Below are positions 1 to 64,000 of a stretch of 64,000 nt of DNA, one piece after another (the first letter of the stretch is position 1; each line of letters begins with the position of its first letter). This stretch comes from a virus, in IMG/VR virus record IMGVR_UViG_3300005077_000011, positions 21,002 to 85,001 of that record. The stretch is one strand, 5' to 3'. The position numbers and the translations under genes were made by a program. The notes under the pieces are model-generated. The model was not told where the DNA came from, did no database searches, and saw only the letters and a list, made by a program, of their open reading frames with translations.

Positions 1-155
1 GCTAATTTTGTTTCTACACATAAAAATATTGGAGAATGGAAGAAGAAAACTCTAATAAACAATAAAATTGATCTTTGGTTTGACAATGAAGTAAAAATAT
101 ATGAACAAGCAGGTGTAGATTTTTCTGATATAAAAACAGAAATAGTGAGGGTATA

Positions 156-746
156 ATGAAAGACTACAAATTCAATGTCAATTGGTTTTATAATTACAAT
201 GATCAATGGCTTGGAGGCAAAGGCTTTATAAAAGAATTTGTTGATAAGCAAACTAATGCTTTGCAAATTGGATGCTTTGAAGGACAAGCAACAGTGTGGT
301 TATTAGACAACATTCTTACTCATCCTGATTCACACCTTACAGACATTGATCCTTTTTATTCAGAAACAGATTTAGCAGGCGCTAATTTTGAAACTGTTAA
401 AAAATTATATTTTCATAATTTAGAAGAATGTCCATCACGACTTAAGCACAGACTTATTGTAGGAAAATCACAAGAAGAGTTACGATGTTTAGATCCTTAT
501 TCATTTGATTTTATTTATGTTGATGGCTCACACATGAGAGATGATACTCTTGAAGATGCAGTATTATGTCATAGACTCTTAAAGAAAAATGGAATAATTA
601 TTTTTGATGATTATGATTGGGGAAATGAGATTAATGATATGTCTTACAAACCAAAAGAAGCTATAGATATTTTTATGAAAGTATTTGAAAAATATTATAA
701 AGTTATAGATATACATTACCAAGTTGTTTTAAGAAAAATATTATGA
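156..746 (+). CDS. Class I SAM-dependent methyltransferase (Methyltransf_24-like)
   Basis: LQIGCFEG motif I and FDFIYVDGSH; IIIFDDYDW near the C-terminus. Confidence 0.8.
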   Translation: MKDYKFNVNWFYNYNDQWLGGKGFIKEFVDKQTNALQIGCFEGQATVWLLDNILTHPDSHLTDIDPFYSETDLAGANFETVKKLYFHNLEECPSRLKHRLIVGKSQEELRCLDPYSFDFIYVDGSHMRDDTLEDAVLCHRLLKKNGIIIFDDYDWGNEINDMSYKPKEAIDIFMKVFEKYYKVIDIHYQVVLRKIL

Positions 747-1633
747 AGATAACAATGATGAGCACACACAATCAAATATGTGGTATAGCAGATTATACAG
801 CTTCTCTTGTGAAACATTTTCCTCAAGAGCATGAAATTACTATTATTGCTCCAAAGCTTACTGAAAAACATCATTCAGTGAAAGCTGTAGGACCAGAAGA
901 TCCTAGAGTTCATAGACTTTATAATGCAACAATCTGGGATGGAGAAGTTGGTATTGAAATGGACAAAGTCACGGAAATAGCTGAAAAATCAGATATATTT
1001 CATCTTCAATTTCAAGATGCTGTATTCCACCATGAGTGGCTTTGGCATTTAGTCCAAAGACTAAAGAATAAAACAAAATTAGTTATTACTCTTCATGATA
1101 CGTGTCTTGGTAAAATATGGCCTATGCTTGGAGACTTTAAGCTTGTGTTAACAATGAAGCCTGAAGTAAAAGCTCAAGTTCCTCAAGCGAACTTAATAGC
1201 GATGCCTGTGTACAACTTTCAGCCTATGATTAAAGGCTTTGGCCTAGGAAGAAGTAAGCACGAAAATATAAAAAAAGTATGTGAGTCTTTAGGATATAAA
1301 TACGAATATACTTTTGCAGAAGAAAAATGGTTGCCTATAAATGAGTTAATCTCATGGCTTCGAGATTCTGATGGCATAGTCTTGTATTATGATGAAGTCG
1401 GAACTGCAGGGAGTTCTGCGGCTGCAAGAACTGCTCTTAGTACAAGAAGACCTGTTTTTGTCAACAGAGTCACGTGGTTCAATGATCTTTCTGACCAAGA
1501 TGTTATAAAGTTTAATGATGATGAAGACTTAAAAATAAAATTATTTCAAATATTAGATAAACCATATTTGAATACAAATTCATTTGATCAAGTTGTGAAA
1601 GAACATATCAGATTGTACGAGAATATTGTTTGA
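743..1633 (+). CDS. Glycosyltransferase, GT-B fold (GT4-like)
   Basis: N-terminal CGIADYT motif; HLQF and VITLHD; C-terminal SAAAR..ALS..RPV; ATGA overlap with the upstream gene. Confidence 0.7.
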   Translation: MKITMMSTHNQICGIADYTASLVKHFPQEHEITIIAPKLTEKHHSVKAVGPEDPRVHRLYNATIWDGEVGIEMDKVTEIAEKSDIFHLQFQDAVFHHEWLWHLVQRLKNKTKLVITLHDTCLGKIWPMLGDFKLVLTMKPEVKAQVPQANLIAMPVYNFQPMIKGFGLGRSKHENIKKVCESLGYKYEYTFAEEKWLPINELISWLRDSDGIVLYYDEVGTAGSSAAARTALSTRRPVFVNRVTWFNDLSDQDVIKFNDDEDLKIKLFQILDKPYLNTNSFDQVVKEHIRLYENIV

Positions 1634-1819
1634 GTCATTCAGATGACACGAGCGACACGGATTTATCATAAATGATAGATTATAAGGCCTCTTCAAAATA
1701 CATGAAGAAATGTTAATTATTATCATTATTCACAATTCATATAAAAGTTATTTTTATAATAGAAATAGAAACGAATAAAAATTTGTTTTAATTTACTTGT
1801 AAAGCGAGGTGAAAAATAT

Positions 1820-2278
1820 ATGACAGACGGATTAAAAGTTAAAGGTTTTTATCATGTTCAGGTTACTGAAGGAGATAAAGTCATTGGAGATTCAGGTTGG
1901 CTTGAAAACCAAGTAGTTACAGATGGTTTCAATGATTTCCTTTGTAAGACTCTTGGTGCAATTTCTGGATCTAAACAAGTTTCTCATGCTGCTCTTGGTA
2001 CAGGAGGTGCTCCAGCAACAAATGCTACGACACTTGGCGGAGAAGTTGTAAAGAGAGCTGCTGTTACAGCTGCTACATCTTCAACATCAAAAACTGTAAG
2101 ATTTACAGCTACATTTGCAAGCTCAGATTCATTCGTAACAAATACACAAAATATTTCAAATATTGGTTTGTTCAATTCTTCAGCTACAGGAACTTTGTTC
2201 TCAGGTAACACTTACGCTTCTAGCTCATGTGCTACTAACCAGAACGTTAACGTGACTTACGACATTATTTTTGCTTAA
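1820..2278 (+). CDS. Virion structural protein, fibre-attachment-like; paralog of 24172-24651
   Basis: Strong SD GAGGTG; AxGTG, ExxR, IGLF and GTLF pattern shared with the tail-tip protein at 24172. Confidence 0.6.
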   Translation: MTDGLKVKGFYHVQVTEGDKVIGDSGWLENQVVTDGFNDFLCKTLGAISGSKQVSHAALGTGGAPATNATTLGGEVVKRAAVTAATSSTSKTVRFTATFASSDSFVTNTQNISNIGLFNSSATGTLFSGNTYASSSCATNQNVNVTYDIIFA

Positions 2279-2373
2279 GTTTTGTTTTCATAGTGATTTT
2301 GTATATGTCACTTGACTAACAAAAATCATTAATCAAGCTTGGTTAACGAACTAGCAAAAAAGAAGTCACTATT

Positions 2374-2406
2374 AATCGCAGAGACTTAAAACCTCTGCGA
2401 TTTTGT
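2374..2406 (+). terminator. Rho-independent terminator
   Basis: AATCGCAGAG-N9-CTCTGCGATT stem followed by T-rich sequence. Confidence 0.7.
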
Positions 2407-2453
2407 TGTATCATATTCACGATCAAATAAAGTTTTTCTTTATTATTAAAATA

Positions 2454-2462
2454 TGATATAAT
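2454..2462 (+). promoter_or_regulatory. Extended -10 promoter (TGnTATAAT)
   Basis: TGATATAAT after the terminator and upstream of the AAGGAG SD of 2498. Confidence 0.5.
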
Positions 2463-2497
2463 TTCTCTAGTACAAATTAAAAAAGAAAAAAGGAGCT

Positions 2498-3115
2498 ATG
2501 AATACAAAATTAGAACAATTGCTTAAAAAAAATTCAGGCATAAAACTTGATATTGGTTGTGGGGATAACAAGCAGCCTGGATTTGTTGGAATGGATTATA
2601 GAGATTTGCCAGGAGTTGATATAGTCCACAATGTTGAATTATTTCCTTGGCCGCTTCCAGATGAAAGCGTGATCTTATCAATGTGTTCTCATCTTGTAGA
2701 ACATCTTGATCCTCATCCTGGTGATGCTCGAATAGCTCCGCTCATAAAACTTCTTCTTGATAAGAAACTTGTTACTCCTGAAGAAATCAAACAGTATGTA
2801 GGAGAAACTGATCCGGGCCCTAAATTCATGCGATTCTTAGATGAAGTATGGAGAGTCATGAAATATGACGGAGAGGCAATGTTTTCATTTCCTTATGCTG
2901 GATCTCAAGGATTCTGGCAAGATCCTACTCATTGTAATGGAATAAATGAAATTACTTGGACTTACTTTGATCCTCTCGAGCCAAACACTCAAGGTCAATT
3001 GTACAGAATATATAAACCAAAACCATGGAGAATTAAGTTCAGCGCTTGGCAAAAAACTGGCAACATGGAAGTTGTTTTAGTAAAAAGACGAGAAGATCCA
3101 AGTTATCTTAAATAA
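2498..3115 (+). CDS. SAM-dependent methyltransferase (Methyltransf_11-like)
   Basis: KLDIGCG motif I, GFVGMD, PWPLPDESV, EVWRVMK, QDPTH. Confidence 0.75.
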   Translation: MNTKLEQLLKKNSGIKLDIGCGDNKQPGFVGMDYRDLPGVDIVHNVELFPWPLPDESVILSMCSHLVEHLDPHPGDARIAPLIKLLLDKKLVTPEEIKQYVGETDPGPKFMRFLDEVWRVMKYDGEAMFSFPYAGSQGFWQDPTHCNGINEITWTYFDPLEPNTQGQLYRIYKPKPWRIKFSAWQKTGNMEVVLVKRREDPSYLK

Positions 3116-3123
3116 GGAGAATT

Positions 3124-3948
3124 ATGAAAGAAACATCAACAGTAATGGTTGCTGCAAAACCAAAAAAAGGGCCTGTAAGAGAATATAGAAGTGTTATTGT
3201 AGATTCAGAAGACCCTGGATATATAAATAAACTTCTTGTTGGAACACCTTCTACAGGAAATGTCCGTATGGAATGGGTTATGGCTCGATATGGTCAAATC
3301 ATTCCTGTAAATTGGTCAATGGTACAAATGATTCAATGGATTAGTGGGTATGTTCCGATTCATTATTCTGTAGCAGATGCTCAAAATCTTATTGTTAAAG
3401 AGTTGATTGAAAAAGATTTTGAGTGGCTTTTGCTTATAGAACAAGATGATGTTCTTCCTCCTAATGCGTTTATACAGTTTGATAAATATATGCGTGAGGA
3501 AAAAGTTCCAATTGTTTCAGGGCTTTACTTCACAAAATCTATTCCTTCAGAGCCTTTAGTTTTTAGAGGCAGAGGAGTAGGATATTATAAAGATTGGAAA
3601 CTTGGAGACTTAGTTTGGTGTGATGGAGTTCCAACAGGATGTCTTTTAATTCATGGAGGACTTCTTAGAGCTATGTGGGAAGAAAGTCCTGAATATCTTG
3701 TTGGTGGAATAAAAACTCGAAGAGTATTTGAAACACCAAGAAAAATGTGGTATGATCCTGAAAGTCAACAATACAATATGACAACAGGAACAAGTGATTT
3801 AGATTGGTGTACAAAAATAATGAAAGGTGGATTCTTCAAGAAATCTGGATGGGATGAGTATCAAGATAAACAATATCCATTCTTAATAGACACGAACATT
3901 TTTTGCAAGCATATAGATGAAAACGGAGTACAATATCCTCAGGTATAG
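3124..3948 (+). CDS. Glycosyltransferase, GT-A fold (GT2-like)
   Basis: WLLLIEQDD DxD-like motif, VSGLYF, PTGCLLI, SDLDWC. Confidence 0.65.
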   Translation: MKETSTVMVAAKPKKGPVREYRSVIVDSEDPGYINKLLVGTPSTGNVRMEWVMARYGQIIPVNWSMVQMIQWISGYVPIHYSVADAQNLIVKELIEKDFEWLLLIEQDDVLPPNAFIQFDKYMREEKVPIVSGLYFTKSIPSEPLVFRGRGVGYYKDWKLGDLVWCDGVPTGCLLIHGGLLRAMWEESPEYLVGGIKTRRVFETPRKMWYDPESQQYNMTTGTSDLDWCTKIMKGGFFKKSGWDEYQDKQYPFLIDTNIFCKHIDENGVQYPQV

Positions 3949-3974
3949 TATTAATTGCAAAAATAAAAAAAGGA

Positions 3975-4001
3975 GGCTCTTAATCTATAAGAGCCTTTTT
4001 T
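3975..4001 (+). terminator. Terminator-like hairpin GGCTCTTA-N5-TAAGAGCC plus T6
   Basis: Perfect 8-bp stem with a U-tract; the same core occurs at 5622. Confidence 0.65.
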
Positions 4002-4005
4002 GTAT

Positions 4006-4272
4006 ATGTCATTAGAAATAACTCAAAAATATATTGAAGATCCAAAAGCAATAGAATTAAAAAAGCTTTTGAATGTGCGGTGTTCAATCTGCGGAAGTGG
4101 TCCTTTAGGTCCATGTTTTGTTTTTTCTAATAAAACTATTAAAGAAATTGATTATAAAAATACTCAAGAAAGTATTTCATCAATTTCAAAGGTAAAAGAG
4201 CCAGCTTGGCTTAATGAAGTGCGAAAATACGTTTTATGTGATAAGTGTTATTCACAAGAAAATAAAAAATAA
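4006..4272 (+). CDS. Small putative zinc-binding protein
   Basis: CSIC...CDKC; ATG at 4006 preferred over TTG at 4000. Confidence 0.5.
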   Translation: MSLEITQKYIEDPKAIELKKLLNVRCSICGSGPLGPCFVFSNKTIKEIDYKNTQESISSISKVKEPAWLNEVRKYVLCDKCYSQENKK

Positions 4273-4274
4273 AT

Positions 4275-5426
4275 ATGACAAATTTTTCAAATCCTAATTT
4301 TAATACTAATTTATCTAGCTGGAAAGCAGGCAAGATTGCAAACGAAATAGCAGGTTTGTATTTTTGGCATGACGCGACTCAAATGTCTGCTAATGATGGA
4401 GATTCTCTAGGACAAATTGATGATGAAAGCGGAAGTGATTATCATGTTACACAATCAACATCAACTGTAAAACCAACATATAAAAATAACGAAACAGACA
4501 ATATTAATAGTCTTCCTTGTTTTTATTTTGATGGCGGAGATAGAATGACATCAAGTGAAACAACACCATTGACAGATGATTGGACAATGTTTGAGGTCGG
4601 GGTTGTAGGTTCATCCGGAAACTGGAAAACATTTTTAGGGTTTGGAACAGAAGGAGCCTCAGGAAACGCATTATTTAGTTATGGTCCTACTCCATATCTT
4701 CATTTTAATCCTGCTTGGAGTGGAGGTTGGGATACTTCAAATGCGGCTAACACAACAGATTCACATGTTTCTTTAACATATAGAACTGGAACAACAATTT
4801 CTGGTTCTGTAAATGCACAAACTGAAGCAACAGGAAGTTACTCTCTTACTTATAGAAATGGACATATACTTGGAGATTATACTTCTGGAGGAGGACAGGG
4901 TTATTATGGTAGAATTGGAGAAATTTTTGCTTATACTAGTAATTTATCTGCACAAAATAAATCTTATATAATATCGAATCTTGCTCTAAAATGGAATGCT
5001 GACATTTCTTCTGGAGTGTATGGAGCAAGAATAACAAGAGACACGGGAACTACATATTCAGGAAATAATACAGCAAAAATAGTATCGGCGACAAATGATG
5101 CATTAACTCCATTTTTTGAGACTATTAATATAGGAGACACAGGAGATTATAATTTAGTTTGTTATGCATATACTTCTGGAGCAGAAGTTACAAGCTCTGA
5201 TGTAGAATTATATCATAATGGATCAGCAATAACAACTACTTTTACAAGTATGGGAAGCGGGTGGTACAAACTTAATGCAGTTATAACGGGAACTGTAACA
5301 AACGTAAAATATGGAGTTGAGGTAAAGACAAACAAAACAGTGTATGTAACAGGTTTCAATTTAGAGTCACAAACTCCTTTTATGATAACAAGCCCTTTTA
5401 TGAAAAGGGGCGTAAGAATAATATGA
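4275..5426 (+). CDS. Virion-associated lectin/jelly-roll protein (LamG-like insert); paralog of 5663-6832
   Basis: FWHDA..D.SG..YHVTQST..P.YK and GRIGEIFAY motifs; end-to-end similarity to the next large ORF. Confidence 0.55.
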   Translation: MTNFSNPNFNTNLSSWKAGKIANEIAGLYFWHDATQMSANDGDSLGQIDDESGSDYHVTQSTSTVKPTYKNNETDNINSLPCFYFDGGDRMTSSETTPLTDDWTMFEVGVVGSSGNWKTFLGFGTEGASGNALFSYGPTPYLHFNPAWSGGWDTSNAANTTDSHVSLTYRTGTTISGSVNAQTEATGSYSLTYRNGHILGDYTSGGGQGYYGRIGEIFAYTSNLSAQNKSYIISNLALKWNADISSGVYGARITRDTGTTYSGNNTAKIVSATNDALTPFFETINIGDTGDYNLVCYAYTSGAEVTSSDVELYHNGSAITTTFTSMGSGWYKLNAVITGTVTNVKYGVEVKTNKTVYVTGFNLESQTPFMITSPFMKRGVRII

Positions 5427-5635
5427 ATTTAGAAGTAAAAGTCAAAGAAGAAATTCAAGTTTTTGATATATTCGAAAATGCTATTCGATATATCATTAAT
5501 GAAATAAAAAAGTGGTTTGAAAGTGAAGATCAACGGCCTATTACAATTATTGTGTCAAAAAATTCAGAAAGAGGTCCTCCTACACTTGGAGTAAATATAT
5601 CAGAAAGGGTTCGTACAAACGAAGCTCTTAGTTAA
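5423..5635 (+). CDS. Small hypothetical protein with VxExIxVxE-like motifs
   Basis: ATGA-coupled; motif shared with the giant protein. Confidence 0.5.
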   Translation: MNLEVKVKEEIQVFDIFENAIRYIINEIKKWFESEDQRPITIIVSKNSERGPPTLGVNISERVRTNEALS

Positions 5636-5649
5636 TAAGAGCTTTTTTT
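5622..5649 (+). terminator. Terminator-like hairpin AAGCTCTTA-N5-TAAGAGCTT plus T-tract
   Basis: 9-bp stem with a U-tract; same core as 3975. Confidence 0.65.
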
Positions 5650-5662
5650 GTGTATAAATATT

Positions 5663-6832
5663 ATGGCTAATTTTGCAAATGCAGGATTTGAAACAGATTT
5701 ATCAAATTGGAATGCAGGAAAAATTCCTACAGAAATTGCTACGCCTTCTTTTTGGATAAAAGCTGATGCAATTGAAGGATTAAGTGATAATGATACTATA
5801 AGCCAGTGGGATGACTTATCAGGAAGTAATTATCATGTCACACAATCAACAGAAAGTTATCGGCCTACGTATAAAACAAATATAGCAGGATCTTTACCGG
5901 CTGTTTATCAAAATAATTCGAACTATTATCTAGAAAATACTTCTTATCCTGCAATAGGACAAAGCGATTTTACATGGTTTGCTGCAGCAAGGTCAAATGG
6001 TACTGCAGGAAATTGGAGAACAATATTCCAATTAGGAACAGCAGGATCTAATCAATCATTTACTCATGGAGAATATAATGGCACTCTTAGATGGAACAAT
6101 GCTCGCTATGGAAATGATTTTTATGTTCCAACAGATGAGTTAGCTGATGATGTATGGCATGCTAATTCTGGAAAATCATATAGCTCAGATCAATATAATG
6201 GGTGGTGGGATCTTGGAGATACGTCTTCTGGAACAGTTACTCAAGATATAAACATACAAGGAAATCAAATCTCTATAGGAAGATGGGTAAATATAGGATA
6301 TAACTGGAATGGATATATAGGAGAAGTTATTATTTATACGTCAGCCCTTTCAGATGCAAATAGAGCTTTAATTCAGTCTTATCTTATTAAAAAATGGGGA
6401 GTCAGTGTCGATTCTGCAGTGTTTGATCATGGCGGAATAATGGAAAGAAATACTACAACAAAATATGCTGGAAATGCTAGTGCAAAAATTACAGTAAAAA
6501 GTGACACAGATATTCCTTTTTACGAAAATATAAATCTAGGAACAGGACAATATGATATTTCATGTTATGCATACACAACTGGATCAGTAATAACAAATGC
6601 TGATCTTGAATTGTATTATAACGGTTCAGCAGTTACAACAAGTTTTATAGACAAAGGAAGCGGCTGGTATCAATTAACAGCAACAATCTCTGGAGCAAAT
6701 GAATCAAGAAGTGTAGGAGTAATAGTAAAAGCGGGAAAAACGGTATATGTGGATAGTTTTGATGCTTCAGTTAGTGCAATAGATCCTAATGCATTTAAAA
6801 TAAACTTTTCAAAATATATACAGGTAACATAA
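5663..6832 (+). CDS. Virion-associated lectin/jelly-roll protein (LamG-like insert)
   Basis: MANFANAGFETDLSNW parallels MTNFSNPNFNTNLSSW of 4275; GYIGEVIIY; start moved to ATG 5663. Confidence 0.55.
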   Translation: MANFANAGFETDLSNWNAGKIPTEIATPSFWIKADAIEGLSDNDTISQWDDLSGSNYHVTQSTESYRPTYKTNIAGSLPAVYQNNSNYYLENTSYPAIGQSDFTWFAAARSNGTAGNWRTIFQLGTAGSNQSFTHGEYNGTLRWNNARYGNDFYVPTDELADDVWHANSGKSYSSDQYNGWWDLGDTSSGTVTQDINIQGNQISIGRWVNIGYNWNGYIGEVIIYTSALSDANRALIQSYLIKKWGVSVDSAVFDHGGIMERNTTTKYAGNASAKITVKSDTDIPFYENINLGTGQYDISCYAYTTGSVITNADLELYYNGSAVTTSFIDKGSGWYQLTATISGANESRSVGVIVKAGKTVYVDSFDASVSAIDPNAFKINFSKYIQVT

Positions 6833-7125
6833 TGGAAATAAATGTTAGTGAATCAATTTTAGTCTTAGATTATCTAGCAAATCAGCCAGATATTATTGAA
6901 GTGTCCGAGACAGTTTTTGTATCTATACAAGAAGCAGATTCAAGAACTATTAATATTTCTGAAACAATAACGTTAACTGATATTCCACAATATTATGATG
7001 ACACAATGTGGATTCTAGAAAATATATCTATACAAATTGAAAGTTCTGGTCCTTCAGAACCTGACATTGATATAAATATGTTAGATTATGAGGAGCAAGG
7101 TGTTCGAATAACTACACCTAATTAA
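6832..7125 (+). CDS. Small acidic protein with VSESI/ISETITLTD motifs
   Basis: TAATG-coupled; repeat motif shared with the giant protein. Confidence 0.55.
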   Translation: MEINVSESILVLDYLANQPDIIEVSETVFVSIQEADSRTINISETITLTDIPQYYDDTMWILENISIQIESSGPSEPDIDINMLDYEEQGVRITTPN

Positions 7126-7129
7126 ACAT

Positions 7130-7816
7130 ATGAATAATTCTAAAACAATATTAATCGGAATGCCTTCAGGCAGTGGAATGGTTCCAACTATCATGTTGCA
7201 ATCTTTATTAATGCTACACAAACCATATCCTTGTGCATTTTTAAGCGTAGAAAGACAACGAGTTGATAAGGCACGAAATCACATGACAATGGAGGCTTTA
7301 AGAGGTGGATTTGATTATCTTTTCTTTGTAGATGACGATAATCCAATTCCTATAGACACACTTGAAAAATTTATTGAAGATGACAAGGATATAGTATCAG
7401 CACCAATATTGGGACGAAATCCAGACAAAAATGGAATACATCCTTTATGTTGTTTTTATGCTAGAGAAATTATTGCAGACAAAAAACCATTGAAATTGTA
7501 TTTTCCTGTGACTCAATTCAAAGAGAATCATTACTTACATAAAGTAGATGCTACAGGAACAGGATGTCTTTTAATAAAGCGTAAGGTTTTAGAAAAACTC
7601 AATACAATTTATCAAGACTCAATATTTGAATTTGGTGATATAAAGTTTAATGAAAAAGTTACAGTTGACGGAAAAGAATATGACAGACGAACAATGAGTG
7701 AGGACTGCGAATTTTCTGAACGAGCTGTAAAAGCAGGATTTGAAATCTGGGTTGATGAAAGAATTAAACCAATTCATTTGACAACTCTTGGAAGTATAAG
7801 GTGGAATAATGGCTAA
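7130..7816 (+). CDS. Glycosyltransferase, GT-A fold
   Basis: LFFVDDD, ATGTGCLLIKR, SEDCEF. Confidence 0.7.
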   Translation: MNNSKTILIGMPSGSGMVPTIMLQSLLMLHKPYPCAFLSVERQRVDKARNHMTMEALRGGFDYLFFVDDDNPIPIDTLEKFIEDDKDIVSAPILGRNPDKNGIHPLCCFYAREIIADKKPLKLYFPVTQFKENHYLHKVDATGTGCLLIKRKVLEKLNTIYQDSIFEFGDIKFNEKVTVDGKEYDRRTMSEDCEFSERAVKAGFEIWVDERIKPIHLTTLGSIRWNNG

Positions 7817-10800
7817 TTGGGATATTACAACAGCTGGAAGTGCCTTTGAGTTTGAAACAACTTTAATGGCACACCCTACAAAACCGTATGTAATAGATAC
7901 GAATCACTTTTTCGTGTCATATCAAGGAGCTGCATCAGACGGTTTTGCTTCTGTGTTTGCTGTAAATACATCCACTTGGGCTGTAACTGAAGCTGGAACA
8001 CTTGAACATGATACACAAAATCAAACATGGTCATCTTGTGTTCAAATAGATACTAACCATTTCGCAGTTTGGTATCTTGGAAGCACCACAACAACTGATG
8101 CATATGTACAAACATTTGCTGTAAATACATCTACTTGGGCAATAACAACTTCTGCAGCAAGATTCTTATTTGATACTGATGTCGGATCACACAATGATGC
8201 TTTATGGATAGAAGGCACTCATTATATCAATTTCTGGACAAGTGCTTCATCAGACGGTTTTGCACAGACATTTGATATTAATGCAAGTACTTATGTTGTT
8301 ACTACATCTTCTGCTCAATTTGAGTTTGATACACAAAATCATACTTACGGCGCGACAGCTAAAATAGACACAAATCACTTTATTCACTTCTGGCTTGGAG
8401 GAGCAACAACAACTGACGGTACAGTTCAAGTTTTTGCCGTTGACACTTCAACATGGGCCGTATCAACAGCAGCTGCTTTACTTAGATTTGACACAGATGT
8501 TGGATCTTGGAACGCTTGTTACAAAATAGATGCTAATCATTTTATTAACTTCTGGACAGGTGCGTCTGGAGATGGTTTTACACAAGTCTTTACTGTTAAC
8601 ACTTCTACTTGGGCAGTTACTACTGCAGCCGCGCAATTAGAGTTTGATACTCAAAATCATCAAACAAATTCTAAATATTCTGTTGCAAGACTTGATGATA
8701 ATCACTTCTTGTATGTATGGGCTGGACCCGACACGGGAGCATCTACAAATTATGACGGTTTTGCTCAAGTTTTTGAAGTTAATACATCTACTTGGGTAGT
8801 TACAACAGCAGGAGCTCCATTTGAGTTTGATACTACTGAGGGTGAGTATAATGCTATTTCTGAGATAATAGCTGAAACAACTAATAAGCTTCTTCATATA
8901 TTTGTGGGAAGTGGAAATGATGGATATGCAGAAGTATTAAGTGTCGAAATTCCTAGAAGTGTAAATGTGTCAGAATCAATAACACTTTCAGAAAGCACAG
9001 ATTTGTTAGTTCCTATATCATTAAATGTAAGAGTTTCTAATTCAGCAGATATTTATGCTGCTACTTCTGACGCAGAGTTTACTCGCAGTGAATCAACTTG
9101 GGATAGTGTCCACAATGCAGCTACTTCAACAGGAGGATATTCAGCTACTGGAGATAATACCGTACAGTCACAATATGATGGTTCTTCTACTTATTCTCTT
9201 GGAAGATATTTAGCTAACTTTGATACGTCAGGAATTTCTTTAAATGGAAATGTAATTGACAGTGTTATATTCAATGTTAGAGGTTCTTGGCAAAACGGCG
9301 GAGTAAATCTTTATATTATTCCACATACATCAAATGATCTTTCAAACTCAAGCTCATATTCTTCTATTGATTTTACAGATTGTTGTTCTCCATTTACATT
9401 GACTCAAAATGTATGGTCAAATATAACTCTTAATAATAATGGTATAGGCAACATTAATCTTGGTGGAACAACAAAGTTTGCAATAGTAACAGATGATGAC
9501 TTTGAAGACAGTACTCCTACTTTGTCTTCTTACAATTCTGCTTTTAATTCTGGAGATTCTGCAAATCCTCCTTATATTACTGTTAATTATTTTGCCTATG
9601 AATTAGTTGTTATTTCAGAATCTGTAAATATAGCAATCACAAGCGATTTTGAAAAATCAATATCTGTAAATGATTCTATAACTTTGACAGAAAATAAATC
9701 TGTTTCAATTAGCTCTTCTCAAGTTTCAGTTTCTGAAACAATAACTTTGACAGAAGACAAAAACGGATTAATTGCTATAGCAGCTTCTTCTTTTGAAAAT
9801 ATTTCTGTTACGGAAGACAAATCTGCTCTTATTGCTTTACTTATTAACGTCCTTGGCTCTGCCACAAATACAAACTGGTATGATGCTACAGCAACATCTT
9901 CTAGTGTTAGTATGACAGATCCTGATAATGGATGGACAGATAATGGAGCTTATGCAGTCTTTAATGCATTAAATGATGCAGTAACGTATAGAATAGAGGC
10001 CGATTTTGGAATACCAACAAATGCTGTTATTTCTGGTGTCGAAATTAAATTAAATATTAAATACACAGGAGCAGGTCTTAATAGAGAAGCTGGAGTAAAA
10101 TTTACAAAAAATGGTGGAACAAACTGGTCCTCTCAAAAAACAGCAGAAATTAGCGATACAACGGATTATGATGAAACTTTTGGAAGTTCTTCAGATATAT
10201 GGGGAAGAACTTGGACTCCTGCTGATTTTAATAATAATGTCAACTTACTTGTTAATATTTCTCTCAATTCATTTTCTGTAACTTCGATAGACCTAGACGC
10301 TGTTTCAATGAGAGTATATTATCAAACAGCAGGAGAAGGAATTACTCTCTCAGAGTCTGCAGGTGCTTCTGTTGTTACTCCACCTCTTGATGACAATAAT
10401 GCTTCTTCATTTGAAAGTATATCGATTTCAGAGTCTTATTCAGTTGCTATAAATAATTTAAGCATAACAGCATCTGATTCAATTTCAATATCAGAAAATA
10501 AAAATTCTTTAGTTAGTGATTTATTATTAAGCGTTTTTGATTCTGTCACATACAATGAATTTTCTATTTTAAATATTTCTACTATATTGATAAACGTATA
10601 TGAAAATATTTCTCTTGTAGATTCTTCAATTATCACTTTTGTGATTCAGCTTTCTACTTCTGAAAATGTATCAATAACAGAAAATTATGAAGTTCAAAGC
10701 AGCACTCTTCAAATTAATTCTTCTGAAAGTATTTCTATTAGTGAAAGCAAAAATGCACAAATTGATATTCTTCAAATTTTAAAAGAAGAAAATATAATTC

Positions 10801-13800
10801 TAAGTGAAGCAAATATTAATTCTATTAGTACACTATTAATTAATTCTTCTGAAAATATTTCTGTAACAGAAAATAAACAATTGTCAATTAATGAATTAAC
10901 TATTTCAAAGTCAGAAGGAATTACAATTTCTGAACAAGTAGTTTCATTTGAACAATCTTTTCTCAGCGTGTTTGATTCAATTGCTATAGAAGAGTTTTGT
11001 GATGTTTATATTATTGAAGTTTCTGCAAATGAAGTAAATACAACAGAAAATATATCTATTTCTGAACAAAAGCAATTGTTGCTAACATCATTTTTGTCTG
11101 TCTCTGAAAGTATTTCAATAACAGAAAATAAAAGTATTTCAATAATTGATGTTTTGCCTATTGAACTTCAAGTATTTGAAAATATTTCAACAACAGAAAA
11201 TATTTATCAAAATATATCAACTTTAAGCATAAATTCTTCAGAAAGTATTTCTGTAAACGAAAATATACAAAGATATTGTTCTATAGAGTTTACAGTTTTT
11301 GAGAATATTTCATTAACAGAGAACAACAAATTTGAACTATTATGTTTTATTGCTCATTTAGAAAACATAAGTGTTAGTGAGCAAAACACAATAGAAATTC
11401 AGTCATTTATACTTGTTCAGGAAAATGTATCAATAACAGAAAATAAAAATTGTTCAATTAGTGATGAATCTATTTCAAAAGAAGAAATTATCTCTATAAA
11501 TGATTCTTCTTCAGTATATTTAGAAAATGAAAGCTTCTACCAAGTATTTGTTTTTGAAAATGTTTCTCTTTCTGAGAATATAGAAACATATGAAAATGTT
11601 ACAACTTCTGTCAATGATCAAGTAAGCATATCAGAAAATATAGAAACAGCATCAGGAAATATTAACATTATTGTTGATGAACAAATAAGCATAAATGAAT
11701 CTTCAGAATGTTTTATATATTATGCTTTATTTGTTTCTGACACAATTGCATTGTCTGAATCAAAAACACTTAATTATCCTCGTTATTGGGTAGCAGACGG
11801 AGGAAACTGGAATGACACAGCACACTGGAGTGCTCAGTCAGGAGGAACAAGCGGAGCCTCTGTTCCAGACGCAAATGCATTAGTTTACTTTGATGAAAAT
11901 TCTTTTGATAATATTAGCCAAACAGTTACAATTAATGCAACTGGCTATTGTAAAATATTAGATTTTTCTAATGTCACTAATTCTCCAACAATTGCAGGAT
12001 CATTTAATCTTAATTTATATGGAGATTTAACATTATCTTCAGAAACTACATTCACTCACACAGGACAATTCAGATTTAACAGCGATGCTGTTTTAACAAC
12101 AAATAATAGTTCTACATGTCCAAAAATACAAATATTGAATTCTTCAACTGTTGATTTAGTAGGCGATTATACAGAAGATTATTCAACAACTGCTATTCAA
12201 GTTTCTTTAGGAAGATTTAATGCAAACGGATACACTATATCAGCTTATTCTATAGATTTAGGTGCTTCAGGCACAAGAGTTTTAGATTTGACTGATTCTA
12301 CTGTTTATATTACAGGAACTGGTGGAACAACTATTTTATTTGCTAATTCATTTCCAACTAATGTTTCAATAATAACAACTAATTCTAATCTTGTATTTAC
12401 TCAACCAGTTTTGACAAATAGTTTTAGACCTGGAGGGGCAACTTTTAATGCAGTTGAAATTTATGGATCATTAAAAATTAATAGCAATTCAGGAACTTTT
12501 GGTAATTTTACATTAGCAAGTGGCGCGAATACTTTGTCTCTTGATAAAAACTATACTTATACTTTTACAGGAGATGTTAATCTTTCAGGAACAGCTGGAT
12601 ATAATAATTCATTAGTTTCTTCTGTTACAGACTCTCAAGCAACTATTTCTAAATCTTCTGGCATTGTTGTTGCTGATTATCTTAATATAAAAGATTCTAA
12701 TGCAACAGGAGGAGCAACATGGATTGCTGATATTCATTCAGTAAATGATGGAAATAATTCTGGGTGGATATGGACATTACAACCTTCAGTATCAGAAAAT
12801 ATTTCTGTAACAGACACACCTGAAGTTTTTGAAGGAGTAATAAGCTTCTATGAAGTTTCAGTTAATGAAGAAATAGCTTTAACAGATTCTGCTACAATAT
12901 TAATAGAAAATTATTGTGTTAATGTTTATGAAGAAATTTTGCTTACAGAAGAAATAAATGCAACTCTTGCTTATAATGTTTCTTCCGTAGAACAAGTATA
13001 CATAACTGACTATCCTCATCATTATAGAGACACAATATATGTTTATGAAAATATTAATCTTCATATGTATGAAGGTTCAATGCCTTCATTTATTGATGTA
13101 AGTGATCAGGTAAATACTTCAGAAAGTATTTCTGTCGAAAATTCTAATTGTTTTGTTTTTGCTTCAGAAGAAATATCATTGTCAGAAAATATTGCTTTTT
13201 ATAACAATATTAATCTTTTTGTCTACGAAAATATCTCAATAACAGAAAGCATTTCTTTTAACATTAGTTTAGAAATATTTGCTCAAGAAACTGTAAATAT
13301 AAATGAATATAAAAATGTTGAAATAATAATTTATACTGTTAATTCTGAGAGCATAACATTAATAGAAAACATAGAAACAAATATTGGTAATTTAAGTATT
13401 TTCTCATTAGAGAATATCAATATTTTAGATTCTTTGATTACTAATTTAGATAATATTGCTATTTATAGTTTTGATTCAATAAATATAAATGAATCAAATG
13501 ACTCTCAACTTAATGATTTAATTGTATCAGTTTTTGAGCTAATAACAATTACAGAAAATTATTCTAACTTTTTGAATTTAGAATTTTTCGTTCTTGATAA
13601 TATAACTGTCGAAGAAAATATTCTAATAAATGTTCAAGAGCTTTTGTCTGAAATAACAACTTCTGAAAATATTTCTGTAATAGATACTCCGCTTGCTTTA
13701 ATTCAAATTCCAAACGTTCCTCAGATTGTAGTTTCTGATTCAATTTCAATATCAGAAAACTCAATAGTTGAAGTAGATATCTACGGAATACTTGTTTCAG

Positions 13801-15095
13801 AAGAAATAATCGTTTCTGAAGATCCAAGAATAGCTTATGTTTGGTATATCTCAAAGGCTGAAACAGTTGTTCTTACTGAGAGCTTAGACATTTTATGGAA
13901 CGAAACAAGAAGTTTATCAACATATGATTATGTAGTATCAGCAGACTATAGACAGAATCTTATTACTAATCCTTCATTTGAAGTTAATTCTTATTGGGGA
14001 ACATATGCTGGTATAAGCACAGATTATGCTTTATATTCAACACATTCAGGAAAGTGTTCAGCAACATTTGTTAGCGGAGTTCGAGGAGCAAATTCTTATT
14101 TGAACACAAGTAGTCCATTTATTCCTATTCCAGGGAAAAAATACACTTTATCAGCAAATGTTTACATTCCAGTTGGAAGTCCTATAACAGGCGGCCTTTG
14201 GATGGGAATACGAAATTATGTTAATTATGGTGGTCTTGCTTCAACAACCATTCCAATAAATCCAGGAACTTGGACAAGAGTAAGTTGTTCATATACAGCA
14301 CAGCCTGGACAATCATGGAGATTTACAATAGCAGATCCTAATGCGGCAGGATTTACAGGAACAGTATATTACTATGTTGACGGTGTTCAACTAGAAATTG
14401 CTGATGATTTAACTGATTACATTGATGGAGCTCAAGAAAATTGTCAATGGGATGGAGCAGAAAATGCATCTACATCATCTACCTCATACGGAATAGCTTT
14501 AAATATAGATATTTCAATTAATATTTTTGAAGAAATATTGCTTGAAGATAATGTTTTAATGTTTGAAGATGTTCCTTCATTTGTTGAAGCAATAACACAA
14601 GATTCAATAGACATAGTAGATTATGCAAATATATCTCTTGGAAATCAAATAAATGTATCAGAAATAATTAATATTGATGAATTTACTTTAGAAGAATTTC
14701 CAATTTTAGTAATAACTCTAGATAATCTAGAGGTTTCTGAACAAATAATAGTTGACATTCCTACTTTAGTTAACATTTCTGAGGAAATTTCTGTCGAAGA
14801 AATAGTAAATGTAGGACGGTCTTTATTCTTAATAACATTTGAAACTATTACAATCACAGAATATACCAAGAGAGTCACACTCGCACATCCAAGCATTCCA
14901 GGCGTTTATCACGGAACAAAACTTGGAAAAAGAATTTATGACACAGACGATAAAAATCAAATGTGGAATAAAGAAGTAATAATAACAAGCATTAACACAC
15001 CAATAGCAAAACCTATTGCAACATTAATTACACCAAAAATTTCAACACCAGGAAAATCTAAAATATTCGGAGTTAAATTAGTAGAAAATGAATAG
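7809..15095 (+). CDS. Giant (2428 aa) repeat-rich virion or fibre protein
   Basis: Seven approx. 55-aa N-terminal repeats (FEFDT..IDTNHF..DG), dozens of xxENISxTE repeats, and inserted globular domains including a CBM-like NPSFE domain. Confidence 0.6.
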   Translation: MANWDITTAGSAFEFETTLMAHPTKPYVIDTNHFFVSYQGAASDGFASVFAVNTSTWAVTEAGTLEHDTQNQTWSSCVQIDTNHFAVWYLGSTTTTDAYVQTFAVNTSTWAITTSAARFLFDTDVGSHNDALWIEGTHYINFWTSASSDGFAQTFDINASTYVVTTSSAQFEFDTQNHTYGATAKIDTNHFIHFWLGGATTTDGTVQVFAVDTSTWAVSTAAALLRFDTDVGSWNACYKIDANHFINFWTGASGDGFTQVFTVNTSTWAVTTAAAQLEFDTQNHQTNSKYSVARLDDNHFLYVWAGPDTGASTNYDGFAQVFEVNTSTWVVTTAGAPFEFDTTEGEYNAISEIIAETTNKLLHIFVGSGNDGYAEVLSVEIPRSVNVSESITLSESTDLLVPISLNVRVSNSADIYAATSDAEFTRSESTWDSVHNAATSTGGYSATGDNTVQSQYDGSSTYSLGRYLANFDTSGISLNGNVIDSVIFNVRGSWQNGGVNLYIIPHTSNDLSNSSSYSSIDFTDCCSPFTLTQNVWSNITLNNNGIGNINLGGTTKFAIVTDDDFEDSTPTLSSYNSAFNSGDSANPPYITVNYFAYELVVISESVNIAITSDFEKSISVNDSITLTENKSVSISSSQVSVSETITLTEDKNGLIAIAASSFENISVTEDKSALIALLINVLGSATNTNWYDATATSSSVSMTDPDNGWTDNGAYAVFNALNDAVTYRIEADFGIPTNAVISGVEIKLNIKYTGAGLNREAGVKFTKNGGTNWSSQKTAEISDTTDYDETFGSSSDIWGRTWTPADFNNNVNLLVNISLNSFSVTSIDLDAVSMRVYYQTAGEGITLSESAGASVVTPPLDDNNASSFESISISESYSVAINNLSITASDSISISENKNSLVSDLLLSVFDSVTYNEFSILNISTILINVYENISLVDSSIITFVIQLSTSENVSITENYEVQSSTLQINSSESISISESKNAQIDILQILKEENIILSEANINSISTLLINSSENISVTENKQLSINELTISKSEGITISEQVVSFEQSFLSVFDSIAIEEFCDVYIIEVSANEVNTTENISISEQKQLLLTSFLSVSESISITENKSISIIDVLPIELQVFENISTTENIYQNISTLSINSSESISVNENIQRYCSIEFTVFENISLTENNKFELLCFIAHLENISVSEQNTIEIQSFILVQENVSITENKNCSISDESISKEEIISINDSSSVYLENESFYQVFVFENVSLSENIETYENVTTSVNDQVSISENIETASGNINIIVDEQISINESSECFIYYALFVSDTIALSESKTLNYPRYWVADGGNWNDTAHWSAQSGGTSGASVPDANALVYFDENSFDNISQTVTINATGYCKILDFSNVTNSPTIAGSFNLNLYGDLTLSSETTFTHTGQFRFNSDAVLTTNNSSTCPKIQILNSSTVDLVGDYTEDYSTTAIQVSLGRFNANGYTISAYSIDLGASGTRVLDLTDSTVYITGTGGTTILFANSFPTNVSIITTNSNLVFTQPVLTNSFRPGGATFNAVEIYGSLKINSNSGTFGNFTLASGANTLSLDKNYTYTFTGDVNLSGTAGYNNSLVSSVTDSQATISKSSGIVVADYLNIKDSNATGGATWIADIHSVNDGNNSGWIWTLQPSVSENISVTDTPEVFEGVISFYEVSVNEEIALTDSATILIENYCVNVYEEILLTEEINATLAYNVSSVEQVYITDYPHHYRDTIYVYENINLHMYEGSMPSFIDVSDQVNTSESISVENSNCFVFASEEISLSENIAFYNNINLFVYENISITESISFNISLEIFAQETVNINEYKNVEIIIYTVNSESITLIENIETNIGNLSIFSLENINILDSLITNLDNIAIYSFDSININESNDSQLNDLIVSVFELITITENYSNFLNLEFFVLDNITVEENILINVQELLSEITTSENISVIDTPLALIQIPNVPQIVVSDSISISENSIVEVDIYGILVSEEIIVSEDPRIAYVWYISKAETVVLTESLDILWNETRSLSTYDYVVSADYRQNLITNPSFEVNSYWGTYAGISTDYALYSTHSGKCSATFVSGVRGANSYLNTSSPFIPIPGKKYTLSANVYIPVGSPITGGLWMGIRNYVNYGGLASTTIPINPGTWTRVSCSYTAQPGQSWRFTIADPNAAGFTGTVYYYVDGVQLEIADDLTDYIDGAQENCQWDGAENASTSSTSYGIALNIDISINIFEEILLEDNVLMFEDVPSFVEAITQDSIDIVDYANISLGNQINVSEIINIDEFTLEEFPILVITLDNLEVSEQIIVDIPTLVNISEEISVEEIVNVGRSLFLITFETITITEYTKRVTLAHPSIPGVYHGTKLGKRIYDTDDKNQMWNKEVIITSINTPIAKPIATLITPKISTPGKSKIFGVKLVENE

Positions 15096-15155
15096 AGGCA
15101 ATTATAAAAGTAAAAAAGATCAAACAATGTTACAATAGCATTAGCAAGGAAGAAT

Positions 15156-16319
15156 ATGACAGTAAACAAAACTTTAACTTGGCAAATAACAGCTGGAACA
15201 GTAGATCATTATGAAATAGGAATAGCTACTACTTCAACTGCTACTCCTACGTATCTTCAAAGTACTACAGGAGCAGTTACTAGTGCAACAATTACATATG
15301 ATTCTACTGATTATCCAACAGCTTGGCTATTTATACGAGCTGTGGCAGACGACGGAACAACAAGTGATTGGTCTGATCCTATATCAGCAGAATCATTAGT
15401 TCCTACTTTTACTCCTCCTCAGGCTTATCAATATGCATATGCAAATGATGTAACAGACATTTTATCAGGTATTACAATTCCAGCATCAATTGTTACTCGT
15501 CAAATAAATAAAGCTTGTAGAGAAGCTTCAAGAAGAATTGACTCTTTGACAAAACGCCGATTCACAACTCAAACAGTAGTAGAAAAATATAATGGTACAG
15601 GAACAAGTTCTTTATTACTCAATCATTTTCCAATAACAAAATTAAATTACGTGAATGTAACAGACCATTCAGGTCTTACTATTATAAGAGAATATACTAA
15701 TTCTGACCTTGATCTTTCTGATTGGGAAACAGGAATGCTTCAATTAAAGCCTATCATTATAGATACAATTACTGATTCTTGGCAACAAGCAGCTTCTTTG
15801 CTTTATGGACACGTATTTTCAATGGGACGAAGAAATGTAGAAGTCTCTTATGAATATGGACATCTTTTTTATGTTGAAGCAGAAGAACTTCAATACTTAA
15901 CAACAGCTATTTCAAGCAGTACTGGAACAACAACAAGAACTTATCAAGCAGAGCATCATAATTGGTCAACGAACAATATTGCAATCTATCAAAACGGAAG
16001 CTTGCTCACAACAGGAGTCTCTGTTGACACGACAAAAGGTATTGTCTCTGTTGTTGATGGAGCTGAAGATGATACAATCACAGCTTACTATTATCATACA
16101 GTTCCTGCAGATATAGAAATTGCGACAGCAAAGCTTGCAGCAATTAATATTCTTAATCAAGTTGCTGGTAAAGCAACAGGAGGAATAACAGCATTTAGAA
16201 ATATGAATTATCAAGAGACTTATGGAACAAAACCTTATAATAGTATTCTTGATACTTTACAAAAAGATGTAGATCTTGTCATAGAGCGATATATGCGTTA
16301 TGATATAGAGGCAGTATAA
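15156..16319 (+). CDS. Head-tail adaptor/connector with an N-terminal FnIII-like domain
   Basis: ASRRIDSLTKRRF, NHFPI, VSYEYG, VPADIEIATAKLA pattern; lies before the stopper gene. Confidence 0.6.
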   Translation: MTVNKTLTWQITAGTVDHYEIGIATTSTATPTYLQSTTGAVTSATITYDSTDYPTAWLFIRAVADDGTTSDWSDPISAESLVPTFTPPQAYQYAYANDVTDILSGITIPASIVTRQINKACREASRRIDSLTKRRFTTQTVVEKYNGTGTSSLLLNHFPITKLNYVNVTDHSGLTIIREYTNSDLDLSDWETGMLQLKPIIIDTITDSWQQAASLLYGHVFSMGRRNVEVSYEYGHLFYVEAEELQYLTTAISSSTGTTTRTYQAEHHNWSTNNIAIYQNGSLLTTGVSVDTTKGIVSVVDGAEDDTITAYYYHTVPADIEIATAKLAAINILNQVAGKATGGITAFRNMNYQETYGTKPYNSILDTLQKDVDLVIERYMRYDIEAV

Positions 16320-16384
16320 ATTGAGAGTACTTATTTGCGCTGTAGGTTTAGCTCCTTTTCCTATAGCGCAATTAAGTATTATAT

Positions 16385-16729
16385 ATGTTAGGGTTAAATG
16401 ACACAGTAATAATTAAGTCAAAAGCTTATACCTCTGACAGTAGAGGCGGATCAACAGTGGCTCTTTCTGTTAAAATAGCTTCATTAACCTGCTCAATTCA
16501 ACCTATACGCCGAGAAGAGCTTTCTTTTGAATTTGAAGGACAAACAGTAATAGATCCAGCAATTATGATGTATGAGAATATTAGCTCGGGACCCTCAGTT
16601 GACATAGGAGACATCGTAGAGCACGGTAATGATAGTTATATTGTCGTGACAGTAGCAACTACATCAGGACTTGGGACTCACACTGAAGCTATATTAAAAA
16701 CTATCAATAGTGATTCTCATTTATCGTAA
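16385..16729 (+). CDS. Head-closure (stopper) protein
   Basis: 114 aa; YTSDSRGG, CSIQP, DIGDIV pattern; synteny. Confidence 0.55.
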   Translation: MLGLNDTVIIKSKAYTSDSRGGSTVALSVKIASLTCSIQPIRREELSFEFEGQTVIDPAIMMYENISSGPSVDIGDIVEHGNDSYIVVTVATTSGLGTHTEAILKTINSDSHLS

Positions 16730-17154
16730 TGGCAGAATTAACATTTACAGTTGATGCTAGCGGAGCAAAATACGTTCTTGATAATTTATCACGAACTATT
16801 TTCGATGAGATGTCAACAGCTCTTAGAAATATTGGACAACAGATAAAAGATACAATTGATACTGATTATAAAAGATCAGGCGGTTTACATCCTTCTTATC
16901 TTAATCCTTCTCCTTCAGGTCAAGGATTTACAGATAGGACAGGAATGCTTAGACAATCAATTCAATTTTGGACAGAAGAGTCTTCTGGTAAGTCTGTTGA
17001 ATATATAAGTGCTGGAATGGATTATGATAAATATGTAGAACTGCTTTGGGGTGGCAAGTATAGTTATATGCTTCCTTCTCTAATGCAGAATCAAGATTAT
17101 ATTTTAAATGAAATAACAGAAGCTGTATTAAGAGGAATTTCAAAATTTATATGA
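16729..17154 (+). CDS. Neck/tail-completion protein (HK97 gp10-like)
   Basis: DRTGMLRQSI, YDKYVE, YMLPSL motifs; synteny. Confidence 0.6.
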   Translation: MAELTFTVDASGAKYVLDNLSRTIFDEMSTALRNIGQQIKDTIDTDYKRSGGLHPSYLNPSPSGQGFTDRTGMLRQSIQFWTEESSGKSVEYISAGMDYDKYVELLWGGKYSYMLPSLMQNQDYILNEITEAVLRGISKFI

Positions 17155-17603
17155 TGTTAAGTAATATCAGCAAAAAAATCTATGAAGTATTAAGTCAAGA
17201 TGCTACCTTGACAGCTTTGTTGCCTAATATAAAAGATGGAACAAATATTTGGGAATTAAGAATGCCTGAACCAGTAGCTAATAACAAATTTCCAGTTATA
17301 GTATTTCGAATTGTTACAGCAACGCCTTTGTTAAGTGTTGAATCTTTAGATGCTCTCAATTGGTTTTTAGAAATTGATATTATTAATAACGATACATCAA
17401 TGACCGTTTCTCATCAGATCTTTGATCGAATATATCAACTTTTACAGTCAGCTAATTTATCTACAACAACTTCAAAAGTTTACAAGTGTAGTCTTGATTT
17501 CATGACAACAGAATATGATACAAGAATTTTAACTACATTTATTCTTTCTAGATGGCAAATATTCTCTCTTGATGCTCCTACTACAAAACTAAGCAATTTA
17601 TAA
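17151..17603 (+). CDS. Tail terminator protein
   Basis: IYEVLSQDATLTALL, FPVIVF, LEIDI; lies before the tail tube gene. Confidence 0.55.
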   Translation: MMLSNISKKIYEVLSQDATLTALLPNIKDGTNIWELRMPEPVANNKFPVIVFRIVTATPLLSVESLDALNWFLEIDIINNDTSMTVSHQIFDRIYQLLQSANLSTTTSKVYKCSLDFMTTEYDTRILTTFILSRWQIFSLDAPTTKLSNL

Positions 17604-17706
17604 CAATAATTGAACTTCCTTAAGAACAAGAAAGTTATAATAGAAATTGAACTGCATTAATATTAAAAAAATAGCAGAATTATACTTATACAGGAGGTGA
17701 AAACAT

Positions 17707-18231
17707 ATGGCAGTATTAGAACAAGTCGTTTTCGGTATTCAACAGTTAAAATTAACTCCTTATGCAGGAGGCACATCAGTGTATCTTAACAATCCAGAAG
17801 ACTTCTCAGTCGATTTGTCTGTTTCAGTTGAAGAGCTTTATGGCGGAACTAAAATTTTCGCAATAGCAGCTGGTATTAAAGACATGAAAGGAAAAATCAC
17901 TGGTTCATCAGCTACTCTTTCTCTTGACGCGATTCAGCTTCTTACAGGAACTGGAGCTATTACGTCTGTTGGAACTCCATCAGAAGACACTCTTAACCTT
18001 GTTAACACAATGGTTCCTTCTTATTGGAAGGCTGAAGCTAGAATTCAGATGAACACCGGAGAAGTAGTAACTTATGTATTTAATAGAGTACTTCTTACAG
18101 GATTTAAAATTGGTGGAAAAAGAGGAACATTTACTTTGATGGATTTCAATGCTATGATCTTAACAGATCCAGCAACAGGAAACGTTGGATATATCAAACG
18201 ACAACAAGTAAGCGGACAAGCTAACCCTTAA
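17707..18231 (+). CDS. Major tail tube protein
   Basis: Strong SD GGAGGTGA; beta-rich 174 aa; sits between tail terminator and chaperone genes. Confidence 0.65.
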   Translation: MAVLEQVVFGIQQLKLTPYAGGTSVYLNNPEDFSVDLSVSVEELYGGTKIFAIAAGIKDMKGKITGSSATLSLDAIQLLTGTGAITSVGTPSEDTLNLVNTMVPSYWKAEARIQMNTGEVVTYVFNRVLLTGFKIGGKRGTFTLMDFNAMILTDPATGNVGYIKRQQVSGQANP

Positions 18232-18282
18232 CTTAACTAGTTAATAAAAAGGAGCATTTATAAAAATAAAGGAGGTGAATTT

Positions 18283-18624
18283 ATGGACTATATACTTTAC
18301 TCAACACCAGTAAAATTAAGAAACATGGAAATCATGGTTCCTCCAATAAGCATGTATCATATGAAACGTTTATTGGAAATTAGAGATAGTGGAGTAAACT
18401 TAGATAATCCTAGTTATGAAGATCTTAGCAAGATTCTTCATTTAATTGGAGATATTATTCGAGAAAATCATCCTGATCTCAAGGATGAGGAACTTGAGAA
18501 ACAAATGGATGTTGCATCTTTAAAAGATGTGATGACCGCAATTCAAGGATTACCAAAAAATTCGATAGCTCAGACTGGGACGCAGACGAGCCCGGCTCTG
18601 GGCAGCGAGAAGACAGAGAATTAA
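18283..18624 (+). CDS. Tail assembly chaperone (G-like)
   Basis: Between tube and tape measure genes; slippery heptamer near the 3' end. Confidence 0.75.
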   Translation: MDYILYSTPVKLRNMEIMVPPISMYHMKRLLEIRDSGVNLDNPSYEDLSKILHLIGDIIRENHPDLKDEELEKQMDVASLKDVMTAIQGLPKNSIAQTGTQTSPALGSEKTEN

Positions 18625-18833
18625 AGATAGAACATGTTAATAATATCTACTTTAATTTGTCTTCTACTTTACATTTCTCGCCTGATGTAATCGACAAAAT
18701 GAAACTTTACTTAGCAGTCATTTATATGCGAAGACTTAAAAAAGGAGGTTTCTTTGGAAAAGAAAAGAAGGAATCTTTTGGTTCTTTAGGAGAATTTACA
18801 AAATTCTTCGGAACTGAAGTGAAAGAAGAATAA
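18555..18833 (+). other. Programmed -1 frameshift site and extension giving a GT-like chaperone of about 183 aa
   Basis: A AAA AAT at 18555-18561, 6-nt spacer, hairpin 18568-18603; -1 frame open to TAA 18831-18833, which overlaps the tape measure ATG. Confidence 0.85.
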
Positions 18834-21436
18834 TGGCAAACTTAGCAAACATTAATGTTTCTATCACAGCAGTTGATAACACAGGGCCCGGCATAAATTC
18901 CGCAACAAGTAATCTTTCACGGTTAGGAGGCGGAATTGGTAGTATCGGGACTATTGCTTCGGGTGTCTTCGGCGGAATATTGGGTGTAAATGTTTGGCGA
19001 ACTATTTCTTCAGGCATAGGCAATGTTGTTTCTTCAGCACTAACACTTAATAGCAGAATGTCTCAATCTCAAATGGCTGCTGCCTCTATGGTTGATGCTA
19101 TTTCTAATGCAGGAACAGAGGGAGAAAGCTCTTTTGGAACTCTTTCAAAAGCTGCTGCTTCATATGAGAAAACATTAAGAGAAATTCAAGAGCGAGAAAA
19201 AGACGGATTAGATGATTATGCTGATAAAGTTGATGATATTAAAAATAGAATTCTATCAGCACAACAAGATTTAGCAAGAAAACTAGATGATATTAGAAAA
19301 AAAGAAAAAGAACGCTTAGATGATTTAAATGAATCTCATTTAGAATCTATTCAAGATCTTAATACTCGAGTAGAAGACGAAAATTATGATTATAATGAGC
19401 GTCTTTATGACATGGCAAATTCACGTCAAGATAAACTTGACAATCTAGAGGAGTCTCATTCAAATAAAATTAAAAGTATCAAAGAAGATTTATTTGATTT
19501 AGAAAATGAATTACTTGATGCTACATCAGAATCAGAAAGAAATAAACTTGAAGCAAAAATTGCTCTATTAAAACAAGCAGCAATAGAGGAAAACTCTTCA
19601 TATGAAGCAGAAAAATTAAAAATTAATGAAAGAGCAGATCATGAAATTCAAGTGGTCAAAGATAAACACAATAGAGAAATAGCTTCTTTGCAAGAAAGAA
19701 TTAGCAGAGAAAATTCAGAATATGATAAGCGAAAAAGTAGAATAACAGCTGATGCAAATAATGATATAGCAGAATCAAAACGAGTTTCAGAAGAAAAAAT
19801 TAAAGGTCTCAACGATCAATTAGCTAAAGAAAAAGAATCTCATGAAAGATTTTTAAGAGATATTCAAGAAGCATATAAAGATGCTTCAGCAAAATTAAAT
19901 GAAAGCATGTCAGGTGGCGGAGGAGCCACTATGAAAAGAATTAATTTTGATTTTGATTTTAATAAAAATCTTAAAAACATGGGCCAAGATGAAATTTCAA
20001 AATTCTTGGATGAAGTTCAGGATAAATATATCAAGATAGGTATTAAATCTCCCTTCAATATAGCAGACATTCAAGAGTTTGGAAAAACAATGATTCGTTA
20101 TACTGACGGTTCTTCTGAAAACATGGAGAAAATTCTAGGAATAGGTCAGGCACTTGCTGCTTTTAATCCTATGCAAGGAATACAAGGCGCAACTTTTGCT
20201 CTTAATGAATTGTTTGGAGCAGGAAATGTGCGTTCACTAATGACTCGTTTTAATCTTCCTCCCGATACATTTAAAGGTTTAGAAAATGCAAAAGACGCTG
20301 CTCAGGCTTTAGATATTTTGACAACAAGCTTAAATAATCTTGGAGTAAATCAAGAACTAGTGTCTGCTTATGCAAATGCTTTAGTTGGAGCACATCAAAA
20401 CGTTCTTGAAACTTTTAATGTATTAGCAGCAGCTTTAGCAAAACCAGTCTATGATAGACTCACAAATGCTTTAGTCCTTTTGAATAAATACATTGCAGAA
20501 CATTATGACGAAATTAAAAATGTTATAGCAGGTTTTGCTACTCTTATAGATGTTTCCTTTGCTTCTTTAATCAATATTGGAAAAACAGTTATACAATTCT
20601 GGCAAGATCATAGTACTGCAATTTCAGCAGTTGTGGGAATTATTACTCTTGCTTTATTGCCTGCATTGGCAAAATTAACAATTGAATGGATAGCAAACAC
20701 GACAAGAGGAATTATATCTTCAACAATTGCATTAGTTCAATGGGTTGCTCAAGGTTGGTTAGCTGTAGGAGCTTTAATTGCTAAAATTGTTCAGTTTGGA
20801 CTAGCAACAGCAGCAGCTATTGCTCATACGGTTGTAACAATAGCAGGAACAGCAGCAACAACAGCTTGGACAGCAGCTGTATGGTTATTTAATGCTGCAA
20901 TGGCAGTTCTTACTTCGCCAATATTTTTAGTTGTTGCAGCTATCGCAGCTGTTATTGCTATTGGATATTTATTAATAAAAAATTGGGATGCTATAAAAGC
21001 TGCAGGAACTTCAATGTGGCAAGCTCTTCAAAATACTGTAGAAAATGTATGGAAAGGAATTACTTCAGCTGTCAAAGGCGGACTTAACAGTATTATAGAT
21101 GGAATCAATGGTTTTATTAATGGGCTCAACGACAAATTAGGCAAGACTAAAATGAAAATTGGAAATGTTGAAATTGGAGGTTGGCAAATACCAACAATTC
21201 CAAAATTAGCAGAAGGAGGAATTGTTTCAAATCCAACTCTTGCTATGCTTGGAGAAGCTGGGCCTGAAGCTGTTGTTCCTCTTTCTAAGTCTAAAGGGTA
21301 TGGATCCTCTGCAACTTCTATATATGTAAATGTCACAGGAAATAATATAATAGATGATGAAACGGCAAACACTCTTGCTGATAAAGTTGGAAACTCAATC
21401 TTAAATAAAATAACTTTGCAAGGTAGATACATGTAA
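18833..21436 (+). CDS. Tape measure protein
   Basis: INVSITAVDNT start, long coiled coil, Ala/Trp-rich repeats, C-terminal IPKLAEGGIVSNPTLAMLGEAGPEAVVPL. Confidence 0.9.
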   Translation: MANLANINVSITAVDNTGPGINSATSNLSRLGGGIGSIGTIASGVFGGILGVNVWRTISSGIGNVVSSALTLNSRMSQSQMAAASMVDAISNAGTEGESSFGTLSKAAASYEKTLREIQEREKDGLDDYADKVDDIKNRILSAQQDLARKLDDIRKKEKERLDDLNESHLESIQDLNTRVEDENYDYNERLYDMANSRQDKLDNLEESHSNKIKSIKEDLFDLENELLDATSESERNKLEAKIALLKQAAIEENSSYEAEKLKINERADHEIQVVKDKHNREIASLQERISRENSEYDKRKSRITADANNDIAESKRVSEEKIKGLNDQLAKEKESHERFLRDIQEAYKDASAKLNESMSGGGGATMKRINFDFDFNKNLKNMGQDEISKFLDEVQDKYIKIGIKSPFNIADIQEFGKTMIRYTDGSSENMEKILGIGQALAAFNPMQGIQGATFALNELFGAGNVRSLMTRFNLPPDTFKGLENAKDAAQALDILTTSLNNLGVNQELVSAYANALVGAHQNVLETFNVLAAALAKPVYDRLTNALVLLNKYIAEHYDEIKNVIAGFATLIDVSFASLINIGKTVIQFWQDHSTAISAVVGIITLALLPALAKLTIEWIANTTRGIISSTIALVQWVAQGWLAVGALIAKIVQFGLATAAAIAHTVVTIAGTAATTAWTAAVWLFNAAMAVLTSPIFLVVAAIAAVIAIGYLLIKNWDAIKAAGTSMWQALQNTVENVWKGITSAVKGGLNSIIDGINGFINGLNDKLGKTKMKIGNVEIGGWQIPTIPKLAEGGIVSNPTLAMLGEAGPEAVVPLSKSKGYGSSATSIYVNVTGNNIIDDETANTLADKVGNSILNKITLQGRYM

Positions 21437-21437
21437 T

Positions 21438-24167
21438 ATGGAAACAATTGTTTATGATGCTATATCATATTCAAGCAGTAATACTCTTACTCTTGAATTT
21501 AATCACACAATCAGTAATGGTACAAATCGTTATATTGCTGTTTGTGTTGTTTTAAATGATACAACACTTTCAAACTTGCCAGTAGTAAGCGTCTCATATA
21601 ATAATGTTGCTTTAGAGCTTGTTCGATATGATCAATCAACATCTGGAGTAAGAACAGAATGGTGGTATGGAGCAAACCCTGCAGCAGGAACACACGAAAT
21701 AAGTATAACAAAAACAGCAGCTATTCAAGCTATAGGAGCAGCAGTTTCTTTTCATGGTCCTGCACAAATTGCTCCAGCTGTAAACTCAGGTAATAATGGC
21801 TCAAGCACATCTCCATCAACTTCAATTACTCCTGCAATAGAAAACTCTATACTTGTAGATGTTTTAGCACATTTAGATGGAGCTGCTACAATAGGAAATA
21901 GTCAAATAGAGCGATTAAATTATAATGCTCCATCTTATATTATTAATGAAGATATGGATTCTGATCCAGGCTGGACTCTTGCAGGAGATGCAAGCCAAGC
22001 TGCTTATATTTCTGGATACATAAGAATGAATCAAGCTTCCTCAGACAAACAAGGTCAAGCATATACAAATGTTGCAACTTTTCCAGTAAACTATACAATT
22101 GAGGCTCAATTGTGGGCTGGCGGAGGAAGCGGAGCAGATTCAGGATTTATTTTTTGGGGATGTTCAAGCGTAGCAGGAATGGAAAACGCAGCCAGAGGAG
22201 GATATTGTGCTTCTCTTAATGAATATTATGACAAAGTTTTTTTATACTGGAATGGAACAAAATTAGACGAGGCTACATTATCTAATATAGATAATAGTAC
22301 AATTAAAAATGTTGAAATAATTGTAACTGGCACAAATGTAAAAATGTATGTTGATGACGCTCTTCTTATTGACTACGATGATACTTCTCGATCATTTCCA
22401 GGAACATACACTGGTGTAGGAGCAAGAAATGGAAGCTTGACAAACGAACATCGATGCTATGATTTTAAAGTATATTCAACATCTCCTATTTGTGTATCAA
22501 CAAAAGCTCTTACAACGACAAGCACAGAAACAACATCTTGGACTTTAGATTCTTCTGCAGCTTGGGTTACATCTGCTATTATTTTATCCCCAGCGTCTTC
22601 TCCTTATTTATATGATAGCATCAAATATTATATTGATGATGTAGATAGAACTGAGTATATTTCTGCTCGTTCATTGACAATAAATGATGAAGTAAATTCT
22701 AAAATTAATACTTGTTCTTTCAGAACTTTTGATGCTTCAAATGTTTGGAAGCCAGATGTTTCTGAATCTATAGAAATTTTTGATGCATATGGAAATAGAA
22801 TTTTTAGTGGAGTTATTGCTAGTGTTGATGAAACTAGAATTGGTATAGATCCGACTACAGGGTCTGAATTGCTCTCATATATGGTACAAGCTCAAGACTA
22901 TACTAAACAATTACAGAAAAAATTAGTTATAGAGACTTATGAAGACATGACATGCAAAGAAATAATTGAAGCAATGATTAATAAATATTATTCTCAAGAA
23001 GGCTTTACCACTGTCAATGTTAGCACAGGACCAGTAGTTTCTCAGATCTCTTTTAATTATAAAGCAGGAGATAAAGTCTTAGATGATCTCGCAAATGCCG
23101 TAGGATATGAATGGTATGTAGATTATGATAAAGATATTCATTTCTTTAATTCTGCAACAGCTTCTTCTATGTTTACTTTTACAGATGCTACAGAAAATTG
23201 GACAAATTTATCAATTAAACCTGACACAAGCCAATTAAGAAATCGTATTTATATTAGAGGAGGAATTTATTATTCTGATCCTTTCACACAAGAAATAAAA
23301 GCAGATGGCACACAAAAAGAATTCTTATTAGCTTATACTCCAGATTATGATGGCTTTACGGCTACTATTGCAAGTGTAGCTCGATCAGTTGGTATAAAAG
23401 ATGTTGATCAAGCAGCGGATTATGATTTTTTGTTAAATAGAGCCGAAAAGAGTTTGGCTATGGGAGAAACTACTTGGGCTCTTGCTAACACTCCTATTGC
23501 TGCAGATACAATTTTGACTTTAGTATATAACTATGAAATACCTGTTTTAATCGTACAAGAAGATACAGATTCAATTGAAGCAATGAAAACACTTGAAGGT
23601 GGAGATGGAGTATATGAATACATAATTATTGACAAAAATATTACTTCTATTTCAGCGGCTCGTGATAGAGCACTAGCAGAATTAAACACATATGCTAATG
23701 CTATTACTCGAGGAAGTGTTGATTCTTATGATACAGTCAATATACAAAGTGGAAATCTCATTACAATTAATTCAACACAACGAGGATTAAATGCAGATTA
23801 TCTTGTCACAAAAGTAAAAATAAATCAAATCTCTCCAACTCAATTAAAATATACAATAGAGTTCACAGGAACTCTTTATAATTTTGTTGATTTTTTGTTA
23901 GCTCTCTATAAAAGAAGTACAGATATTCTGCTTGGAAAAGACGAGGTATTAGATGCATTTAATACATTTTCAGATCATACTGATGCTGTGACACATATAG
24001 ATCCAGTTTTGACTGATAGTGCTCCTCCATTTGCATGGAGCAATGATGAAGGAACTACTCCAAATAAAATAAGATGGAATCTTTTTGAGTGGTATTCAGC
24101 TAATATATCGAGAAACTTTGTTGAAGAGATTGGAGTGTTTGAGAGTATAACAATTACTAAAACATAG
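21438..24167 (+). CDS. Tail-tip hub / distal tail fusion protein with N-terminal lectin-like domains
   Basis: Directly after tape measure; GYEWYVDYDKDIHFF and SQLRNRIYIRGG hub-like motifs. Confidence 0.6.
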   Translation: METIVYDAISYSSSNTLTLEFNHTISNGTNRYIAVCVVLNDTTLSNLPVVSVSYNNVALELVRYDQSTSGVRTEWWYGANPAAGTHEISITKTAAIQAIGAAVSFHGPAQIAPAVNSGNNGSSTSPSTSITPAIENSILVDVLAHLDGAATIGNSQIERLNYNAPSYIINEDMDSDPGWTLAGDASQAAYISGYIRMNQASSDKQGQAYTNVATFPVNYTIEAQLWAGGGSGADSGFIFWGCSSVAGMENAARGGYCASLNEYYDKVFLYWNGTKLDEATLSNIDNSTIKNVEIIVTGTNVKMYVDDALLIDYDDTSRSFPGTYTGVGARNGSLTNEHRCYDFKVYSTSPICVSTKALTTTSTETTSWTLDSSAAWVTSAIILSPASSPYLYDSIKYYIDDVDRTEYISARSLTINDEVNSKINTCSFRTFDASNVWKPDVSESIEIFDAYGNRIFSGVIASVDETRIGIDPTTGSELLSYMVQAQDYTKQLQKKLVIETYEDMTCKEIIEAMINKYYSQEGFTTVNVSTGPVVSQISFNYKAGDKVLDDLANAVGYEWYVDYDKDIHFFNSATASSMFTFTDATENWTNLSIKPDTSQLRNRIYIRGGIYYSDPFTQEIKADGTQKEFLLAYTPDYDGFTATIASVARSVGIKDVDQAADYDFLLNRAEKSLAMGETTWALANTPIAADTILTLVYNYEIPVLIVQEDTDSIEAMKTLEGGDGVYEYIIIDKNITSISAARDRALAELNTYANAITRGSVDSYDTVNIQSGNLITINSTQRGLNADYLVTKVKINQISPTQLKYTIEFTGTLYNFVDFLLALYKRSTDILLGKDEVLDAFNTFSDHTDAVTHIDPVLTDSAPPFAWSNDEGTTPNKIRWNLFEWYSANISRNFVEEIGVFESITITKT

Positions 24168-24171
24168 TATA

Positions 24172-24651
24172 ATGATAAATATGAACGAGCATATTTTAGA
24201 TAAGACAAAAGGCATAATTGGAGCAGTAAAAATTACTCTTCGAAATGTTGAGACAGGTGAAGAAGACATTATACATATTTTAAATGTTTTCTGTCATCTT
24301 GGAAAAAGTTCTATAGCAAGAAGGCTTGCCAACGCAGAAGCAGGTTATGGAAAAATAACTTATTGTGCAGTAGGTACTGGAGCAGGAACTCCAAATACTG
24401 CTGACATACAAATGTCAGCAGAACTATTTAGAAAACCTATTTCTGTTACTGCATATAATTCAAATGTAGTCACATTTACAACATATTATTCAACTTCAGA
24501 AGCAAACGGAACTCTTACAGAACTTGGCCTTTTTGGAGATGATGCTTCTTCGACTGCAAATTCTGGAACAATTTATGCACACACAACAATTAGTAAAGTT
24601 AAATCAACAAGTGATACTCTCACAATAGAGTGGTCATTAATAATACAATAA
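24172..24651 (+). CDS. Tail-tip structural protein (fibre-attachment-like)
   Basis: CAVGTG, ELFRK, ANGTLTELGLF; ATG 24181 is an alternative start. Confidence 0.6.
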   Translation: MINMNEHILDKTKGIIGAVKITLRNVETGEEDIIHILNVFCHLGKSSIARRLANAEAGYGKITYCAVGTGAGTPNTADIQMSAELFRKPISVTAYNSNVVTFTTYYSTSEANGTLTELGLFGDDASSTANSGTIYAHTTISKVKSTSDTLTIEWSLIIQ

Positions 24652-24667
24652 TGAGGAGGTGAATTCT

Positions 24668-25075
24668 ATGGGGTTATTAAGAACAACTACACAACTTGCA
24701 GCAGGAGATGATGGAACAGCAACCTGGGGAAATAAAGTCTACAATGATATTGGAAGTATTGTCAACTATCGATTAGTAACTACAGACACTTATGGTTCTA
24801 CTACTACTTTTGATATGAATACTTCAGGAATTCATCTTGTTACATTGACAGGAAATCCTACTCTAGATGTAACAAATGTGACTGATGGTCAGACTTTTGT
24901 TATAATTTTAAAACAAGATGGAACAGGAAGTCATACGGTTACTTGGTGGACAGGTATTTTATGGCCTTCAGGAACTGCTCCTACTCTCACAACAACAGGA
25001 AACAAATATGACATATTCGCATTTATAAAAATCGGTTCAAGTTATTTAGCTAGCTTTATAGCATTTAATGTTTAA
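24668..25075 (+). CDS. Tail fibre-associated protein
   Basis: SD GGAGGTGA; LTGNPTL..QDGTGSHTVTW motif typical of fibre domains. Confidence 0.55.
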   Translation: MGLLRTTTQLAAGDDGTATWGNKVYNDIGSIVNYRLVTTDTYGSTTTFDMNTSGIHLVTLTGNPTLDVTNVTDGQTFVIILKQDGTGSHTVTWWTGILWPSGTAPTLTTTGNKYDIFAFIKIGSSYLASFIAFNV

Positions 25076-25267
25076 ATGAGATATATGAAAAAAAGAGAGA
25101 CAATTTTTGTAATTCAAGGTTATGATATTTTTGATCAAACTACAGGAGCAATGAAAGATGTTACAACATATGAGCTTTATGCAAATAGTGCTTCAGAAGC
25201 AATCAAGAGAGCAGAATCTTTATGCAAGAAAAAAGGATATAGAATTCAAGGTGTAATAGAAAAGTAA
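25076..25267 (+). CDS. Hypothetical protein
   Basis: Tightly packed in the operon. Confidence 0.5.
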   Translation: MRYMKKRETIFVIQGYDIFDQTTGAMKDVTTYELYANSASEAIKRAESLCKKKGYRIQGVIEK

Positions 25268-25268
25268 T

Positions 25269-26552
25269 ATGCTTATTCCAGCTAATGTCATTTTAATATG
25301 GACAGGAACAAATGCTAGCATACCTAGCGGTTGGTCACGAGAAACAACATTAGATGATAAATACCCAAAAGGAACAGCAAATGCTACTAACCCTAATGAT
25401 ACTGGCGGATCAAACACTCATTCACATACTTCGCCTTCTCATTCTCACACATTAAACTCTCATGATCATTATATAGAGACAGGAAGTGAAACATCAACAA
25501 ACTCACAAGATTGTAGTGATTCTCAGACTGGAAGCGTAAAGCAAAGTCATTGGCACAAAGGAGCAGTTATATCAACGACTGGAGGAAATCTTGATGATGC
25601 AATAACGTATGCATCTGTAAATGGAGAACCTCCTTATTATACAGTTATATATATAAAACCAACAGCAGGATATGCTCCTTTATCTGCAAACATTGTTGCT
25701 TTATGGAACTCTTCTACTCTTCCTTCAGGTTGGAATTTTTGTGACGGAAATAGTTCAACTCCTAATTTAACAAGTAGATATTTGAAAGGAGCAACTACAA
25801 GTGCTGATGCAGGAACTACTGGTGGATCACTTAATCATGCTCATACTGTAGATCATTCACATACTTCTTCTTCTCATTATCATACTATAAGAACAAGTTG
25901 GGTAAATGAAGTTGCTATTGGGGGTGGATCAGGAAGTACAGTTCCTCCGGGAAATCATACTCATGATAAATCTCTTGATGCTACAAGTATAAATGGAGGT
26001 TCATATACAGGAACTGCAGGAAGTGCTGATTCTGTAGAGCCTTCTTACAAAAAATTAAATCCAATTAAAAATAACACTGGACATGCTGATATGCCCGTAG
26101 GGCTTATTGGAATGTGGCTTGGAACTTTGTCAAGCATTCCTGTTGGTTGGTCTCTTTGTGATGGAACTAACGGTACTCCAGACATGAGAGATTACCACAT
26201 AAAATGTTCTGCAAATATATATGAAAATGGAAGTTCAGGCGGATCAAACACACATTCACACGCAGCTTCTAATTCACATACACACACTGCAACAGGAACT
26301 CATACTCATACTGCTACAGGAAATACTGGAGGTCCAAATGAAGCTAATAGTCATATAACAGATGCTGGAGGATATTGGGCAACATATTCTGGACATACTC
26401 ATCCTGTGACTAGAATTGATTCTGCTACAGCTGTTTGGGCAAATCAAACATTAACAGCAAATTCATCAAACGGAGAGCCGGCATATCATACAGTTGCATT
26501 TATCCAATATAAATTTAGTGCTGGAGGAGCAGCTCTCTTTGACTTCACGTAA
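25269..26552 (+). CDS. Tail fibre protein with three collar-like repeats and HxH motifs
   Basis: Three IxxW..IPxGWxxCDG..TP units, each followed by HxHT runs. Confidence 0.7.
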   Translation: MLIPANVILIWTGTNASIPSGWSRETTLDDKYPKGTANATNPNDTGGSNTHSHTSPSHSHTLNSHDHYIETGSETSTNSQDCSDSQTGSVKQSHWHKGAVISTTGGNLDDAITYASVNGEPPYYTVIYIKPTAGYAPLSANIVALWNSSTLPSGWNFCDGNSSTPNLTSRYLKGATTSADAGTTGGSLNHAHTVDHSHTSSSHYHTIRTSWVNEVAIGGGSGSTVPPGNHTHDKSLDATSINGGSYTGTAGSADSVEPSYKKLNPIKNNTGHADMPVGLIGMWLGTLSSIPVGWSLCDGTNGTPDMRDYHIKCSANIYENGSSGGSNTHSHAASNSHTHTATGTHTHTATGNTGGPNEANSHITDAGGYWATYSGHTHPVTRIDSATAVWANQTLTANSSNGEPAYHTVAFIQYKFSAGGAALFDFT

Positions 26553-26570
26553 AGATTATATAATATACTT

Positions 26571-27686
26571 ATGAAACTTAATGTTCCTATTTTTGGTCAA
26601 CGAGATTCTAGATGGGCTAATAAACCGCTAGGATCTTCAAGTAGTACTCTTGGTGGTTATGGTTGTCTTGTGTCCTGTTTAGCTATGCTTTGTAAATATT
26701 ATGGAAAAGACACAGATCCAGATAAATTAAATACTGCTTTAGTAAATATTAATGGTTTTGCAGCTGCTTCAACAACTCCAACTCAAAAGAATTTGTACAA
26801 ATGGTATGAAGGTATAACTAAATTATATTCTGATATTGCTATTACAAAGCTTCAAGCAACACCAGCTGCTCTTACTACAACAGATTTTAATGCACTTAAA
26901 GCAGAAATTGATGCAGGAAGACCTGTAATTTTACAAGTTGATTTTATTCCAGCCACTGCTTTTGTAGACATGCACTTTGTTCTTCTTACTGGATATGAAG
27001 GCAACACGTATTATGTTAATGATCCATGGTATGGAGATAATGCTAATTTGAATAGATATGGAGATCCTGCTATTACAATTCAACAGTACGTATTTCATTC
27101 AGGACCAGTTCCTTCAATAGGGAGCGCAGATACAATTCCAGTTCTTAAAACAGATTTTGAAAAGATGAGAACAAAATGCGATATATTAGATGCTCAAAAT
27201 CCAACATATGCTCAATTAAAACAAATTGTAACAGAAGTAAATAATCAACTAGATGGTCTTAAAGCAGAAAATAAATCAAGAATTGAATTCATGCAAAAAA
27301 TAGCAGCAATGCTTGGAGTCTCAGCAAGTCCTGATGCAATCATAGGAGATTTAACGACAACATTGTCTCAAGAACAAGATACTACTAATTGTATGAAAGA
27401 TAAAGAAAATCTTCAAGTAGCTTTGAATACAGCAAATACAACTATTCAAACAAAAGAAGAAGAAAGAAAAGCTGCTGCTAATCAAGTGCTTACATTAACA
27501 GCCACAAATATTTCTTTGACTACTCAGTTTAATGAAATGACAACTGATCGAGACAAATATAAAGAACTCTACAGTATTGCACTACAATCTAAAGGAAAAC
27601 TTTCTCAATTTACAAAGAAAGAAATATCTAATTACTTATTTAAGAATTGGTTCAATTCTAAAGCATTTGCGAAGGAGGCAAAATAA
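26571..27686 (+). CDS. Putative endolysin: C39-like cysteine peptidase plus coiled coil
   Basis: Q..GCLVSCLAM, HFVLLTGY, VNDPW (Cys/His/Asp triad); heptad-rich C-terminus; next to a holin-like gene. Confidence 0.6.
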   Translation: MKLNVPIFGQRDSRWANKPLGSSSSTLGGYGCLVSCLAMLCKYYGKDTDPDKLNTALVNINGFAAASTTPTQKNLYKWYEGITKLYSDIAITKLQATPAALTTTDFNALKAEIDAGRPVILQVDFIPATAFVDMHFVLLTGYEGNTYYVNDPWYGDNANLNRYGDPAITIQQYVFHSGPVPSIGSADTIPVLKTDFEKMRTKCDILDAQNPTYAQLKQIVTEVNNQLDGLKAENKSRIEFMQKIAAMLGVSASPDAIIGDLTTTLSQEQDTTNCMKDKENLQVALNTANTTIQTKEEERKAAANQVLTLTATNISLTTQFNEMTTDRDKYKELYSIALQSKGKLSQFTKKEISNYLFKNWFNSKAFAKEAK

Positions 27687-27687
27687 T

Positions 27688-27966
27688 ATGAGTAAAGAAT
27701 TAACAGAAGCAGTAAAAGAATTTGTTCGAACTTTTTCAATTGGAGAAGTTCTTACTATTATTGGTGTGCTTGGCATTATCGCTGCAGGCATTAATAAAGA
27801 GTTGGGTACATTTGTTATTCAATGGAATGTAGCAGGAGCACTTCTTGTAGCAGATTCTATTGTTAACATTAAGACAGCTCTCGGCAGAGCTCTTGATAAA
27901 TGGCTTCATGAAAAAGATGTAAGATCACCTTTTGATTTAAGAGGTCTAGATTCACTTATAAAATAA
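27688..27966 (+). CDS. Putative holin
   Basis: SD AAGGAGG at ATG 27688; two hydrophobic segments and a charged C-terminus. Confidence 0.55.
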   Translation: MSKELTEAVKEFVRTFSIGEVLTIIGVLGIIAAGINKELGTFVIQWNVAGALLVADSIVNIKTALGRALDKWLHEKDVRSPFDLRGLDSLIK

Positions 27967-28032
27967 ATCTTCAAAATTAGACTGATATAGTCTGACATAG
28001 TTTGTTCTACAAACTGATCCATTTTTGGCCTA

Positions 28033-28061
28033 TTTACTTTTGTCGTGTTTGGATATATGAT
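28033..28061 (+). promoter_or_regulatory. Sigma70-type promoter TTTACT-N17-TATGAT
   Basis: First member of the promoter family; opens the early/middle region. Confidence 0.7.
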
Positions 28062-28082
28062 AGTCAGTAGGAGGAAACAAAT

Positions 28083-28253
28083 ATGAAACAACTATCTAAA
28101 GAGTTGTTTGAAAAAATTCTTAGCGATGCTAAAACTCAAAAAGAGTTAGCAGCTTTGTATAAACCATTTCAAGATATTGGCTACTGTTTCAGCCACACTC
28201 AATTTCTTGACTTTATAAAACGAGCACATCAATTACCGAAAGGAGGTGAATAA
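28083..28253 (+). CDS. Small hypothetical protein (56 aa, not in ORF track)
   Basis: SD AGGAGG; MKQLSKELFEKIL...PKGGE*. Confidence 0.65.
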   Translation: MKQLSKELFEKILSDAKTQKELAALYKPFQDIGYCFSHTQFLDFIKRAHQLPKGGE

Positions 28254-28254
28254 T

Positions 28255-28533
28255 ATGAATTTAAAGAATAATAAAGTTGTCCAGAAAGTAATTACTATAA
28301 GTTCAATTACTATTGTAATTGGAATACTTGGATGGATTTCTTTTGTTACAGTGAGAAATGAAGTAAAAAAGTATACTGAATCTTGGCAAGAAATTCAATT
28401 CGCTAAAAATCATCCTATGCTTGTCGGAGCGATCCGTGAAAAGTATGAGCTTGGTTTGAAAGCTTTAGATCAAATGGCACGAGAAGAAGTAGAAGTGTTA
28501 TCACCGCTTCCACAAACTGACCGGTCAAAATAA
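28255..28533 (+). CDS. Single-pass membrane protein; N-terminal part of a predicted frameshift fusion
   Basis: SD GGAGGTGA; hydrophobic ITIVIGILGWISFV; ends TCA AAA TAA. Confidence 0.75.
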   Translation: MNLKNNKVVQKVITISSITIVIGILGWISFVTVRNEVKKYTESWQEIQFAKNHPMLVGAIREKYELGLKALDQMAREEVEVLSPLPQTDRSK

Positions 28534-28579
28534 AACCGCTAACAAATGCTCCCAGTGTTAGCGCCAAAGTAGGGGGCGT
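28524..28579 (+). other. Predicted -1 frameshift signal: A_AAA plus H-type pseudoknot
   Basis: Stem 1 28537-44 with 28556-63 (8 bp); stem 2 28546-53 with 28572-79 (8 bp, 2 GU); 6-nt spacer after the AAA codon. Confidence 0.7.
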
Positions 28580-28592
28580 AAATCTAAAGTCA

Positions 28593-29003
28593 ATGACTTT
28601 AGTGCTCATTGAAAAAGAATTGAAAGGTAGTCCAATGGAAGGAGAAGCAGAATCTTTTCTTGAAGCTGGAAAAAAATATGAAGTTGATCCTTTATTTCTT
28701 GTTGCTATAGGCTATCACGAAAGCAAATATGGAAAAGCCTATTCATCAGAAGTAAACGCTCTACGACATAATTATGCAGGCGTCATGACTTTCAATGATG
28801 GAATTCGTAGATTGCGCAAATATACTTGTTGGAAAGATGCTATATTTGACCAGGCTAGAGTCATCAGAGAAATGTATCTGGACAAAGGAAAAGATACTAT
28901 AGAAAAGATATGGTATACATATGCTCCGCCTTTGGAAGTTACTAATGATAGTTGGGGTCCTTCAGTAGCAAGGAAGTATCAAGAGCTACTAAATCATTTT
29001 TAA
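28593..29003 (+). CDS. Glucosaminidase/lysozyme-like cell-wall hydrolase domain (frame open from 28521)
   Basis: AGKKYEVDPLFLVAIGYHESKYG, HNYAG, TIEKIW..YAP; no SD at its own ATG. Confidence 0.7.
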   Translation: MTLVLIEKELKGSPMEGEAESFLEAGKKYEVDPLFLVAIGYHESKYGKAYSSEVNALRHNYAGVMTFNDGIRRLRKYTCWKDAIFDQARVIREMYLDKGKDTIEKIWYTYAPPLEVTNDSWGPSVARKYQELLNHF

Positions 29004-29013
29004 AGGAGAAACT

Positions 29014-29181
29014 ATGAAAGACATGATGAACAGTGTTCCTCAAAGTCTTAGAAAAGCTATAGAATCTGAGGAAAAAGAATCTAAAGAATTGGAGACAATT
29101 CGTCGAGAAGATGAGCGGAAGTTTGTACAGTCAATGCGTCATGTAATAGATACGGACGGTTACATTAAGCCAATGGCTTAA
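29014..29181 (+). CDS. Small hypothetical protein (55 aa, not in ORF track)
   Basis: SD AAGGAG; open frame MKDMMNSV...KPMA*. Confidence 0.6.
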   Translation: MKDMMNSVPQSLRKAIESEEKESKELETIRREDERKFVQSMRHVIDTDGYIKPMA

Positions 29182-29340
29182 CGCGCGCGTATAGTCATAT
29201 AGCTTATAGCTATTAAATAATAAATATAGTATTCTTTATTTAATCTAATAACTATTATTAAAGCTAAAACAAAGGCTATAACAAAAGCTAAAATAATAGT
29301 TATTAGTATTATTTAAAGAATAAGCTAAAATTTAGCTATG
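29181..29340. repeat. AT-rich inverted-repeat region with AGCTA iterations; candidate replication origin
   Basis: ACGCGCGCGT palindrome; perfect 15-bp inverted repeat 29245-59 with 29292-306; repeated AAGCTAAAA; just upstream of the helicase. Confidence 0.45.
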
Positions 29341-29367
29341 TACTTTTTAATTAAAAAGAGTTAAAAT
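29339..29367 (+). promoter_or_regulatory. Promoter TGTACT-N17-TAAAAT
   Basis: Family match upstream of the helicase. Confidence 0.6.
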
Positions 29368-29377
29368 TATAGACATT

Positions 29378-30703
29378 ATGGAATTAAATACTTCAGAAGC
29401 TCAATTCATTCATAAACTTATAGAAGAAAAAAATCTTAAAGAATATTTTGAATCTCAAACTAGAGGAATACAAAATGAAACTTTTACAGAAGAAAGTCCT
29501 AAGAAAGCTTGGGAATTTATTCAAGATTATACGCGTCAATATAGTAGACTTCCAACTCTTCGAGTAATACAAGAACAAGTTCCTACTTTTGTGCCTGGTC
29601 CTGTTCCAGATCAATTTGCATATTATAGAGATAAACTTGTGCGTCAAATGCATAGAATAACTATTGCAAATTTCACTACAGAATTAGCAAGAAAAGTTCA
29701 AAATGATGATGATTCTATTATTGAATTTATAGGAAGAACGTATCAAAATCTTATTAAAGGAGAAAGAATTTCCGACTTTGGTAGATTCCGAGAAATGATG
29801 GATCGTATAACAGAATATGAACAACGTCTTACTGCAGGAGAACAGCCGATGGGCATTCCTACTGGTATTGTTCCATTGGATGAACATTTTCTTGGCTTTA
29901 GACCTGGCGATTATGGTGTTATTTCTGGAAGAACAGGTGAAGGTAAAACTACATTGGCTTTGTTTATGTCATTTTCTGCATTTATGGCAGGATACAAAGT
30001 TTCTTATATAACTCTTGAAATGCCAAGAGAACAAATCTTTGAAAAACTTGATGCATGTGCAACTGGAATATCTATTAATAAAATAAAAAGATTGAAACTT
30101 ACAAATGATGAACTTACTAAATATCGGGAAAGAGCTGATCAGATAAGAACTCGAGAGTCTGACATTCTTGTTCATGATCGAACTGGATCATGTTCAATTG
30201 TTACAGTTGAAGCTATTCTTAATCAAGACGAACCTGATATTCTATTTGTTGATTCTATATATTTGATGAAAGGAAATTCTTCTAAAAGCCAATGGGAAAG
30301 TATTAAAGAGACTTCGAATAGATTGAAGCAATTAGCAATGAAATATCGAAAACCGATAGTCGTTTTATCACAAGTAAATAGAGACGGAGCTGATATTATT
30401 AAGACAGGAGAACTTCCAAGTATTTCTAATCTTTCTTATTCTGATGCACTTGGACAAGATGCTGATCATGTATTCGTTCTTACTTCGAATGAAAGAACTC
30501 GTTTCTTTAAAGCAAAAAGATTATCTTCAATTAAACTTCGAGGAGCAGCTGAAAAAGATATGGCGGTCAAATGGGATCCCACAACTAACTTTATTGAATA
30601 TCTCGATGAATATAAAAATTTAAGATCTCCAGAAAAACAAGTTCAAGAAGCACTTGAGCTACAAGAAGCTCATCGCCAACCATTCAATGATAACCCAAGT
30701 TGA
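29378..30703 (+). CDS. DnaB-like replicative helicase
   Basis: Walker A GRTGEGKT, YITLEM, FVDSIYL, LSQVNR, QDAD. Confidence 0.9.
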   Translation: MELNTSEAQFIHKLIEEKNLKEYFESQTRGIQNETFTEESPKKAWEFIQDYTRQYSRLPTLRVIQEQVPTFVPGPVPDQFAYYRDKLVRQMHRITIANFTTELARKVQNDDDSIIEFIGRTYQNLIKGERISDFGRFREMMDRITEYEQRLTAGEQPMGIPTGIVPLDEHFLGFRPGDYGVISGRTGEGKTTLALFMSFSAFMAGYKVSYITLEMPREQIFEKLDACATGISINKIKRLKLTNDELTKYRERADQIRTRESDILVHDRTGSCSIVTVEAILNQDEPDILFVDSIYLMKGNSSKSQWESIKETSNRLKQLAMKYRKPIVVLSQVNRDGADIIKTGELPSISNLSYSDALGQDADHVFVLTSNERTRFFKAKRLSSIKLRGAAEKDMAVKWDPTTNFIEYLDEYKNLRSPEKQVQEALELQEAHRQPFNDNPS

Positions 30704-31622
30704 TATAGACCGGCTAGATATATTGGACATATTAGAAGAGTATAATCTTCGTCCAAAAGTAAATTCAACAGGAAACGCAAATTTCTGTTGTCCATTCCAT
30801 GGAGAAAAAAATCCTTCATGCGGAATGAAAGTTAAATCCGGTTTGTGGAAATGTTTTGCTTGCGGAATGTCTGGCAATCTTGTATCATTTATAGCTGAAC
30901 TAGAAAAAATAACATTGCAAGAATCTGAAGAGAAAATTAGAAAAAAATGGATAGAAAAGATTCCTGATGTTAATACTTTAGTAGATACTGTTGAGAATAT
31001 ATTAAGTAAGAAAGAAGATACACATGAACCTGATGCAATTTATCCTGATTGGATACTATCAAGGTATAGTAAAGAAGTGTCATACATGTCAACTCGGGGA
31101 ATCGAGCGCAGGACGTGCGAACACTTTAATGTTGTCTATGATCCAATAACAAAGTATCAGGGATTTCCATGTTATAACGATAAAAATCAATTAGTTGGAG
31201 TTACAGGAAGAAATACACAAAATGAAGAGCCAAGATATTTTCCTTTGATTCGATTCAAAAAGTCTCATTATATATATAATTTTAATCAAATAGACAAAGA
31301 TCAATTAGTCATTGCTGTTGAAGGAGAGATCAACGTCATGGCAATGTGGCAAAAAGGATATACAAATACAATTGCTTTTCTTGGAGCAGGAGTTTCAAAC
31401 AATCAAATTGAAATAATGCGCAATAGTAAAATTAAAAATCTTATTATTTTCTTTGATACAGATCCAGCAGGCATTCATGGCATGAAAACATTATTTAAAA
31501 ATTTATGGCTTTATATGAACATAAAAGTAGTTAAAGATCATGATGGAGACACAGCAGAGTTGACAAAAGATCAGATAGATTATCTGATAAAAAATGCAGA
31601 AGAAGTTCAGATAAAAGTGTAG
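30687..31622 (+). CDS. DNA primase (CHC2 zinc finger plus TOPRIM)
   Basis: CPFHGEKNPS..WKCFAC, VEGEINV, FFDTDPAG; start moved to ATG 30687. Confidence 0.9.
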   Translation: MITQVDIDRLDILDILEEYNLRPKVNSTGNANFCCPFHGEKNPSCGMKVKSGLWKCFACGMSGNLVSFIAELEKITLQESEEKIRKKWIEKIPDVNTLVDTVENILSKKEDTHEPDAIYPDWILSRYSKEVSYMSTRGIERRTCEHFNVVYDPITKYQGFPCYNDKNQLVGVTGRNTQNEEPRYFPLIRFKKSHYIYNFNQIDKDQLVIAVEGEINVMAMWQKGYTNTIAFLGAGVSNNQIEIMRNSKIKNLIIFFDTDPAGIHGMKTLFKNLWLYMNIKVVKDHDGDTAELTKDQIDYLIKNAEEVQIKV

Positions 31623-31632
31623 TAGAAACGTA

Positions 31633-31661
31633 TGTACTTTTAAGAGGATTTGTGATATAAT
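31633..31661 (+). promoter_or_regulatory. Promoter TGTACT-N17-TATAAT with extended -10
   Basis: Family match. Confidence 0.75.
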
Positions 31662-31698
31662 AGATTTATATACTTCAAATTCCTCGGAATAGGAAATT

Positions 31699-32718
31699 AT
31701 GGAAATTTTTGAGCCAGAAATAATACACACAAAGATTGTTGGTGTTTCATTTGAGGGACGTCAACAAGTTATTCAAGCTATTGAAAGAATTGTACAGACA
31801 AACAAAGATTCTGTCAAATTAACTTTAGAGCGAGATTTGAATAATCCAGTAGATCCTTTTGCAATAGCAGTTTATGCTACTTATTTTGATAGTACATTTA
31901 TTAGTGAGGTGAAACGACAAGTTGGCTTTATTCGCAAAGAATTAGCCGCACAATTTGTTGAAGACTTAAACAACGGATATGATTTCGTTGTTACTGAATT
32001 TGAAACTACCGGTGGATATAATCATTCACGGGGAGTCAATATTAATGTTTTACGAAAGGAGGCGAATATGCCAACAGTTACAGCAATGGATTTGCTTAAA
32101 AGAAAAGCAGGTTCTTCTCAAGGTACAGAATATCTCCGTCTTAAGGAGAATACAATGTTTACATTGCGCTTTTTAAAGCCGTTGAGTGAAGCTTATATAC
32201 AAGCAACTCATTCTATTAAATTACCAGATGGTAAATATGAAAGATTTACAGCAGCGCAATATGCAAATGGAGTATTTGATGAATCAGTAGAAGATCCAGC
32301 TTTAGTTATTGATCCAAAACCTTGGATTAAGTTAGTACTTCCAGTTATAGATAGAGCAGATGGAAAAGTAAAGTTATTCTCAGAGACAGTTGCAATGTAT
32401 AGAAAATTGCAATTATTTGAAGAACAACCTGCAAATGATGCAGAAAAGTCTGTGAAACTTGGAGGATTAACTAATGCAGATATTTCAATTATGCAGCAGG
32501 GCAATGGAAAAGATCGCCAAGTTAATGTCTTTCCAGTTCCTGGAACAATAAGACCACTTAATGATGCTGAGAAGAAAATGAAAATTCCTGATCTTAAAGC
32601 AGGACAGAAGCTTCTTACTAAAGAAGAAATTAAAAGAATTGTTGACTTGGTTGTACGAAATCAAGCAGGACAAACAATGAACGTCACGCCAGCAGCACAA
32701 GGGCCTTTTACAGAGTAA
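31699..32718 (+). CDS. HIRAN domain fused to a gp32-like single-stranded DNA-binding protein
   Basis: TKIVGVSF, LERDLNNPVDPFAIAV and QVGFI (HIRAN); then LRFL..HSI, VLPVIDRADGKVKLF, ADISI..GNGKD (SSB-like). Confidence 0.65.
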   Translation: MEIFEPEIIHTKIVGVSFEGRQQVIQAIERIVQTNKDSVKLTLERDLNNPVDPFAIAVYATYFDSTFISEVKRQVGFIRKELAAQFVEDLNNGYDFVVTEFETTGGYNHSRGVNINVLRKEANMPTVTAMDLLKRKAGSSQGTEYLRLKENTMFTLRFLKPLSEAYIQATHSIKLPDGKYERFTAAQYANGVFDESVEDPALVIDPKPWIKLVLPVIDRADGKVKLFSETVAMYRKLQLFEEQPANDAEKSVKLGGLTNADISIMQQGNGKDRQVNVFPVPGTIRPLNDAEKKMKIPDLKAGQKLLTKEEIKRIVDLVVRNQAGQTMNVTPAAQGPFTE

Positions 32719-32727
32719 TTTTGTCTA

Positions 32728-32756
32728 TGTACAAATATCTCTGAACAATGTATAAT
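32728..32756 (+). promoter_or_regulatory. Promoter TGTACA-N17-TATAAT
   Basis: Family match upstream of the dCTPase-like, E1, Ubl and E2 genes. Confidence 0.8.
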
Positions 32757-32774
32757 TTCTTAACCAGAGCAGCA

Positions 32775-33146
32775 ATGAAAAGAGAACAATATTTTTCAAC
32801 TATTTGTAAAGAGCACGATACTTATTTGAGCAAGATGAACAAGATCATTGCTGCTCTTGGTAGAAATGATTGTGTAAAGGAATATGAATTAATTGACAGA
32901 GTAGCATTTCATGTTATTGAAGAAATAATAGAAATGCGAAGAACATATCCTCATAAATTTTGGAAGCAAGCTAAAGAAGAAGTCAATAAAGAAGCTTTAT
33001 TAGAAGAAGCATCAGACATTTTTTTAATGTTTCGATCTATGTGGATAGAAGTGTGTAAAGTAAGTGGAGTATCAGAAGAAGAATTCTTATCTCATGTATT
33101 GACTAAAGTAAGAAAGAACCAACAACGTTTACAATCAGGATATTAA
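32775..33146 (+). CDS. All-alpha NTP pyrophosphatase (dimeric dUTPase / T4 gp56 dCTPase-like)
   Basis: EEIIE..KFWK, LLEEASDIF, TKVRKNQQRLQSGY. Confidence 0.7.
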   Translation: MKREQYFSTICKEHDTYLSKMNKIIAALGRNDCVKEYELIDRVAFHVIEEIIEMRRTYPHKFWKQAKEEVNKEALLEEASDIFLMFRSMWIEVCKVSGVSEEEFLSHVLTKVRKNQQRLQSGY

Positions 33147-33147
33147 T

Positions 33148-33834
33148 ATGATACAAGAAAATTTATTTAGTCGTCAATCAGGAATAATTCGTCCAGATGA
33201 ATTACAAAGACACATTCTGATTGTTGGAGCAGGCGGAATAGGCTCTTGGACAGCATTATCTTTATTAAAAATGGGAATGTCTAAAATAACAATTATAGAT
33301 TTTGACACAATAGAAGAAGCTAATCTAGCTCCACAATTTTATAATACTCAACACAACGGAATGTCAAAGGTAGAAGCTCTAGTAAAGCGCTTGACAGAAG
33401 AGGCTTTGCCTGGACAAGCAATTCAAGGTATACATTCTAAATGGGAAGATTGGGTCAACAAAGAAATATTTATTCAGGAACAATTTGTGGATATTGTTAT
33501 TATGGCAGTTGATACAATGGATGTTCGAATTAAAATCTGGAATGATATTAAATATCTTGGATTATTAGATGTTATAGACGCAAGAATGGCTAAAGAGATG
33601 CTAGAGATTTTTACAATAGATCCAACAAAAGAAGAAGATATTAAAATGTTTGAACAACATTTATTTCCTTCTTCTTCAGTAGAACATATACCTTGTACAG
33701 AAAGAGCAGTAGCATACAATCAATTTGTAATTGCTGGATTGATTGGGAGTACAGTAAAGCAATTTTTGAAAAAGGAATTGAGTTATAAAAGAATATTATT
33801 TGATCTTAACTCAATGTCATTAATAACACAGTGA
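33148..33834 (+). CDS. ThiF/E1-like activating enzyme
   Basis: FSRQ, GAGGIGS, DFDTIEEANL, VDTMDVR, DAR; candidate catalytic Cys in PCTERA. Confidence 0.9.
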   Translation: MIQENLFSRQSGIIRPDELQRHILIVGAGGIGSWTALSLLKMGMSKITIIDFDTIEEANLAPQFYNTQHNGMSKVEALVKRLTEEALPGQAIQGIHSKWEDWVNKEIFIQEQFVDIVIMAVDTMDVRIKIWNDIKYLGLLDVIDARMAKEMLEIFTIDPTKEEDIKMFEQHLFPSSSVEHIPCTERAVAYNQFVIAGLIGSTVKQFLKKELSYKRILFDLNSMSLITQ

Positions 33835-33848
33835 AGGAGGTGAATAGC

Positions 33849-34103
33849 ATGGAAAAAAGAAAAGTAAAGAAAGAAGAACTTGAGGCAGTTGTCCTTCGTT
33901 TTGGAGGAAAACCTCAAAGAGTAGCACTTGGAGAAGATTCCACAGTTCAAGACGCTATTGATGAAGCTGGCTTCACAGTAAAGCCAGGAGACGGAGTAAC
34001 AGTAAACGGTGAAACTGTCGACAAAGATGAGCTTGATGAAACACTTATCGAAGATGCAGACCGAGTTGTTATTACTCCTAGATTTGAAGGTGGAAATAAA
34101 TAA
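33849..34103 (+). CDS. Ubiquitin-like beta-grasp protein ending in GG-NK
   Basis: SD GGAGGTGA; STVQDAI, VTVNGE, LIEDADRVVITPRFEGGNK. Confidence 0.8.
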   Translation: MEKRKVKKEELEAVVLRFGGKPQRVALGEDSTVQDAIDEAGFTVKPGDGVTVNGETVDKDELDETLIEDADRVVITPRFEGGNK

Positions 34104-34121
34104 GATAAAAAAGAGAGCGGT

Positions 34122-34982
34122 ATGAACGACAAAGATCAATTATTACAATTTTTACGAACATCAGGCCCAGAAGTAGCTGAAAAAGCTGGCCTTTTAAAAA
34201 CAACAAACATCTTCGACAGGCTTCAAGATTTTGATATTAATAAAATATCAAGACAAGTTGCTGAACTAGATCTAGTTGCTCTCCGCTCTCTTTTGTCTGA
34301 CAAAAAACGAGCATCAGAAGAATTTAATAATAATTCACGTAAAATACGAGAACTTAGAGAGACTCTCAAATCTTTAGAACAAAGAATAGAAGTTTATAAA
34401 GATGTAGATAAGATAGTTGATGCAAGAAAGAAACAATTGAATAAAATTTTTAAGAATCTTTTTATACACCATGTTGAATACGTTGAGAACAATGTAACTA
34501 TTTTTACAACAGAATTTTTAAAGATAAAAGATAGACAGCTTGGAATATTTAGAATATGGATTGATTGGAATAAGTCAGATGCAAGAAGCGCTATTAGAGT
34601 AATAAACTTTTATAAACGTAATGGACAAAATGATCATCCTTGTGTTCAAAATGGACAGATATGTATGGGAAATGCTGATCAATCTATTAGAGAACATTAT
34701 GCACAAAAGGATTTATTTGTTTTATTAGAAACAATTATATCTTTCTTGTTGTCTGAAAATATTTCTCGTGGATATATACGAGAATGGAGTGTATGGTTAA
34801 AAGGGTGTGGAAGAGTTGCTCATGATTTTTCTTTTAGTTCATTAAATATTCGCCCTTATAAAACAACTCCTCCTGAGCCTTTAATAAGAGGAGCACAAGA
34901 ACAAGAAGCACAAGTACCTGTAGATCTTTATACAACTTTCACTGTTTCTAATGAAACATCTACAACTTATACTCCAATATGA
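34122..34982 (+). CDS. Coiled coil plus prokaryotic E2/UBC-like domain
   Basis: HPCVQNGQICMGN resembles the UBC HPNxxxxGxIC active-site motif; lies in an E1/Ubl/JAB neighbourhood. Confidence 0.65.
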   Translation: MNDKDQLLQFLRTSGPEVAEKAGLLKTTNIFDRLQDFDINKISRQVAELDLVALRSLLSDKKRASEEFNNNSRKIRELRETLKSLEQRIEVYKDVDKIVDARKKQLNKIFKNLFIHHVEYVENNVTIFTTEFLKIKDRQLGIFRIWIDWNKSDARSAIRVINFYKRNGQNDHPCVQNGQICMGNADQSIREHYAQKDLFVLLETIISFLLSENISRGYIREWSVWLKGCGRVAHDFSFSSLNIRPYKTTPPEPLIRGAQEQEAQVPVDLYTTFTVSNETSTTYTPI

Positions 34983-35016
34983 AACTTTACAGCAAATTTT
35001 GTTCCAGCTTTTTAAT

Positions 35017-35193
35017 ATGAAAACGCCAGAATATATGAAATACAAATGCAGTAGATGCGGACAAGAAATAACAGATTCAGATGATGTTCTAGTAATATCT
35101 GTTCTATTAAAAGAAAAAGAAGTGTTTGATCTATGCAATTGTTGTAAGAAAGACTTCAAAGACTTCATGAAAGCTTTGAAAACGAAAGTATAA
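35017..35193 (+). CDS. Small zinc-ribbon protein
   Basis: CSRC...CNCC; start uncertain (35017 or 35035). Confidence 0.5.
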   Translation: MKTPEYMKYKCSRCGQEITDSDDVLVISVLLKEKEVFDLCNCCKKDFKDFMKALKTKV

Positions 35194-35269
35194 TATGCAC
35201 TCTCTTTGTATTAAGTATATCTATATTCCAAAAATTCAGAGAAAAATAGAAGCGATTAAAAACTGGCTA

Positions 35270-35298
35270 TATACATTTTTAAATAAATATATTAAAAT
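35270..35298 (+). promoter_or_regulatory. Promoter TATACA-N17-TAAAAT
   Basis: Family match with the CTA prefix; upstream of the JAB, kinase, GT and UDG genes. Confidence 0.6.
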
Positions 35299-35319
35299 AT
35301 AAGAACATAAAGGAGAATT

Positions 35320-35985
35320 ATGAAAGTTATTTTATCACATTTAGCAGATCTTAAACTTAAATATTATGTTGAGAGTATTGATTATGAAATTTCTGGCGTA
35401 GGTCTTGTAGAAAAAAAAGACGGAGATATTGTTGTCAAAGATATATTTCTTATAAAGCAAGAAGTGTCTCATGCAGAAACTAAATTAAACTCAAAGGCAG
35501 TAAGTGATTTTCTTATAGAGAAATGTCAGATAGAGGGATTCCCGGTTGAAAACATAAAACTTTGGTGGCATTCTCATGTTAATATGCAGACATTCTGGTC
35601 TCAAACAGATGATGATACTATTGACGGATTTGATCAAGACTCTAAAGAAGATAATTGGTATTTGTCTATAGTCTGCAATAAACAAGGACATCGAAGAGCA
35701 AGAGTAGATATATATTATCCTTTTAGAGTTGTTATAGATGAACTACAAATATCAACAGATGAAGATCATGACCTCGAGAAATCTATTAAAGAAGAAGTAA
35801 ATAAACTTGTTTCTGTTAAACAAAATGAAGGTCCAAAGTTATTCAATGGAGCTGGAGAAATAATTGGTGGAGCTAATTTTGCAAAAGAAGACGATGAAGA
35901 CAAAGAAACTTCTTTCTACAGAGGTGGCGGAGGCGGAGGATTTAATCACAAACATAAGAATAGAAATAAATATTGGAAACATTAA
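35320..35985 (+). CDS. JAB/MPN metalloprotease
   Basis: YEISG catalytic Glu; WHSHVNMQTFWSQTD (HxH..S..D). Confidence 0.85.
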   Translation: MKVILSHLADLKLKYYVESIDYEISGVGLVEKKDGDIVVKDIFLIKQEVSHAETKLNSKAVSDFLIEKCQIEGFPVENIKLWWHSHVNMQTFWSQTDDDTIDGFDQDSKEDNWYLSIVCNKQGHRRARVDIYYPFRVVIDELQISTDEDHDLEKSIKEEVNKLVSVKQNEGPKLFNGAGEIIGGANFAKEDDEDKETSFYRGGGGGGFNHKHKNRNKYWKH

Positions 35986-35986
35986 T

Positions 35987-36586
35987 ATGATGTACATATT
36001 CGAAGGTATTGATGGGGCAGGCAAGGATACATTGATTGCTAAGATTAAACAAACAGTTAGTATTCCTGTTTTCAATGGCTTTAATGTATATGACCAAAGC
36101 GAATTTACTCATATTCATCCATTTGTTGGTGATAAAAAAGAATGGCAAAAAGCAATAGGGTTTGAAATAGTAAACTATTGTAAGCAAGCTCAGTATAGTG
36201 TTATAATCAATCGCTTTACTTGGTCTGAGATAGTTTATTCTAAAGTACTTAGAAATCAAGCAGACACGGCTTGGTATTGGGACATAATGGAAAAAGAGCT
36301 TCAAGGAATAGCTAAAATAATTTATGTTGATGTAACAGCAGAAGAAGCAGAAAAACGAATAAAAAAGTCTGGAAGACATAAGTCTAAATTAGTTCTTAGC
36401 AAGCTAAATGAAATGCGTAAAGAGTTTTGGAATCTTATAGAAACGACTAAACTTCCAGTAGTATTAATTAATTCAATGACTCTATATGATAACAAAAGTT
36501 ATTTAGATGATCCTAGACTTTTTAGAGAAGTATGTGATGGAATTTTGTACAAAAATGATTTTAAATATGGATCTGTAATACTATGA
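35987..36586 (+). CDS. Thymidylate-kinase-like dNMP kinase
   Basis: FEGIDGAGKD P-loop, INRFTWSEIVY, IIYVDV; start moved to ATG 35987. Confidence 0.85.
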   Translation: MMYIFEGIDGAGKDTLIAKIKQTVSIPVFNGFNVYDQSEFTHIHPFVGDKKEWQKAIGFEIVNYCKQAQYSVIINRFTWSEIVYSKVLRNQADTAWYWDIMEKELQGIAKIIYVDVTAEEAEKRIKKSGRHKSKLVLSKLNEMRKEFWNLIETTKLPVVLINSMTLYDNKSYLDDPRLFREVCDGILYKNDFKYGSVIL

Positions 36587-37698
36587 AAAATTTTGGATTC
36601 TCATTTGTTAGTTATTGGGGTGATCAAATAGAAGATATTCCGTGTCAACACACGATCTTTCTTCCTGATCTTGTTTTAGCTTTAGACAAGCTTGGATATA
36701 AAGTATATTCAATGCAAGAGGATCTTGATAAAGGTAAGCCTCGATTTCAAAACTATAAAGTAGAAGAAAGACAAAAGACTTATAATATGATTGAGTTTAC
36801 GGATACATTTCCCGAACTTGATATTCTTCTTATAGAGTGGAGATGGAAAATTCCAGGTAGAAATTGGTATAGAGATGGTATAGACACAAGTGGTTTATTT
36901 CCTCCAATGATGGATTATATTCGTCAAACTCAACTTCTTGATCATTATACAAACACAAACACAAAAGTTTTTATACTTGATACAGACTATAAATTAACAA
37001 AAGAAGACGAAGAAAAATATCCTACAGCAATTCTTCTTGATTTAGCAACAAATTCTAAACAATTGTCTCGACCTCGACATGGAGTATTTTGGCCATTCAA
37101 TATGGATCAATTGAAAGAGCGAGAATATCTTGTTCATGCTCCATATTCTTTTGATCAAGATAATACTTATTCTTTAGACCCAACTTATTTTTTATCTTAT
37201 ATAGGAAATGATTATGAACGTGATGCTCAATTTGAAAAATATATACATCAAATAGCAAAAAAGCTTCCATTCGGAATGGTTCATGTGTACGGCAATTGGA
37301 TAAAATATCCAAAGAAAGCTCAAGAGAATTGGAAGAAATACTTTCCAATTGTGTTTCATCCAAAAGTGACTAAAGCACACATGGAATATATCTATTCTCG
37401 ATCTTATTGTGTTCCTTTACTAGCAAAGGATGATTATGCAAAGCACGGACAAATTGCTTATCGATACCTTGAAAGCATGTACAATGGAACTATACCAGTT
37501 GGATTTAAAGAGTTCTGTGGAATTGAGAAATATTTAATTCCAGAATTAATAGTCGGAACAACAGACGAATTTATGGTCCTCATAGAAAAACTTGATCAAC
37601 AAACACATCAAGAACGCATAAATCTATGGAAAAAACAAGTAAATCATTTTCATTATAATGCTGAGGAATTTGTTCATGAACTTGAAAGACTTAGCTGA
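36583..37698 (+). CDS. GT-B glycosyltransferase, probable DNA/nucleotide glycosyltransferase (BGT-like)
   Basis: LIEWRW, ILDTDYKL, YIGNDYER, HVYGNW, YRYLES..G.IPV; sits within a kinase/TS-like operon. Confidence 0.6.
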   Translation: MKNFGFSFVSYWGDQIEDIPCQHTIFLPDLVLALDKLGYKVYSMQEDLDKGKPRFQNYKVEERQKTYNMIEFTDTFPELDILLIEWRWKIPGRNWYRDGIDTSGLFPPMMDYIRQTQLLDHYTNTNTKVFILDTDYKLTKEDEEKYPTAILLDLATNSKQLSRPRHGVFWPFNMDQLKEREYLVHAPYSFDQDNTYSLDPTYFLSYIGNDYERDAQFEKYIHQIAKKLPFGMVHVYGNWIKYPKKAQENWKKYFPIVFHPKVTKAHMEYIYSRSYCVPLLAKDDYAKHGQIAYRYLESMYNGTIPVGFKEFCGIEKYLIPELIVGTTDEFMVLIEKLDQQTHQERINLWKKQVNHFHYNAEEFVHELERLS

Positions 37699-38251
37699 TT
37701 TAAACAATGAAATCTATAGTTTATTTATAGGAGGAGAATCTCCGTTCGGTTGTTGGAATCAACCTGGTTGGGTAGGAGAAAAAACAAAAATAATGTTTAT
37801 AGGACAGAATCCTGGCATGACAAAGGAATATGAACCTTTTGAACATAAGCGGAATCAAGAAATTTATAGACATTATGTGTTAATGTCTCCAACTGGAGAA
37901 TTCATAGATGAAATTCTTAAAAATTGTAATTTAACTTGGGATGAGATAACTTATACTAATTTAGTAAAGGTTCCAACACGAGGAAATAATACTCCAAGCT
38001 CTGCTTTAGCTCAAAAGTATTTGCCATATCTAGAAAAACAGATAACTATTATTCAACCTCAATTTCTTGTAGTCTTTGGAAAGTTTGCAGGATATTGGTT
38101 CGGCATGGAAGAGTTTTATATGATACGTCATTATAAAAATATTTTTATGACAATGATGCCTCATCCTTCATATCTGCTTCGCTTTGGAACAAAAGAATTA
38201 AAACAAGAACTTAAAAAGATCAAAAATATTTTAGGCTATATACTTATATAG
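37676..38251 (+). CDS. Uracil-DNA glycosylase superfamily protein
   Basis: MFIGQNPG motif 1, YTNLVK, HPSYLLR motif 2. Confidence 0.75.
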   Translation: MNLKDLADLNNEIYSLFIGGESPFGCWNQPGWVGEKTKIMFIGQNPGMTKEYEPFEHKRNQEIYRHYVLMSPTGEFIDEILKNCNLTWDEITYTNLVKVPTRGNNTPSSALAQKYLPYLEKQITIIQPQFLVVFGKFAGYWFGMEEFYMIRHYKNIFMTMMPHPSYLLRFGTKELKQELKKIKNILGYILI

Positions 38252-38311
38252 CTTTGATATTTTCGTGTCTCTGAGCTCACTCTGTGACCTCGAGCTCGTA
38301 TTTGTTCTCTA

Positions 38312-38340
38312 TTTACAAAACAGCCCGAATATAATATAAT
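38312..38340 (+). promoter_or_regulatory. Promoter TTTACA-N17-TATAAT
   Basis: Family match upstream of the TS-like gene and dnaE. Confidence 0.8.
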
Positions 38341-38359
38341 AGTTAAGTCAGGAGGATAT

Positions 38360-39337
38360 ATGTTACATACATACAAATCAGTTAATCTACAAGAAGTTTA
38401 TAAGACGATGTTATACGATCTTATGACAGAAGGTCTAACAACTTCTCCAAGAGGAATGGAAACTAAAGAATTTATTCCTTGTGTTTTTCAGGTATCAAAT
38501 CCTCTTTCAAGAATTATAGCCCTTAATTCCAGAAAAATGAATCTCTTTTATGGAATGATTGAGACAATGTGGTATCTTAATGGAGATGATTCTCTTGAAC
38601 CACTGACTTACTATAATAAAGCAATGGCTAATTTTTCGGACGATGGTAAAACATTAAGAGGAGCTTATGGAGCTCGATTAATTAAGAAAAATCAAGAGTT
38701 AGACAAATCTCAGTTTGGACTTGTGTATGATAAGCTTCGAAAAGATCCTTCAAGTCGTCAAGCTGTTGCAATCATTTGGGATCCATGGTATGATCACCAA
38801 GAAACTAAAGATGTTCCGTGCACAGTTGGATTTATTTTTTCAATAAGAGAAAATAAACTTAACATGACAGCAATTATGAGGTCAAATGATATAGTGTTAG
38901 GAACTACATACGATGTATTTGCATTTACAATCTTTCATGAATTTTTAGCACGGAAGTTAGGAGTTGAACTTGGAGTGTATACTCATATAGCTAACTCATT
39001 TCATATATATGACCGTCATTATAATCAAGCATGGGAAATGATTAAAGATACAACATCTCCAATTCTTATGCCAGAAATGCCAGAAACTTCATGGACAATG
39101 TTTAAAGATCTATATACATTTGAGCATAAGGTTAGAACAAATCAATATGTGACCTCAGACATGATTAAAGAAGCAGAACAGTTTGGAGAATATTGGTCAC
39201 AATGGGCTCTAATGTTTGTTCTACATAAAACTATTAAAGACAAGAATAAAATAGCTGCTGTTTCTACATACGAACGGTTAATTCCTCAGTATAAACTTAT
39301 GAGTGATCGTTGGTTGGAGAAACTAGATGCAGAATAA
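38360..39337 (+). CDS. Thymidylate-synthase-fold enzyme, probable dCMP hydroxymethyltransferase
   Basis: SSRQAV, DVPCT, MRSNDIVLGTTYD (Asp at the position of E. coli ThyA Asn177), SFHIY. Confidence 0.7.
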   Translation: MLHTYKSVNLQEVYKTMLYDLMTEGLTTSPRGMETKEFIPCVFQVSNPLSRIIALNSRKMNLFYGMIETMWYLNGDDSLEPLTYYNKAMANFSDDGKTLRGAYGARLIKKNQELDKSQFGLVYDKLRKDPSSRQAVAIIWDPWYDHQETKDVPCTVGFIFSIRENKLNMTAIMRSNDIVLGTTYDVFAFTIFHEFLARKLGVELGVYTHIANSFHIYDRHYNQAWEMIKDTTSPILMPEMPETSWTMFKDLYTFEHKVRTNQYVTSDMIKEAEQFGEYWSQWALMFVLHKTIKDKNKIAAVSTYERLIPQYKLMSDRWLEKLDAE

Positions 39338-42300
39338 ATACACTTTTTGTCATTTGCATAGACATTGCGAAGCTTCTATTCAAGACGGAGTAGGCAAGGT
39401 TGAAGATGGTATCAAGTATGCTAAAGAGATGGGACATCCAGCTATAGCAGTTACAGACCATGGAAGTCTTATTTCTTATGTGCGCTTTCAAAATGAATCT
39501 CAGGCTCAAGGAATAAAACATATCTTTGGATTAGAAGCTTATGTCTGTGATGACATGACAAAGAAAGATAAAGAGCATAAAGAATATAATCATTGTACAA
39601 TTCTTGTCAAAAATCAACAAGGTCTTCAGAATATTCTTAAAATAAATAATACTGCACAAAGTGAAGGCTTTTATTATAAGCCTCGTATTAGTTGGGATTA
39701 TCTTCTTAAACATAAAGAAGGATTAATTATTTTATCAGGGTGTGTTGTTGGTAGAACATGCCAATATATTCTTGCTAAGAAATATCAAGAGGCTGATGCA
39801 TGGACAAGGATGATGAGATCAGAATTAGGTGAAGACTATTATATAGAGCTCATGGTATCTGATTTTGAGGCACAAAAAGAATGTAACCAGTATCTTCTTG
39901 AATTATCTAAGAAATTTGATATTCCTGGAGTTGTAACAGCAGATGCACATTATACTAAGAAGCAAGACTATCTTGCTCAAAAAACAATGATGCTTATATC
40001 TGCAAAGGCAACAGTTCAGGAACTAGAAGAACAACAGAGAAAAAGAAAAGAAGCCAAAGAGGCTGGACAATCTCAAGAGGAAAAAGATAAGATTTGGATC
40101 TTTGAATCGGATCAGTATTGGATGAAGAATGAGACTGAGATGATAGAAGCATGGGATAAGTGGCATAAGCAATATTATCCTTTTGCAGAATTTGAAAAAC
40201 ATTTGAATGAGTCAGGAAAGATTTCAAACAAAGTAAACCTAGTAACTCTTGATGATAGTTACAAGATGCCTCAAGCAGATGTTGAAGGCGAAGACCATGA
40301 TAAATATTTTCGAAGAAAGTTATATGAATCTTTGAAAGAAAAGAAATTAGACACAGATCAAAAATATATTGATCAACTGGAAAATGAAATAAATATTATT
40401 ACTCAAAAAGGATTAATAGATTATTTCATAGTTACTTCTGATATTATTCAATGGGCAAAAAGAAATGATGTTTTTGTAGGTCCAGGCAGAGGTTCTGCTG
40501 GCGGTTCTTTAGTATGTTATCTTCTTCATATAACAGATATTGATCCTCTTAAATATGGTCTTCTTTTTGAGCGTTTTCTTGATCTTGGGCGACAAGAAAT
40601 GCCTGACATTGATACTGACTTTGAAATTGATGAGAGAGAAAAAGTAAAACAATATATAGTTGAACGCTATGGTAAAGATTATGTAGCAGCAGTATCTGCT
40701 TTTGGAACATTTAGAGCAAGAAATATTGTAAGAGATATTGCTCGAGTGTATGGAGTAGATCCAAAAGAAGTAAATGAAATATCAAAACTTATAGACGAGG
40801 ACTGTGAATTTATAGACGGAAAACTTTATAAAATGGGAGAAGAGTTTCACAAGTCTGAGGTGAATAATTTTTTTACTCAACATCCACAAATAAAAGATAT
40901 AGCAACAACTCTTTTTGGACAGATTAGACACGTTTCGAAGCATGCAGCAGGAGTAATTGTTACGAATAAACCTCTTGATGAATGTGTTCCAACAATTAAT
41001 GTAGGCGGAGAAATCATGACTGCCTGGTCAGAAGGATTGTACAGAAAAGAATTATCTCAACTTAACTTCTTAAAACTTGATATACTCGGGTTGAAGACAT
41101 TGTCTATTATCAAGATGACGTGTAGATTAGCTAAAATTAATTACTTAGATCTTTTAAAACTTGATAATGAAGATCCAATTGTATATGATTTTATAATAAA
41201 AAATGAATTAATTAGTGGTATATTTCAATTTGATTCAAACACTGGAAGTTGGCTATTCAATTTTATGGGACCAAGAAACTTCAATGATCTTGTAGCTTTA
41301 GGTGCTCTTGATAGGCCAGGACCTCTTGATTCTCATATGGCATTTGAATATGTTGACAAGATGCATGGAGAAAAAATCAATGAATGGCAATCCCCTCTTA
41401 TTAATGAAGTGCTTGGAGAAACTCATGGTGTTATTGTATATCAAGAACAGTTGATGTCTTTGTCTAAGCATCTTAGTAATTTTTCTCCCTTAGATGCTTC
41501 ACGCTTGAGAAAGAATTTAGTAAAAATGCAGCATTCTGAGCAAGCTCAAGCTAAAGTAAAAATAGAAAGAGAGAAATTAAAGAAAATGTTTTTTGAAAAT
41601 GCATTAAAAAAGAATGTGAGTAATGAAGAGATAGAAAGATTATGGGAGGCAATGCTTAAATTTGCTCGATATGGTTTTAATAAAGCTCATGCAGCGGGTT
41701 ATGCATTTGTTACTTATTGGACAATGTGGTTGAAAGTATATTATCCTTTACAATTTTATACAGCTATGTTAACATATGCAGCAGAAGATGATATACCTGA
41801 TATTTTAAATGAAATGAAAAAGATGGGTATAGATTTGCAGCCTCCTTCAATAAATAAATCAGAAATAGATTTTTCTTTTGATGAAGATTTGCACAGAATA
41901 TTGTTTGGTTTAAGCAAGGTAAAATTTCTTGGAACAAAAGCTCAAGAGGAAATAATAAAAAATCGACCATTTGCTAGTTATGAAGATATGTGTATGAAAA
42001 TTCCAAAGAATATTCTTAACAAGCGAGCTAAAGAAGCATTAATTAGAACAAATGCTTTTAGAGATTTAGGAGAGGCTCAAGGAAAGTTATTAAAAGACTT
42101 AGAACGAGATGGGTTATCAAAAAAGCAAAAAGAATTATTTGAATCAGAAGAACATTCTGAATTTTATTCAGAAATGCAGCAGGCAAATGATGAGCTAAAA
42201 TATCTTGGCACAAGCTTAAAGATCGAGTTTGATGATAAGAAATCTAGACGGCGAGGAAGTCATGTTGAAGGAATGTATAGAGAGTATCAAGCAAATAAAG

Positions 42301-42659
42301 CAATGCGAACAAACTCAAAAATCTTTGATGTATTTGCAAAAAATCGTGGAGATTATACTTATCCTGATTCAGGAATTAGTATTGAACGCTTCTGTGGATT
42401 TATACAAACAGTTTCTGATAGACAAAGTAAATCAGGAAACACTATGAAATACGTTGTATTTGAATCTTATGGAGATTTTGACACCGATAAGCAAAAATTT
42501 AAAGTAGAAACTATGCGATTTTATATTATGAATTGGGACAAGATGTATAAACAATTTGATAACTTAAAAAAAGGAGATGCTGCAGGAATAGCTATATATA
42601 AACGTAAAAACAAAAATGAATTTATGAAAGTTGAAAGGGTATTTAAATTTACTGTATGA
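39327..42659 (+). CDS. dnaE: DNA polymerase III alpha subunit
   Basis: PHP domain (HLH, VTDHG, TADAHY), VGPGRGSAGGS, MPDIDTDF, KHAAG, KLDILGL, YGFNKAHA. Confidence 0.95.
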   Translation: MQNKYTFCHLHRHCEASIQDGVGKVEDGIKYAKEMGHPAIAVTDHGSLISYVRFQNESQAQGIKHIFGLEAYVCDDMTKKDKEHKEYNHCTILVKNQQGLQNILKINNTAQSEGFYYKPRISWDYLLKHKEGLIILSGCVVGRTCQYILAKKYQEADAWTRMMRSELGEDYYIELMVSDFEAQKECNQYLLELSKKFDIPGVVTADAHYTKKQDYLAQKTMMLISAKATVQELEEQQRKRKEAKEAGQSQEEKDKIWIFESDQYWMKNETEMIEAWDKWHKQYYPFAEFEKHLNESGKISNKVNLVTLDDSYKMPQADVEGEDHDKYFRRKLYESLKEKKLDTDQKYIDQLENEINIITQKGLIDYFIVTSDIIQWAKRNDVFVGPGRGSAGGSLVCYLLHITDIDPLKYGLLFERFLDLGRQEMPDIDTDFEIDEREKVKQYIVERYGKDYVAAVSAFGTFRARNIVRDIARVYGVDPKEVNEISKLIDEDCEFIDGKLYKMGEEFHKSEVNNFFTQHPQIKDIATTLFGQIRHVSKHAAGVIVTNKPLDECVPTINVGGEIMTAWSEGLYRKELSQLNFLKLDILGLKTLSIIKMTCRLAKINYLDLLKLDNEDPIVYDFIIKNELISGIFQFDSNTGSWLFNFMGPRNFNDLVALGALDRPGPLDSHMAFEYVDKMHGEKINEWQSPLINEVLGETHGVIVYQEQLMSLSKHLSNFSPLDASRLRKNLVKMQHSEQAQAKVKIEREKLKKMFFENALKKNVSNEEIERLWEAMLKFARYGFNKAHAAGYAFVTYWTMWLKVYYPLQFYTAMLTYAAEDDIPDILNEMKKMGIDLQPPSINKSEIDFSFDEDLHRILFGLSKVKFLGTKAQEEIIKNRPFASYEDMCMKIPKNILNKRAKEALIRTNAFRDLGEAQGKLLKDLERDGLSKKQKELFESEEHSEFYSEMQQANDELKYLGTSLKIEFDDKKSRRRGSHVEGMYREYQANKAMRTNSKIFDVFAKNRGDYTYPDSGISIERFCGFIQTVSDRQSKSGNTMKYVVFESYGDFDTDKQKFKVETMRFYIMNWDKMYKQFDNLKKGDAAGIAIYKRKNKNEFMKVERVFKFTV

Positions 42660-43420
42660 AACTAGAAGATTTTAAACTTAACGTTGCAAAAACTATTGAT
42701 GATTATATTCTTGATCAAAGAAGATCTCAGCCTTTGACTCAAACAAATTTTAGAGCATCAGGCATTACTGATTGTCCTCGAGCAATTCTTTTTTCTATGA
42801 TGAATCTTCCTCAAGATAAATATCCTAGAGCAAAAAGCGACACAGCTAAAGGATATAAATTAATGAGACAAGGCACAGCTATCCACGAGATTGTTCAAGA
42901 ATATCTACAAGGACTTGGAATTCTCAAGAAAGAGGACACAGAAAAAGTAATTAAAGATGAAGAATATCTTTTTTCTGGTCACTGTGATGGTATTCTCACA
43001 TTTGGAGATAAGAGAGTGCTCTTAGAGATTAAAACAATTAATGATAATGCATTTCAAACATTGTCACAACCAAAAGAAGCTCATTTCTATCAAGGTCAAG
43101 TATATATGCATTTCATTAATAAAATATTTAATGATCATATAGCAGAGATTCTTTTCTTATATGTAAATAGAAATTCAGATAATCTTGATATGAAAACATT
43201 CTGGATTCAAAAAGATGATAATGTAATAAATATGATTCTTAATAAGCTTAAAGTATTAAAAGGCTATTTTCTTAAAAGAGAACTTTATCCTATTCCAGAT
43301 GGATTTACTCCAGAGGTTGATAGATTTATTCCTTGTGCTTGGTGTCCCTTTAGAACTTCACAGCTTTGTTTATCTAAGAAAATAAAGATGTCTGATTTTC
43401 CGGATGCTAACATAATATAA
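42656..43420 (+). CDS. Cas4/RecB-like PD-(D/E)xK exonuclease
   Basis: RASGITDCPR, GHCDG, LEIKT, QGQVY, CAWCPF..C (Fe-S cysteines). Confidence 0.8.
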   Translation: MKLEDFKLNVAKTIDDYILDQRRSQPLTQTNFRASGITDCPRAILFSMMNLPQDKYPRAKSDTAKGYKLMRQGTAIHEIVQEYLQGLGILKKEDTEKVIKDEEYLFSGHCDGILTFGDKRVLLEIKTINDNAFQTLSQPKEAHFYQGQVYMHFINKIFNDHIAEILFLYVNRNSDNLDMKTFWIQKDDNVINMILNKLKVLKGYFLKRELYPIPDGFTPEVDRFIPCAWCPFRTSQLCLSKKIKMSDFPDANII

Positions 43421-43428
43421 ATTGAATA

Positions 43429-43457
43429 TTTACAAATACAAGTTTTTAATATATAAT
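43429..43457 (+). promoter_or_regulatory. Promoter TTTACA-N17-TATAAT
   Basis: Family match upstream of recA. Confidence 0.8.
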
Positions 43458-43468
43458 ATACAAGTGCT

Positions 43469-44443
43469 ATGAATAACTTAGAAAAATTAATTGCTGAAAC
43501 AAATAAATCTTTTGGTAGAAGTATTATAGGCTATGCAAAAGATATGGACGTAGAAGTAAAAAGAATTTCTTCAGGATCATTGTATTTAGATTGGGCGCTT
43601 GGAGGAGGATTTCCTTTAGGCAGAATAGTAGAAATATTTGGCCCTTATTCTTCTGGTAAAACGCTTATTAGTCTTAAAACAATTATAGAAGCTCAAAAAG
43701 CTGGTCTTCCTTGTGTGTATGTAGATGCTGAACAGTCGTTTGAACCAAAATCAGCAGCATTTTTAGGTGTAGACATTGATAAACTTATTCTTGTTCAAAC
43801 TTCTTTAGGAGAGGATATATTTGATTTTATTAGAGATTTATTTGAAACACAAGAGACTGGTGTTCTTGTTATAGACTCAGTCGCCGCTTTAGTTCCAAAC
43901 TATGAAGAAGCAAATGACATGGAAAAACAATCTATGGGCCTTGCTGCAAGACTTATGTCAAAAGGTCTTCGTATTATTAATAGTTCAAACAAAGGTTGGT
44001 TAGTAATATTTGTTAATCAAATTAGAGAAAAAATTGGTGTCATGTATGGTAATCCAGAAACTACAACAGGAGGAAGAGCGCTTGGTTTTTATGCTTCTGT
44101 AAGAGTAAAAGTAAATATCGGAGAAAAATATAAAGAAGATGAGAAACAAATTGGACAAGAAGTAAAATTTAGAATTGAAAAATCTAAAGTCTGCATGCCA
44201 TATCGTATTGGATCATTCAAATTTATGTATGAATCTGGTATTGATAGAATAGATGAGATGCTTACTCTTGGACTAGAGCTTAAAATGGCAGAACAAGCAG
44301 GAGCCTGGTATACTTTACTTGGAGATCGATTTCAAGGCAAAGATGCTATAGTGACTAAACTCAAAGAAGATAGAACTTACTTTGATAAATTTGAAAAGGC
44401 ATTAAAGGTAAAAATAAATGAGAGTAATAAGTCGATTAGATAA
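43469..44443 (+). CDS. recA: RecA recombinase
   Basis: GRIVEIFGPYSSGKT, VIDSVAALVP, ARLMSKGLR, NQIREKIGVMYGNPETTTGGRALGF. Confidence 0.95.
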   Translation: MNNLEKLIAETNKSFGRSIIGYAKDMDVEVKRISSGSLYLDWALGGGFPLGRIVEIFGPYSSGKTLISLKTIIEAQKAGLPCVYVDAEQSFEPKSAAFLGVDIDKLILVQTSLGEDIFDFIRDLFETQETGVLVIDSVAALVPNYEEANDMEKQSMGLAARLMSKGLRIINSSNKGWLVIFVNQIREKIGVMYGNPETTTGGRALGFYASVRVKVNIGEKYKEDEKQIGQEVKFRIEKSKVCMPYRIGSFKFMYESGIDRIDEMLTLGLELKMAEQAGAWYTLLGDRFQGKDAIVTKLKEDRTYFDKFEKALKVKINESNKSIR

Positions 44444-44759
44444 AGCAAAACAAAAGGAAAAAAAAGATGCAAAGGACTTTGGAGCAAAATTACAACCAAG
44501 ATCTGGAGGATTTTATAATATGCCAGGTGATGCAAGAGATCAACACTTCTTGTTCGATTCTAAAGACACAAAGCATAAGAGTTATTCTATTACACAAGAG
44601 ATCTGGGAGAAAATTAGTCATGAAGCTTTGCACAATCGACGAATGCCAGTCTTGTCTATTCGTTTGGGTAACGGTGAAGAAATTGTTGTCCTCTCAAAGA
44701 TGGACTTTATATACATAAAAGATTATTTTGAAAGATATTTTGATTTAACAAATTCTTAG
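44418..44759 (+). CDS. Putative Holliday-junction resolvase (Hjc-like PD-(D/E)xK)
   Basis: PRSGG..PGDA..FDSKDT; after recA. Confidence 0.55.
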   Translation: MRVISRLDKAKQKEKKDAKDFGAKLQPRSGGFYNMPGDARDQHFLFDSKDTKHKSYSITQEIWEKISHEALHNRRMPVLSIRLGNGEEIVVLSKMDFIYIKDYFERYFDLTNS

Positions 44760-44762
44760 GAG

Positions 44763-45005
44763 GTGATATATACGAAAGTGTTAGCAGACGGAAATGAACC
44801 AACAGTTACTGTTGTTCCTACTTTTAGTGTTCCTACAATAAAGACAATCGAGACTACGATAGCTACGACAAGCTCAGAAGCTACAGTTTCAGCAAAGTCT
44901 TCTTTTCAAGTTGCATTGTTATCTTGGATAATTGTAGTAATAATGCTAGTAGTCTCAATATTAATTATTTTCAGATCAGATAAAAATAAAAAAGGGGGTG
45001 AATAA
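44763..45005 (+). CDS. Small membrane protein
   Basis: Thr/Ser-rich linker and C-terminal TM segment; start uncertain. Confidence 0.5.
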   Translation: MIYTKVLADGNEPTVTVVPTFSVPTIKTIETTIATTSSEATVSAKSSFQVALLSWIIVVIMLVVSILIIFRSDKNKKGGE

Positions 45006-45006
45006 T

Positions 45007-45222
45007 ATGGACGATAAAAAATACGAGCGAACAGGCAAAAAAACAACAATGGAAATGTATGATGTAAAGTTAAAAAAGAAACTTCAAGTTGAAGTCGAAT
45101 TAGTAATTTTAAAGAATGGTAGATTTGCTGTAACAGGCACAAATCCAGAAACAGGGATGACGATGTTTAAACTTGTTAATAAAGCAAAAGCTCAAGAAAT
45201 TTCTGGAGAAATTGTAATTTAA
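45007..45222 (+). CDS. DUF5679-like small protein lacking cysteines
   Basis: LKNGRFAVTGTNPETGMTMFKLV; SD GGGGGTGA. Confidence 0.5.
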   Translation: MDDKKYERTGKKTTMEMYDVKLKKKLQVEVELVILKNGRFAVTGTNPETGMTMFKLVNKAKAQEISGEIVI

Positions 45223-45223
45223 T

Positions 45224-45691
45224 ATGAACAATTTGCACACTAATACTCAGAATTCATTAAATGAACTTCAATTAATAGGAGCTGTCTTGCCAAGTGTGCA
45301 AGAGGGCATAAGCGTCCCATCAGATTTTTCTTCTATTCCGAATTTAGGAGAAGGAAATATAGGAGAGGTGATGGGACGTATTGCCTCATATATACAATAC
45401 TTAGAATATCAAACAAGCGTAGCAGAAGTTGACTATGAGATGTGGAATTCAGCTTTTGAGTTCGAGAAGAAGCGATTAATGCTCACTTTAGAAAATGAGC
45501 GAAGAGACTTAATGGAAGCGAAAGCTGAAGCACTTTTAGCAGATCAAAAGAACAATGTAATGCAGCGATACTCAAAAATGAAATTATTAAAAGCAATTTT
45601 GGAAGGTCAGAAAAGAATCTCAGATGCTCTGTCAAGAGAATTATCTAGAAGATCTTTGGTCTTACAAATGCAACGAGGAGGGATACAATGA
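45224..45691 (+). CDS. Helical protein, possibly a UvsY-like recombination mediator
   Basis: Heptad-rich, ends ALSRELSRR; near recA. Confidence 0.35.
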   Translation: MNNLHTNTQNSLNELQLIGAVLPSVQEGISVPSDFSSIPNLGEGNIGEVMGRIASYIQYLEYQTSVAEVDYEMWNSAFEFEKKRLMLTLENERRDLMEAKAEALLADQKNNVMQRYSKMKLLKAILEGQKRISDALSRELSRRSLVLQMQRGGIQ

Positions 45692-46926
45692 AATATTCTT
45701 TATTACCATTCTTTGATGGTCACGATGACGAAGTAAACACAATACTTCAAGCAGAAGATAAAAGACAGAATGAAACTATTGAACTTATTGCTAGTGAAAA
45801 CTTTGCTTCTCCCTGGGTAAGAGCAGCACAAGGCAGTATATTCACTAACAAATATGCTGAAGGTTACCCAGGAAAGAGGTACTATGGTGGATGCAACAAC
45901 ATGGATACAGCTGAGTCTCTTGCGATATCTCGTGCTTGTAAACTTTTTAACTGTTCTTATGCTAATGTTCAACCGCACTCCGGTTGTCAAGCGAATATGG
46001 CAGTTTATTTTTCGCTTCTTAAACCAGGGGATAAGATCTTATCACTTAAGCTTGATCATGGTGGACACCTTTCACACGGTTCTCCTGTTAGCTTTAGCGG
46101 TCAATTGTATAATGTTGTTCATTACCCTTTAGATCCAGAAACGGAGATGATTGATTATGATGTTATCGAAGAAATTGCTCAGAAAGAAAGACCGAATCTT
46201 ATTTTATGCGGTGCCTCTGCTTATAGTCGTATTATTGATTTTGAGCATATTGGAAGTATTGCCCGTTCTGTGGGTGCTATTTCTATGGCTGATATTGCTC
46301 ACATCGCTGGGCTTGTTTCAGTAGGTCTTCATCCTAGTCCTTTTCCAGCCATTGACGTGGTCACCTCAACCACTCACAAGACACTTCGTGGTCCAAGAGG
46401 AGGTATTATACTTACTAACAATGAAGAGTATATAAAGAAGATCAACAAAACAATATTTCCAGGAATTCAAGGCGGTCCATTGATGCATGTAATTCTTGCT
46501 AAAGCTGTAGCTTTTGGAGAAGCTTTAAAACCAGAGTTTAAAGAGTATCAAAATAATGTAATCAAAAATGCTAAAGCTTTTTGTGAAGCTATGAAAATGT
46601 ATGGATGGAGAATTGTTGCGGAAGGAACAGATAATCATTTATTCTTAATTGATCTTAGAAGTAGAAATGTAGATGGAGTATGGGCACAAGATCATTTAGA
46701 TTCAGTTAATATAACTGCAAATCGGAATGCTATTCCTTATGACCCACAACCCCCTTACAAACCAAGCGGTCTTCGGCTTGGCACACCTGCAATGACAACT
46801 AAAGGGTTCAATGAAAAGGCTTTTGAGCTTACAGCAGATTTAATTACTCGAGCATTAACAGAAAAAGATAATGACGAAGAAATCATATTAGAAGTACAGG
46901 CATTATTAGATCAATATACAAAATAA
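45688..46926 (+). CDS. glyA: Serine hydroxymethyltransferase
   Basis: ELIASEN, NKYAEGYPGKRYYGG, NVQPHSG, GGHLSHG, TTHKTLRGPRGG (PLP Lys), SGLRLGTPA. Confidence 0.97.
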   Translation: MKYSLLPFFDGHDDEVNTILQAEDKRQNETIELIASENFASPWVRAAQGSIFTNKYAEGYPGKRYYGGCNNMDTAESLAISRACKLFNCSYANVQPHSGCQANMAVYFSLLKPGDKILSLKLDHGGHLSHGSPVSFSGQLYNVVHYPLDPETEMIDYDVIEEIAQKERPNLILCGASAYSRIIDFEHIGSIARSVGAISMADIAHIAGLVSVGLHPSPFPAIDVVTSTTHKTLRGPRGGIILTNNEEYIKKINKTIFPGIQGGPLMHVILAKAVAFGEALKPEFKEYQNNVIKNAKAFCEAMKMYGWRIVAEGTDNHLFLIDLRSRNVDGVWAQDHLDSVNITANRNAIPYDPQPPYKPSGLRLGTPAMTTKGFNEKAFELTADLITRALTEKDNDEEIILEVQALLDQYTK

Positions 46927-46927
46927 T

Positions 46928-48532
46928 ATGAAAAAGATACAGGCTGTTGATGTTACTACTGGAAAAGTTGAAACAATAAATGAAAAACGCCGGTCAGCAA
47001 CGCGCTCAAAAACAGAAGAGAAGCAAAAGAAATTAATATCTTGGCTATTATTTAGTTCTGATGAGTTTAAATTTATTGACACTAACTTTAAATATAGTAA
47101 AGAACTTCTTGACCTTTGTCTGGATTTTACTTTTGGTACAAAGAGTGATTTAGATTATTTTGCTAAAGCCATAGTAAAAACTAGAAAAGAAGGTTGGAAT
47201 AAACAAATAGCTATTCTTGCTTTAGTGCTTCTTTCAACAGGTGATAATGATTATGCTAAACAAAAATTTAGAGAAATATTTAACAAAGTTATTCTTTCAT
47301 TGGACGATTTAGATTGTTTTCTTAGTATTATAAAGACAAAAATGTTTCGAGGATTTGGAAAAATTATACAGAAGCAAGTAAACATTTTCTTTGATTCTCT
47401 TACAGTCTTTGACATTGTAGAATATATCGATCAATGTGAAATAAACGCTTCGGATTATAAGTTTAAATTACGAGATATTATTAAATATTGTCACGTTAAA
47501 CCTAAGAATCAAGTAACAACAGCAATATATGCTTATCTTGTCCGTAAAGCTATTACTAAAAAATTGCCTACATTAATTGTTGCTCACAAAGATTTATCAA
47601 CTCTTACACAAGATCAGATAGTTCCTGTGCTTAAGAATAATAATTTTCCATTTTCGATAGTAAAAAGACACTCATTAACGATTAATGCTCTTAATGAGAC
47701 TGCTTTTGAGAGAGCAAGTTTTACAGATTTAATATCAAACTTTGAAATAGTAAATGAGATGATAAAAGATGTTGATTTGAAGAGAGAAATTAAGCGAGCT
47801 TTATCAGATGAAAAAGTAATAAAGACAAGCAACTTAACTCCATTTCACTTTCTTAAAGCGTATATTAAATATCATCATACAGATTTAATAATTGAAGCCG
47901 AAATAAAAAGATGTATAGAAAAAGCTCTTGAGTTATCTTATATAAACGTTGCTCATACAAATAAAAACATTGCGATTATTATTGATCAATCAGCTCGTTC
48001 AAAAGGATCAAACTCTTTTTATCCGAATGTTAATGACTCTTTTGTTATAAATAGTTTTGCTTCTATATTTTCTAAAATATCTTCAAATTCTTGGTTAATT
48101 CCTTTTTGTGTAAACAGTTCTCTCATTCAAATTCCTGAGATGAAAACTCTGGAAATAGCTGAACAAATAAACATGAGCACAAAAGGTGTTGATCCTATAT
48201 ATACTTTGCCTTTTAAGAAATTGAGAGAATTACAAGAAGTTGGTCAAGTTGTTGATACAATTTTATGTATTTCTAGTGATGTGTCTTGGTTCAATCTTTT
48301 ACGACAAACTCTTATTGCACAAGAATTATCAGCTTATCTTAATAAAATAGGTCCTGACTATCAAACAAAAATGATATTCTGGAGACTATCAGGAACTGAA
48401 GCAAATCGAACACATAATCTAAGAAATGCAATGTTTGTCAGTGGGTTTAATTATCATATACTTAAGTTTATAACAGATTATATTACTGGTCAATTAGATA
48501 ATCTTGTAGAAAAAACAAATCAATTAATTTAA
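46928..48532 (+). CDS. Divergent TROVE-domain (Ro60/Rsr-like) protein with a vWA-like C-terminus
   Basis: ALVLL..FREIFNKVI..DL..F..RGFGK, LRDIIKYCHVKP, TPFHFLKAY, IAIIIDQS. Confidence 0.65.
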   Translation: MKKIQAVDVTTGKVETINEKRRSATRSKTEEKQKKLISWLLFSSDEFKFIDTNFKYSKELLDLCLDFTFGTKSDLDYFAKAIVKTRKEGWNKQIAILALVLLSTGDNDYAKQKFREIFNKVILSLDDLDCFLSIIKTKMFRGFGKIIQKQVNIFFDSLTVFDIVEYIDQCEINASDYKFKLRDIIKYCHVKPKNQVTTAIYAYLVRKAITKKLPTLIVAHKDLSTLTQDQIVPVLKNNNFPFSIVKRHSLTINALNETAFERASFTDLISNFEIVNEMIKDVDLKREIKRALSDEKVIKTSNLTPFHFLKAYIKYHHTDLIIEAEIKRCIEKALELSYINVAHTNKNIAIIIDQSARSKGSNSFYPNVNDSFVINSFASIFSKISSNSWLIPFCVNSSLIQIPEMKTLEIAEQINMSTKGVDPIYTLPFKKLRELQEVGQVVDTILCISSDVSWFNLLRQTLIAQELSAYLNKIGPDYQTKMIFWRLSGTEANRTHNLRNAMFVSGFNYHILKFITDYITGQLDNLVEKTNQLI

Positions 48533-48634
48533 AATTTGTCCTAGGTCGTTGTTAATCTAGGACAATGCTCTTAAAGAGAATTAAGCTAGATCATTCCTAG
48601 CTAAGAGCACAATAAAAAGATTTAAGATAATAAC

Positions 48635-48754
48635 ATGACACAAGCTATTGTTATTGTATTGTTGGCTCTTATTTTTTGTGGAATAATGATATTTATTTTT
48701 ATAGCAGAAGAGAAGTATCTTGAACCTTTACAAAATAAAAAGAATAAGATATAA
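48635..48754 (+). CDS. Small membrane peptide (39 aa, not in ORF track)
   Basis: MTQAIVIVLLALIFCGIMIFIFIAEEK...; single TM. Confidence 0.4.
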   Translation: MTQAIVIVLLALIFCGIMIFIFIAEEKYLEPLQNKKNKI

Positions 48755-48755
48755 T
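48727..48755 (+). promoter_or_regulatory. Promoter TTTACA-N17-TATAAT for the tmRNA
   Basis: Family match just upstream of the tmRNA 5' end. Confidence 0.8.
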
Positions 48756-48763
48756 ATATACAC

Positions 48764-49091
48764 GGGCTCGAATTTGAATCGACGTCTGAGGCTCTTTTAT
48801 ATTGCATGTCGGTGATTCCGTTAATCAAAAAATAATAAAAGCTATTAAAACACTTTTCAAGAGTATTAAATCTCTTGCTCAGAAAGCTAATGATTGGCTT
48901 GCAAGTCAGTTTTCTGTGTCAAACCCAGCAGGCTATGCTTTTGTTTGAGTTAAACACAAACGAGTTCTTTGTCTGAACTAAAATAGACTTGGTGGAGACG
49001 TTATAGTTGTCATACTTATAAATGAACAAACATGCTAAACATATTCAAGAAAATCTTTCGGACGAGGGAGCAACACCCTCCGAGTCCACTA
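48764..49091 (+). ncRNA. ssrA: tmRNA
   Basis: Acceptor stem GGGCUCG/CGAGUCC with G3-U; T-stem GAGGG/CCCUC; helix 2 CGUCUGAG/UUCGGACG and GCAUGU/ACAUGC; pk1 CGG-UGAUU-CCG-AAUCA; UA at -5/-4 of resume codon GCU 48841; tag ORF ends TGA 48948. Confidence 0.88.
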
Positions 49092-49109
49092 ATAAAAAAG
49101 GATAATATT

Positions 49110-49469
49110 ATGGAAAAGAAATATATAACTCTTCTCTACAGTGAGAAGGTACACGATATTAAAGAATTTGAAACTTTAAAAGAAGCAATCACTTACTTAA
49201 TAAAAAACGGAGCAAATTTTGAAAATCAAGAAATTGTAAACAAAGTTGATTGGATGCCAGACAATGTTAAATCTACAACGGATGCTCAAGTTCATAAGTT
49301 GACACCAGAAGAGGAAGAATTAGCTAAGAGGCCGAATCCTACCACTCCTCCTTTAGACCAACCAAAGATTATTGATCCTTTGCGCGGAACGAATTTACAA
49401 GGAAAGAAATCAATCTTTGATGGAATAATTCCACCTCAGATGAGAGGAGTAATAAACAAAGATGATTAA
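49110..49469 (+). CDS. Hypothetical protein
   Basis: Start moved to ATG 49110 (AAGGA SD), after the tmRNA. Confidence 0.6.
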   Translation: MEKKYITLLYSEKVHDIKEFETLKEAITYLIKNGANFENQEIVNKVDWMPDNVKSTTDAQVHKLTPEEEELAKRPNPTTPPLDQPKIIDPLRGTNLQGKKSIFDGIIPPQMRGVINKDD

Positions 49470-49490
49470 AGGAGGTGACTATCACAATAC

Positions 49491-49874
49491 ATGGAAGTAT
49501 ATCTTAGTGCTGACTTATACGAAGCAGCATTTTTGCTCTCAATGGGAGCTCAATTTAGAAAAGTCAAAGAATATTATAAAAATAAACTCGGCAAAAGCTT
49601 CTCTGTTTTAGAGTTAGAAGGAGTAACTTTTGATATGCTCCAAAAAGAACATGATGATAATGCCCTCGTAAATTATCATAAATTTAAAGAGCAAAGAAAA
49701 CGTATTAAAAAGAAAATTGAGAAATATGCTACTGAGCATAAACACAAGGAGATAACATCAACAGAAGCCTATAAGATCCATAAAGAATTAGCAAAACAAT
49801 TTGTGCAGATGCAGGAATATTCTACAGGATCTGGCCCACGACGAATTATTATTGAAAATGAAAACAAAGAATGA
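49491..49874 (+). CDS. Hypothetical protein, DUF5659-like N-terminus
   Basis: SD GGAGGTGA; SADLYEAAFLLSMG. Confidence 0.45.
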   Translation: MEVYLSADLYEAAFLLSMGAQFRKVKEYYKNKLGKSFSVLELEGVTFDMLQKEHDDNALVNYHKFKEQRKRIKKKIEKYATEHKHKEITSTEAYKIHKELAKQFVQMQEYSTGSGPRRIIIENENKE

Positions 49875-50541
49875 AGAAATATTATTACCTTATCCTGCTT
49901 ATCGAATCTTACCTTGGGAAAAAGATTTTACTAAACAACTAGGAGTTAAGGCACACGAAAAAAAATATAAAAAGGCAAAAACAGATAGAAGAGACGATGA
50001 AGAAGCTTTAGTAGACTCTATAAGCGGCATGACTTGTGAGTTAGCTTTGCAAGAAATGTTTTCCAAAAAAGCTAAAAATAGAATAATATTTTCAAGTATA
50101 CATCATGGAGTGAAGACAGGTGAATTTAATTCTAATTATGATTTAGGAATATTAGGAAAAGATAAAGACGGCAATGATAAAGAGTTCACAATTGACATAA
50201 AAGCAACATCAACGTTGACAAGCAAAATAATAAAATCTCCGTTCAACTGTAATTTTGTCCTTAGTTATTCTTTGTCACAGCGAAAGAAATGGTATGGATC
50301 TTTCTGCGATTATTATGTACAAATGTTTTGGGATGAGAATGAAGACATTTTATATTTTGTCGGAGCTTTAACAGGAAAGACTGTTGAAGAGTTTGTTGAA
50401 AGACGAAGAACTCCAGAACGAAGAGGCTCTACAAGTCTTGTCTTACAAAAAGATTTTGATGCGACTAAACATATTCTACCTCTAATAGATAAGCAGTATA
50501 GAATAGATCACGGTTTACAAACTCACGATTTCAGTATATAA
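49858..50541 (+). CDS. Putative restriction-endonuclease-fold (PD-(D/E)xK) nuclease
   Basis: GMTCELA...YDLG...IDIKAT. Confidence 0.4.
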   Translation: MKTKNEEILLPYPAYRILPWEKDFTKQLGVKAHEKKYKKAKTDRRDDEEALVDSISGMTCELALQEMFSKKAKNRIIFSSIHHGVKTGEFNSNYDLGILGKDKDGNDKEFTIDIKATSTLTSKIIKSPFNCNFVLSYSLSQRKKWYGSFCDYYVQMFWDENEDILYFVGALTGKTVEEFVERRRTPERRGSTSLVLQKDFDATKHILPLIDKQYRIDHGLQTHDFSI

Positions 50542-50542
50542 T
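50514..50542 (+). promoter_or_regulatory. Promoter TTTACA-N17-TATAAT
   Basis: Family match; ATG 9 nt after the -10. Confidence 0.7.
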
Positions 50543-50550
50543 ATACAGAT

Positions 50551-50832
50551 ATGAATATAGTAATCATTGCAAAGAAACAATATACAGTTTCTCCTTCTTC
50601 TGATAAGCCTGTTTTAAGAGAAGCTCTTAAAAAAGTAAAGTACGTAGCAATTGTGGCTGACGAAGGATATGATCGAATAGATGAACTTTGTGAGACTTTA
50701 GACACAATTGAGGATGTTACAGAAGGGCATAGAAAACATGTCATAATTATTGGTGACATAGTTGGAATTCATGAAAAAGTTCTAAGAAACGAGTATCCTC
50801 AATTTTACTTTTATTTTATTAATCCTCAATAA
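50551..50832 (+). CDS. Hypothetical protein
   Basis: ORF under its own promoter. Confidence 0.55.
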   Translation: MNIVIIAKKQYTVSPSSDKPVLREALKKVKYVAIVADEGYDRIDELCETLDTIEDVTEGHRKHVIIIGDIVGIHEKVLRNEYPQFYFYFINPQ

Positions 50833-50902
50833 CGAAATGAGATTGAAACGAAAAGTATGAGGTTGAAGTTGCTATAAGATAGTTTTACGTCTGCTTCTAA
50901 AG

Positions 50903-50928
50903 ATAGAGCTTGAGCTCTATTTTTTTTC
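50903..50928 (+). terminator. Terminator-like hairpin
   Basis: ATAGAGC-TTGA-GCTCTAT followed by a T-run. Confidence 0.6.
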
Positions 50929-50937
50929 TCTTTTATT

Positions 50938-53088
50938 ATGAAAACTCGACAATTATCAAAAGGCATGGGTGAAGCCGTTGCCAAAAGAACGATTCTTCGA
51001 ACAAAAGAAGATGGTTCATTAGAAACTTGGCAAGATGTTGCTCATCGAGTAGCAGCAGGAAATGCAAATCTTATTAAGCTTCGTGAAGATGCAAATGCGT
51101 GGAAATTTCAACCAGGTTCGTTTGATGAACACATAAAAGTAGAACAAGAAATTCTTGAGAGACATATATCCAATGGTAGTCTTCTTATGTCAGGCCGGCA
51201 TCTTCAACATGGTGATGAAAATCAAATAATTCGAAACATGGAAGTATTTACTAATTGTAGCACAGCAACTACAAGTTTTGTATTATTTTACTTACTTCTT
51301 AATGGATCTGGCGTCGGGAGAGCATATGACGATGACATGTGTATTGTCGATTGGTCTTTTTTGCCGGCTCTACGCGTCGTCCTTAGCACTAAACACTCTG
51401 ATTTTGTTTGGGGACAAGATGAAAGCTTAGAAGAGGCACAAAGAAAATATAGAGATGCAATGTTCTATACTGTAGAAGATAGCAGAGAAGGGTGGGCAAA
51501 AGCAATTGAAACACTTGAAACAATGGCATACGAAAAAATATACAAAGATCAATTAGTTGTATTGGATTTTTCTGAAGTACGACCTAAAGGCGCTCCAATT
51601 CATGGTATGCAGAATAGGCCTTCTTCAGGACCTAAGCCAACAATGAAAGCAATTGAGAATATTGCTTCAATTAAAACAACAAAAATGCAATTATGGGAAC
51701 AGGCAATGTGGATTGATCATTATTTAGCCGAATGTGTTCTTGTCGGTGGAGCTAGACGTTCGGCAAGAATGAGCACAAAATATTGGAAAGATCCTGGCAT
51801 ATTTGATTTTATAAATATTAAAAAAGGCGGATTTCTTTGGTCTTCAAATAATTCTATAACTGTAGATGCTGAGTTCTGGAGACAAGACACAGAACTTTCA
51901 AAAAGTATACTAAAAATAGCATTACAAGCAGCGTATAATGACGGTACTGGTGAACCTGGATTCATTAATCAAGATAAATTAGTACAAAATAATACTGGAT
52001 TTGAATCTTTCTTCTCTGGAGACTATGTAGGTTCTAAAAAGTTTGATGTTGAACAACCAAGTAAAATTCTTCTTTCTCATATTGCTAATATAGTAAAAGA
52101 GAAGAAATATTCTCAAATTACAAATCCTTGTGGCGAAGTCAGTCTTAATATGCTTGGTGGATATTGTGTTATAGCTGATGTAGTTCCTTACCTCACAGAA
52201 ACAAAAGAAGAAGCTTTAGAAGCCTTTAAAGCAGCAACGCGAGCTTTGATTCGTGTGAATTTAATGGATAGTTTATATCATATAGAAACTCATCGAACTA
52301 ATAGAATTGGTGTTGGAATGACAGGAATTCATGAATATGCATGGAAAGCTTTTGGTTATGGATTTAGAGATTTAATTGATGAAGAAAAGTCACAATCATT
52401 TTGGAATGCTATATCTGAATTTAGTAAAGCAGTAAAACAAGAAGCTGAACAATATTGTCTTACTCTTGAGCTTCCTGTTCCTCATACAGATACAACAATA
52501 AAACCAGCAGGCACAACAAGTAAACTCTTCGGGCTTACAGAAGGAGCACATCTTCCTTCTATGAAAGAATACCTTAGATGGGTTCAATTCAGAGAAGATG
52601 ATCCGTTAGTTCAAAAGTATATTGATCTTGGTTATCCTCATAAAGAATTAAAAGCTTATCATGGCACTATTATTATAGGATTTCCAACTCAACCTGAGAT
52701 TTGCAAACTTGGAATGAATGGAAAATTAGTGACTGCGTCAGAAGCTACTCCAGAAGAACAATATAAATGGCTTATGCTTTTAGAGAAATATTGGCTTAGA
52801 GGAGATTCAATTAATGACACAGGAAATCAAATCTCTTATACATTAAAATATGATCCAAAGAAAGTTTCATTTGAAGAATTTGTGAAAATGATAACACAAT
52901 ATCAATCTCAAGTAAAATGTTGTACTGTTATGCCTCAGATAGATGTTACTTCATATGAATATCAACCCGAAGAGCCTCTTCCTCCTGGCAAATTCGTTTG
53001 GTTAGTAGAACAAATCAAAGATTCTGAATTGACAGAGGACATCGACTTAGAGAGCTTAAAATGTTCTTCTGGATCGTGTCCTATATAA
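50938..53088 (+). CDS. nrdJ: Class II (B12-dependent) ribonucleotide reductase
   Basis: FTNC, VGGARRSA, GEPG, TNPCGE, TIKPAGTTS, C-terminal CSSGSCPI. Confidence 0.85.
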   Translation: MKTRQLSKGMGEAVAKRTILRTKEDGSLETWQDVAHRVAAGNANLIKLREDANAWKFQPGSFDEHIKVEQEILERHISNGSLLMSGRHLQHGDENQIIRNMEVFTNCSTATTSFVLFYLLLNGSGVGRAYDDDMCIVDWSFLPALRVVLSTKHSDFVWGQDESLEEAQRKYRDAMFYTVEDSREGWAKAIETLETMAYEKIYKDQLVVLDFSEVRPKGAPIHGMQNRPSSGPKPTMKAIENIASIKTTKMQLWEQAMWIDHYLAECVLVGGARRSARMSTKYWKDPGIFDFINIKKGGFLWSSNNSITVDAEFWRQDTELSKSILKIALQAAYNDGTGEPGFINQDKLVQNNTGFESFFSGDYVGSKKFDVEQPSKILLSHIANIVKEKKYSQITNPCGEVSLNMLGGYCVIADVVPYLTETKEEALEAFKAATRALIRVNLMDSLYHIETHRTNRIGVGMTGIHEYAWKAFGYGFRDLIDEEKSQSFWNAISEFSKAVKQEAEQYCLTLELPVPHTDTTIKPAGTTSKLFGLTEGAHLPSMKEYLRWVQFREDDPLVQKYIDLGYPHKELKAYHGTIIIGFPTQPEICKLGMNGKLVTASEATPEEQYKWLMLLEKYWLRGDSINDTGNQISYTLKYDPKKVSFEEFVKMITQYQSQVKCCTVMPQIDVTSYEYQPEEPLPPGKFVWLVEQIKDSELTEDIDLESLKCSSGSCPI

Positions 53089-53158
53089 TATCATTCAATG
53101 ATGTTGATGACATCTGAGCTCATCGTAGTGACTCAAACAATACTCTCAACTTTGTCTA

Positions 53159-53187
53159 TGTACAGTAAGAATTAAACAGTATATAAT
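53159..53187 (+). promoter_or_regulatory. Promoter TGTACA-N17-TATAAT
   Basis: Shares TTTGTCTATGTACA with the 32728 promoter. Confidence 0.75.
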
Positions 53188-53195
53188 ACTTATAT

Positions 53196-53390
53196 ATGAT
53201 AGCCTTTTTGCTATTTTTACTCTTAGTTATTTTTACATGGCCTTTGTTTCTGATATTGTTAATAGCAACATATGCTTTCATTATTGGAATACTTTCAATG
53301 TTTGGACCAGTATTTAAGACTATATTCATTATTATTCTTGTACTTTCTGTCATTGCTGGTCTACTTCAATACTTTCACATAGAATATTGA
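53196..53390 (+). CDS. Small membrane protein
   Basis: Almost fully hydrophobic, 64 aa. Confidence 0.55.
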   Translation: MIAFLLFLLLVIFTWPLFLILLIATYAFIIGILSMFGPVFKTIFIIILVLSVIAGLLQYFHIEY

Positions 53391-53410
53391 TATAGTTTTA
53401 TATAGAAAGT

Positions 53411-53439
53411 TTTACTTTTATACGTCTTCGTGATACAAT
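53411..53439 (+). promoter_or_regulatory. Promoter TTTACT-N17-TACAAT, predicted leaderless start
   Basis: ATG begins 7 nt after the end of the -10. Confidence 0.7.
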
Positions 53440-53445
53440 TGTTTC

Positions 53446-53931
53446 ATGAAGATTTTTTGTATTGACCCTTCTTCCTCAACACCAGGATTTGCTTGTTTTG
53501 TAGATAATGTCCCTCTTTGGTGTAAAACAATTCACTTAAAAGGAAATCACATTCTTGATCGACTTGCTACTCTTATTCCTTTTGTTCAAGAATTTCTTCT
53601 AAATGGAAATTTTGATTATATAGCTATTGAGACTCCTTATCTTGGAATAAGCAAAAGCACATCAATGAAAATGGGAGAGATATTTGGAGTGTTTTGTGCA
53701 GTACTTTTAATAAGTGGATATAATAGTAATCAAATAATAGAAATACATCCAATGACTGCCAAAAAAGCTGCAGGAATTGTTCATTTTAAAGATAGAGAAG
53801 AAGCTAAGCAAACAGTAAAACAAAAAATGTTAGAGAAATTTCCGCTTTTAAACATAGAGGACGATAATAGCAGCGATGCTTTAGCAATTGGATTAGCAGC
53901 AATTGAAGTAATTAAGGAGAATTATGAATGA
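53446..53931 (+). CDS. RuvC-like Holliday-junction resolvase
   Basis: IDPSS, AIETPY, HPMTAKK, DALAI. Confidence 0.8.
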   Translation: MKIFCIDPSSSTPGFACFVDNVPLWCKTIHLKGNHILDRLATLIPFVQEFLLNGNFDYIAIETPYLGISKSTSMKMGEIFGVFCAVLLISGYNSNQIIEIHPMTAKKAAGIVHFKDREEAKQTVKQKMLEKFPLLNIEDDNSSDALAIGLAAIEVIKENYE

Positions 53932-54316
53932 AGACAAACCAACGAAGTTTCACAAGAGTCTTGGCAATGTTAAAGATGAAGATATTACTGATGGAGAAAT
54001 ACTTCTTTTGAGAGCATTAATTAGAGATACTGAACAACAGATTATATTTTATCGCTTGCGAGAAGCAAGAATAGCAGAAAAGATTAAGAAATTATGGAAT
54101 TCAATAAAAGATCAAAAAAGATTAGCACAAGAAGCGAGAGAATTTGTTGATAGAAGTCCTCTATTTGCCTCTATTTGCATGGCTTCTGGAATATCTCCTG
54201 AAGCTGGACGCAGAAAATTTTATTCAAGGGTAAATGACACAATTGATAGAAAATTAAAACGACGAAAGGAAAAATATGCCACGACCACGGAAAAATCCGA
54301 ATCTACCGAAAGTTGA
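53924..54316 (+). CDS. Hypothetical protein
   Basis: SD AAGGAG; overlapping operon. Confidence 0.55.
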   Translation: MNEDKPTKFHKSLGNVKDEDITDGEILLLRALIRDTEQQIIFYRLREARIAEKIKKLWNSIKDQKRLAQEAREFVDRSPLFASICMASGISPEAGRRKFYSRVNDTIDRKLKRRKEKYATTTEKSESTES

Positions 54317-54962
54317 AAAGAAAAACGTGGGAGAAATAACTTCTTGGGACGTTAATATGGATAGAAATAAAATTCCATATGTTTCTCATGCTCCCACTAA
54401 TCCTATAAAAATGACAAAAGATCGAAAAGAACGGATTAAAAAAATTATAAAACTAAAAGGTGAAAAAAAGTCTGTTGACGAAATTGCAACAATATTAAAT
54501 ATGCCAGCAAAATATGTAAAGAGAGATCTTTCTGCTGCAATGGTTTTAGCAAAAGAAAATGCTCCATATTTACCAGCTAAGGATAAAGCGCTTCTTCATG
54601 ACACTATTGTCACATATAATGATGAAGCACGAGCATTATTTTCAAGAATACGAAACGTTATTACAGAACTTGAAGATGCTAAAGCATATATTGATCCAAA
54701 GGCAGGCATGGCATATGCTATGATTTTAGGAGAATTAAGACAAACTCTTGAGCTTGGAGCTAAATTATCTGGCGAGCTTCAAACTGGAACAAGAGTAAAC
54801 GTAGTTGTTTTTTCAGGACTAGTAAAACGTATTATAGAAATTATTAATCAAGAAGTTGATCGACCTACATTTATTAGAATTCGTGATCGAATGAAATTAG
54901 AAATGCAAGGACAACAACCCCTTGGAGATAAAGGTGGAGATGTAGATGTTATCACAGAATGA
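54276..54962 (+). CDS. Probable terminase small subunit (HTH)
   Basis: SVDEIATILNMPAKYVKRDL HTH plus helical body; directly upstream of the large subunit. Confidence 0.6.
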   Translation: MPRPRKNPNLPKVEKKNVGEITSWDVNMDRNKIPYVSHAPTNPIKMTKDRKERIKKIIKLKGEKKSVDEIATILNMPAKYVKRDLSAAMVLAKENAPYLPAKDKALLHDTIVTYNDEARALFSRIRNVITELEDAKAYIDPKAGMAYAMILGELRQTLELGAKLSGELQTGTRVNVVVFSGLVKRIIEIINQEVDRPTFIRIRDRMKLEMQGQQPLGDKGGDVDVITE

Positions 54963-56559
54963 CAAACAAATTCAAACTGGTTTGGCTGAAGAGCTTAATA
55001 AGCTCTTTCTTGATGAAGCAGAGGAGATTATAGAGGGTGATCCTGATTGGAAAGAAACTCCTGTTGATTTAGATACTTATATATCTAGTCCTCTTTATCA
55101 AGATTTGCCTCCTCTCTCTCCGCGCCAAAGAAAAGCTGCAGTTTCTATTCTTGGAGAAGATCCTAAAAAGATTTTTAGACGCACTAATGGAAAAACGACA
55201 GGAGTTCTTCTTTGGGGAAAAGGAGCAGGAAAAGACTATCTTTCTGCAGTGATTATTTCTTATCTTTCTTATATTCTTTGCTGTTTAAAAAGTCCACAAA
55301 AGTATCTTGGAGTAGCTCCAGGAGAGCCTCTTGATGTTATTAATGTTGCTTATTCAGCATCTCAAGCAAATCTTGTCTTCTTTGCTAAATTAAAACAGCG
55401 AATTCAAAAACCTATGTTCCAACGATTTTCACCTCATATTATTGAAGACAAAGTAGAGTTTCCAAACGGTGTTAGACTTCATTCAAGGCACTCGGAAAAT
55501 GAATCCTATGAAGGATTTAATATATTAGCTTGGGTAATGGATGAGGCTTCAGCTTTTAAAGATAAAACAAAAAGAGCTAACGCAGATGCTATTTATTCAA
55601 CTCTTAAATCATCTGCTACATCTCGTTTCGGACAACAGTGGATTGGAATTGTTATTTCATATCCGCGTTATCAAAATGATTTTACTATAAGGCTGTATAA
55701 TCAATCAAAAGACCAGCCTCACATTTATGGAGACATGGGAGCAACATGGGATATTCATCCAATAAGAAAAAGAGAAGATTTTGCAGATGATTATAGAACA
55801 GATCCAGAAGACGCTCGAACTAAGTATGAATGTATACCTCCGGCTATTACAGATGCCTTCTTTACTTTAACTAATAAAATTTATGAATGTAATTCTGATA
55901 CTGAACCTGTTGTCTTTGTTGAAGGCACTACAACAATACGTAATATAGAAAATGGACAAAAAGAATATACTGCTTTGACAATAGAGCCTTTGAAGAAAGA
56001 TTTTGTGCATGAATATTTTGTTCATTGTGATCCTGGTCTTTTGTCTGATTCTTTTGTGTTAGCAATGGGGCACGTTATTCAAGGAGAAGAAAAAGAAATT
56101 AAAAAAGATGAAGAGCTTGTGATTTTGCCAAAGGTACAAATTGATTTAATTTTAGTCTGGGAACCTCAAGATGGTAAACCTGTTGACATTCTTAATGTAA
56201 AAGACACGATAATAATGTTGTCTACTTGTTTTAATTTAAAATCAGTTACTTTTGATAGATGGAATTCAGCTACCACAATTCAGGAGCTTATTGTCAATGG
56301 AATTAAAGCAGAGGATATGACTTTCTCTAGAGGACAACAGCTTGAAATATATCGAAATTTAAGAGCTTTAGTATATAACAATCTTATTCATTGGCCTTCA
56401 AATCAAGTTTTGTGTGAAGAACTAGCAAAATTGCAATTAATAAATGGGACAAAAGTTGATCATCCAGTTGATGGAAGCAAAGACTTGGCTGATGCAGTTG
56501 CTGGGTGTGCTTGGAAGTGTTCAGAGATTAAAAATGATATGTGGATTTTTAGTCTTTAA
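54946..56559 (+). CDS. Terminase large subunit
   Basis: GKGAGKD Walker A, WVMDEAS Walker B, ISYPR, HCDPG, TFDRWNS, KVDHPVDGSKDLADAV. Confidence 0.88.
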   Translation: MLSQNDKQIQTGLAEELNKLFLDEAEEIIEGDPDWKETPVDLDTYISSPLYQDLPPLSPRQRKAAVSILGEDPKKIFRRTNGKTTGVLLWGKGAGKDYLSAVIISYLSYILCCLKSPQKYLGVAPGEPLDVINVAYSASQANLVFFAKLKQRIQKPMFQRFSPHIIEDKVEFPNGVRLHSRHSENESYEGFNILAWVMDEASAFKDKTKRANADAIYSTLKSSATSRFGQQWIGIVISYPRYQNDFTIRLYNQSKDQPHIYGDMGATWDIHPIRKREDFADDYRTDPEDARTKYECIPPAITDAFFTLTNKIYECNSDTEPVVFVEGTTTIRNIENGQKEYTALTIEPLKKDFVHEYFVHCDPGLLSDSFVLAMGHVIQGEEKEIKKDEELVILPKVQIDLILVWEPQDGKPVDILNVKDTIIMLSTCFNLKSVTFDRWNSATTIQELIVNGIKAEDMTFSRGQQLEIYRNLRALVYNNLIHWPSNQVLCEELAKLQLINGTKVDHPVDGSKDLADAVAGCAWKCSEIKNDMWIFSL

Positions 56560-57101
56560 GCTTGAAATATTACTTGTTCTTGAATTATAGTTTGTTGTTG
56601 ATGTTCATTTTCTAATCTAATTAAAGAATTCTCTGGCAAAGTGAAACCTTCGGGAGCATCTTGAATATCTTCTATAAGATGTATATAAGCATCATAAAAA
56701 GCTTCATCTCCACCCATTCTTTTATATATTTCTCTACTTTGTTTTATTCCTTGTTGATAGTCTCCTGAGCTATTGAGGACATCTAAATATTTTAATGAGT
56801 TTCTTACTATTTTCATTTCTATAGCATCTCTTGGATCAATTCCTGTTTGAGAACATAAACGAAGAGTAAGATATAAAACATCGCCTATTTCTGACGCTAT
56901 TTCTATTGGTGTTTTTTCAAGTTCAACTGCTTCTTTTAATTCATTTGCTTCTTCTACTATAAATTTTGTGACTATTTCAGGAGTATCATGAGCTTCCCAA
57001 TTTTCTCTTTTTTTATTTTGTTCTGCAACGACATTCATCAATGTTGCAAATTCGCCTTGTGTTTCTTTTGGAGTTTCTACAAATAAAAATCTTTCGCTCA
57101 T
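56556..57101 (-). CDS. MazG-like nucleotide pyrophosphohydrolase
   Basis: EEANELKEA..EIGDVLYL. Confidence 0.7.
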   Translation of the reverse strand: MSERFLFVETPKETQGEFATLMNVVAEQNKKRENWEAHDTPEIVTKFIVEEANELKEAVELEKTPIEIASEIGDVLYLTLRLCSQTGIDPRDAIEMKIVRNSLKYLDVLNSSGDYQQGIKQSREIYKRMGGDEAFYDAYIHLIEDIQDAPEGFTLPENSLIRLENEHQQQTIIQEQVIFQA

Positions 57102-57114
57102 TTCCTCTCCTTTC

Positions 57115-57143
57115 AGATTAAAAACATATAAATCAATTGTAAA
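57115..57143 (-). promoter_or_regulatory. Promoter TTTACA-N17-TAATCT
   Basis: Family -35 on the minus strand upstream of the MazG-like gene. Confidence 0.5.
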
Positions 57144-57282
57144 CAGAAAAATGAAGAAAATAGTACAAAAGAAGATAAATCAATTATTAGACTCTAATAA
57201 GACAAAATTAGCTTTCTAGAGAATCAGTCGGCAGAGTGCAAGCACTCCACTAACTGATTTTTAAGAAAGCTAATAATTTATT

Positions 57283-57510
57283 TTATACCTTTTGTGAAGC
57301 TTTGTAAAATATTGAAATATAAGGACGAAATAAAATTCTGAAGATTAACTTAAATTTTTGAAATAAGTTTAATTTATTTGGAAAAGAAAACCATTCCTGA
57401 TCTTCTCTTGCAATGATTGGATTTAAAAAGTTTTTATAGATTGGAAGCTTTAATTGATTTTTTTCAGATTGATTTAATATATCTGAAATTATAAGATTTT
57501 GAGTTTTCAT
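57283..57510 (-). CDS. Hypothetical protein
   Basis: Coupled to the upstream phosphoesterase. Confidence 0.45.
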   Translation of the reverse strand: MKTQNLIISDILNQSEKNQLKLPIYKNFLNPIIAREDQEWFSFPNKLNLFQKFKLIFRILFRPYISIFYKASQKV

Positions 57511-58472
57511 ACTTGTCCTTGAACAAAATTTACTGCATCATGAATGTCTTTGAATCCAACAATTCTTCTTTCATTAGGATAAAGCACTACACACATGCCT
57601 GGACTACCTCCTCTTCCTCCAATTCCTCTTTTCCTTGCATAGTCGTCTTCAGTTTTGTATGTGCCTCCAATAACTGCAATTCGATCTTTTCCTCCTCGTT
57701 CCCAGTGTAACATTTCGGATTGGTGCGTATGCCCTAAGAAAACAATATCTGCTTCTGGATATTCATGTTCCCAAAAACGCTTTGCTGCATTTGTAGGGTT
57801 CAATTTGGAATTGCCCCAATACATATGAGTAAGTGCTAAATTGTATTGTTCTTTTCCATGCAAAATGTGTAAAAGTCCTCCTGTTTTAAACACAGGAGCT
57901 CTTAGATTAGTACAAAAAGTATCAAACCAGTCATATCCAGTAACACTTCCAAAATCATCATGGTTTCCAAAACTCATTACTCCAAGTTTTCCTTTACGAT
58001 CTAGGTCTTCTAATTTTTCGATGAATGCCTTTGTTTGAATTTGTGGGGGCAAAGGATTTTCGTATACTCCTGTTGCCCATTTTCCTGTGATATTAAAATT
58101 GTCTACATGATCTCCATTTGTGACTATAAAGAAATTTGGAGTATTTTCGATAAGATCTAAATGCTCTTTGAGTAATTCATAGTCAGACTTAACACTTCCA
58201 TAATGAATATCAGTTGCTAATAGAATTCCTATAGGAGCATTTGGATTTTCTGCATTTACTCTCCATATTGCTTCTTTATCATTGAGAGTAGTTTCTCCCA
58301 TGAACTGTTGAGTTTCTTGTAATAATTCTGTGGCTCTATCAAAAAGTGAGGCTGCTCCGTGAACAAATTCTTGAAGAAAAGGCTTTTTTTCTCTCTTTAA
58401 TCCTTTTTCTATAATTTGATCAACTGTTTCAAATCCATCTGGTGTGTACAGTCCTAATTTTTGTTCATTCAT
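57507..58472 (-). CDS. Calcineurin-like metallophosphoesterase
   Basis: TDIHYG, GDHVD, GNHD, GHTH. Confidence 0.8.
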   Translation of the reverse strand: MNEQKLGLYTPDGFETVDQIIEKGLKREKKPFLQEFVHGAASLFDRATELLQETQQFMGETTLNDKEAIWRVNAENPNAPIGILLATDIHYGSVKSDYELLKEHLDLIENTPNFFIVTNGDHVDNFNITGKWATGVYENPLPPQIQTKAFIEKLEDLDRKGKLGVMSFGNHDDFGSVTGYDWFDTFCTNLRAPVFKTGGLLHILHGKEQYNLALTHMYWGNSKLNPTNAAKRFWEHEYPEADIVFLGHTHQSEMLHWERGGKDRIAVIGGTYKTEDDYARKRGIGGRGGSPGMCVVLYPNERRIVGFKDIHDAVNFVQGQV

Positions 58473-58512
58473 AAATTAATTGTAACTTTCTTTTTGAAAG
58501 ATGTTCATTAAT

Positions 58513-58947
58513 TTACGAATGTTTCGATGGCCAATAATATTCTAAATTATCAGGTACACTAGGAAAATATTTTCGATAATGTTCAGGAAATTTACGCACA
58601 AGATTTGATTGATGCGAGAGATGAAAGTTCCTAGTTCCTAGCCAATTAGGAACTGTTTGTTTATTGTCTTTTTTAATAGCAATCGCATATAAGTTCCATA
58701 TTTTCATTCTTAAAGAATCTTTGTATCCTCTGTTAGTCCATTCTGAAATCATTGCTAAAGTATAAAGACAAAGAGAAGCTTCGTGGTTTTTCCACATCAA
58801 TACTGCTGGATGATTATGCCATCTTGATTCTTTAATAAGTAAACAATTAAGAATCTGATAAGCCTCAACTCGTTGTTTTCCAAGTCTTTTATAGTCTAAA
58901 CATCTAGCAGATTTTTTAAAGTCAGAGTAGGGAAGAAATGTCATCAT
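58513..58947 (-). CDS. Pyrimidine-dimer DNA glycosylase (DenV/MSMEG_6728-like)
   Basis: MTFLPY, LDYKRLGKQRVEAYQIL, HPAVLMW, FHLSHQSNL; start moved to the leaderless ATG 58947. Confidence 0.75.
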   Translation of the reverse strand: MMTFLPYSDFKKSARCLDYKRLGKQRVEAYQILNCLLIKESRWHNHPAVLMWKNHEASLCLYTLAMISEWTNRGYKDSLRMKIWNLYAIAIKKDNKQTVPNWLGTRNFHLSHQSNLVRKFPEHYRKYFPSVPDNLEYYWPSKHS

Positions 58948-58953
58948 GTTCAA

Positions 58954-58982
58954 ATTATAAATCACTTTGAATAGAAAGTAAA
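58954..58982 (-). promoter_or_regulatory. Promoter TTTACT-N17-TATAAT, predicted leaderless start
   Basis: Minus strand; ATG 7 nt downstream of the -10. Confidence 0.75.
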
Positions 58983-58999
58983 TAGAGAAAAACTAAAAG

Positions 59000-59028
59000 T
59001 ATACAAAAATGATAAAACAAGATATAAT
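59000..59028 (+). promoter_or_regulatory. Promoter TATACA-N17-TATAAT, predicted leaderless start
   Basis: Back-to-back with the 58954 promoter; ATG 59035 is 7 nt downstream. Confidence 0.7.
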
Positions 59029-59034
59029 ATACGT

Positions 59035-59529
59035 ATGCAAATTTGGATTATCACTGATACTCATTGGCTCCATACAAATATTATTAAATATTGTAATAGA
59101 CCAGAAAATCATAATGAATTAATGATAAAGAATTGGAAAGAAATGGTTCAATATGATGATGTAATAATTCATCTTGGTGATGTTATATTAGGAGACAGAG
59201 ATAAATTAAAAAGTATATTAGTTCAACTACCCGGTAAAAAGATATTGATTAAAGGTAATCATGATACTAAGCCTATTAACTGGTATATAGAACAAGGATT
59301 TGATTTTGCTTGTGATCAAATAATATATGAAGGGATAGTTTTCTCTCATGTGCCAATATCAGAATTGCCTGAAGGCACACGAATAAATATTCATGGTCAT
59401 TTTCATGTATCTGATCCTAAATATTGGGAATATAAAGTAAAACCGTTCAATAAACTTCTTGCAATAGAACATGAAGATTATAAACCTGTTCTGTTAGAAG
59501 AATTAATTAAAAGATATGAGAACAATTGA
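59035..59529 (+). CDS. Small calcineurin-like phosphoesterase
   Basis: DTH, HLGDV, GNHD, SHVP, HGHFH. Confidence 0.85.
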   Translation: MQIWIITDTHWLHTNIIKYCNRPENHNELMIKNWKEMVQYDDVIIHLGDVILGDRDKLKSILVQLPGKKILIKGNHDTKPINWYIEQGFDFACDQIIYEGIVFSHVPISELPEGTRINIHGHFHVSDPKYWEYKVKPFNKLLAIEHEDYKPVLLEELIKRYENN

Positions 59530-59692
59530 AGAATTAATAGATAAACATTATGAAGAGCTTTTTGACGAAATCTGTAAAATACATGATGATCTTTATGAGC
59601 TTTGCATTGAATATAAAGAAATATCAACAGGCAAAACAATTCGTCGAAGTTGGGTAGAAAGAAATAAAATCTTGAAGGAGGAAAATGAATAA
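59516..59692 (+). CDS. Small hypothetical protein (58 aa, not in ORF track)
   Basis: Fills the gap and overlaps both neighbours. Confidence 0.5.
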   Translation: MRTIEELIDKHYEELFDEICKIHDDLYELCIEYKEISTGKTIRRSWVERNKILKEENE

Positions 59693-60449
59693 TCGGATTA
59701 TTGCTATAGGAGATATCCACGGGCATTTTAATCAACTTCAAGAACTTATGGATAAACTTATTCATGAGCATGGAGTTTCTTTGCATGACGATACTTTTGT
59801 CTTTTTAGGAGACTACATTGATGGCGGTCCGGATACAAAAAAAGTAATCGATTGGCTATTTACGGCTAAAAATGGCTATCCTCATTGGAAATTTTTATAT
59901 GGAAATCATGAGGATCTCTTCCTTGACGCAATAAATCCAAAACATCCAGTGTATGGAGATTATTATCTTTGGTGGAATCAAGGCGGTAAAGAAACAACAG
60001 ATTCTTATATAAGAGCTTCTAAATTTTCTAAATACGAAAGAGCTTTGGTTAATCCTGTGCATGTTATTCCTAAAGAACATATAGAATTTCTTTATAATCT
60101 ACCAACATATTATGAAACTGACAGGTATTTCTTTGTGCATGGAGGTCCTCATTCATATCATACTTTAGAGTGGTGCAAGAAAGAAAAGAATTGGCCTAGA
60201 TATAATTGGATTTGGGCAAGAAATTTTATTACTTCTAATTTTAAATGGGAAAAGAAGATCATCTTCGGGCACACTATTCAATATACTAAGAATCCCAGGA
60301 CACATCTTCAGCCTTATATTATGGATAATAAAATAGGATTAGATACTTTTATGCATAATCAAGGAGCTCTTACTGCAGTTATTCTTCCTGAAGAAACTAT
60401 TGTACAGACTAAATATTATTCTCGTTTTGAGATTGAAGATACTATATAA
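59685..60449 (+). CDS. PPP-family metallophosphoesterase (Ser/Thr phosphatase-like)
   Basis: GDIHG, GDYID, GNHE, FVHGG, FGHT. Confidence 0.85.
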   Translation: MNNRIIAIGDIHGHFNQLQELMDKLIHEHGVSLHDDTFVFLGDYIDGGPDTKKVIDWLFTAKNGYPHWKFLYGNHEDLFLDAINPKHPVYGDYYLWWNQGGKETTDSYIRASKFSKYERALVNPVHVIPKEHIEFLYNLPTYYETDRYFFVHGGPHSYHTLEWCKKEKNWPRYNWIWARNFITSNFKWEKKIIFGHTIQYTKNPRTHLQPYIMDNKIGLDTFMHNQGALTAVILPEETIVQTKYYSRFEIEDTI

Positions 60450-60458
60450 TTTTCCCTA

Positions 60459-60487
60459 TTTACAAATATTCAAAATTGAATTATAAT
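60459..60487 (+). promoter_or_regulatory. Promoter TTTACA-N17-TATAAT, predicted leaderless start
   Basis: ATG 60494 is 7 nt downstream. Confidence 0.75.
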
Positions 60488-60493
60488 ATTCAC

Positions 60494-60811
60494 ATGAAAT
60501 ACAAATACGATTATGCTTTTGAACTAAAAGTGACTGATCAAACCGGAATGAATGCTTTTTCTGCTAAAGGAAACATTGAAGATATTGATGACACAATTAT
60601 CAGTATGGAAGATGAGCTAAAACAATATGATGAAGACGCTGTTTCATTATATGGAGATGATCCTTTAGATGATGAAAGAGAAGTTCCGTTTTCACAGATA
60701 AAAGAAGACATAGAAGTTGAAGAAAAAATAGAAGTTGAACCTAAACAAAATATTATTGTTCCAACACAACATTATGAAAGAAGAACAATTACACGAGGCA
60801 AGGCTAAGTAG
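60494..60811 (+). CDS. Acidic hypothetical protein
   Basis: Start moved to ATG 60494 because the annotated TTG lies inside the promoter. Confidence 0.55.
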   Translation: MKYKYDYAFELKVTDQTGMNAFSAKGNIEDIDDTIISMEDELKQYDEDAVSLYGDDPLDDEREVPFSQIKEDIEVEEKIEVEPKQNIIVPTQHYERRTITRGKAK

Positions 60812-60937
60812 TCTCTTAATAAAAGAACTATGTGATGCTGATCACAATTGTCCATTTCGAATGGCAACGCCAGTTTTTATGGTAGAGGTCTGGTATGCGG
60901 CATCTCAAAAGAGTAAAGAAGAATTAGAAAAGAAACT

Positions 60938-61141
60938 ATGATAGTTGATAATTTCAAAGATTATCCAGATTTAAGAAGAATCAAAATACCTTTAGGCTAT
61001 TATTATATGGGCGAAAATTCAGAATGTCCATATTGTAAAGAAGAAGGGTGGATTTATGGAACGGTAGAGCCTAATGATTCTGGAGGATATTGTGGAGAAT
61101 TTATGTGCGTAAAATGTGAGTGTACATGGAGTAAATTATGA
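60938..61141 (+). CDS. Small zinc-finger protein
   Basis: CPYC...CVKCEC. Confidence 0.5.
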   Translation: MIVDNFKDYPDLRRIKIPLGYYYMGENSECPYCKEEGWIYGTVEPNDSGGYCGEFMCVKCECTWSKL

Positions 61142-62079
61142 AAGCAGTACCTAGTTATACAAAAGTATTAGCAATAGGAGGTTCAAACACAGAAAATGCT
61201 CTTGTTGGAGAAGTTGTTGTTCAAGAAAAAGTTGATGGAAGTCAATTTGGCTTTGGATTTAATGAAGACGGTCAAATTACAATGAGAAGCAAAAGTTGTC
61301 TTCAAACTATAGATCGATATGACAAAATGTTCAAAGATGCTGTAGAATATATAAACGAACAAGCAACAAACGGACTTTATGCACATGTTTGCCCAAAAGA
61401 TGTCTATTACTATTGTGAATATTTACAAAAACCAAAGCATAATACACTTAAATATGATCGAATACCTACAAATCATTTAGTTTTATTTGATGTAATGATT
61501 AATGGAAGATGGGGCTCAAGAGAAGAGCTTGAAAATAGCGCAAAGAATTTGAATATAGATGTCATTCCTGAATTATATAGAGGAATTGCTGATGTTGAGA
61601 AAATTAAAAGTCTTCTTACCACAAAAAGCTATCTCGGAGACTTAATTTTAGAAGGTGTTGTTATTAAAAATTACGCACAGAATATTTACATTGGAGGTCA
61701 TTTATTTCCTCTCTTTACAAAGTATGTAAGAGAAGAATTCAAAGAACTACATACAGTAGATTGGAAAATTAGACAACCAAAAGACACTTTACAAGATTAT
61801 GTAAAAGCTTTTGCAGCAGAACCACGATGGCAAAAAGCTCTAATACATATGAAAGAACAAGGTCTTCTTACTAATAGTCTTAAAGACATTGGACCACTTA
61901 TGGATATGGTTCAGAAAGATATCGAGGAAGAAGAAAAAGATAATATCAAGAATGTATTATATAAGATGTTTATTAAAGATATTCTTCGATCATCAATCCG
62001 AGGTGTTCCTGAGTGGTATAAAAATAAATTACTTGAAAGTCTAGAAGGAGACTCAATGACAATTGAACCAGTTTTTTAA
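61138..62079 (+). CDS. ATP-dependent RNA ligase-like nucleotidyltransferase (Rnl2-like)
   Basis: QEKVDGSQ motif I, CEYL, LFDV, EGVVIKN motif IV, KYVREEF motif V. Confidence 0.75.
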   Translation: MKAVPSYTKVLAIGGSNTENALVGEVVVQEKVDGSQFGFGFNEDGQITMRSKSCLQTIDRYDKMFKDAVEYINEQATNGLYAHVCPKDVYYYCEYLQKPKHNTLKYDRIPTNHLVLFDVMINGRWGSREELENSAKNLNIDVIPELYRGIADVEKIKSLLTTKSYLGDLILEGVVIKNYAQNIYIGGHLFPLFTKYVREEFKELHTVDWKIRQPKDTLQDYVKAFAAEPRWQKALIHMKEQGLLTNSLKDIGPLMDMVQKDIEEEEKDNIKNVLYKMFIKDILRSSIRGVPEWYKNKLLESLEGDSMTIEPVF

Positions 62080-62089
62080 AGGACAATAT

Positions 62090-62287
62090 ATGGAAGGACA
62101 AAAAGTTAAATTACTAACTATCGAAAAAAATCCTGAGGGAATAATTACTAGATCATATTATGCTGTTCCGGGTGGAGGATCATTGTGTCCAGGTCAAATA
62201 CAATTATATTGGATACGATTAAATAATGGAACACTTTTAAAGGATGTTACACACAATGAGTTTGATATTATAAGAAGTAATATATGA
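62090..62287 (+). CDS. Hypothetical protein
   Basis: AAAGGA SD before ATG 62090. Confidence 0.5.
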   Translation: MEGQKVKLLTIEKNPEGIITRSYYAVPGGGSLCPGQIQLYWIRLNNGTLLKDVTHNEFDIIRSNI

Positions 62288-62469
62288 AGATAAAAATTTT
62301 TCAAGCTAATATAAAAGAACGACTAGAAAATGAAATAAATGAATTTATTGCCTGTCATAAAGATAATAAACACTTTAATATACAAGAGATTCAATTTCAA
62401 CATGCATATGATAGGGATACTTATTTATATTCTTATTCTGTATTAATAGTTTATAAGGAGGAATCATGA
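62284..62469 (+). CDS. Hypothetical protein
   Basis: ATGA-coupled small ORF. Confidence 0.5.
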   Translation: MKIKIFQANIKERLENEINEFIACHKDNKHFNIQEIQFQHAYDRDTYLYSYSVLIVYKEES

Positions 62470-62660
62470 ATAGTGATACAAAATTTTGGATAGCATTTAT
62501 AATAATTTGTATGATTGGTATATCTAGTTTTTTATATTTGTATTGGTCTCTTGGTGACTCAGAGTCTAATTATTATCCAGAAGCTCATAAAGTTTGTTTT
62601 AAATATAAACCCGCACATTCTTGGCTTACAGCATATGCTGAATGTTTAGAAGTAGAATGA
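62466..62660 (+). CDS. Small membrane protein
   Basis: SD GGAGG; N-terminal TM segment. Confidence 0.5.
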   Translation: MNSDTKFWIAFIIICMIGISSFLYLYWSLGDSESNYYPEAHKVCFKYKPAHSWLTAYAECLEVE

Positions 62661-62687
62661 TATTGTATTAAATAACAAAAGGAAAAC

Positions 62688-63389
62688 ATGCAAAAAGAGA
62701 AAAGAACAATGATTTTAAAAGTGTTGTGTGGTAGTCGCGCACACGGTTTAGCAAATGAAAATTCTGATTTTGATTATAGAGGAGTATTTTTAGTGCCTAC
62801 TTCTGAGATTCTCAAAATTGGTGGTGTGTGTGAACAAACTCATTGGGTTGAAGGTAAAGAAGACGATACATCTTGGGAGCTTGGACATTTCTTATTCTTA
62901 GCTACTAAATGTAATCCTACAATATTAGAAACATTTTTGGCACCAAGAATAAATGAAGATGCTGCTGAATGGACTCATGAAGGTAAAGTTGATTGGGGAC
63001 AAGAATTAAGAGATCTATTTCCTTATATCTGGAATTCAAATGATGTCAAGAATGCTTTTATAGGATATGGACTTAATCAAAGAAAGAAATTCTTAGATAA
63101 TAAAGATGGTAAACCAAACAAATTTGCAGCAGCATATTTAAGAAGTCTCTATAATGCATATGAACTTCTTACTACTGGAACATTTACTATTAGAATAATA
63201 GATACTTTAGTTGGAGAAACCGTAAAACGATTTAAAGAAGGAAAGTATTCAGTAGGAGAGGTTGTCGATTCTTGTCTCATGTGGCAAAGAAAAGTTGAAG
63301 AAGCTTTTGTTCTTAATCCAGACAAGAAAGCTAATTTTGAACCTGTAAACGAATTTTTATTAAAAGTGCGAAAGGAATTTTGGATATGA
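62688..63389 (+). CDS. Pol-beta superfamily nucleotidyltransferase (RlaP / PF10127-like)
   Basis: GSRAHGLANENSDFDYRGVF, KCNPTILE. Confidence 0.8.
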   Translation: MQKEKRTMILKVLCGSRAHGLANENSDFDYRGVFLVPTSEILKIGGVCEQTHWVEGKEDDTSWELGHFLFLATKCNPTILETFLAPRINEDAAEWTHEGKVDWGQELRDLFPYIWNSNDVKNAFIGYGLNQRKKFLDNKDGKPNKFAAAYLRSLYNAYELLTTGTFTIRIIDTLVGETVKRFKEGKYSVGEVVDSCLMWQRKVEEAFVLNPDKKANFEPVNEFLLKVRKEFWI

Positions 63390-63481
63390 AAGAAGTAAAG
63401 AAATGGATATTAATGCAAATTATTTATTTTGCTACTTGGCTCGACAATTGGGCTTCAGCAGCAAGAGTTAAACTACTATGA
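63386..63481 (+). CDS. 31-aa bridging ORF
   Basis: ATGA overlaps at both ends couple it to the two flanking genes. Confidence 0.4.
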   Translation: MKEVKKWILMQIIYFATWLDNWASAARVKLL

Positions 63482-64000
63482 AAGTGCTAATGATGAAAGG
63501 TCTTCCTGGATCAGGAAAATCTACAAGTGCTAAAATGTTAATGAATGGGCCTTTTAAATATAAAAGAGTCAACCGTGATGAATTGCGCTTAATGATTGAC
63601 AACGGAAAATGGTCTCAAGATAATGAAAAACTCATTAGAAATATAAGAGATCTTATTATTGTTGAATGTTTATCTGCTGGACAAAATGTAATTATAGATG
63701 ATACTAATTTGGATCCAAGTTTAGAAGATCATTTCAAAAATCTTATAGCAAGTTTTAAAGCAGAATTTGAGGTTGTTGATTTTACTAATGTAGACAAAGA
63801 TGAATGTATTAAAAGGGATTTAGCACGTCCTAATTCAGTTGGTTCAAAAGTAATAAACAAAATGTATAATCAATATATAGCTAAAAAAGAAATAATAATT
63901 TACGATCCTAATTTACCAAACGCTATTATGTGTGATATTGACGGTACCTTAGCTCTATTTGGTAAAGCTAATCCATATGAAAGAGATTTTACTAAAGATG
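63478..64000 (+). CDS. Polynucleotide kinase/phosphatase (PseT-like), truncated by the window end
   Basis: GLPGSGKST, RVNRDELR, IIDDTN, ECIKRD, then HAD CDIDGTLA; open to the end of the window and absent from the ORF track. Confidence 0.9.
   Translation, partial: MKVLMMKGLPGSGKSTSAKMLMNGPFKYKRVNRDELRLMIDNGKWSQDNEKLIRNIRDLIIVECLSAGQNVIIDDTNLDPSLEDHFKNLIASFKAEFEVVDFTNVDKDECIKRDLARPNSVGSKVINKMYNQYIAKKEIIIYDPNLPNAIMCDIDGTLALFGKANPYERDFTKD

Follow-up and report, generated by a model that had tools for sequence, protein, structure and literature searches.

Programmed frameshifting in tailed phages is known chiefly from the genes of tail chaperones and capsid proteins. In the tail chaperone pair G/GT (lambda-type) and in T7 10A/10B a −1 frameshift gives, in a fixed ratio, much of a short product and little of a C-terminally extended one; the G/GT frameshift sites mostly have no defined pseudoknot. 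SAR endolysins (P1 Lyz, R21 of phage 21) and secreted endolysins cross the membrane by means of a hydrophobic segment at the N-terminus and need no large-hole holin to do so; the transmembrane (TM) segment of the SAR type is weakly hydrophobic, rich in Gly, Ala and Ser, and leaves the membrane on depolarisation.

The IS1 and IS3 elements use heptamers of the forms A_AAA_AAA/G, A_AAA_AAC and G_GGA_AAC, and tetramers A_AAA/A_AAG (PMC4066793). With the IS3 pseudoknot in E. coli, A_AAA was the weakest of six active tetramers (range 0.26–5.6%), and A_AAC was not among the shift-prone ones (PMC4066793). Among wall hydrolases, SagB of S. aureus has 284 aa, with a soluble construct comprising residues 32–284 (bioRxiv 10.1101/2020.05.21.109470). 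Lysis functions packed into the same DNA have been described in phivML3, where two overlapping genes yield a lysin and a holin-like protein and no fusion (PMC3111421), and in Ms6, whose lysA contains a nested in-frame second lysin (PMC3111421). The PRFect paper mentions a lysin and for this cites the phivML3 case. A full-text literature search, with most subscription journals lying outside it, returned capsid and tail frameshifts and none joining an anchor to a wall hydrolase, which agrees with the statement of the original prediction that no case like the present one was described.

We have analysed a 64-kb stretch of DNA (here, the window) from an uncultivated freshwater phage; the IMG/VR virus record to which it belongs has 89.9 kb and an estimated completeness of 96%, and the GC content of the window is 32.6%. 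At one locus in the window a pseudoknot-stimulated programmed −1 frameshift most probably fuses a TM anchor to a GH73 wall hydrolase, judging from sequence comparison. As far as our search extends, the mechanism is known and its use for a phage wall hydrolase is new. The upstream open reading frame (ORF1), the slip site and the pseudoknot are laid out as follows.

28240..28249, + strand: Shine-Dalgarno (SD) sequence AAGGAGGTGA of ORF1, read from the sequence, strong, 8 nt 5′ of ATG 28255
28255..28533, + strand: ORF1, 0 frame, from ATG 28255 to stop TAA 28531–28533; 92-aa membrane protein, the product made if no shift occurs
28288..28353, + strand: predicted single N-terminal TM helix, approximately residues 12–33 (Kyte-Doolittle 19-residue window, peak 2.16, residues 7–34)
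28527..28530, + strand: slippery tetramer A_AAA (0 frame tcA AAA), on which tRNA-Lys can re-pair one base back
28531..28536, + strand: spacer TAAAAC of 6 nt, read from the sequence, containing the 0-frame stop
28537..28544, + strand: pseudoknot stem 1, 5′ arm CGCTAACA, 8 bp, covarying with the 3′ arm
28546..28553, + strand: pseudoknot stem 2, 5′ arm ATGCTCCC, (AT)GCTCCC, in the loop of stem 1; conserved core 28548–28553
28556..28563, + strand: pseudoknot stem 1, 3′ arm TGTTAGCG, pairing with 28537–28544
28572..28579, + strand: pseudoknot stem 2, 3′ arm GGGGGCGT, GGGGGC(GT); conserved core 28572–28577

The 3′ end of ORF1 reads ...GAC CGG TCA AAA TAA. The −1 frame has a TGA at 28518–28520 and is then open from 28521 to 29003 (160 codons). 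The two frames thus overlap at 28521–28533 only, and a shift must take place on tcA AAA, before the stop. Its product, ORF1 residues 1–92 joined to the −1 frame, would have 249 aa. Several statements of the original prediction were borne out when recomputed: a 92-aa TM-protein ORF ending TCA AAA TAA, a −1 frame open from 28521 into a glucosaminidase domain, a 249-aa product with the junction as quoted, and an H-type pseudoknot 6 nt past the AAA codon, both stems of which we found as described. The pseudoknot had also been called GC-rich for this genome; positions 28534–28580 have 53% GC versus 32.6% for the window.

ORF1 has a Lys-rich N-terminus, one hydrophobic helix that includes several Ser, Thr and Gly residues, and then a helical tail of ∼55 aa. 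An alignment shows this TM-plus-helical design in all ORF1 homologs with whole sequence, along with a common motif W-x-E-x-x-F-A-K/Y-x-H/Y-P-x-L-V. No family match to ORF1 was found in Atlas, Pfam or PHROGs. Because the N-terminus follows the positive-inside pattern, an N-in / C-out topology is predicted, and the hydrolase of the fusion would lie on the wall side. Immediately upstream, a 56-aa ORF (28083–28257) stops with a TAA one base 5′ of the ORF1 ATG (TAATATG); given this junction and the tight packing, the two are probably translationally linked. A gap of 117 nt stands 5′ of the 56-aa ORF.

The downstream part of the locus has the following features.

28530..29003, + strand: −1 frame as read after the shift, 157 codons plus stop TAA 29001–29003
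28530..28583, + strand: linker over the pseudoknot, predicted to be disordered (AlphaFold2 pLDDT 45–50, residues 1–20 of the −1 frame)
28584..28622, + strand: conserved N-terminal helix of the hydrolase domain (LKSMTLVLIEKEL), a confident helix in the AlphaFold2 model (residues 22–34)
28650..28952, + strand: GH73 glucosaminidase domain (PF01832), with a candidate catalytic Glu at 28719–28721

The Pfam match (Glucosaminidase, PF01832) covers residues 44–144 with E=1.9e-7 and 32.2 bits against a cutoff of 30.2. Matches in PHROGs were to endolysin and tail-lysin families, and profile matches in PDB were to LytB, AtlE and a phage hydrolase. The AlphaFold2 model of the −1 frame (pTM 0.72) was matched by Foldseek to the glucosaminidase domain of a C. 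difficile endolysin and to LytB; the match to 8yxk_A (TM 0.65/0.69) confirmed the GH73 fold. Residue E67, in an HES motif, is invariant in the alignment of homologs and aligns with the Glu of LES in LytB; we take it to be the catalytic Glu of the (H/L)ES motif of the GH73 family. The hydrolase frame contains no signal peptide and no TM or hydrophobic segment of its own.

If the frameshift is programmed as we propose, a single mRNA would give rise to two proteins with a common N-terminus. Most ribosomes would end at TAA 28531 and release the 92-aa protein, a type II (N-in) membrane protein. A fraction would stall at the pseudoknot, which begins 6 nt downstream, move one base back on A_AAA (28527–28530) and read on in the −1 frame. 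On A_AAA the A-site tRNA-Lys would shift, and on heptamers both tRNAs. The 249-aa product would consist of the TM helix, the ORF1 ectodomain, a flexible linker encoded by the pseudoknot and a GH73 domain outside the membrane. We infer that the shift happens, as well as its efficiency, the topology and the role of the products. As A_AAA is weak in E. coli, the fusion may be a minor product, or the efficiency may depend on the host, whose tRNAs may behave differently.

To define the pseudoknot strictly, we required a stem 1 of ≥7 bp with ≤1 G-U pair and a stem 2 of ≥5 bp with ≥4 G-C pairs; these criteria were applied uniformly, yet they are post hoc, chosen once the structure had been seen. In a scan of both strands of the 64-kb window (128 kb) this pseudoknot was the sole site that passed, and when the 70 nt 3′ of the slip site were dinucleotide-shuffled 2000 times, no shuffle contained such a structure. 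The pseudoknot in the window is more than chance would give. Its loops (L1 1–3 nt, L2 2 nt, L3 8 nt) suit the H-type. The nested-fold minimum free energy (ViennaRNA) was not better than that of shuffles in the window (z = −0.02), and nested-fold energies beat shuffles in no locus except L036; since ViennaRNA does not model pseudoknots, this z was given no weight either way, and the evidence comes from comparison across loci rather than from single-sequence thermodynamics. Rfam has no family at the pseudoknot, and we saw no SD-like stimulator upstream of the slip site. The stem-loop was also considered as an intrinsic terminator and rejected, there being no T-run 3′ of it and no entry for it in the terminator scan. 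Stem 2 (28548–28553 with 28572–28577) pairs a CUCCC-type with a GGGAG/GGGGG-type sequence, i.e. an anti-SD-like with an SD-like element.

A word-index search returned ten close homologs of the hydrolase (53–76% identity), all called as proteins of 122–155 aa, and an exhaustive phmmer search added P0013 (49%) and P0015 (35%). We compared the gene layouts of 13 loci, each set in its own sample context, and 11 of these also at the DNA level; the samples differ. These loci are related to each other, and counts across them are not fully independent. In 13 of 13 loci an ORF of 50–111 aa stands 5′ of the hydrolase, and with respect to this ORF the hydrolase is in the −1 frame. In each of the 11 loci with DNA a slippery motif is situated at most two codons from the end of the upstream ORF, the 0-frame stop comes 1–2 codons past the motif, the −1 frame is open for 160–193 codons, and a structure follows the motif 4–8 nt 3′ of it. 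The motifs are distributed as follows.

A_AAA: window, L002, L007, L011, L034 (5 loci)
A_AAC: L012, L033 (2 loci)
A_AAA_AAA: L003, L006, L035 (3 loci)
G_GGA_AAC: L036 (1 locus)

We observed that the string GTCAAA is invariant in seven loci (window 28524–28530; L002, L007, L011, L012, L033, L034), its G being the third base of differing 0-frame codons (CGG, CAG, CCG, TCG). This suggests that nucleotide identity itself is constrained immediately 5′ of the slip site, which re-pairing of tRNA-Ser in the P site would not explain.

No in-frame fused homolog was found by exhaustive phmmer among 1.84 billion representatives; distant phmmer matches of 200–270 aa, examined as possible fused relatives, were rejected as FlgJ-like and without an ORF1-like N-terminus. 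A search of isolated-phage DNA gave no match, and a search of isolated-phage proteins gave only ∼32% identity to tail lysins of Bacillus, Staphylococcus and Listeria phages; among isolated phages the nearest, all of them distant, have Gram-positive hosts. Scans of IMG/VR gave no close relatives. Scans of metagenomes and genomes gave one known locus; the other matches were GH73 genes that are distant, rich in GC and set in unrelated surroundings, and none showed a TM ORF or the frameshift layout. No prophage form was found in these scans. The sequencing runs in which pieces of the phage occur come from aquatic and freshwater-sediment metagenomes (DNA, fragments only); a search for RNA runs and proteome data gave none.

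Support for the pseudoknot also comes from the way its arms have changed. In the seven close sequences 90.8% of cells pair, versus 31–48% when the 3′ partners are slid by 1–3 columns; five pairs have changed on both sides, one of them in stem 2 (U-A, C-G, U-G). None of 500 shuffles attained the observed pairing or covariation score. When ten sequences were parsed by hand, pairing held in 69 of the 70 cells that make up the 7-bp core of stem 1, and single positions showed as many as four pair types; the hand parse was needed for L006, L035 and L003, where MAFFT misaligned the 5′ arm of this stem. The stem-1 arms are unrelated in sequence among loci, e.g. GCTAACA, GCTTACA, GGTCAAC and GCCAGC, and the divergent loci pair as GGTCAAC/GTTGACC, GGTCGAC/GTTGACC (with a G-U wobble) and GCCAGC/GCTGGT. 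Several compensations are synonymous on both arms when read in the −1 frame, among them Leu CTA→CTT with Val GTT→GTA and Thr ACA→ACG with Asp GAT→GAC, and are not explicable by protein coding.

The strict definition of the pseudoknot was passed by 8 of 11 loci and by at most one of 2000 shuffles. The loci that failed, L007, L003 and L036, have weaker or different structures: stem 2 is only 4 bp in L007, the stems are shorter in L003, and in L036 the structure 6 nt past G_GGA_AAC is of another kind, a GC-rich hairpin of great stability (z = −3.7). This hairpin (L036:1282–1335) has 9 bp, with an inner hairpin, and a free energy of −21.8 kcal/mol; it stands in place of the pseudoknot. L036 is the most distant member with DNA (49% identity); the stimulator appears to have been replaced there and the recoding kept. 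A covariance model built from the seven close sequences (R1) recovered only those seven when used for a search. The original prediction had proposed that slip site and both stems be checked for conservation and covariation in homologs; a slip motif is present in 11 of 11 loci, stem 1 covaries, and so does one pair of stem 2, which strongly supports its main reading of a −1 frameshift fusing anchor to hydrolase.

Is the sequence between the slip site and the hydrolase domain translated? Codon-position divergence over the 19 codons from the pseudoknot to the methionine of the MEG motif was 0.39/0.21/0.52, compared with 0.32/0.21/0.52 for the domain. The pattern over the pseudoknot stretch was flat, at 0.47/0.37/0.48; a linker constrained by an RNA structure should look like this. 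By this measure the sequence upstream of any start is evolving as coding sequence. The distance from the slip site to the motif [VI]DPL is 146, 152, 155, 158 or 161 nt, in all cases 2 mod 3; a length that changes only in threes is unlike a non-coding spacer.

These data bear on the explanation that competes best with frameshifting, namely that there are two separate genes. The hydrolase would then start by itself at ATG 28593 or ATG 28635 and act as a cytoplasmic holin-dependent endolysin, with the pseudoknot serving as a regulatory RNA in which stem 2 (CUCCC with GGGAG), being anti-SD/SD-like, may gate initiation or coupling. We regard this as unlikely. It is true that gene callers give separate proteins of 122–155 aa in every relative, that possible starts lie nearby in L002 (an overlapping TAATG) and in L003 (an ATG past stem 1, 35 nt downstream), that a weak AAAGG(A) is found 5′ of the MEG methionine in many members, including that of ATG 28635 in the window, and that a fused homolog in one frame is lacking among the representatives searched. 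However, the hydrolase has no start codon that is kept across loci, nor one with a good SD. In the window, the 18 nt preceding ATG 28593 contain no SD, as the original prediction had said of the hydrolase's own ATG. The conserved helix at 28584..28622 stands 5′ of, or spans, each candidate start codon, and L011, L006 and L035 have no plausible start 5′ of it; in L011 the hydrolase frame has its first ATG, GTG or TTG inside the catalytic domain, and in L006 the sole start is a GTG within the conserved IEKEL helix. The GGGGG/GGGAG element and the nearest ATG are at least 15–16 nt apart, more than an SD would allow. Coding constraint 5′ of the starts and length changes in threes also speak against separate genes, as does the fact that slippery motif and spacer are kept even where the sequences entirely differ.

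Independent initiation may nevertheless occur alongside the shift. The start chosen by gene callers in the window is ATG 28635 (P0001, 122 aa; MEGEAE, with AAAGG upstream, 28620–28637); starting there would remove the conserved N-terminal helix. The MEG methionine is Leu in L003, L006 and L035, so that a soluble isoform is possible in some members only.

Slippage of RNA polymerase on the A-run, adding one A to some transcripts and so joining the frames, is a very improbable substitute for ribosomal frameshifting. Runs of seven A in L003, L006 and L035 make low-level transcriptional slippage conceivable there, but the runs are AAAA or AAAC in the window and six relatives and GGGAAAC in L036, i.e. 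too short or mixed, and such slippage gives no role to a structure conserved at ribosomal spacing. That the two frames arose from an indel error in assembly or sequencing, or are what is left of one gene that broke recently (a pseudogene), is barely credible in spite of the junction being within a short homopolymer: the same −1 arrangement is seen in 13 independent assemblies with protein identities of 49–76%, purifying selection persists on both ORFs, and a contig of another study, from an independent freshwater-sediment run, spans 28417–28567 with four substitutions and no gap, so that an indel artefact, which the original prediction had wanted excluded by read mapping, is excluded.

Programmed frameshifting being the preferred reading, we considered the gene neighbourhood with regard to what the two products might do. 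Upstream of the 56-aa ORF, on the same strand, are the following genes.

25269, + strand: tail fibre gene, first in the same-strand order
26571..27686, + strand: Peptidase_C39_2-like protein of 371 aa (Pfam E=9.1e-18), a candidate wall peptidase
27688..27966, + strand: small holin-like membrane protein of ∼92 aa, hydrophobic segment at residues 13–40

The order on this strand is tail fibre, C39_2-like, holin-like, 56-aa ORF, ORF1 with the hydrolase, 55-aa ORF, dnaB (29378) and primase. Relatives keep this order, with a gene of 92–96 aa at the holin-like position; L006 has an M23 peptidase for the C39-like one. The original prediction had placed the gene in an early first operon rather than in the lysis cassette. 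This was not supported: the gene follows the tail fibre, peptidase and holin-like genes, with dnaB after it, and a promoter scan (27 sites versus 27.5 expected) was uninformative for operon placement. Its suggestions of a set ratio of the two products and of superinfection exclusion likewise found no support. The position just after a peptidase and a holin-like gene makes a lysis role more likely, and our best guess is that the enzyme, tethered to the membrane, takes part in lysis together with the products of the adjacent peptidase and holin-like genes.

One could speculate further that a self-contained lysis device has its stoichiometry set by the frameshift. The 92-aa product, as the abundant one, would form oligomers in the membrane in the manner of a class III holin or a scaffold and take in a few hydrolase-bearing subunits by the shared N-terminus, so that membrane lesion and wall cleavage would come from one recoded mRNA. 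We offer this as a tentative idea with a rather low chance of being correct.

Some other genes of the neighbourhood vary among loci. The wall-peptidase slot holds a Peptidase_C39_2-like gene in four loci (window, L003, L007, L011) and an M23 peptidase gene in L006 (L006:991–2202), a module swap at a fixed position. The 55-aa ORF 3′ of the hydrolase (window 29014–29181) is highly charged, has its own AAGGAG and no family match; an ORF of 54–56 aa is present 3′ of the hydrolase in L006, L007, L011, L012, L033, L035 and the P0009 contig. In L003 a weakly SprT-like gene (PF10263; L003:2253–2648) stands between the holin-like gene and the TM ORF, a position taken by different small ORFs in other relatives.

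Gene callers split or shortened the gene in 13 of 13 loci (122–155 aa, arbitrary starts); endolysin mining and annotation would thus miss the real product. The locus adds a probable family of recoded wall-hydrolase/lysis genes to the tail chaperone and capsid cases. It is an unusually clean case, in which at least four slippery motifs and unrelated stem sequences preserve one design.

The original prediction had likened the site to the tetramer plus pseudoknot of IS3-type elements, and the analogy is apt (PMC4066793). As in orfA-orfB of the IS3 family (IS3, IS911, IS150) and of IS1, a motif at the end of the upstream ORF is followed by a short spacer and a pseudoknot or hairpin, and the two predicted products are N-terminally coincident, as in IS3/IS1 orfA-orfB (PMC4066793). 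Unlike those of IS3/IS1, the phage products are a TM protein and a GH73 hydrolase; no transposase domain was found in the products of the locus, whereas a DDE transposase (orfB) and terminal inverted repeats are hallmarks of the IS3 family. The locus is not a mobile element and has only the recoding mechanism in common with one.

With phivML3 and Ms6 the locus has in common a lysis function in overlapping or nested frames that gives two products; these phages use separate or internal initiation, with no frameshift fusion, pseudoknot or slippery site. The likeness to G/GT and 10A/10B lies in a conserved phage −1 frameshift that would yield a short and a C-terminally extended product; there the resemblance ends, as the extension here is a wall hydrolase and the common part a membrane anchor.

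The predicted fusion resembles S. aureus SagB/SagA in having an N-terminal TM helix followed by an extracytoplasmic GH73 domain of similar size, and Foldseek gave a weak fold match of the hydrolase model to 6u0o_B. The sequence similarity is at family level only. Unlike the phage fusion, SagB and SagA are single-ORF cellular housekeeping enzymes, and SagB needs a partner, SpdC.

Finally, if the shift occurs, a predicted N-terminal TM segment and a wall hydrolase would be on one polypeptide, as in SAR endolysins. The latter are encoded by one ordinary ORF of lysozyme type, whereas here the enzyme is a GH73 hydrolase that would be joined to the anchor only by recoding, and the anchor would also be made as a free protein. 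Should the fusion be made, it would represent a new phage route to export and dose a dangerous enzyme, which would gain its anchor only in a minority of translation events, with free anchor protein alongside.

Follow-up and report, generated by a model that had tools for sequence, protein, structure and literature searches.

A phage locus encoding a candidate ubiquitin-like conjugation cassette with E1, Ubl, E2-like and JAB proteins

Known ubiquitin-like systems and the phage locus

To our knowledge, the cases of prokaryotic ubiquitin-like conjugation characterised to date are either weapons of hosts against phages, as with CBASS Cap2, Bil and probably Bub, or archaeal housekeeping. In type II CBASS, Cap2 is a fusion of E2 and E1 that conjugates the CD-NTase itself, without a free Ubl, and Cap3 is a JAB protein. 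Bil operons (BilABCD, types I and II; operon class 6d/6C of Iyer et al. 2006) encode Ubl, E2, JAB DUB and E1 as separate proteins; their Ubl is made with residues past a conserved Gly, the JAB DUB pre-processes it by removing these, and the catalytic Cys residues of both E1 and E2 are needed for conjugation (PMC10557695). Host Bil has furthermore been found to tag phage tail fibres (bioRxiv 10.1101/2023.09.04.556158). An operon of Caldiarchaeum subterraneum encodes Ub together with E1-like, E2-like, small RING and Rpn11-like JAB proteins, and both its Ub and its E2 have been likened to those of eukaryotes (PMC3082918, PMC5654768). Bub operons hold a divergent set of E1, E2 and Ubl with a dedicated peptidase, wherein the E1 lacks a catalytic Cys, the intermediates are oxyesters and a serine protease serves as the peptidase (PMC11601596). 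In ThiS/MoaD–ThiF/MoeB pairs, a small single-domain E1 is found together with a ThiS-like protein ending in GG and, in some cases, a JAB able to unmask it (PMC1779556), and the PRTRC cassette of plasmids and ICEs places a ThiF-family protein on a mobile element.

We here analyzed 64,000 nucleotides of DNA (the window) from an uncultured phage, whose record in IMG/VR spans 89,947 bp and has an estimated completeness of 96%. Five genes, all on the plus strand within 33148–35985, encode an E1, a Ubl, an E2-like protein, a zinc ribbon and a JAB protease. The original prediction for this locus, of a complete and phage-borne module comprising E1, GG-masked Ubl, E2 and JAB, was borne out, with the five genes and their named motifs all being real. 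We consider it likely, with a probability of roughly 0.7, that these genes constitute a self-contained, phage-encoded ubiquitin-like protein-conjugation cassette.

The cassette shares with Bil its separate Ubl, E2, JAB and E1, and the GG followed by 0–3 residues in the phage Ubl would fit a Bil-type maturation, whereas Bil is a host-encoded anti-phage defence and the cassette is carried by a virus. BilD combines its inactive and active adenylation domains with a helical CYS insertion and also has a Zn site (PMC10557695), in contrast to the phage E1, which is a 228-residue protein with a single ThiF domain, a single Cys and no ligands for Zn. In BilB a conserved His follows the Cys, whereas none was seen in 110 sequences of the phage E2-like family, which have HP before the Cys and a coiled coil, and PADLOC models matched neither the E2-like protein nor the JAB. 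The Caldiarchaeum operon has the same gene content, including a small zinc-finger gene adjoining that for E2, and of the solved structures its Rpn11-like protein matched the phage JAB best. However, the phage cassette has a ThiS-like Ubl, an E2-like protein that UQ_con does not recognise, and a zinc protein that has four Cys only and is not conserved.

With type II CBASS, the cassette has in common a JAB partner and an adenylation domain related to that of Cap2 (PADLOC CBASS E1–E2 models, E=2e-15; Cap2 among PDB matches), but its proteins are separate and its Ubl is free; CD-NTase and effector models matched none of the ten neighbouring proteins scanned, and PADLOC matches were confined to the E1 domain. 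The phage system also differs from Bub in the invariant Cys of both its E1 and its E2-like protein and in its peptidase being a JAMM enzyme. Compared with ThiS/MoaD pairs, it has an E2-fold partner, lacks CxxC, rhodanese or a sulfur-using enzyme, and scores far below the equivalog cut-offs. The PRTRC_ThiF model (NCBIfam TIGR03736) matched the E1 at E=3.7e-9 with 36 bits against a cut-off of 144.75 bits, and no PRTRC model matched the E2-like protein, Ubl or JAB.

Proteins encoded by the cassette

The E1 (228 aa, 33148–33834, plus strand) is a minimal single-domain ThiF/MoeB-type adenylation domain (Pfam ThiF, E=1e-25) of the Rossmann type, having an N-terminal RQ, a GxGxxG motif and conserved Asp and Arg residues. 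Its family profile matched UBA5 in the PDB at 9e-15, followed by Uba1, NAE, ThiF and MoeB, while all NCBIfam ThiF/MoeB models scored far below their cut-offs. In 14 phage homologues we found R9, Q10, G27, G29, G32, D51, D53, N59, Q63, K74, D122, R127, R146 and C183 to be invariant, a set that includes the ATP-binding residues. The protein had been proposed to possess a lone candidate catalytic Cys, and C183 (codon 33694–33696) is indeed its only Cys, with no CxxC and no Zn ligands in the sequence. The PDB profile alignments end near residue 130–150, short of C183, and place a Pro opposite the Arg of the UBA5 N-x-x-R motif; judged by its position, C183 may be equivalent to the crossover-loop Cys of UBA5 or MoeB.

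The Ubl is a ThiS-like beta-grasp protein (84 aa, 33849–34103, plus strand; Pfam ThiS, E=2.4e-5, scoring 25.2 bits where the cut-off is 22.5), and the end of the ThiS profile aligned on its GG. It is made as a pro-Ubl with the C-terminus RFEGG-NK, wherein the Gly-Gly codons at 34089–34094 are followed by Asn-Lys at 34095–34100, so that the claimed masking of GG by NK held. The proposed GTG start at 33831 did not, with the ATG at 33849 behind an AAGGAGG ribosome-binding site (33835–33841) being the most likely start. The GG was invariant in 13 Ubl homologues and followed by 0–3 variable residues, a pattern that fits a processed precursor.

Such processing, by cleavage of the Ubl after GG, is predicted for the JAB (221 aa, 35320–35985, plus strand), which might also act in deconjugation. 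This protein had been called a JAB protease and carries the complete active-site motif of a JAMM/MPN+ metalloprotease, E23...H84-x-H86-x7-S94-xx-D97 (HxH...D part at 35569–35610), with E23, H84, H86, S94 and D97 invariant in three homologues, and it ends in a Gly-rich, basic tail. Pfam Prok-JAB stayed below its cut-off (E=0.041), but a profile built from the three homologues matched, with the motif aligned, the Caldiarchaeum Rpn11-like structure 6fjv (E=1.1e-4) and then CSN5 and RPN11. JAB homologues were present at 15 loci, the window included. The zinc ribbon (58 aa, 35017–35193, plus strand), presumably an accessory protein, has its CxxC...CxCC where the gene had been placed, with the start now corrected to most likely 35017, as in the homologue at locus L002. 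Its Pfam matches are weak, both being below cut-off (Prok-RING_1, E=0.0039; zf_UBZ, E=0.067), and it lies outside the conserved core, found only in the window and at L002.

The E2-like protein (286 aa, 34122–34982, plus strand) was characterized using an AlphaFold2 model, structure searches and a family profile. The model had a pLDDT of 88.9 over the full length and 94.4 for the globular domain alone, and revealed, from the N-terminus, a short helix and a long coiled-coil helix (aa 39–93, nt 34236–34400), then a UBC-fold domain (aa 95–241, nt 34404–34844) and a disordered C-terminal tail ending in TYTPI. The domain matches, with moderate scores, the UBC alpha/beta fold, which is made up of an N-terminal helix, a four-stranded antiparallel sheet and C-terminal helices. 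Each globular match in the PDB, using Foldseek and VIA-align, was an E2 (Foldseek E=0.02–0.04, TM about 0.50 both ways), the best superposition reaching Z=7.5, which the alignment tool itself rates as middling, at an rmsd of 4.0 Å over 128 of 148 residues. When 48,161 chains were scanned independently of Foldseek, E2 enzymes took ranks 1–13 with RWD domains next (Z=6.5), the rest being coiled coils. The full-length family profile gave only coiled-coil noise against PDB sequences and a domain-only profile was needed, of which the nine best matches were all UbcH7 (profile E=0.04). Relatives in the AFDB, found at E=3e-6 to 1e-4, include entries automatically named ‘UBC core domain’ and ‘RING-type domain’. 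The case for the UBC fold, on the presence of which the original prediction had been made to depend, is carried by these matches being uniformly to E2s and covering the whole domain, with the individual scores being marginal; model, structural matches and profile agree that the fold is present.

The motif H172-P173-C174-x3-G-x-I-C181, with HPC at 34635–34643 and C181 at 34662–34664, was also confirmed; of its two candidate cysteines, C181 is invariant in the family and C174 is not. In 110 divergent sequences C181 and G183 are invariant and Pro173 nearly so, and the consensus from C181 onwards reads CWGN...F...DL. When aligned with UbcH7, HP falls on HPN and C181 on the Cys of GQVCLPV, at the spacing from HP that the E2 catalytic Cys has after HPN. 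By this HMM alignment C181 would lie where a catalytic Cys is expected, in the loop after strand 4 some 7–8 residues past HPN. The canonical Asn of HPN is absent, with HPC in the window and the family having C, T or H at the third position and H, S or A at the first. None of the E2 models of Pfam (UQ_con, Prok-E2_A to E), PADLOC, PHROG and NCBIfam matched the window protein, UQ_con touched only 2 of the 110 family members (E=0.013), and the family has no Pfam model of its own. The coiled coil had been suggested to select targets in place of an E3; this segment is conserved in the family and has more the look of an element for dimerisation. A distant member at L017 carries a Cys-rich C-terminal extension instead of the zinc ribbon.

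The RWD matches, the missing Asn and the weak E2 scores could also be read as signs of an E2-independent conjugation in the style of archaeal SAMP/UbaA or Urm1, with the E1 acting alone and the UBC-fold protein being a non-catalytic, UEV/RWD-like adaptor or a substrate, and SAMP1 and UbaA models gave faint matches to the Ubl and E1, respectively. UEV/RWD-kind pseudo-enzymes, however, typically lack the catalytic Cys of E2s, which is at odds with the invariant C181 and G183, the near-invariant Pro173 and the alignment of C181 with the UbcH7 Cys, and we therefore regard an E1-only route as improbable.

Recurrence, neighbourhood and alternative readings

A single-protein search of IMG/VR with the window E2-like protein found nothing, and profile-based searches then gave loci L006–L017. 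Besides the phage analyzed here, at least 13 other contigs of viral or metagenomic origin carry genes for E1, Ubl, E2-like protein and JAB together. The 14 independent contigs show three different gene orders and have only these four genes in common, a tight linkage across divergent phages; because of this recurrence, their co-occurrence is far beyond chance. The E2-fold protein with its invariant Cys is part of the cassette in at least 13 loci. In 50,697 GenBank phage records, searched at both nucleotide and protein level, nothing matched the region, its E2-like and JAB proteins or the distant E2-like protein, and the DnaE gene of this phage is about 33% identical to its nearest cultured relatives. 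A search of 185,579 prokaryote species genomes using one peptide pattern for the E2-like family gave no confirmed relative, which is a weak negative, and the BFVD viral structure library gave no significant match. A full-text literature search, of incomplete coverage, returned no published description of a phage-encoded E1–Ubl–E2–JAB cassette.

In the window, intergenic gaps are 1–34 nt across 32748–35193, with 126 nt ahead of the JAB gene and 1 nt between this and a kinase gene (35987), consistent with the two transcription units proposed earlier. A promoter and terminator scan gave nothing above background, with 32 sigma-70-like sites against 37.6 expected in shuffled sequence, and a k-mer search of the intergenic regions found no repeated motif. 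Here and at L009, the cassette is flanked by an NTP pyrophosphatase gene on one side and kinase/GT/UDG/TS-like genes on the other. The proposed link to DNA modification was seen only in the window and this one related phage (L009); such neighbours were absent at the other loci examined (L004, L006–L008, L010, L011 and L017).

With the same chemistry, the genes could instead serve to counter Ubl-based immunity of the host, of which Bil and type II CBASS are examples, either by the JAB stripping host conjugates or by the phage Ubl, E1 and E2 competing with or modifying host defence proteins. A resemblance of the phage E1 to that domain of CBASS Cap2 was also seen with NCBIfam 6A-MBL cap2_3 (7e-12), and the tagging of tail fibres by host Bil would give phages a motive. 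As no PADLOC defence model matched the JAB or the E2-like protein, and a simple deconjugase would not require all four parts to be kept together, we give such a use small odds. This explanation concerns role and not mechanism, and it overlaps with the reading of the genes as a conjugation cassette.

The original prediction had also allowed for a sulfur relay, in which a JAB-trimmed and ThiF-adenylated Ubl would form a thiocarboxylate and deliver sulfur to a thio-base, a tRNA nucleoside or a cofactor linked to the DNA-modification neighbours. We know of no sulfur relay that uses an E2-fold protein such as that kept, with its invariant Cys, in the phage cassettes. ThiS and ThiF/MoeB were the best-scoring named models, and JAB-associated ThiS/MoaD clusters for sulfur assimilation have been described (Iyer et al. 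2006, PMC1779556). However, the E1 has no CxxC pairs, its NCBIfam ThiF/MoeB scores are low, and the placement among DNA-modification genes, which would suit this explanation, is limited to the window and L009. The sulfur relay is moreover unlikely since the 96%-complete phage genome holds no rhodanese (PF00581) or PP-loop ATPase (PF01171), and its sole Aminotran_5-like match (PF00266), below cut-off, is the SHMT gene; although the host could supply donor or acceptor enzymes, we find this alternative very doubtful. A lambda-type tail-assembly Ubl/JAB pair (TAPI/TAPK) was rejected, as the cassette sits amid replication and nucleotide-metabolism genes and includes E1 and E2.

Proposed pathway and its meaning

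For the conjugation cassette that we favour, we infer the following chemical steps, oligomeric states and targets. The JAMM protease would strip Asn-Lys off the 84-residue pro-Ubl to expose Gly-Gly, whereupon the ThiF-type E1, probably as a homodimer, would use ATP to adenylate the terminal Gly. The Ubl would then probably be loaded as a thioester on C183 of the E1 and passed on to C181 of the E2-fold domain, with the coiled coil probably dimerising the E2-like protein. The latter would attach the Ubl to Lys residues of phage or host proteins, perhaps using the small zinc ribbon or its own variable extensions, and the JAB may also undo the modification. A complex prediction with E1, Ubl (20–88) and the E2-like domain (95–245, the scored partner) gave a score of 0.00, which is uninformative either way. 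No E3 and no candidate target was identified for the cassette.

In the subfamily of the window gene, the disordered C-terminal tail of the E2-like protein ends in an acidic stretch and [V/I/S]-P-F, which we take to resemble the C-terminal tip of bacterial SSB, the element that docks replication and repair enzymes; the TYTPI end in the window is degenerate in comparison. It is conceivable, albeit with a low likelihood, that several phage lineages have their own tagging pathway, with an E2 that is dimeric, carries a coiled coil and picks targets by its variable ends, and whose SSB-tip-like tail recruits it to SSB-interacting replisome proteins of host or phage, to be tagged during infection. In the window as at L009, the cassette lies within a module for replication and DNA modification, which would fit this reading.

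The cassette recurs in many uncultured viral contigs, its E2 family is recognised by no database model, and with an E1 of 228 residues and a Ubl of 84 residues it offers a very small system for biochemistry, in which the concrete question is which host or phage proteins would be tagged. Its E2-like proteins would represent a new branch in the evolutionary history of E2s, retaining the eukaryotic HP...Cys spacing, and a complete E1, Ubl, E2 and JAB owned by phages would mean that bacterial viruses, too, rewrite proteins with a ubiquitin-like tag.

Gene layout and sequence family of the E2-like protein

The parent IMG/VR virus record comprises 89,947 bp with a CheckV completeness of 96%, and the window, having a G+C content of about 33%, carries almost all of its genes on the + strand. 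Downstream of DnaB-like, primase-like and SSB-like genes and of a gene for an NTP pyrophosphatase of the dUTPase_2/MazG type (32748–33146), the cassette encodes, all on the + strand, an E1 (33148–33834, 228 aa), a Ubl (33849–34103, 84 aa), the E2-like protein (34122–34982, 286 aa), a zinc ribbon (35017–35193, 58 aa) and a JAB protease (35320–35985, 221 aa). The likely start of Ubl is the ATG at 33849, following AAGGAGG at 33835–33841, rather than the GTG at 33831 where the ORF is listed to begin. The zinc-ribbon ORF as listed begins at 34951, within the E2-like gene; its homologue on a short metagenomic contig (L002) begins directly 3′ of the E2-like gene there. A dTMP-kinase-like gene starts at 35987, 1 nt past the JAB stop, and is followed in turn by genes for a 371-aa protein with no assignment, a UDG-like protein of family 4, a protein resembling thymidylate synthase and the polymerase DnaE. 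The kinase ORF, listed as 35864–36586 from TTG 35864 with a 122-nt overlap with the JAB gene, more likely starts at ATG 35987, just ahead of its GIDGAGKDT P-loop, and translation of JAB and kinase is probably coupled. The operons named in the original prediction are putative units deduced from gene spacing.

Searches of Pfam, PHROGs, PADLOC and NCBIfam with the E2-like protein returned only coiled-coil noise, and no Pfam domain was found in any of the 10 relatives scanned. Searching 1.84 billion representatives exhaustively with an HMM, we recovered at least 221 relatives (E up to 1e-3). In an alignment of 110 sequences C181 and G183 were invariant and T130, G141, I145, N162 and P173 nearly so, with the coiled coil forming part of the conserved core of the family. 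AlphaFold2 modelling of the full protein from this alignment (pLDDT 88.9) gave a short N-terminal helix, a long helix at residues 39–93 and, at 95–241, a domain in which one helix precedes a sheet and additional helices; this domain alone was modelled with a pLDDT of 94.4 and a pTM of 0.88.

Foldseek comparison with the PDB yielded almost exclusively E2 enzymes (UBE2S, UBE2L6, UbcH7, Rad6, Ubc13 and UFC1; E 0.02–0.04, TM ~0.5), and VIA-align superimposed the model on UBE2S with Z=7.5 and an rmsd of 4.0 Å, aligning 128 of the 148 UBE2S residues. A scan of 48,161 chains, independent of Foldseek, placed E2s at ranks 1–13, followed by RWD domains and single-helix coiled-coil matches. When the domain profile was searched against PDB sequences, the best nine matches were all UbcH7 (E ~0.04–0.06), aligned end to end, with HP on HPN, the invariant Cys on that of GQVCLPV, and helix-plus-SPN on LIALVNDPQ. 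AlphaFold DB clusters contained significant cellular relatives (E=3e-8 to 4e-4), among them one protein auto-named as UBC-core and two as RING-type. Each E2 similarity score, taken individually, fell short of strong; however, because three independent methods converged on the same family and the same active-site register, we accept the protein, on sequence and model grounds, as a divergent E2 fold with Cys181 as its probable catalytic residue. A UBC fold, the absence of which from 34122–34982 had been set beforehand as the refuting outcome, was thus found, with structure and profile comparisons both leading to E2s. In the HPC...C motif of the original prediction, C181 held up as the invariant, probably catalytic Cys, but C174 was not conserved, and the canonical Asn of HPN is absent.

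The subfamily of about 280 aa also has a disordered C-terminal tail in which an acidic stretch leads to a [V/I/S]-P-F end (DDVPF, DEVPF, DDDSNVPF or EDSPF), as seen in the relatives P0002–P0005 and P0011–P0013 and in that of a related phage (L009:7095–7991). PF terminates 8 of the 10 nearest relatives; the copy in the window, with its tail at 34845–34982, ends in TYTPI. We take this tail to resemble the C-terminal tip of bacterial SSB. Among L009 ORFs of at least 80 aa, none besides the E2-like one ended in P-F or P-I.

E1, Ubl, JAB and the zinc ribbon

Pfam ThiF matched residues 21–214 of the E1 (E=1e-25), PADLOC matched it only with the E1 half of CBASS E1–E2 models (E=2e-15), and a profile of 14 phage homologues found UBA5 in the PDB (9e-15), then Uba1, NAE, UBA6, TcdA, MccB, ThiF and MoeB. 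All NCBIfam models for ThiF, MoeB, UbaA and PRTRC scored far under their cut-offs, and by its sequence we class the protein as a ThiF-superfamily enzyme beyond all curated equivalogs. The alignment of the 14 homologues showed R9-Q10, G27/G29/G32, D51, D53, N59, Q63, K74, D122, R127, R146 and C183 to be invariant. As first proposed, the enzyme has a single Cys (C183) and no CxxC pairs. Since sequence alignments with solved E1s stop short of C183, we only infer from its invariance that it would carry the thioester. At residues ~55–64 (33310–33340) the protein has N-L-A-P versus N-M-N-R in UBA5, so that the motif Arg aligns to Pro; N59 and Q63 are invariant across the phage family, with Arg absent at that position, and the invariant N-terminal R9-Q10 may be an alternative source of the phosphate-binding Arg. 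In two IMG/VR contigs an additional ThiF-like gene, shorter at 192 aa (Pfam ThiF 2.9e-13), lies close 3′ of JAB (L006:9933–10511 and L008:9051–9629), in L006 with an HNH endonuclease gene in between.

Pfam ThiS matched the Ubl at 25.2 bits (cut-off 22.5), the profile ending at Gly-Gly. This Gly-Gly was invariant in 13 Ubl homologues, in which it was either C-terminal or trailed by NK, VK, C, RA, R, QEC, GK or SF, in line with the proposal of a di-Gly masked by NK. A GG that never varies, ahead of a short extension that is not conserved, is the sequence signature of a protease-trimmed precursor, and in type II Bil operons it is the operon's own JAB that trims the residues behind the Ubl Gly (PMC10557695). 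Two loci (L011:9651–10061 and L013:9654–10064) encode a tandem Ubl, in which a beta-grasp unit ending in VKGGG is directly joined to another that ends in GGR; this resembles precursors of the di-Ubl or polyubiquitin type.

The presence of a JAB protease was likewise confirmed, with a complete motif of E23 and H84-x-H86-x7-S94-xx-D97 and with a three-sequence profile that matched an Rpn11-like protein of Caldiarchaeum (E=1.1e-4), CSN5 and RPN11 and kept the motif in register. The zinc ribbon (CxxC...CxCC) gave only sub-threshold matches (Prok-RING_1 0.0039) and was present, among the loci examined, in the window and L002 only. In L017, a distant E2-like protein has a Cys-rich C-terminal extension in its place, which, together with the RING-named AlphaFold DB relatives, is a hint that E2 and zinc finger sequences are repeatedly associated. 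This L017 protein has 475 aa, its C-terminus looks zinc-finger-like, and its locus (L017:2979–9279) carries two JAB–E1 pairs (4403–6192 and 7920–9279).

Recurrence and neighbours of the cassette

With E2-like and JAB profiles we gathered 13 further contigs, four being short metagenomic contigs (L002 to L005) and nine IMG/VR contigs of 25–152 kb (L006, which is also L014; L007 to L013; and L015 to L017). BLAST and HMM analyses of their ORFs found E1, Ubl, E2-like and JAB genes co-located in three orders, E1-Ubl-E2-JAB, Ubl-E2-JAB-E1 and E2-JAB-E1...Ubl, and all-against-all clustering revealed no other gene family that extended beyond a handful of closely related loci. The order in L009 (94 kb) is like that of the window, with DnaB, primase, SSB, NTPase, E1, Ubl, E2, JAB, three further genes, UDG, TS and DnaE. 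At L009:8736–11148, in the interval from JAB to the UDG-like gene, the kinase and 371-aa putative GT of the window give way to an epimerase/dehydratase dependent on NAD, a P-loop protein of AAA_28/kinase-like type and a protein resembling Glyco_trans_1_2, a swap suggesting that the modified base would carry another sugar.

Elsewhere, the neighbours were mutually unrelated: SPFH and HNH genes in L006, GTP cyclohydrolase II and GT2 in L007, MoxR-like AAA and DUF2201 in L008, NrdD, its radical-SAM activase, a HAD phosphatase and an AAA+ unfoldase of ClpB/ClpC type in L010, and RtcB and NAD-salvage-like genes in L017, where an isochorismatase and a QRPTase-like protein are also encoded nearby. For this reason we regard the cassette as an autonomous module and its placement among DNA-modification genes as a feature of one lineage; the proposed embedding among such genes is true in the window, but as a general link it extends, among the loci examined, to the window and L009 only. 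In L010, a 152-kb viral contig, NrdD, activase and HAD phosphatase precede Ubl-E2-JAB-E1, which is followed by one small gene and then by the 843-aa double-AAA+ unfoldase (9842–12373; Clp_N, AAA, AAA_2 and ClpB_D2-small). A tag adjoining an unfoldase could hint, at this single locus, at tag-directed unfolding or degradation.

A proposed Cys-based relay and its relation to known systems

The gene anatomy fits a Cys-based relay, in which JAB would expose the Gly-Gly of Ubl, E1 would adenylate it and probably hold it as a thioester on C183, and Ubl would then pass to C181 of the E2-like protein and be attached to Lys residues of target proteins. ThiF-type E1s are normally homodimeric, and the conserved coiled coil in conjunction with such an E1 suggests a dimeric E2-like protein. 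A counter-defence purpose is possible, which bears on the role of the cassette and not on its chemistry. That the E2-fold protein instead has a non-catalytic, UEV/RWD-like role is unlikely, being hard to reconcile with the invariant Cys. A sulfur carrier in place of protein conjugation, raised as an alternative in the original prediction, is very improbable, as the phage encodes no sulfur-handling enzyme and the ever-present E2-like protein would be left unexplained. The sole Aminotran_5-like signal in the phage genome (45982–46458; 20.8 bits, below cut-off) lies inside a glyA-like SHMT gene (45688–46926) and was rejected as a cysteine desulfurase, being a PLP-fold relative.

Compared with known conjugation systems, the cassette has a composition comparable to Bil, but it departs from features that define Bil: its E1 lacks the two adenylation domains, CYS insertion and zinc site of BilD, its E2-like protein lacks the Cys-His pair of BilB, and it is phage-borne whereas Bil is host-encoded; PADLOC models matched neither the E2-like protein nor JAB. 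The Caldiarchaeum operon has gene content in common with the cassette, a small zinc protein and a JAB of Rpn11-like type among it, but the Ubl and E2 of the phage diverge much more strongly. The cassette also differs from Cap2/Cap3, where Cap2 is a fusion and a free Ubl is absent, and from Bub, which uses oxyester chemistry with no catalytic Cys and a serine protease (PMC11601596). NCBIfam PRTRC models gave a weak, sub-threshold match to the E1 and none to the other cassette proteins. Among 50,697 GenBank phage records neither the E2-like protein nor JAB had a match, database annotation of relatives read only ‘hypothetical protein’, and the literature searched, with incomplete coverage, contained no description of a phage-encoded E1-Ubl-E2-JAB cassette; Atlas clusters of the E2-like family were mostly viral. 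We file the cassette as a variant of the prokaryotic Ubl-conjugation systems that is phage-borne and has a minimal E1 and a coiled-coil E2 of an unmodelled family.
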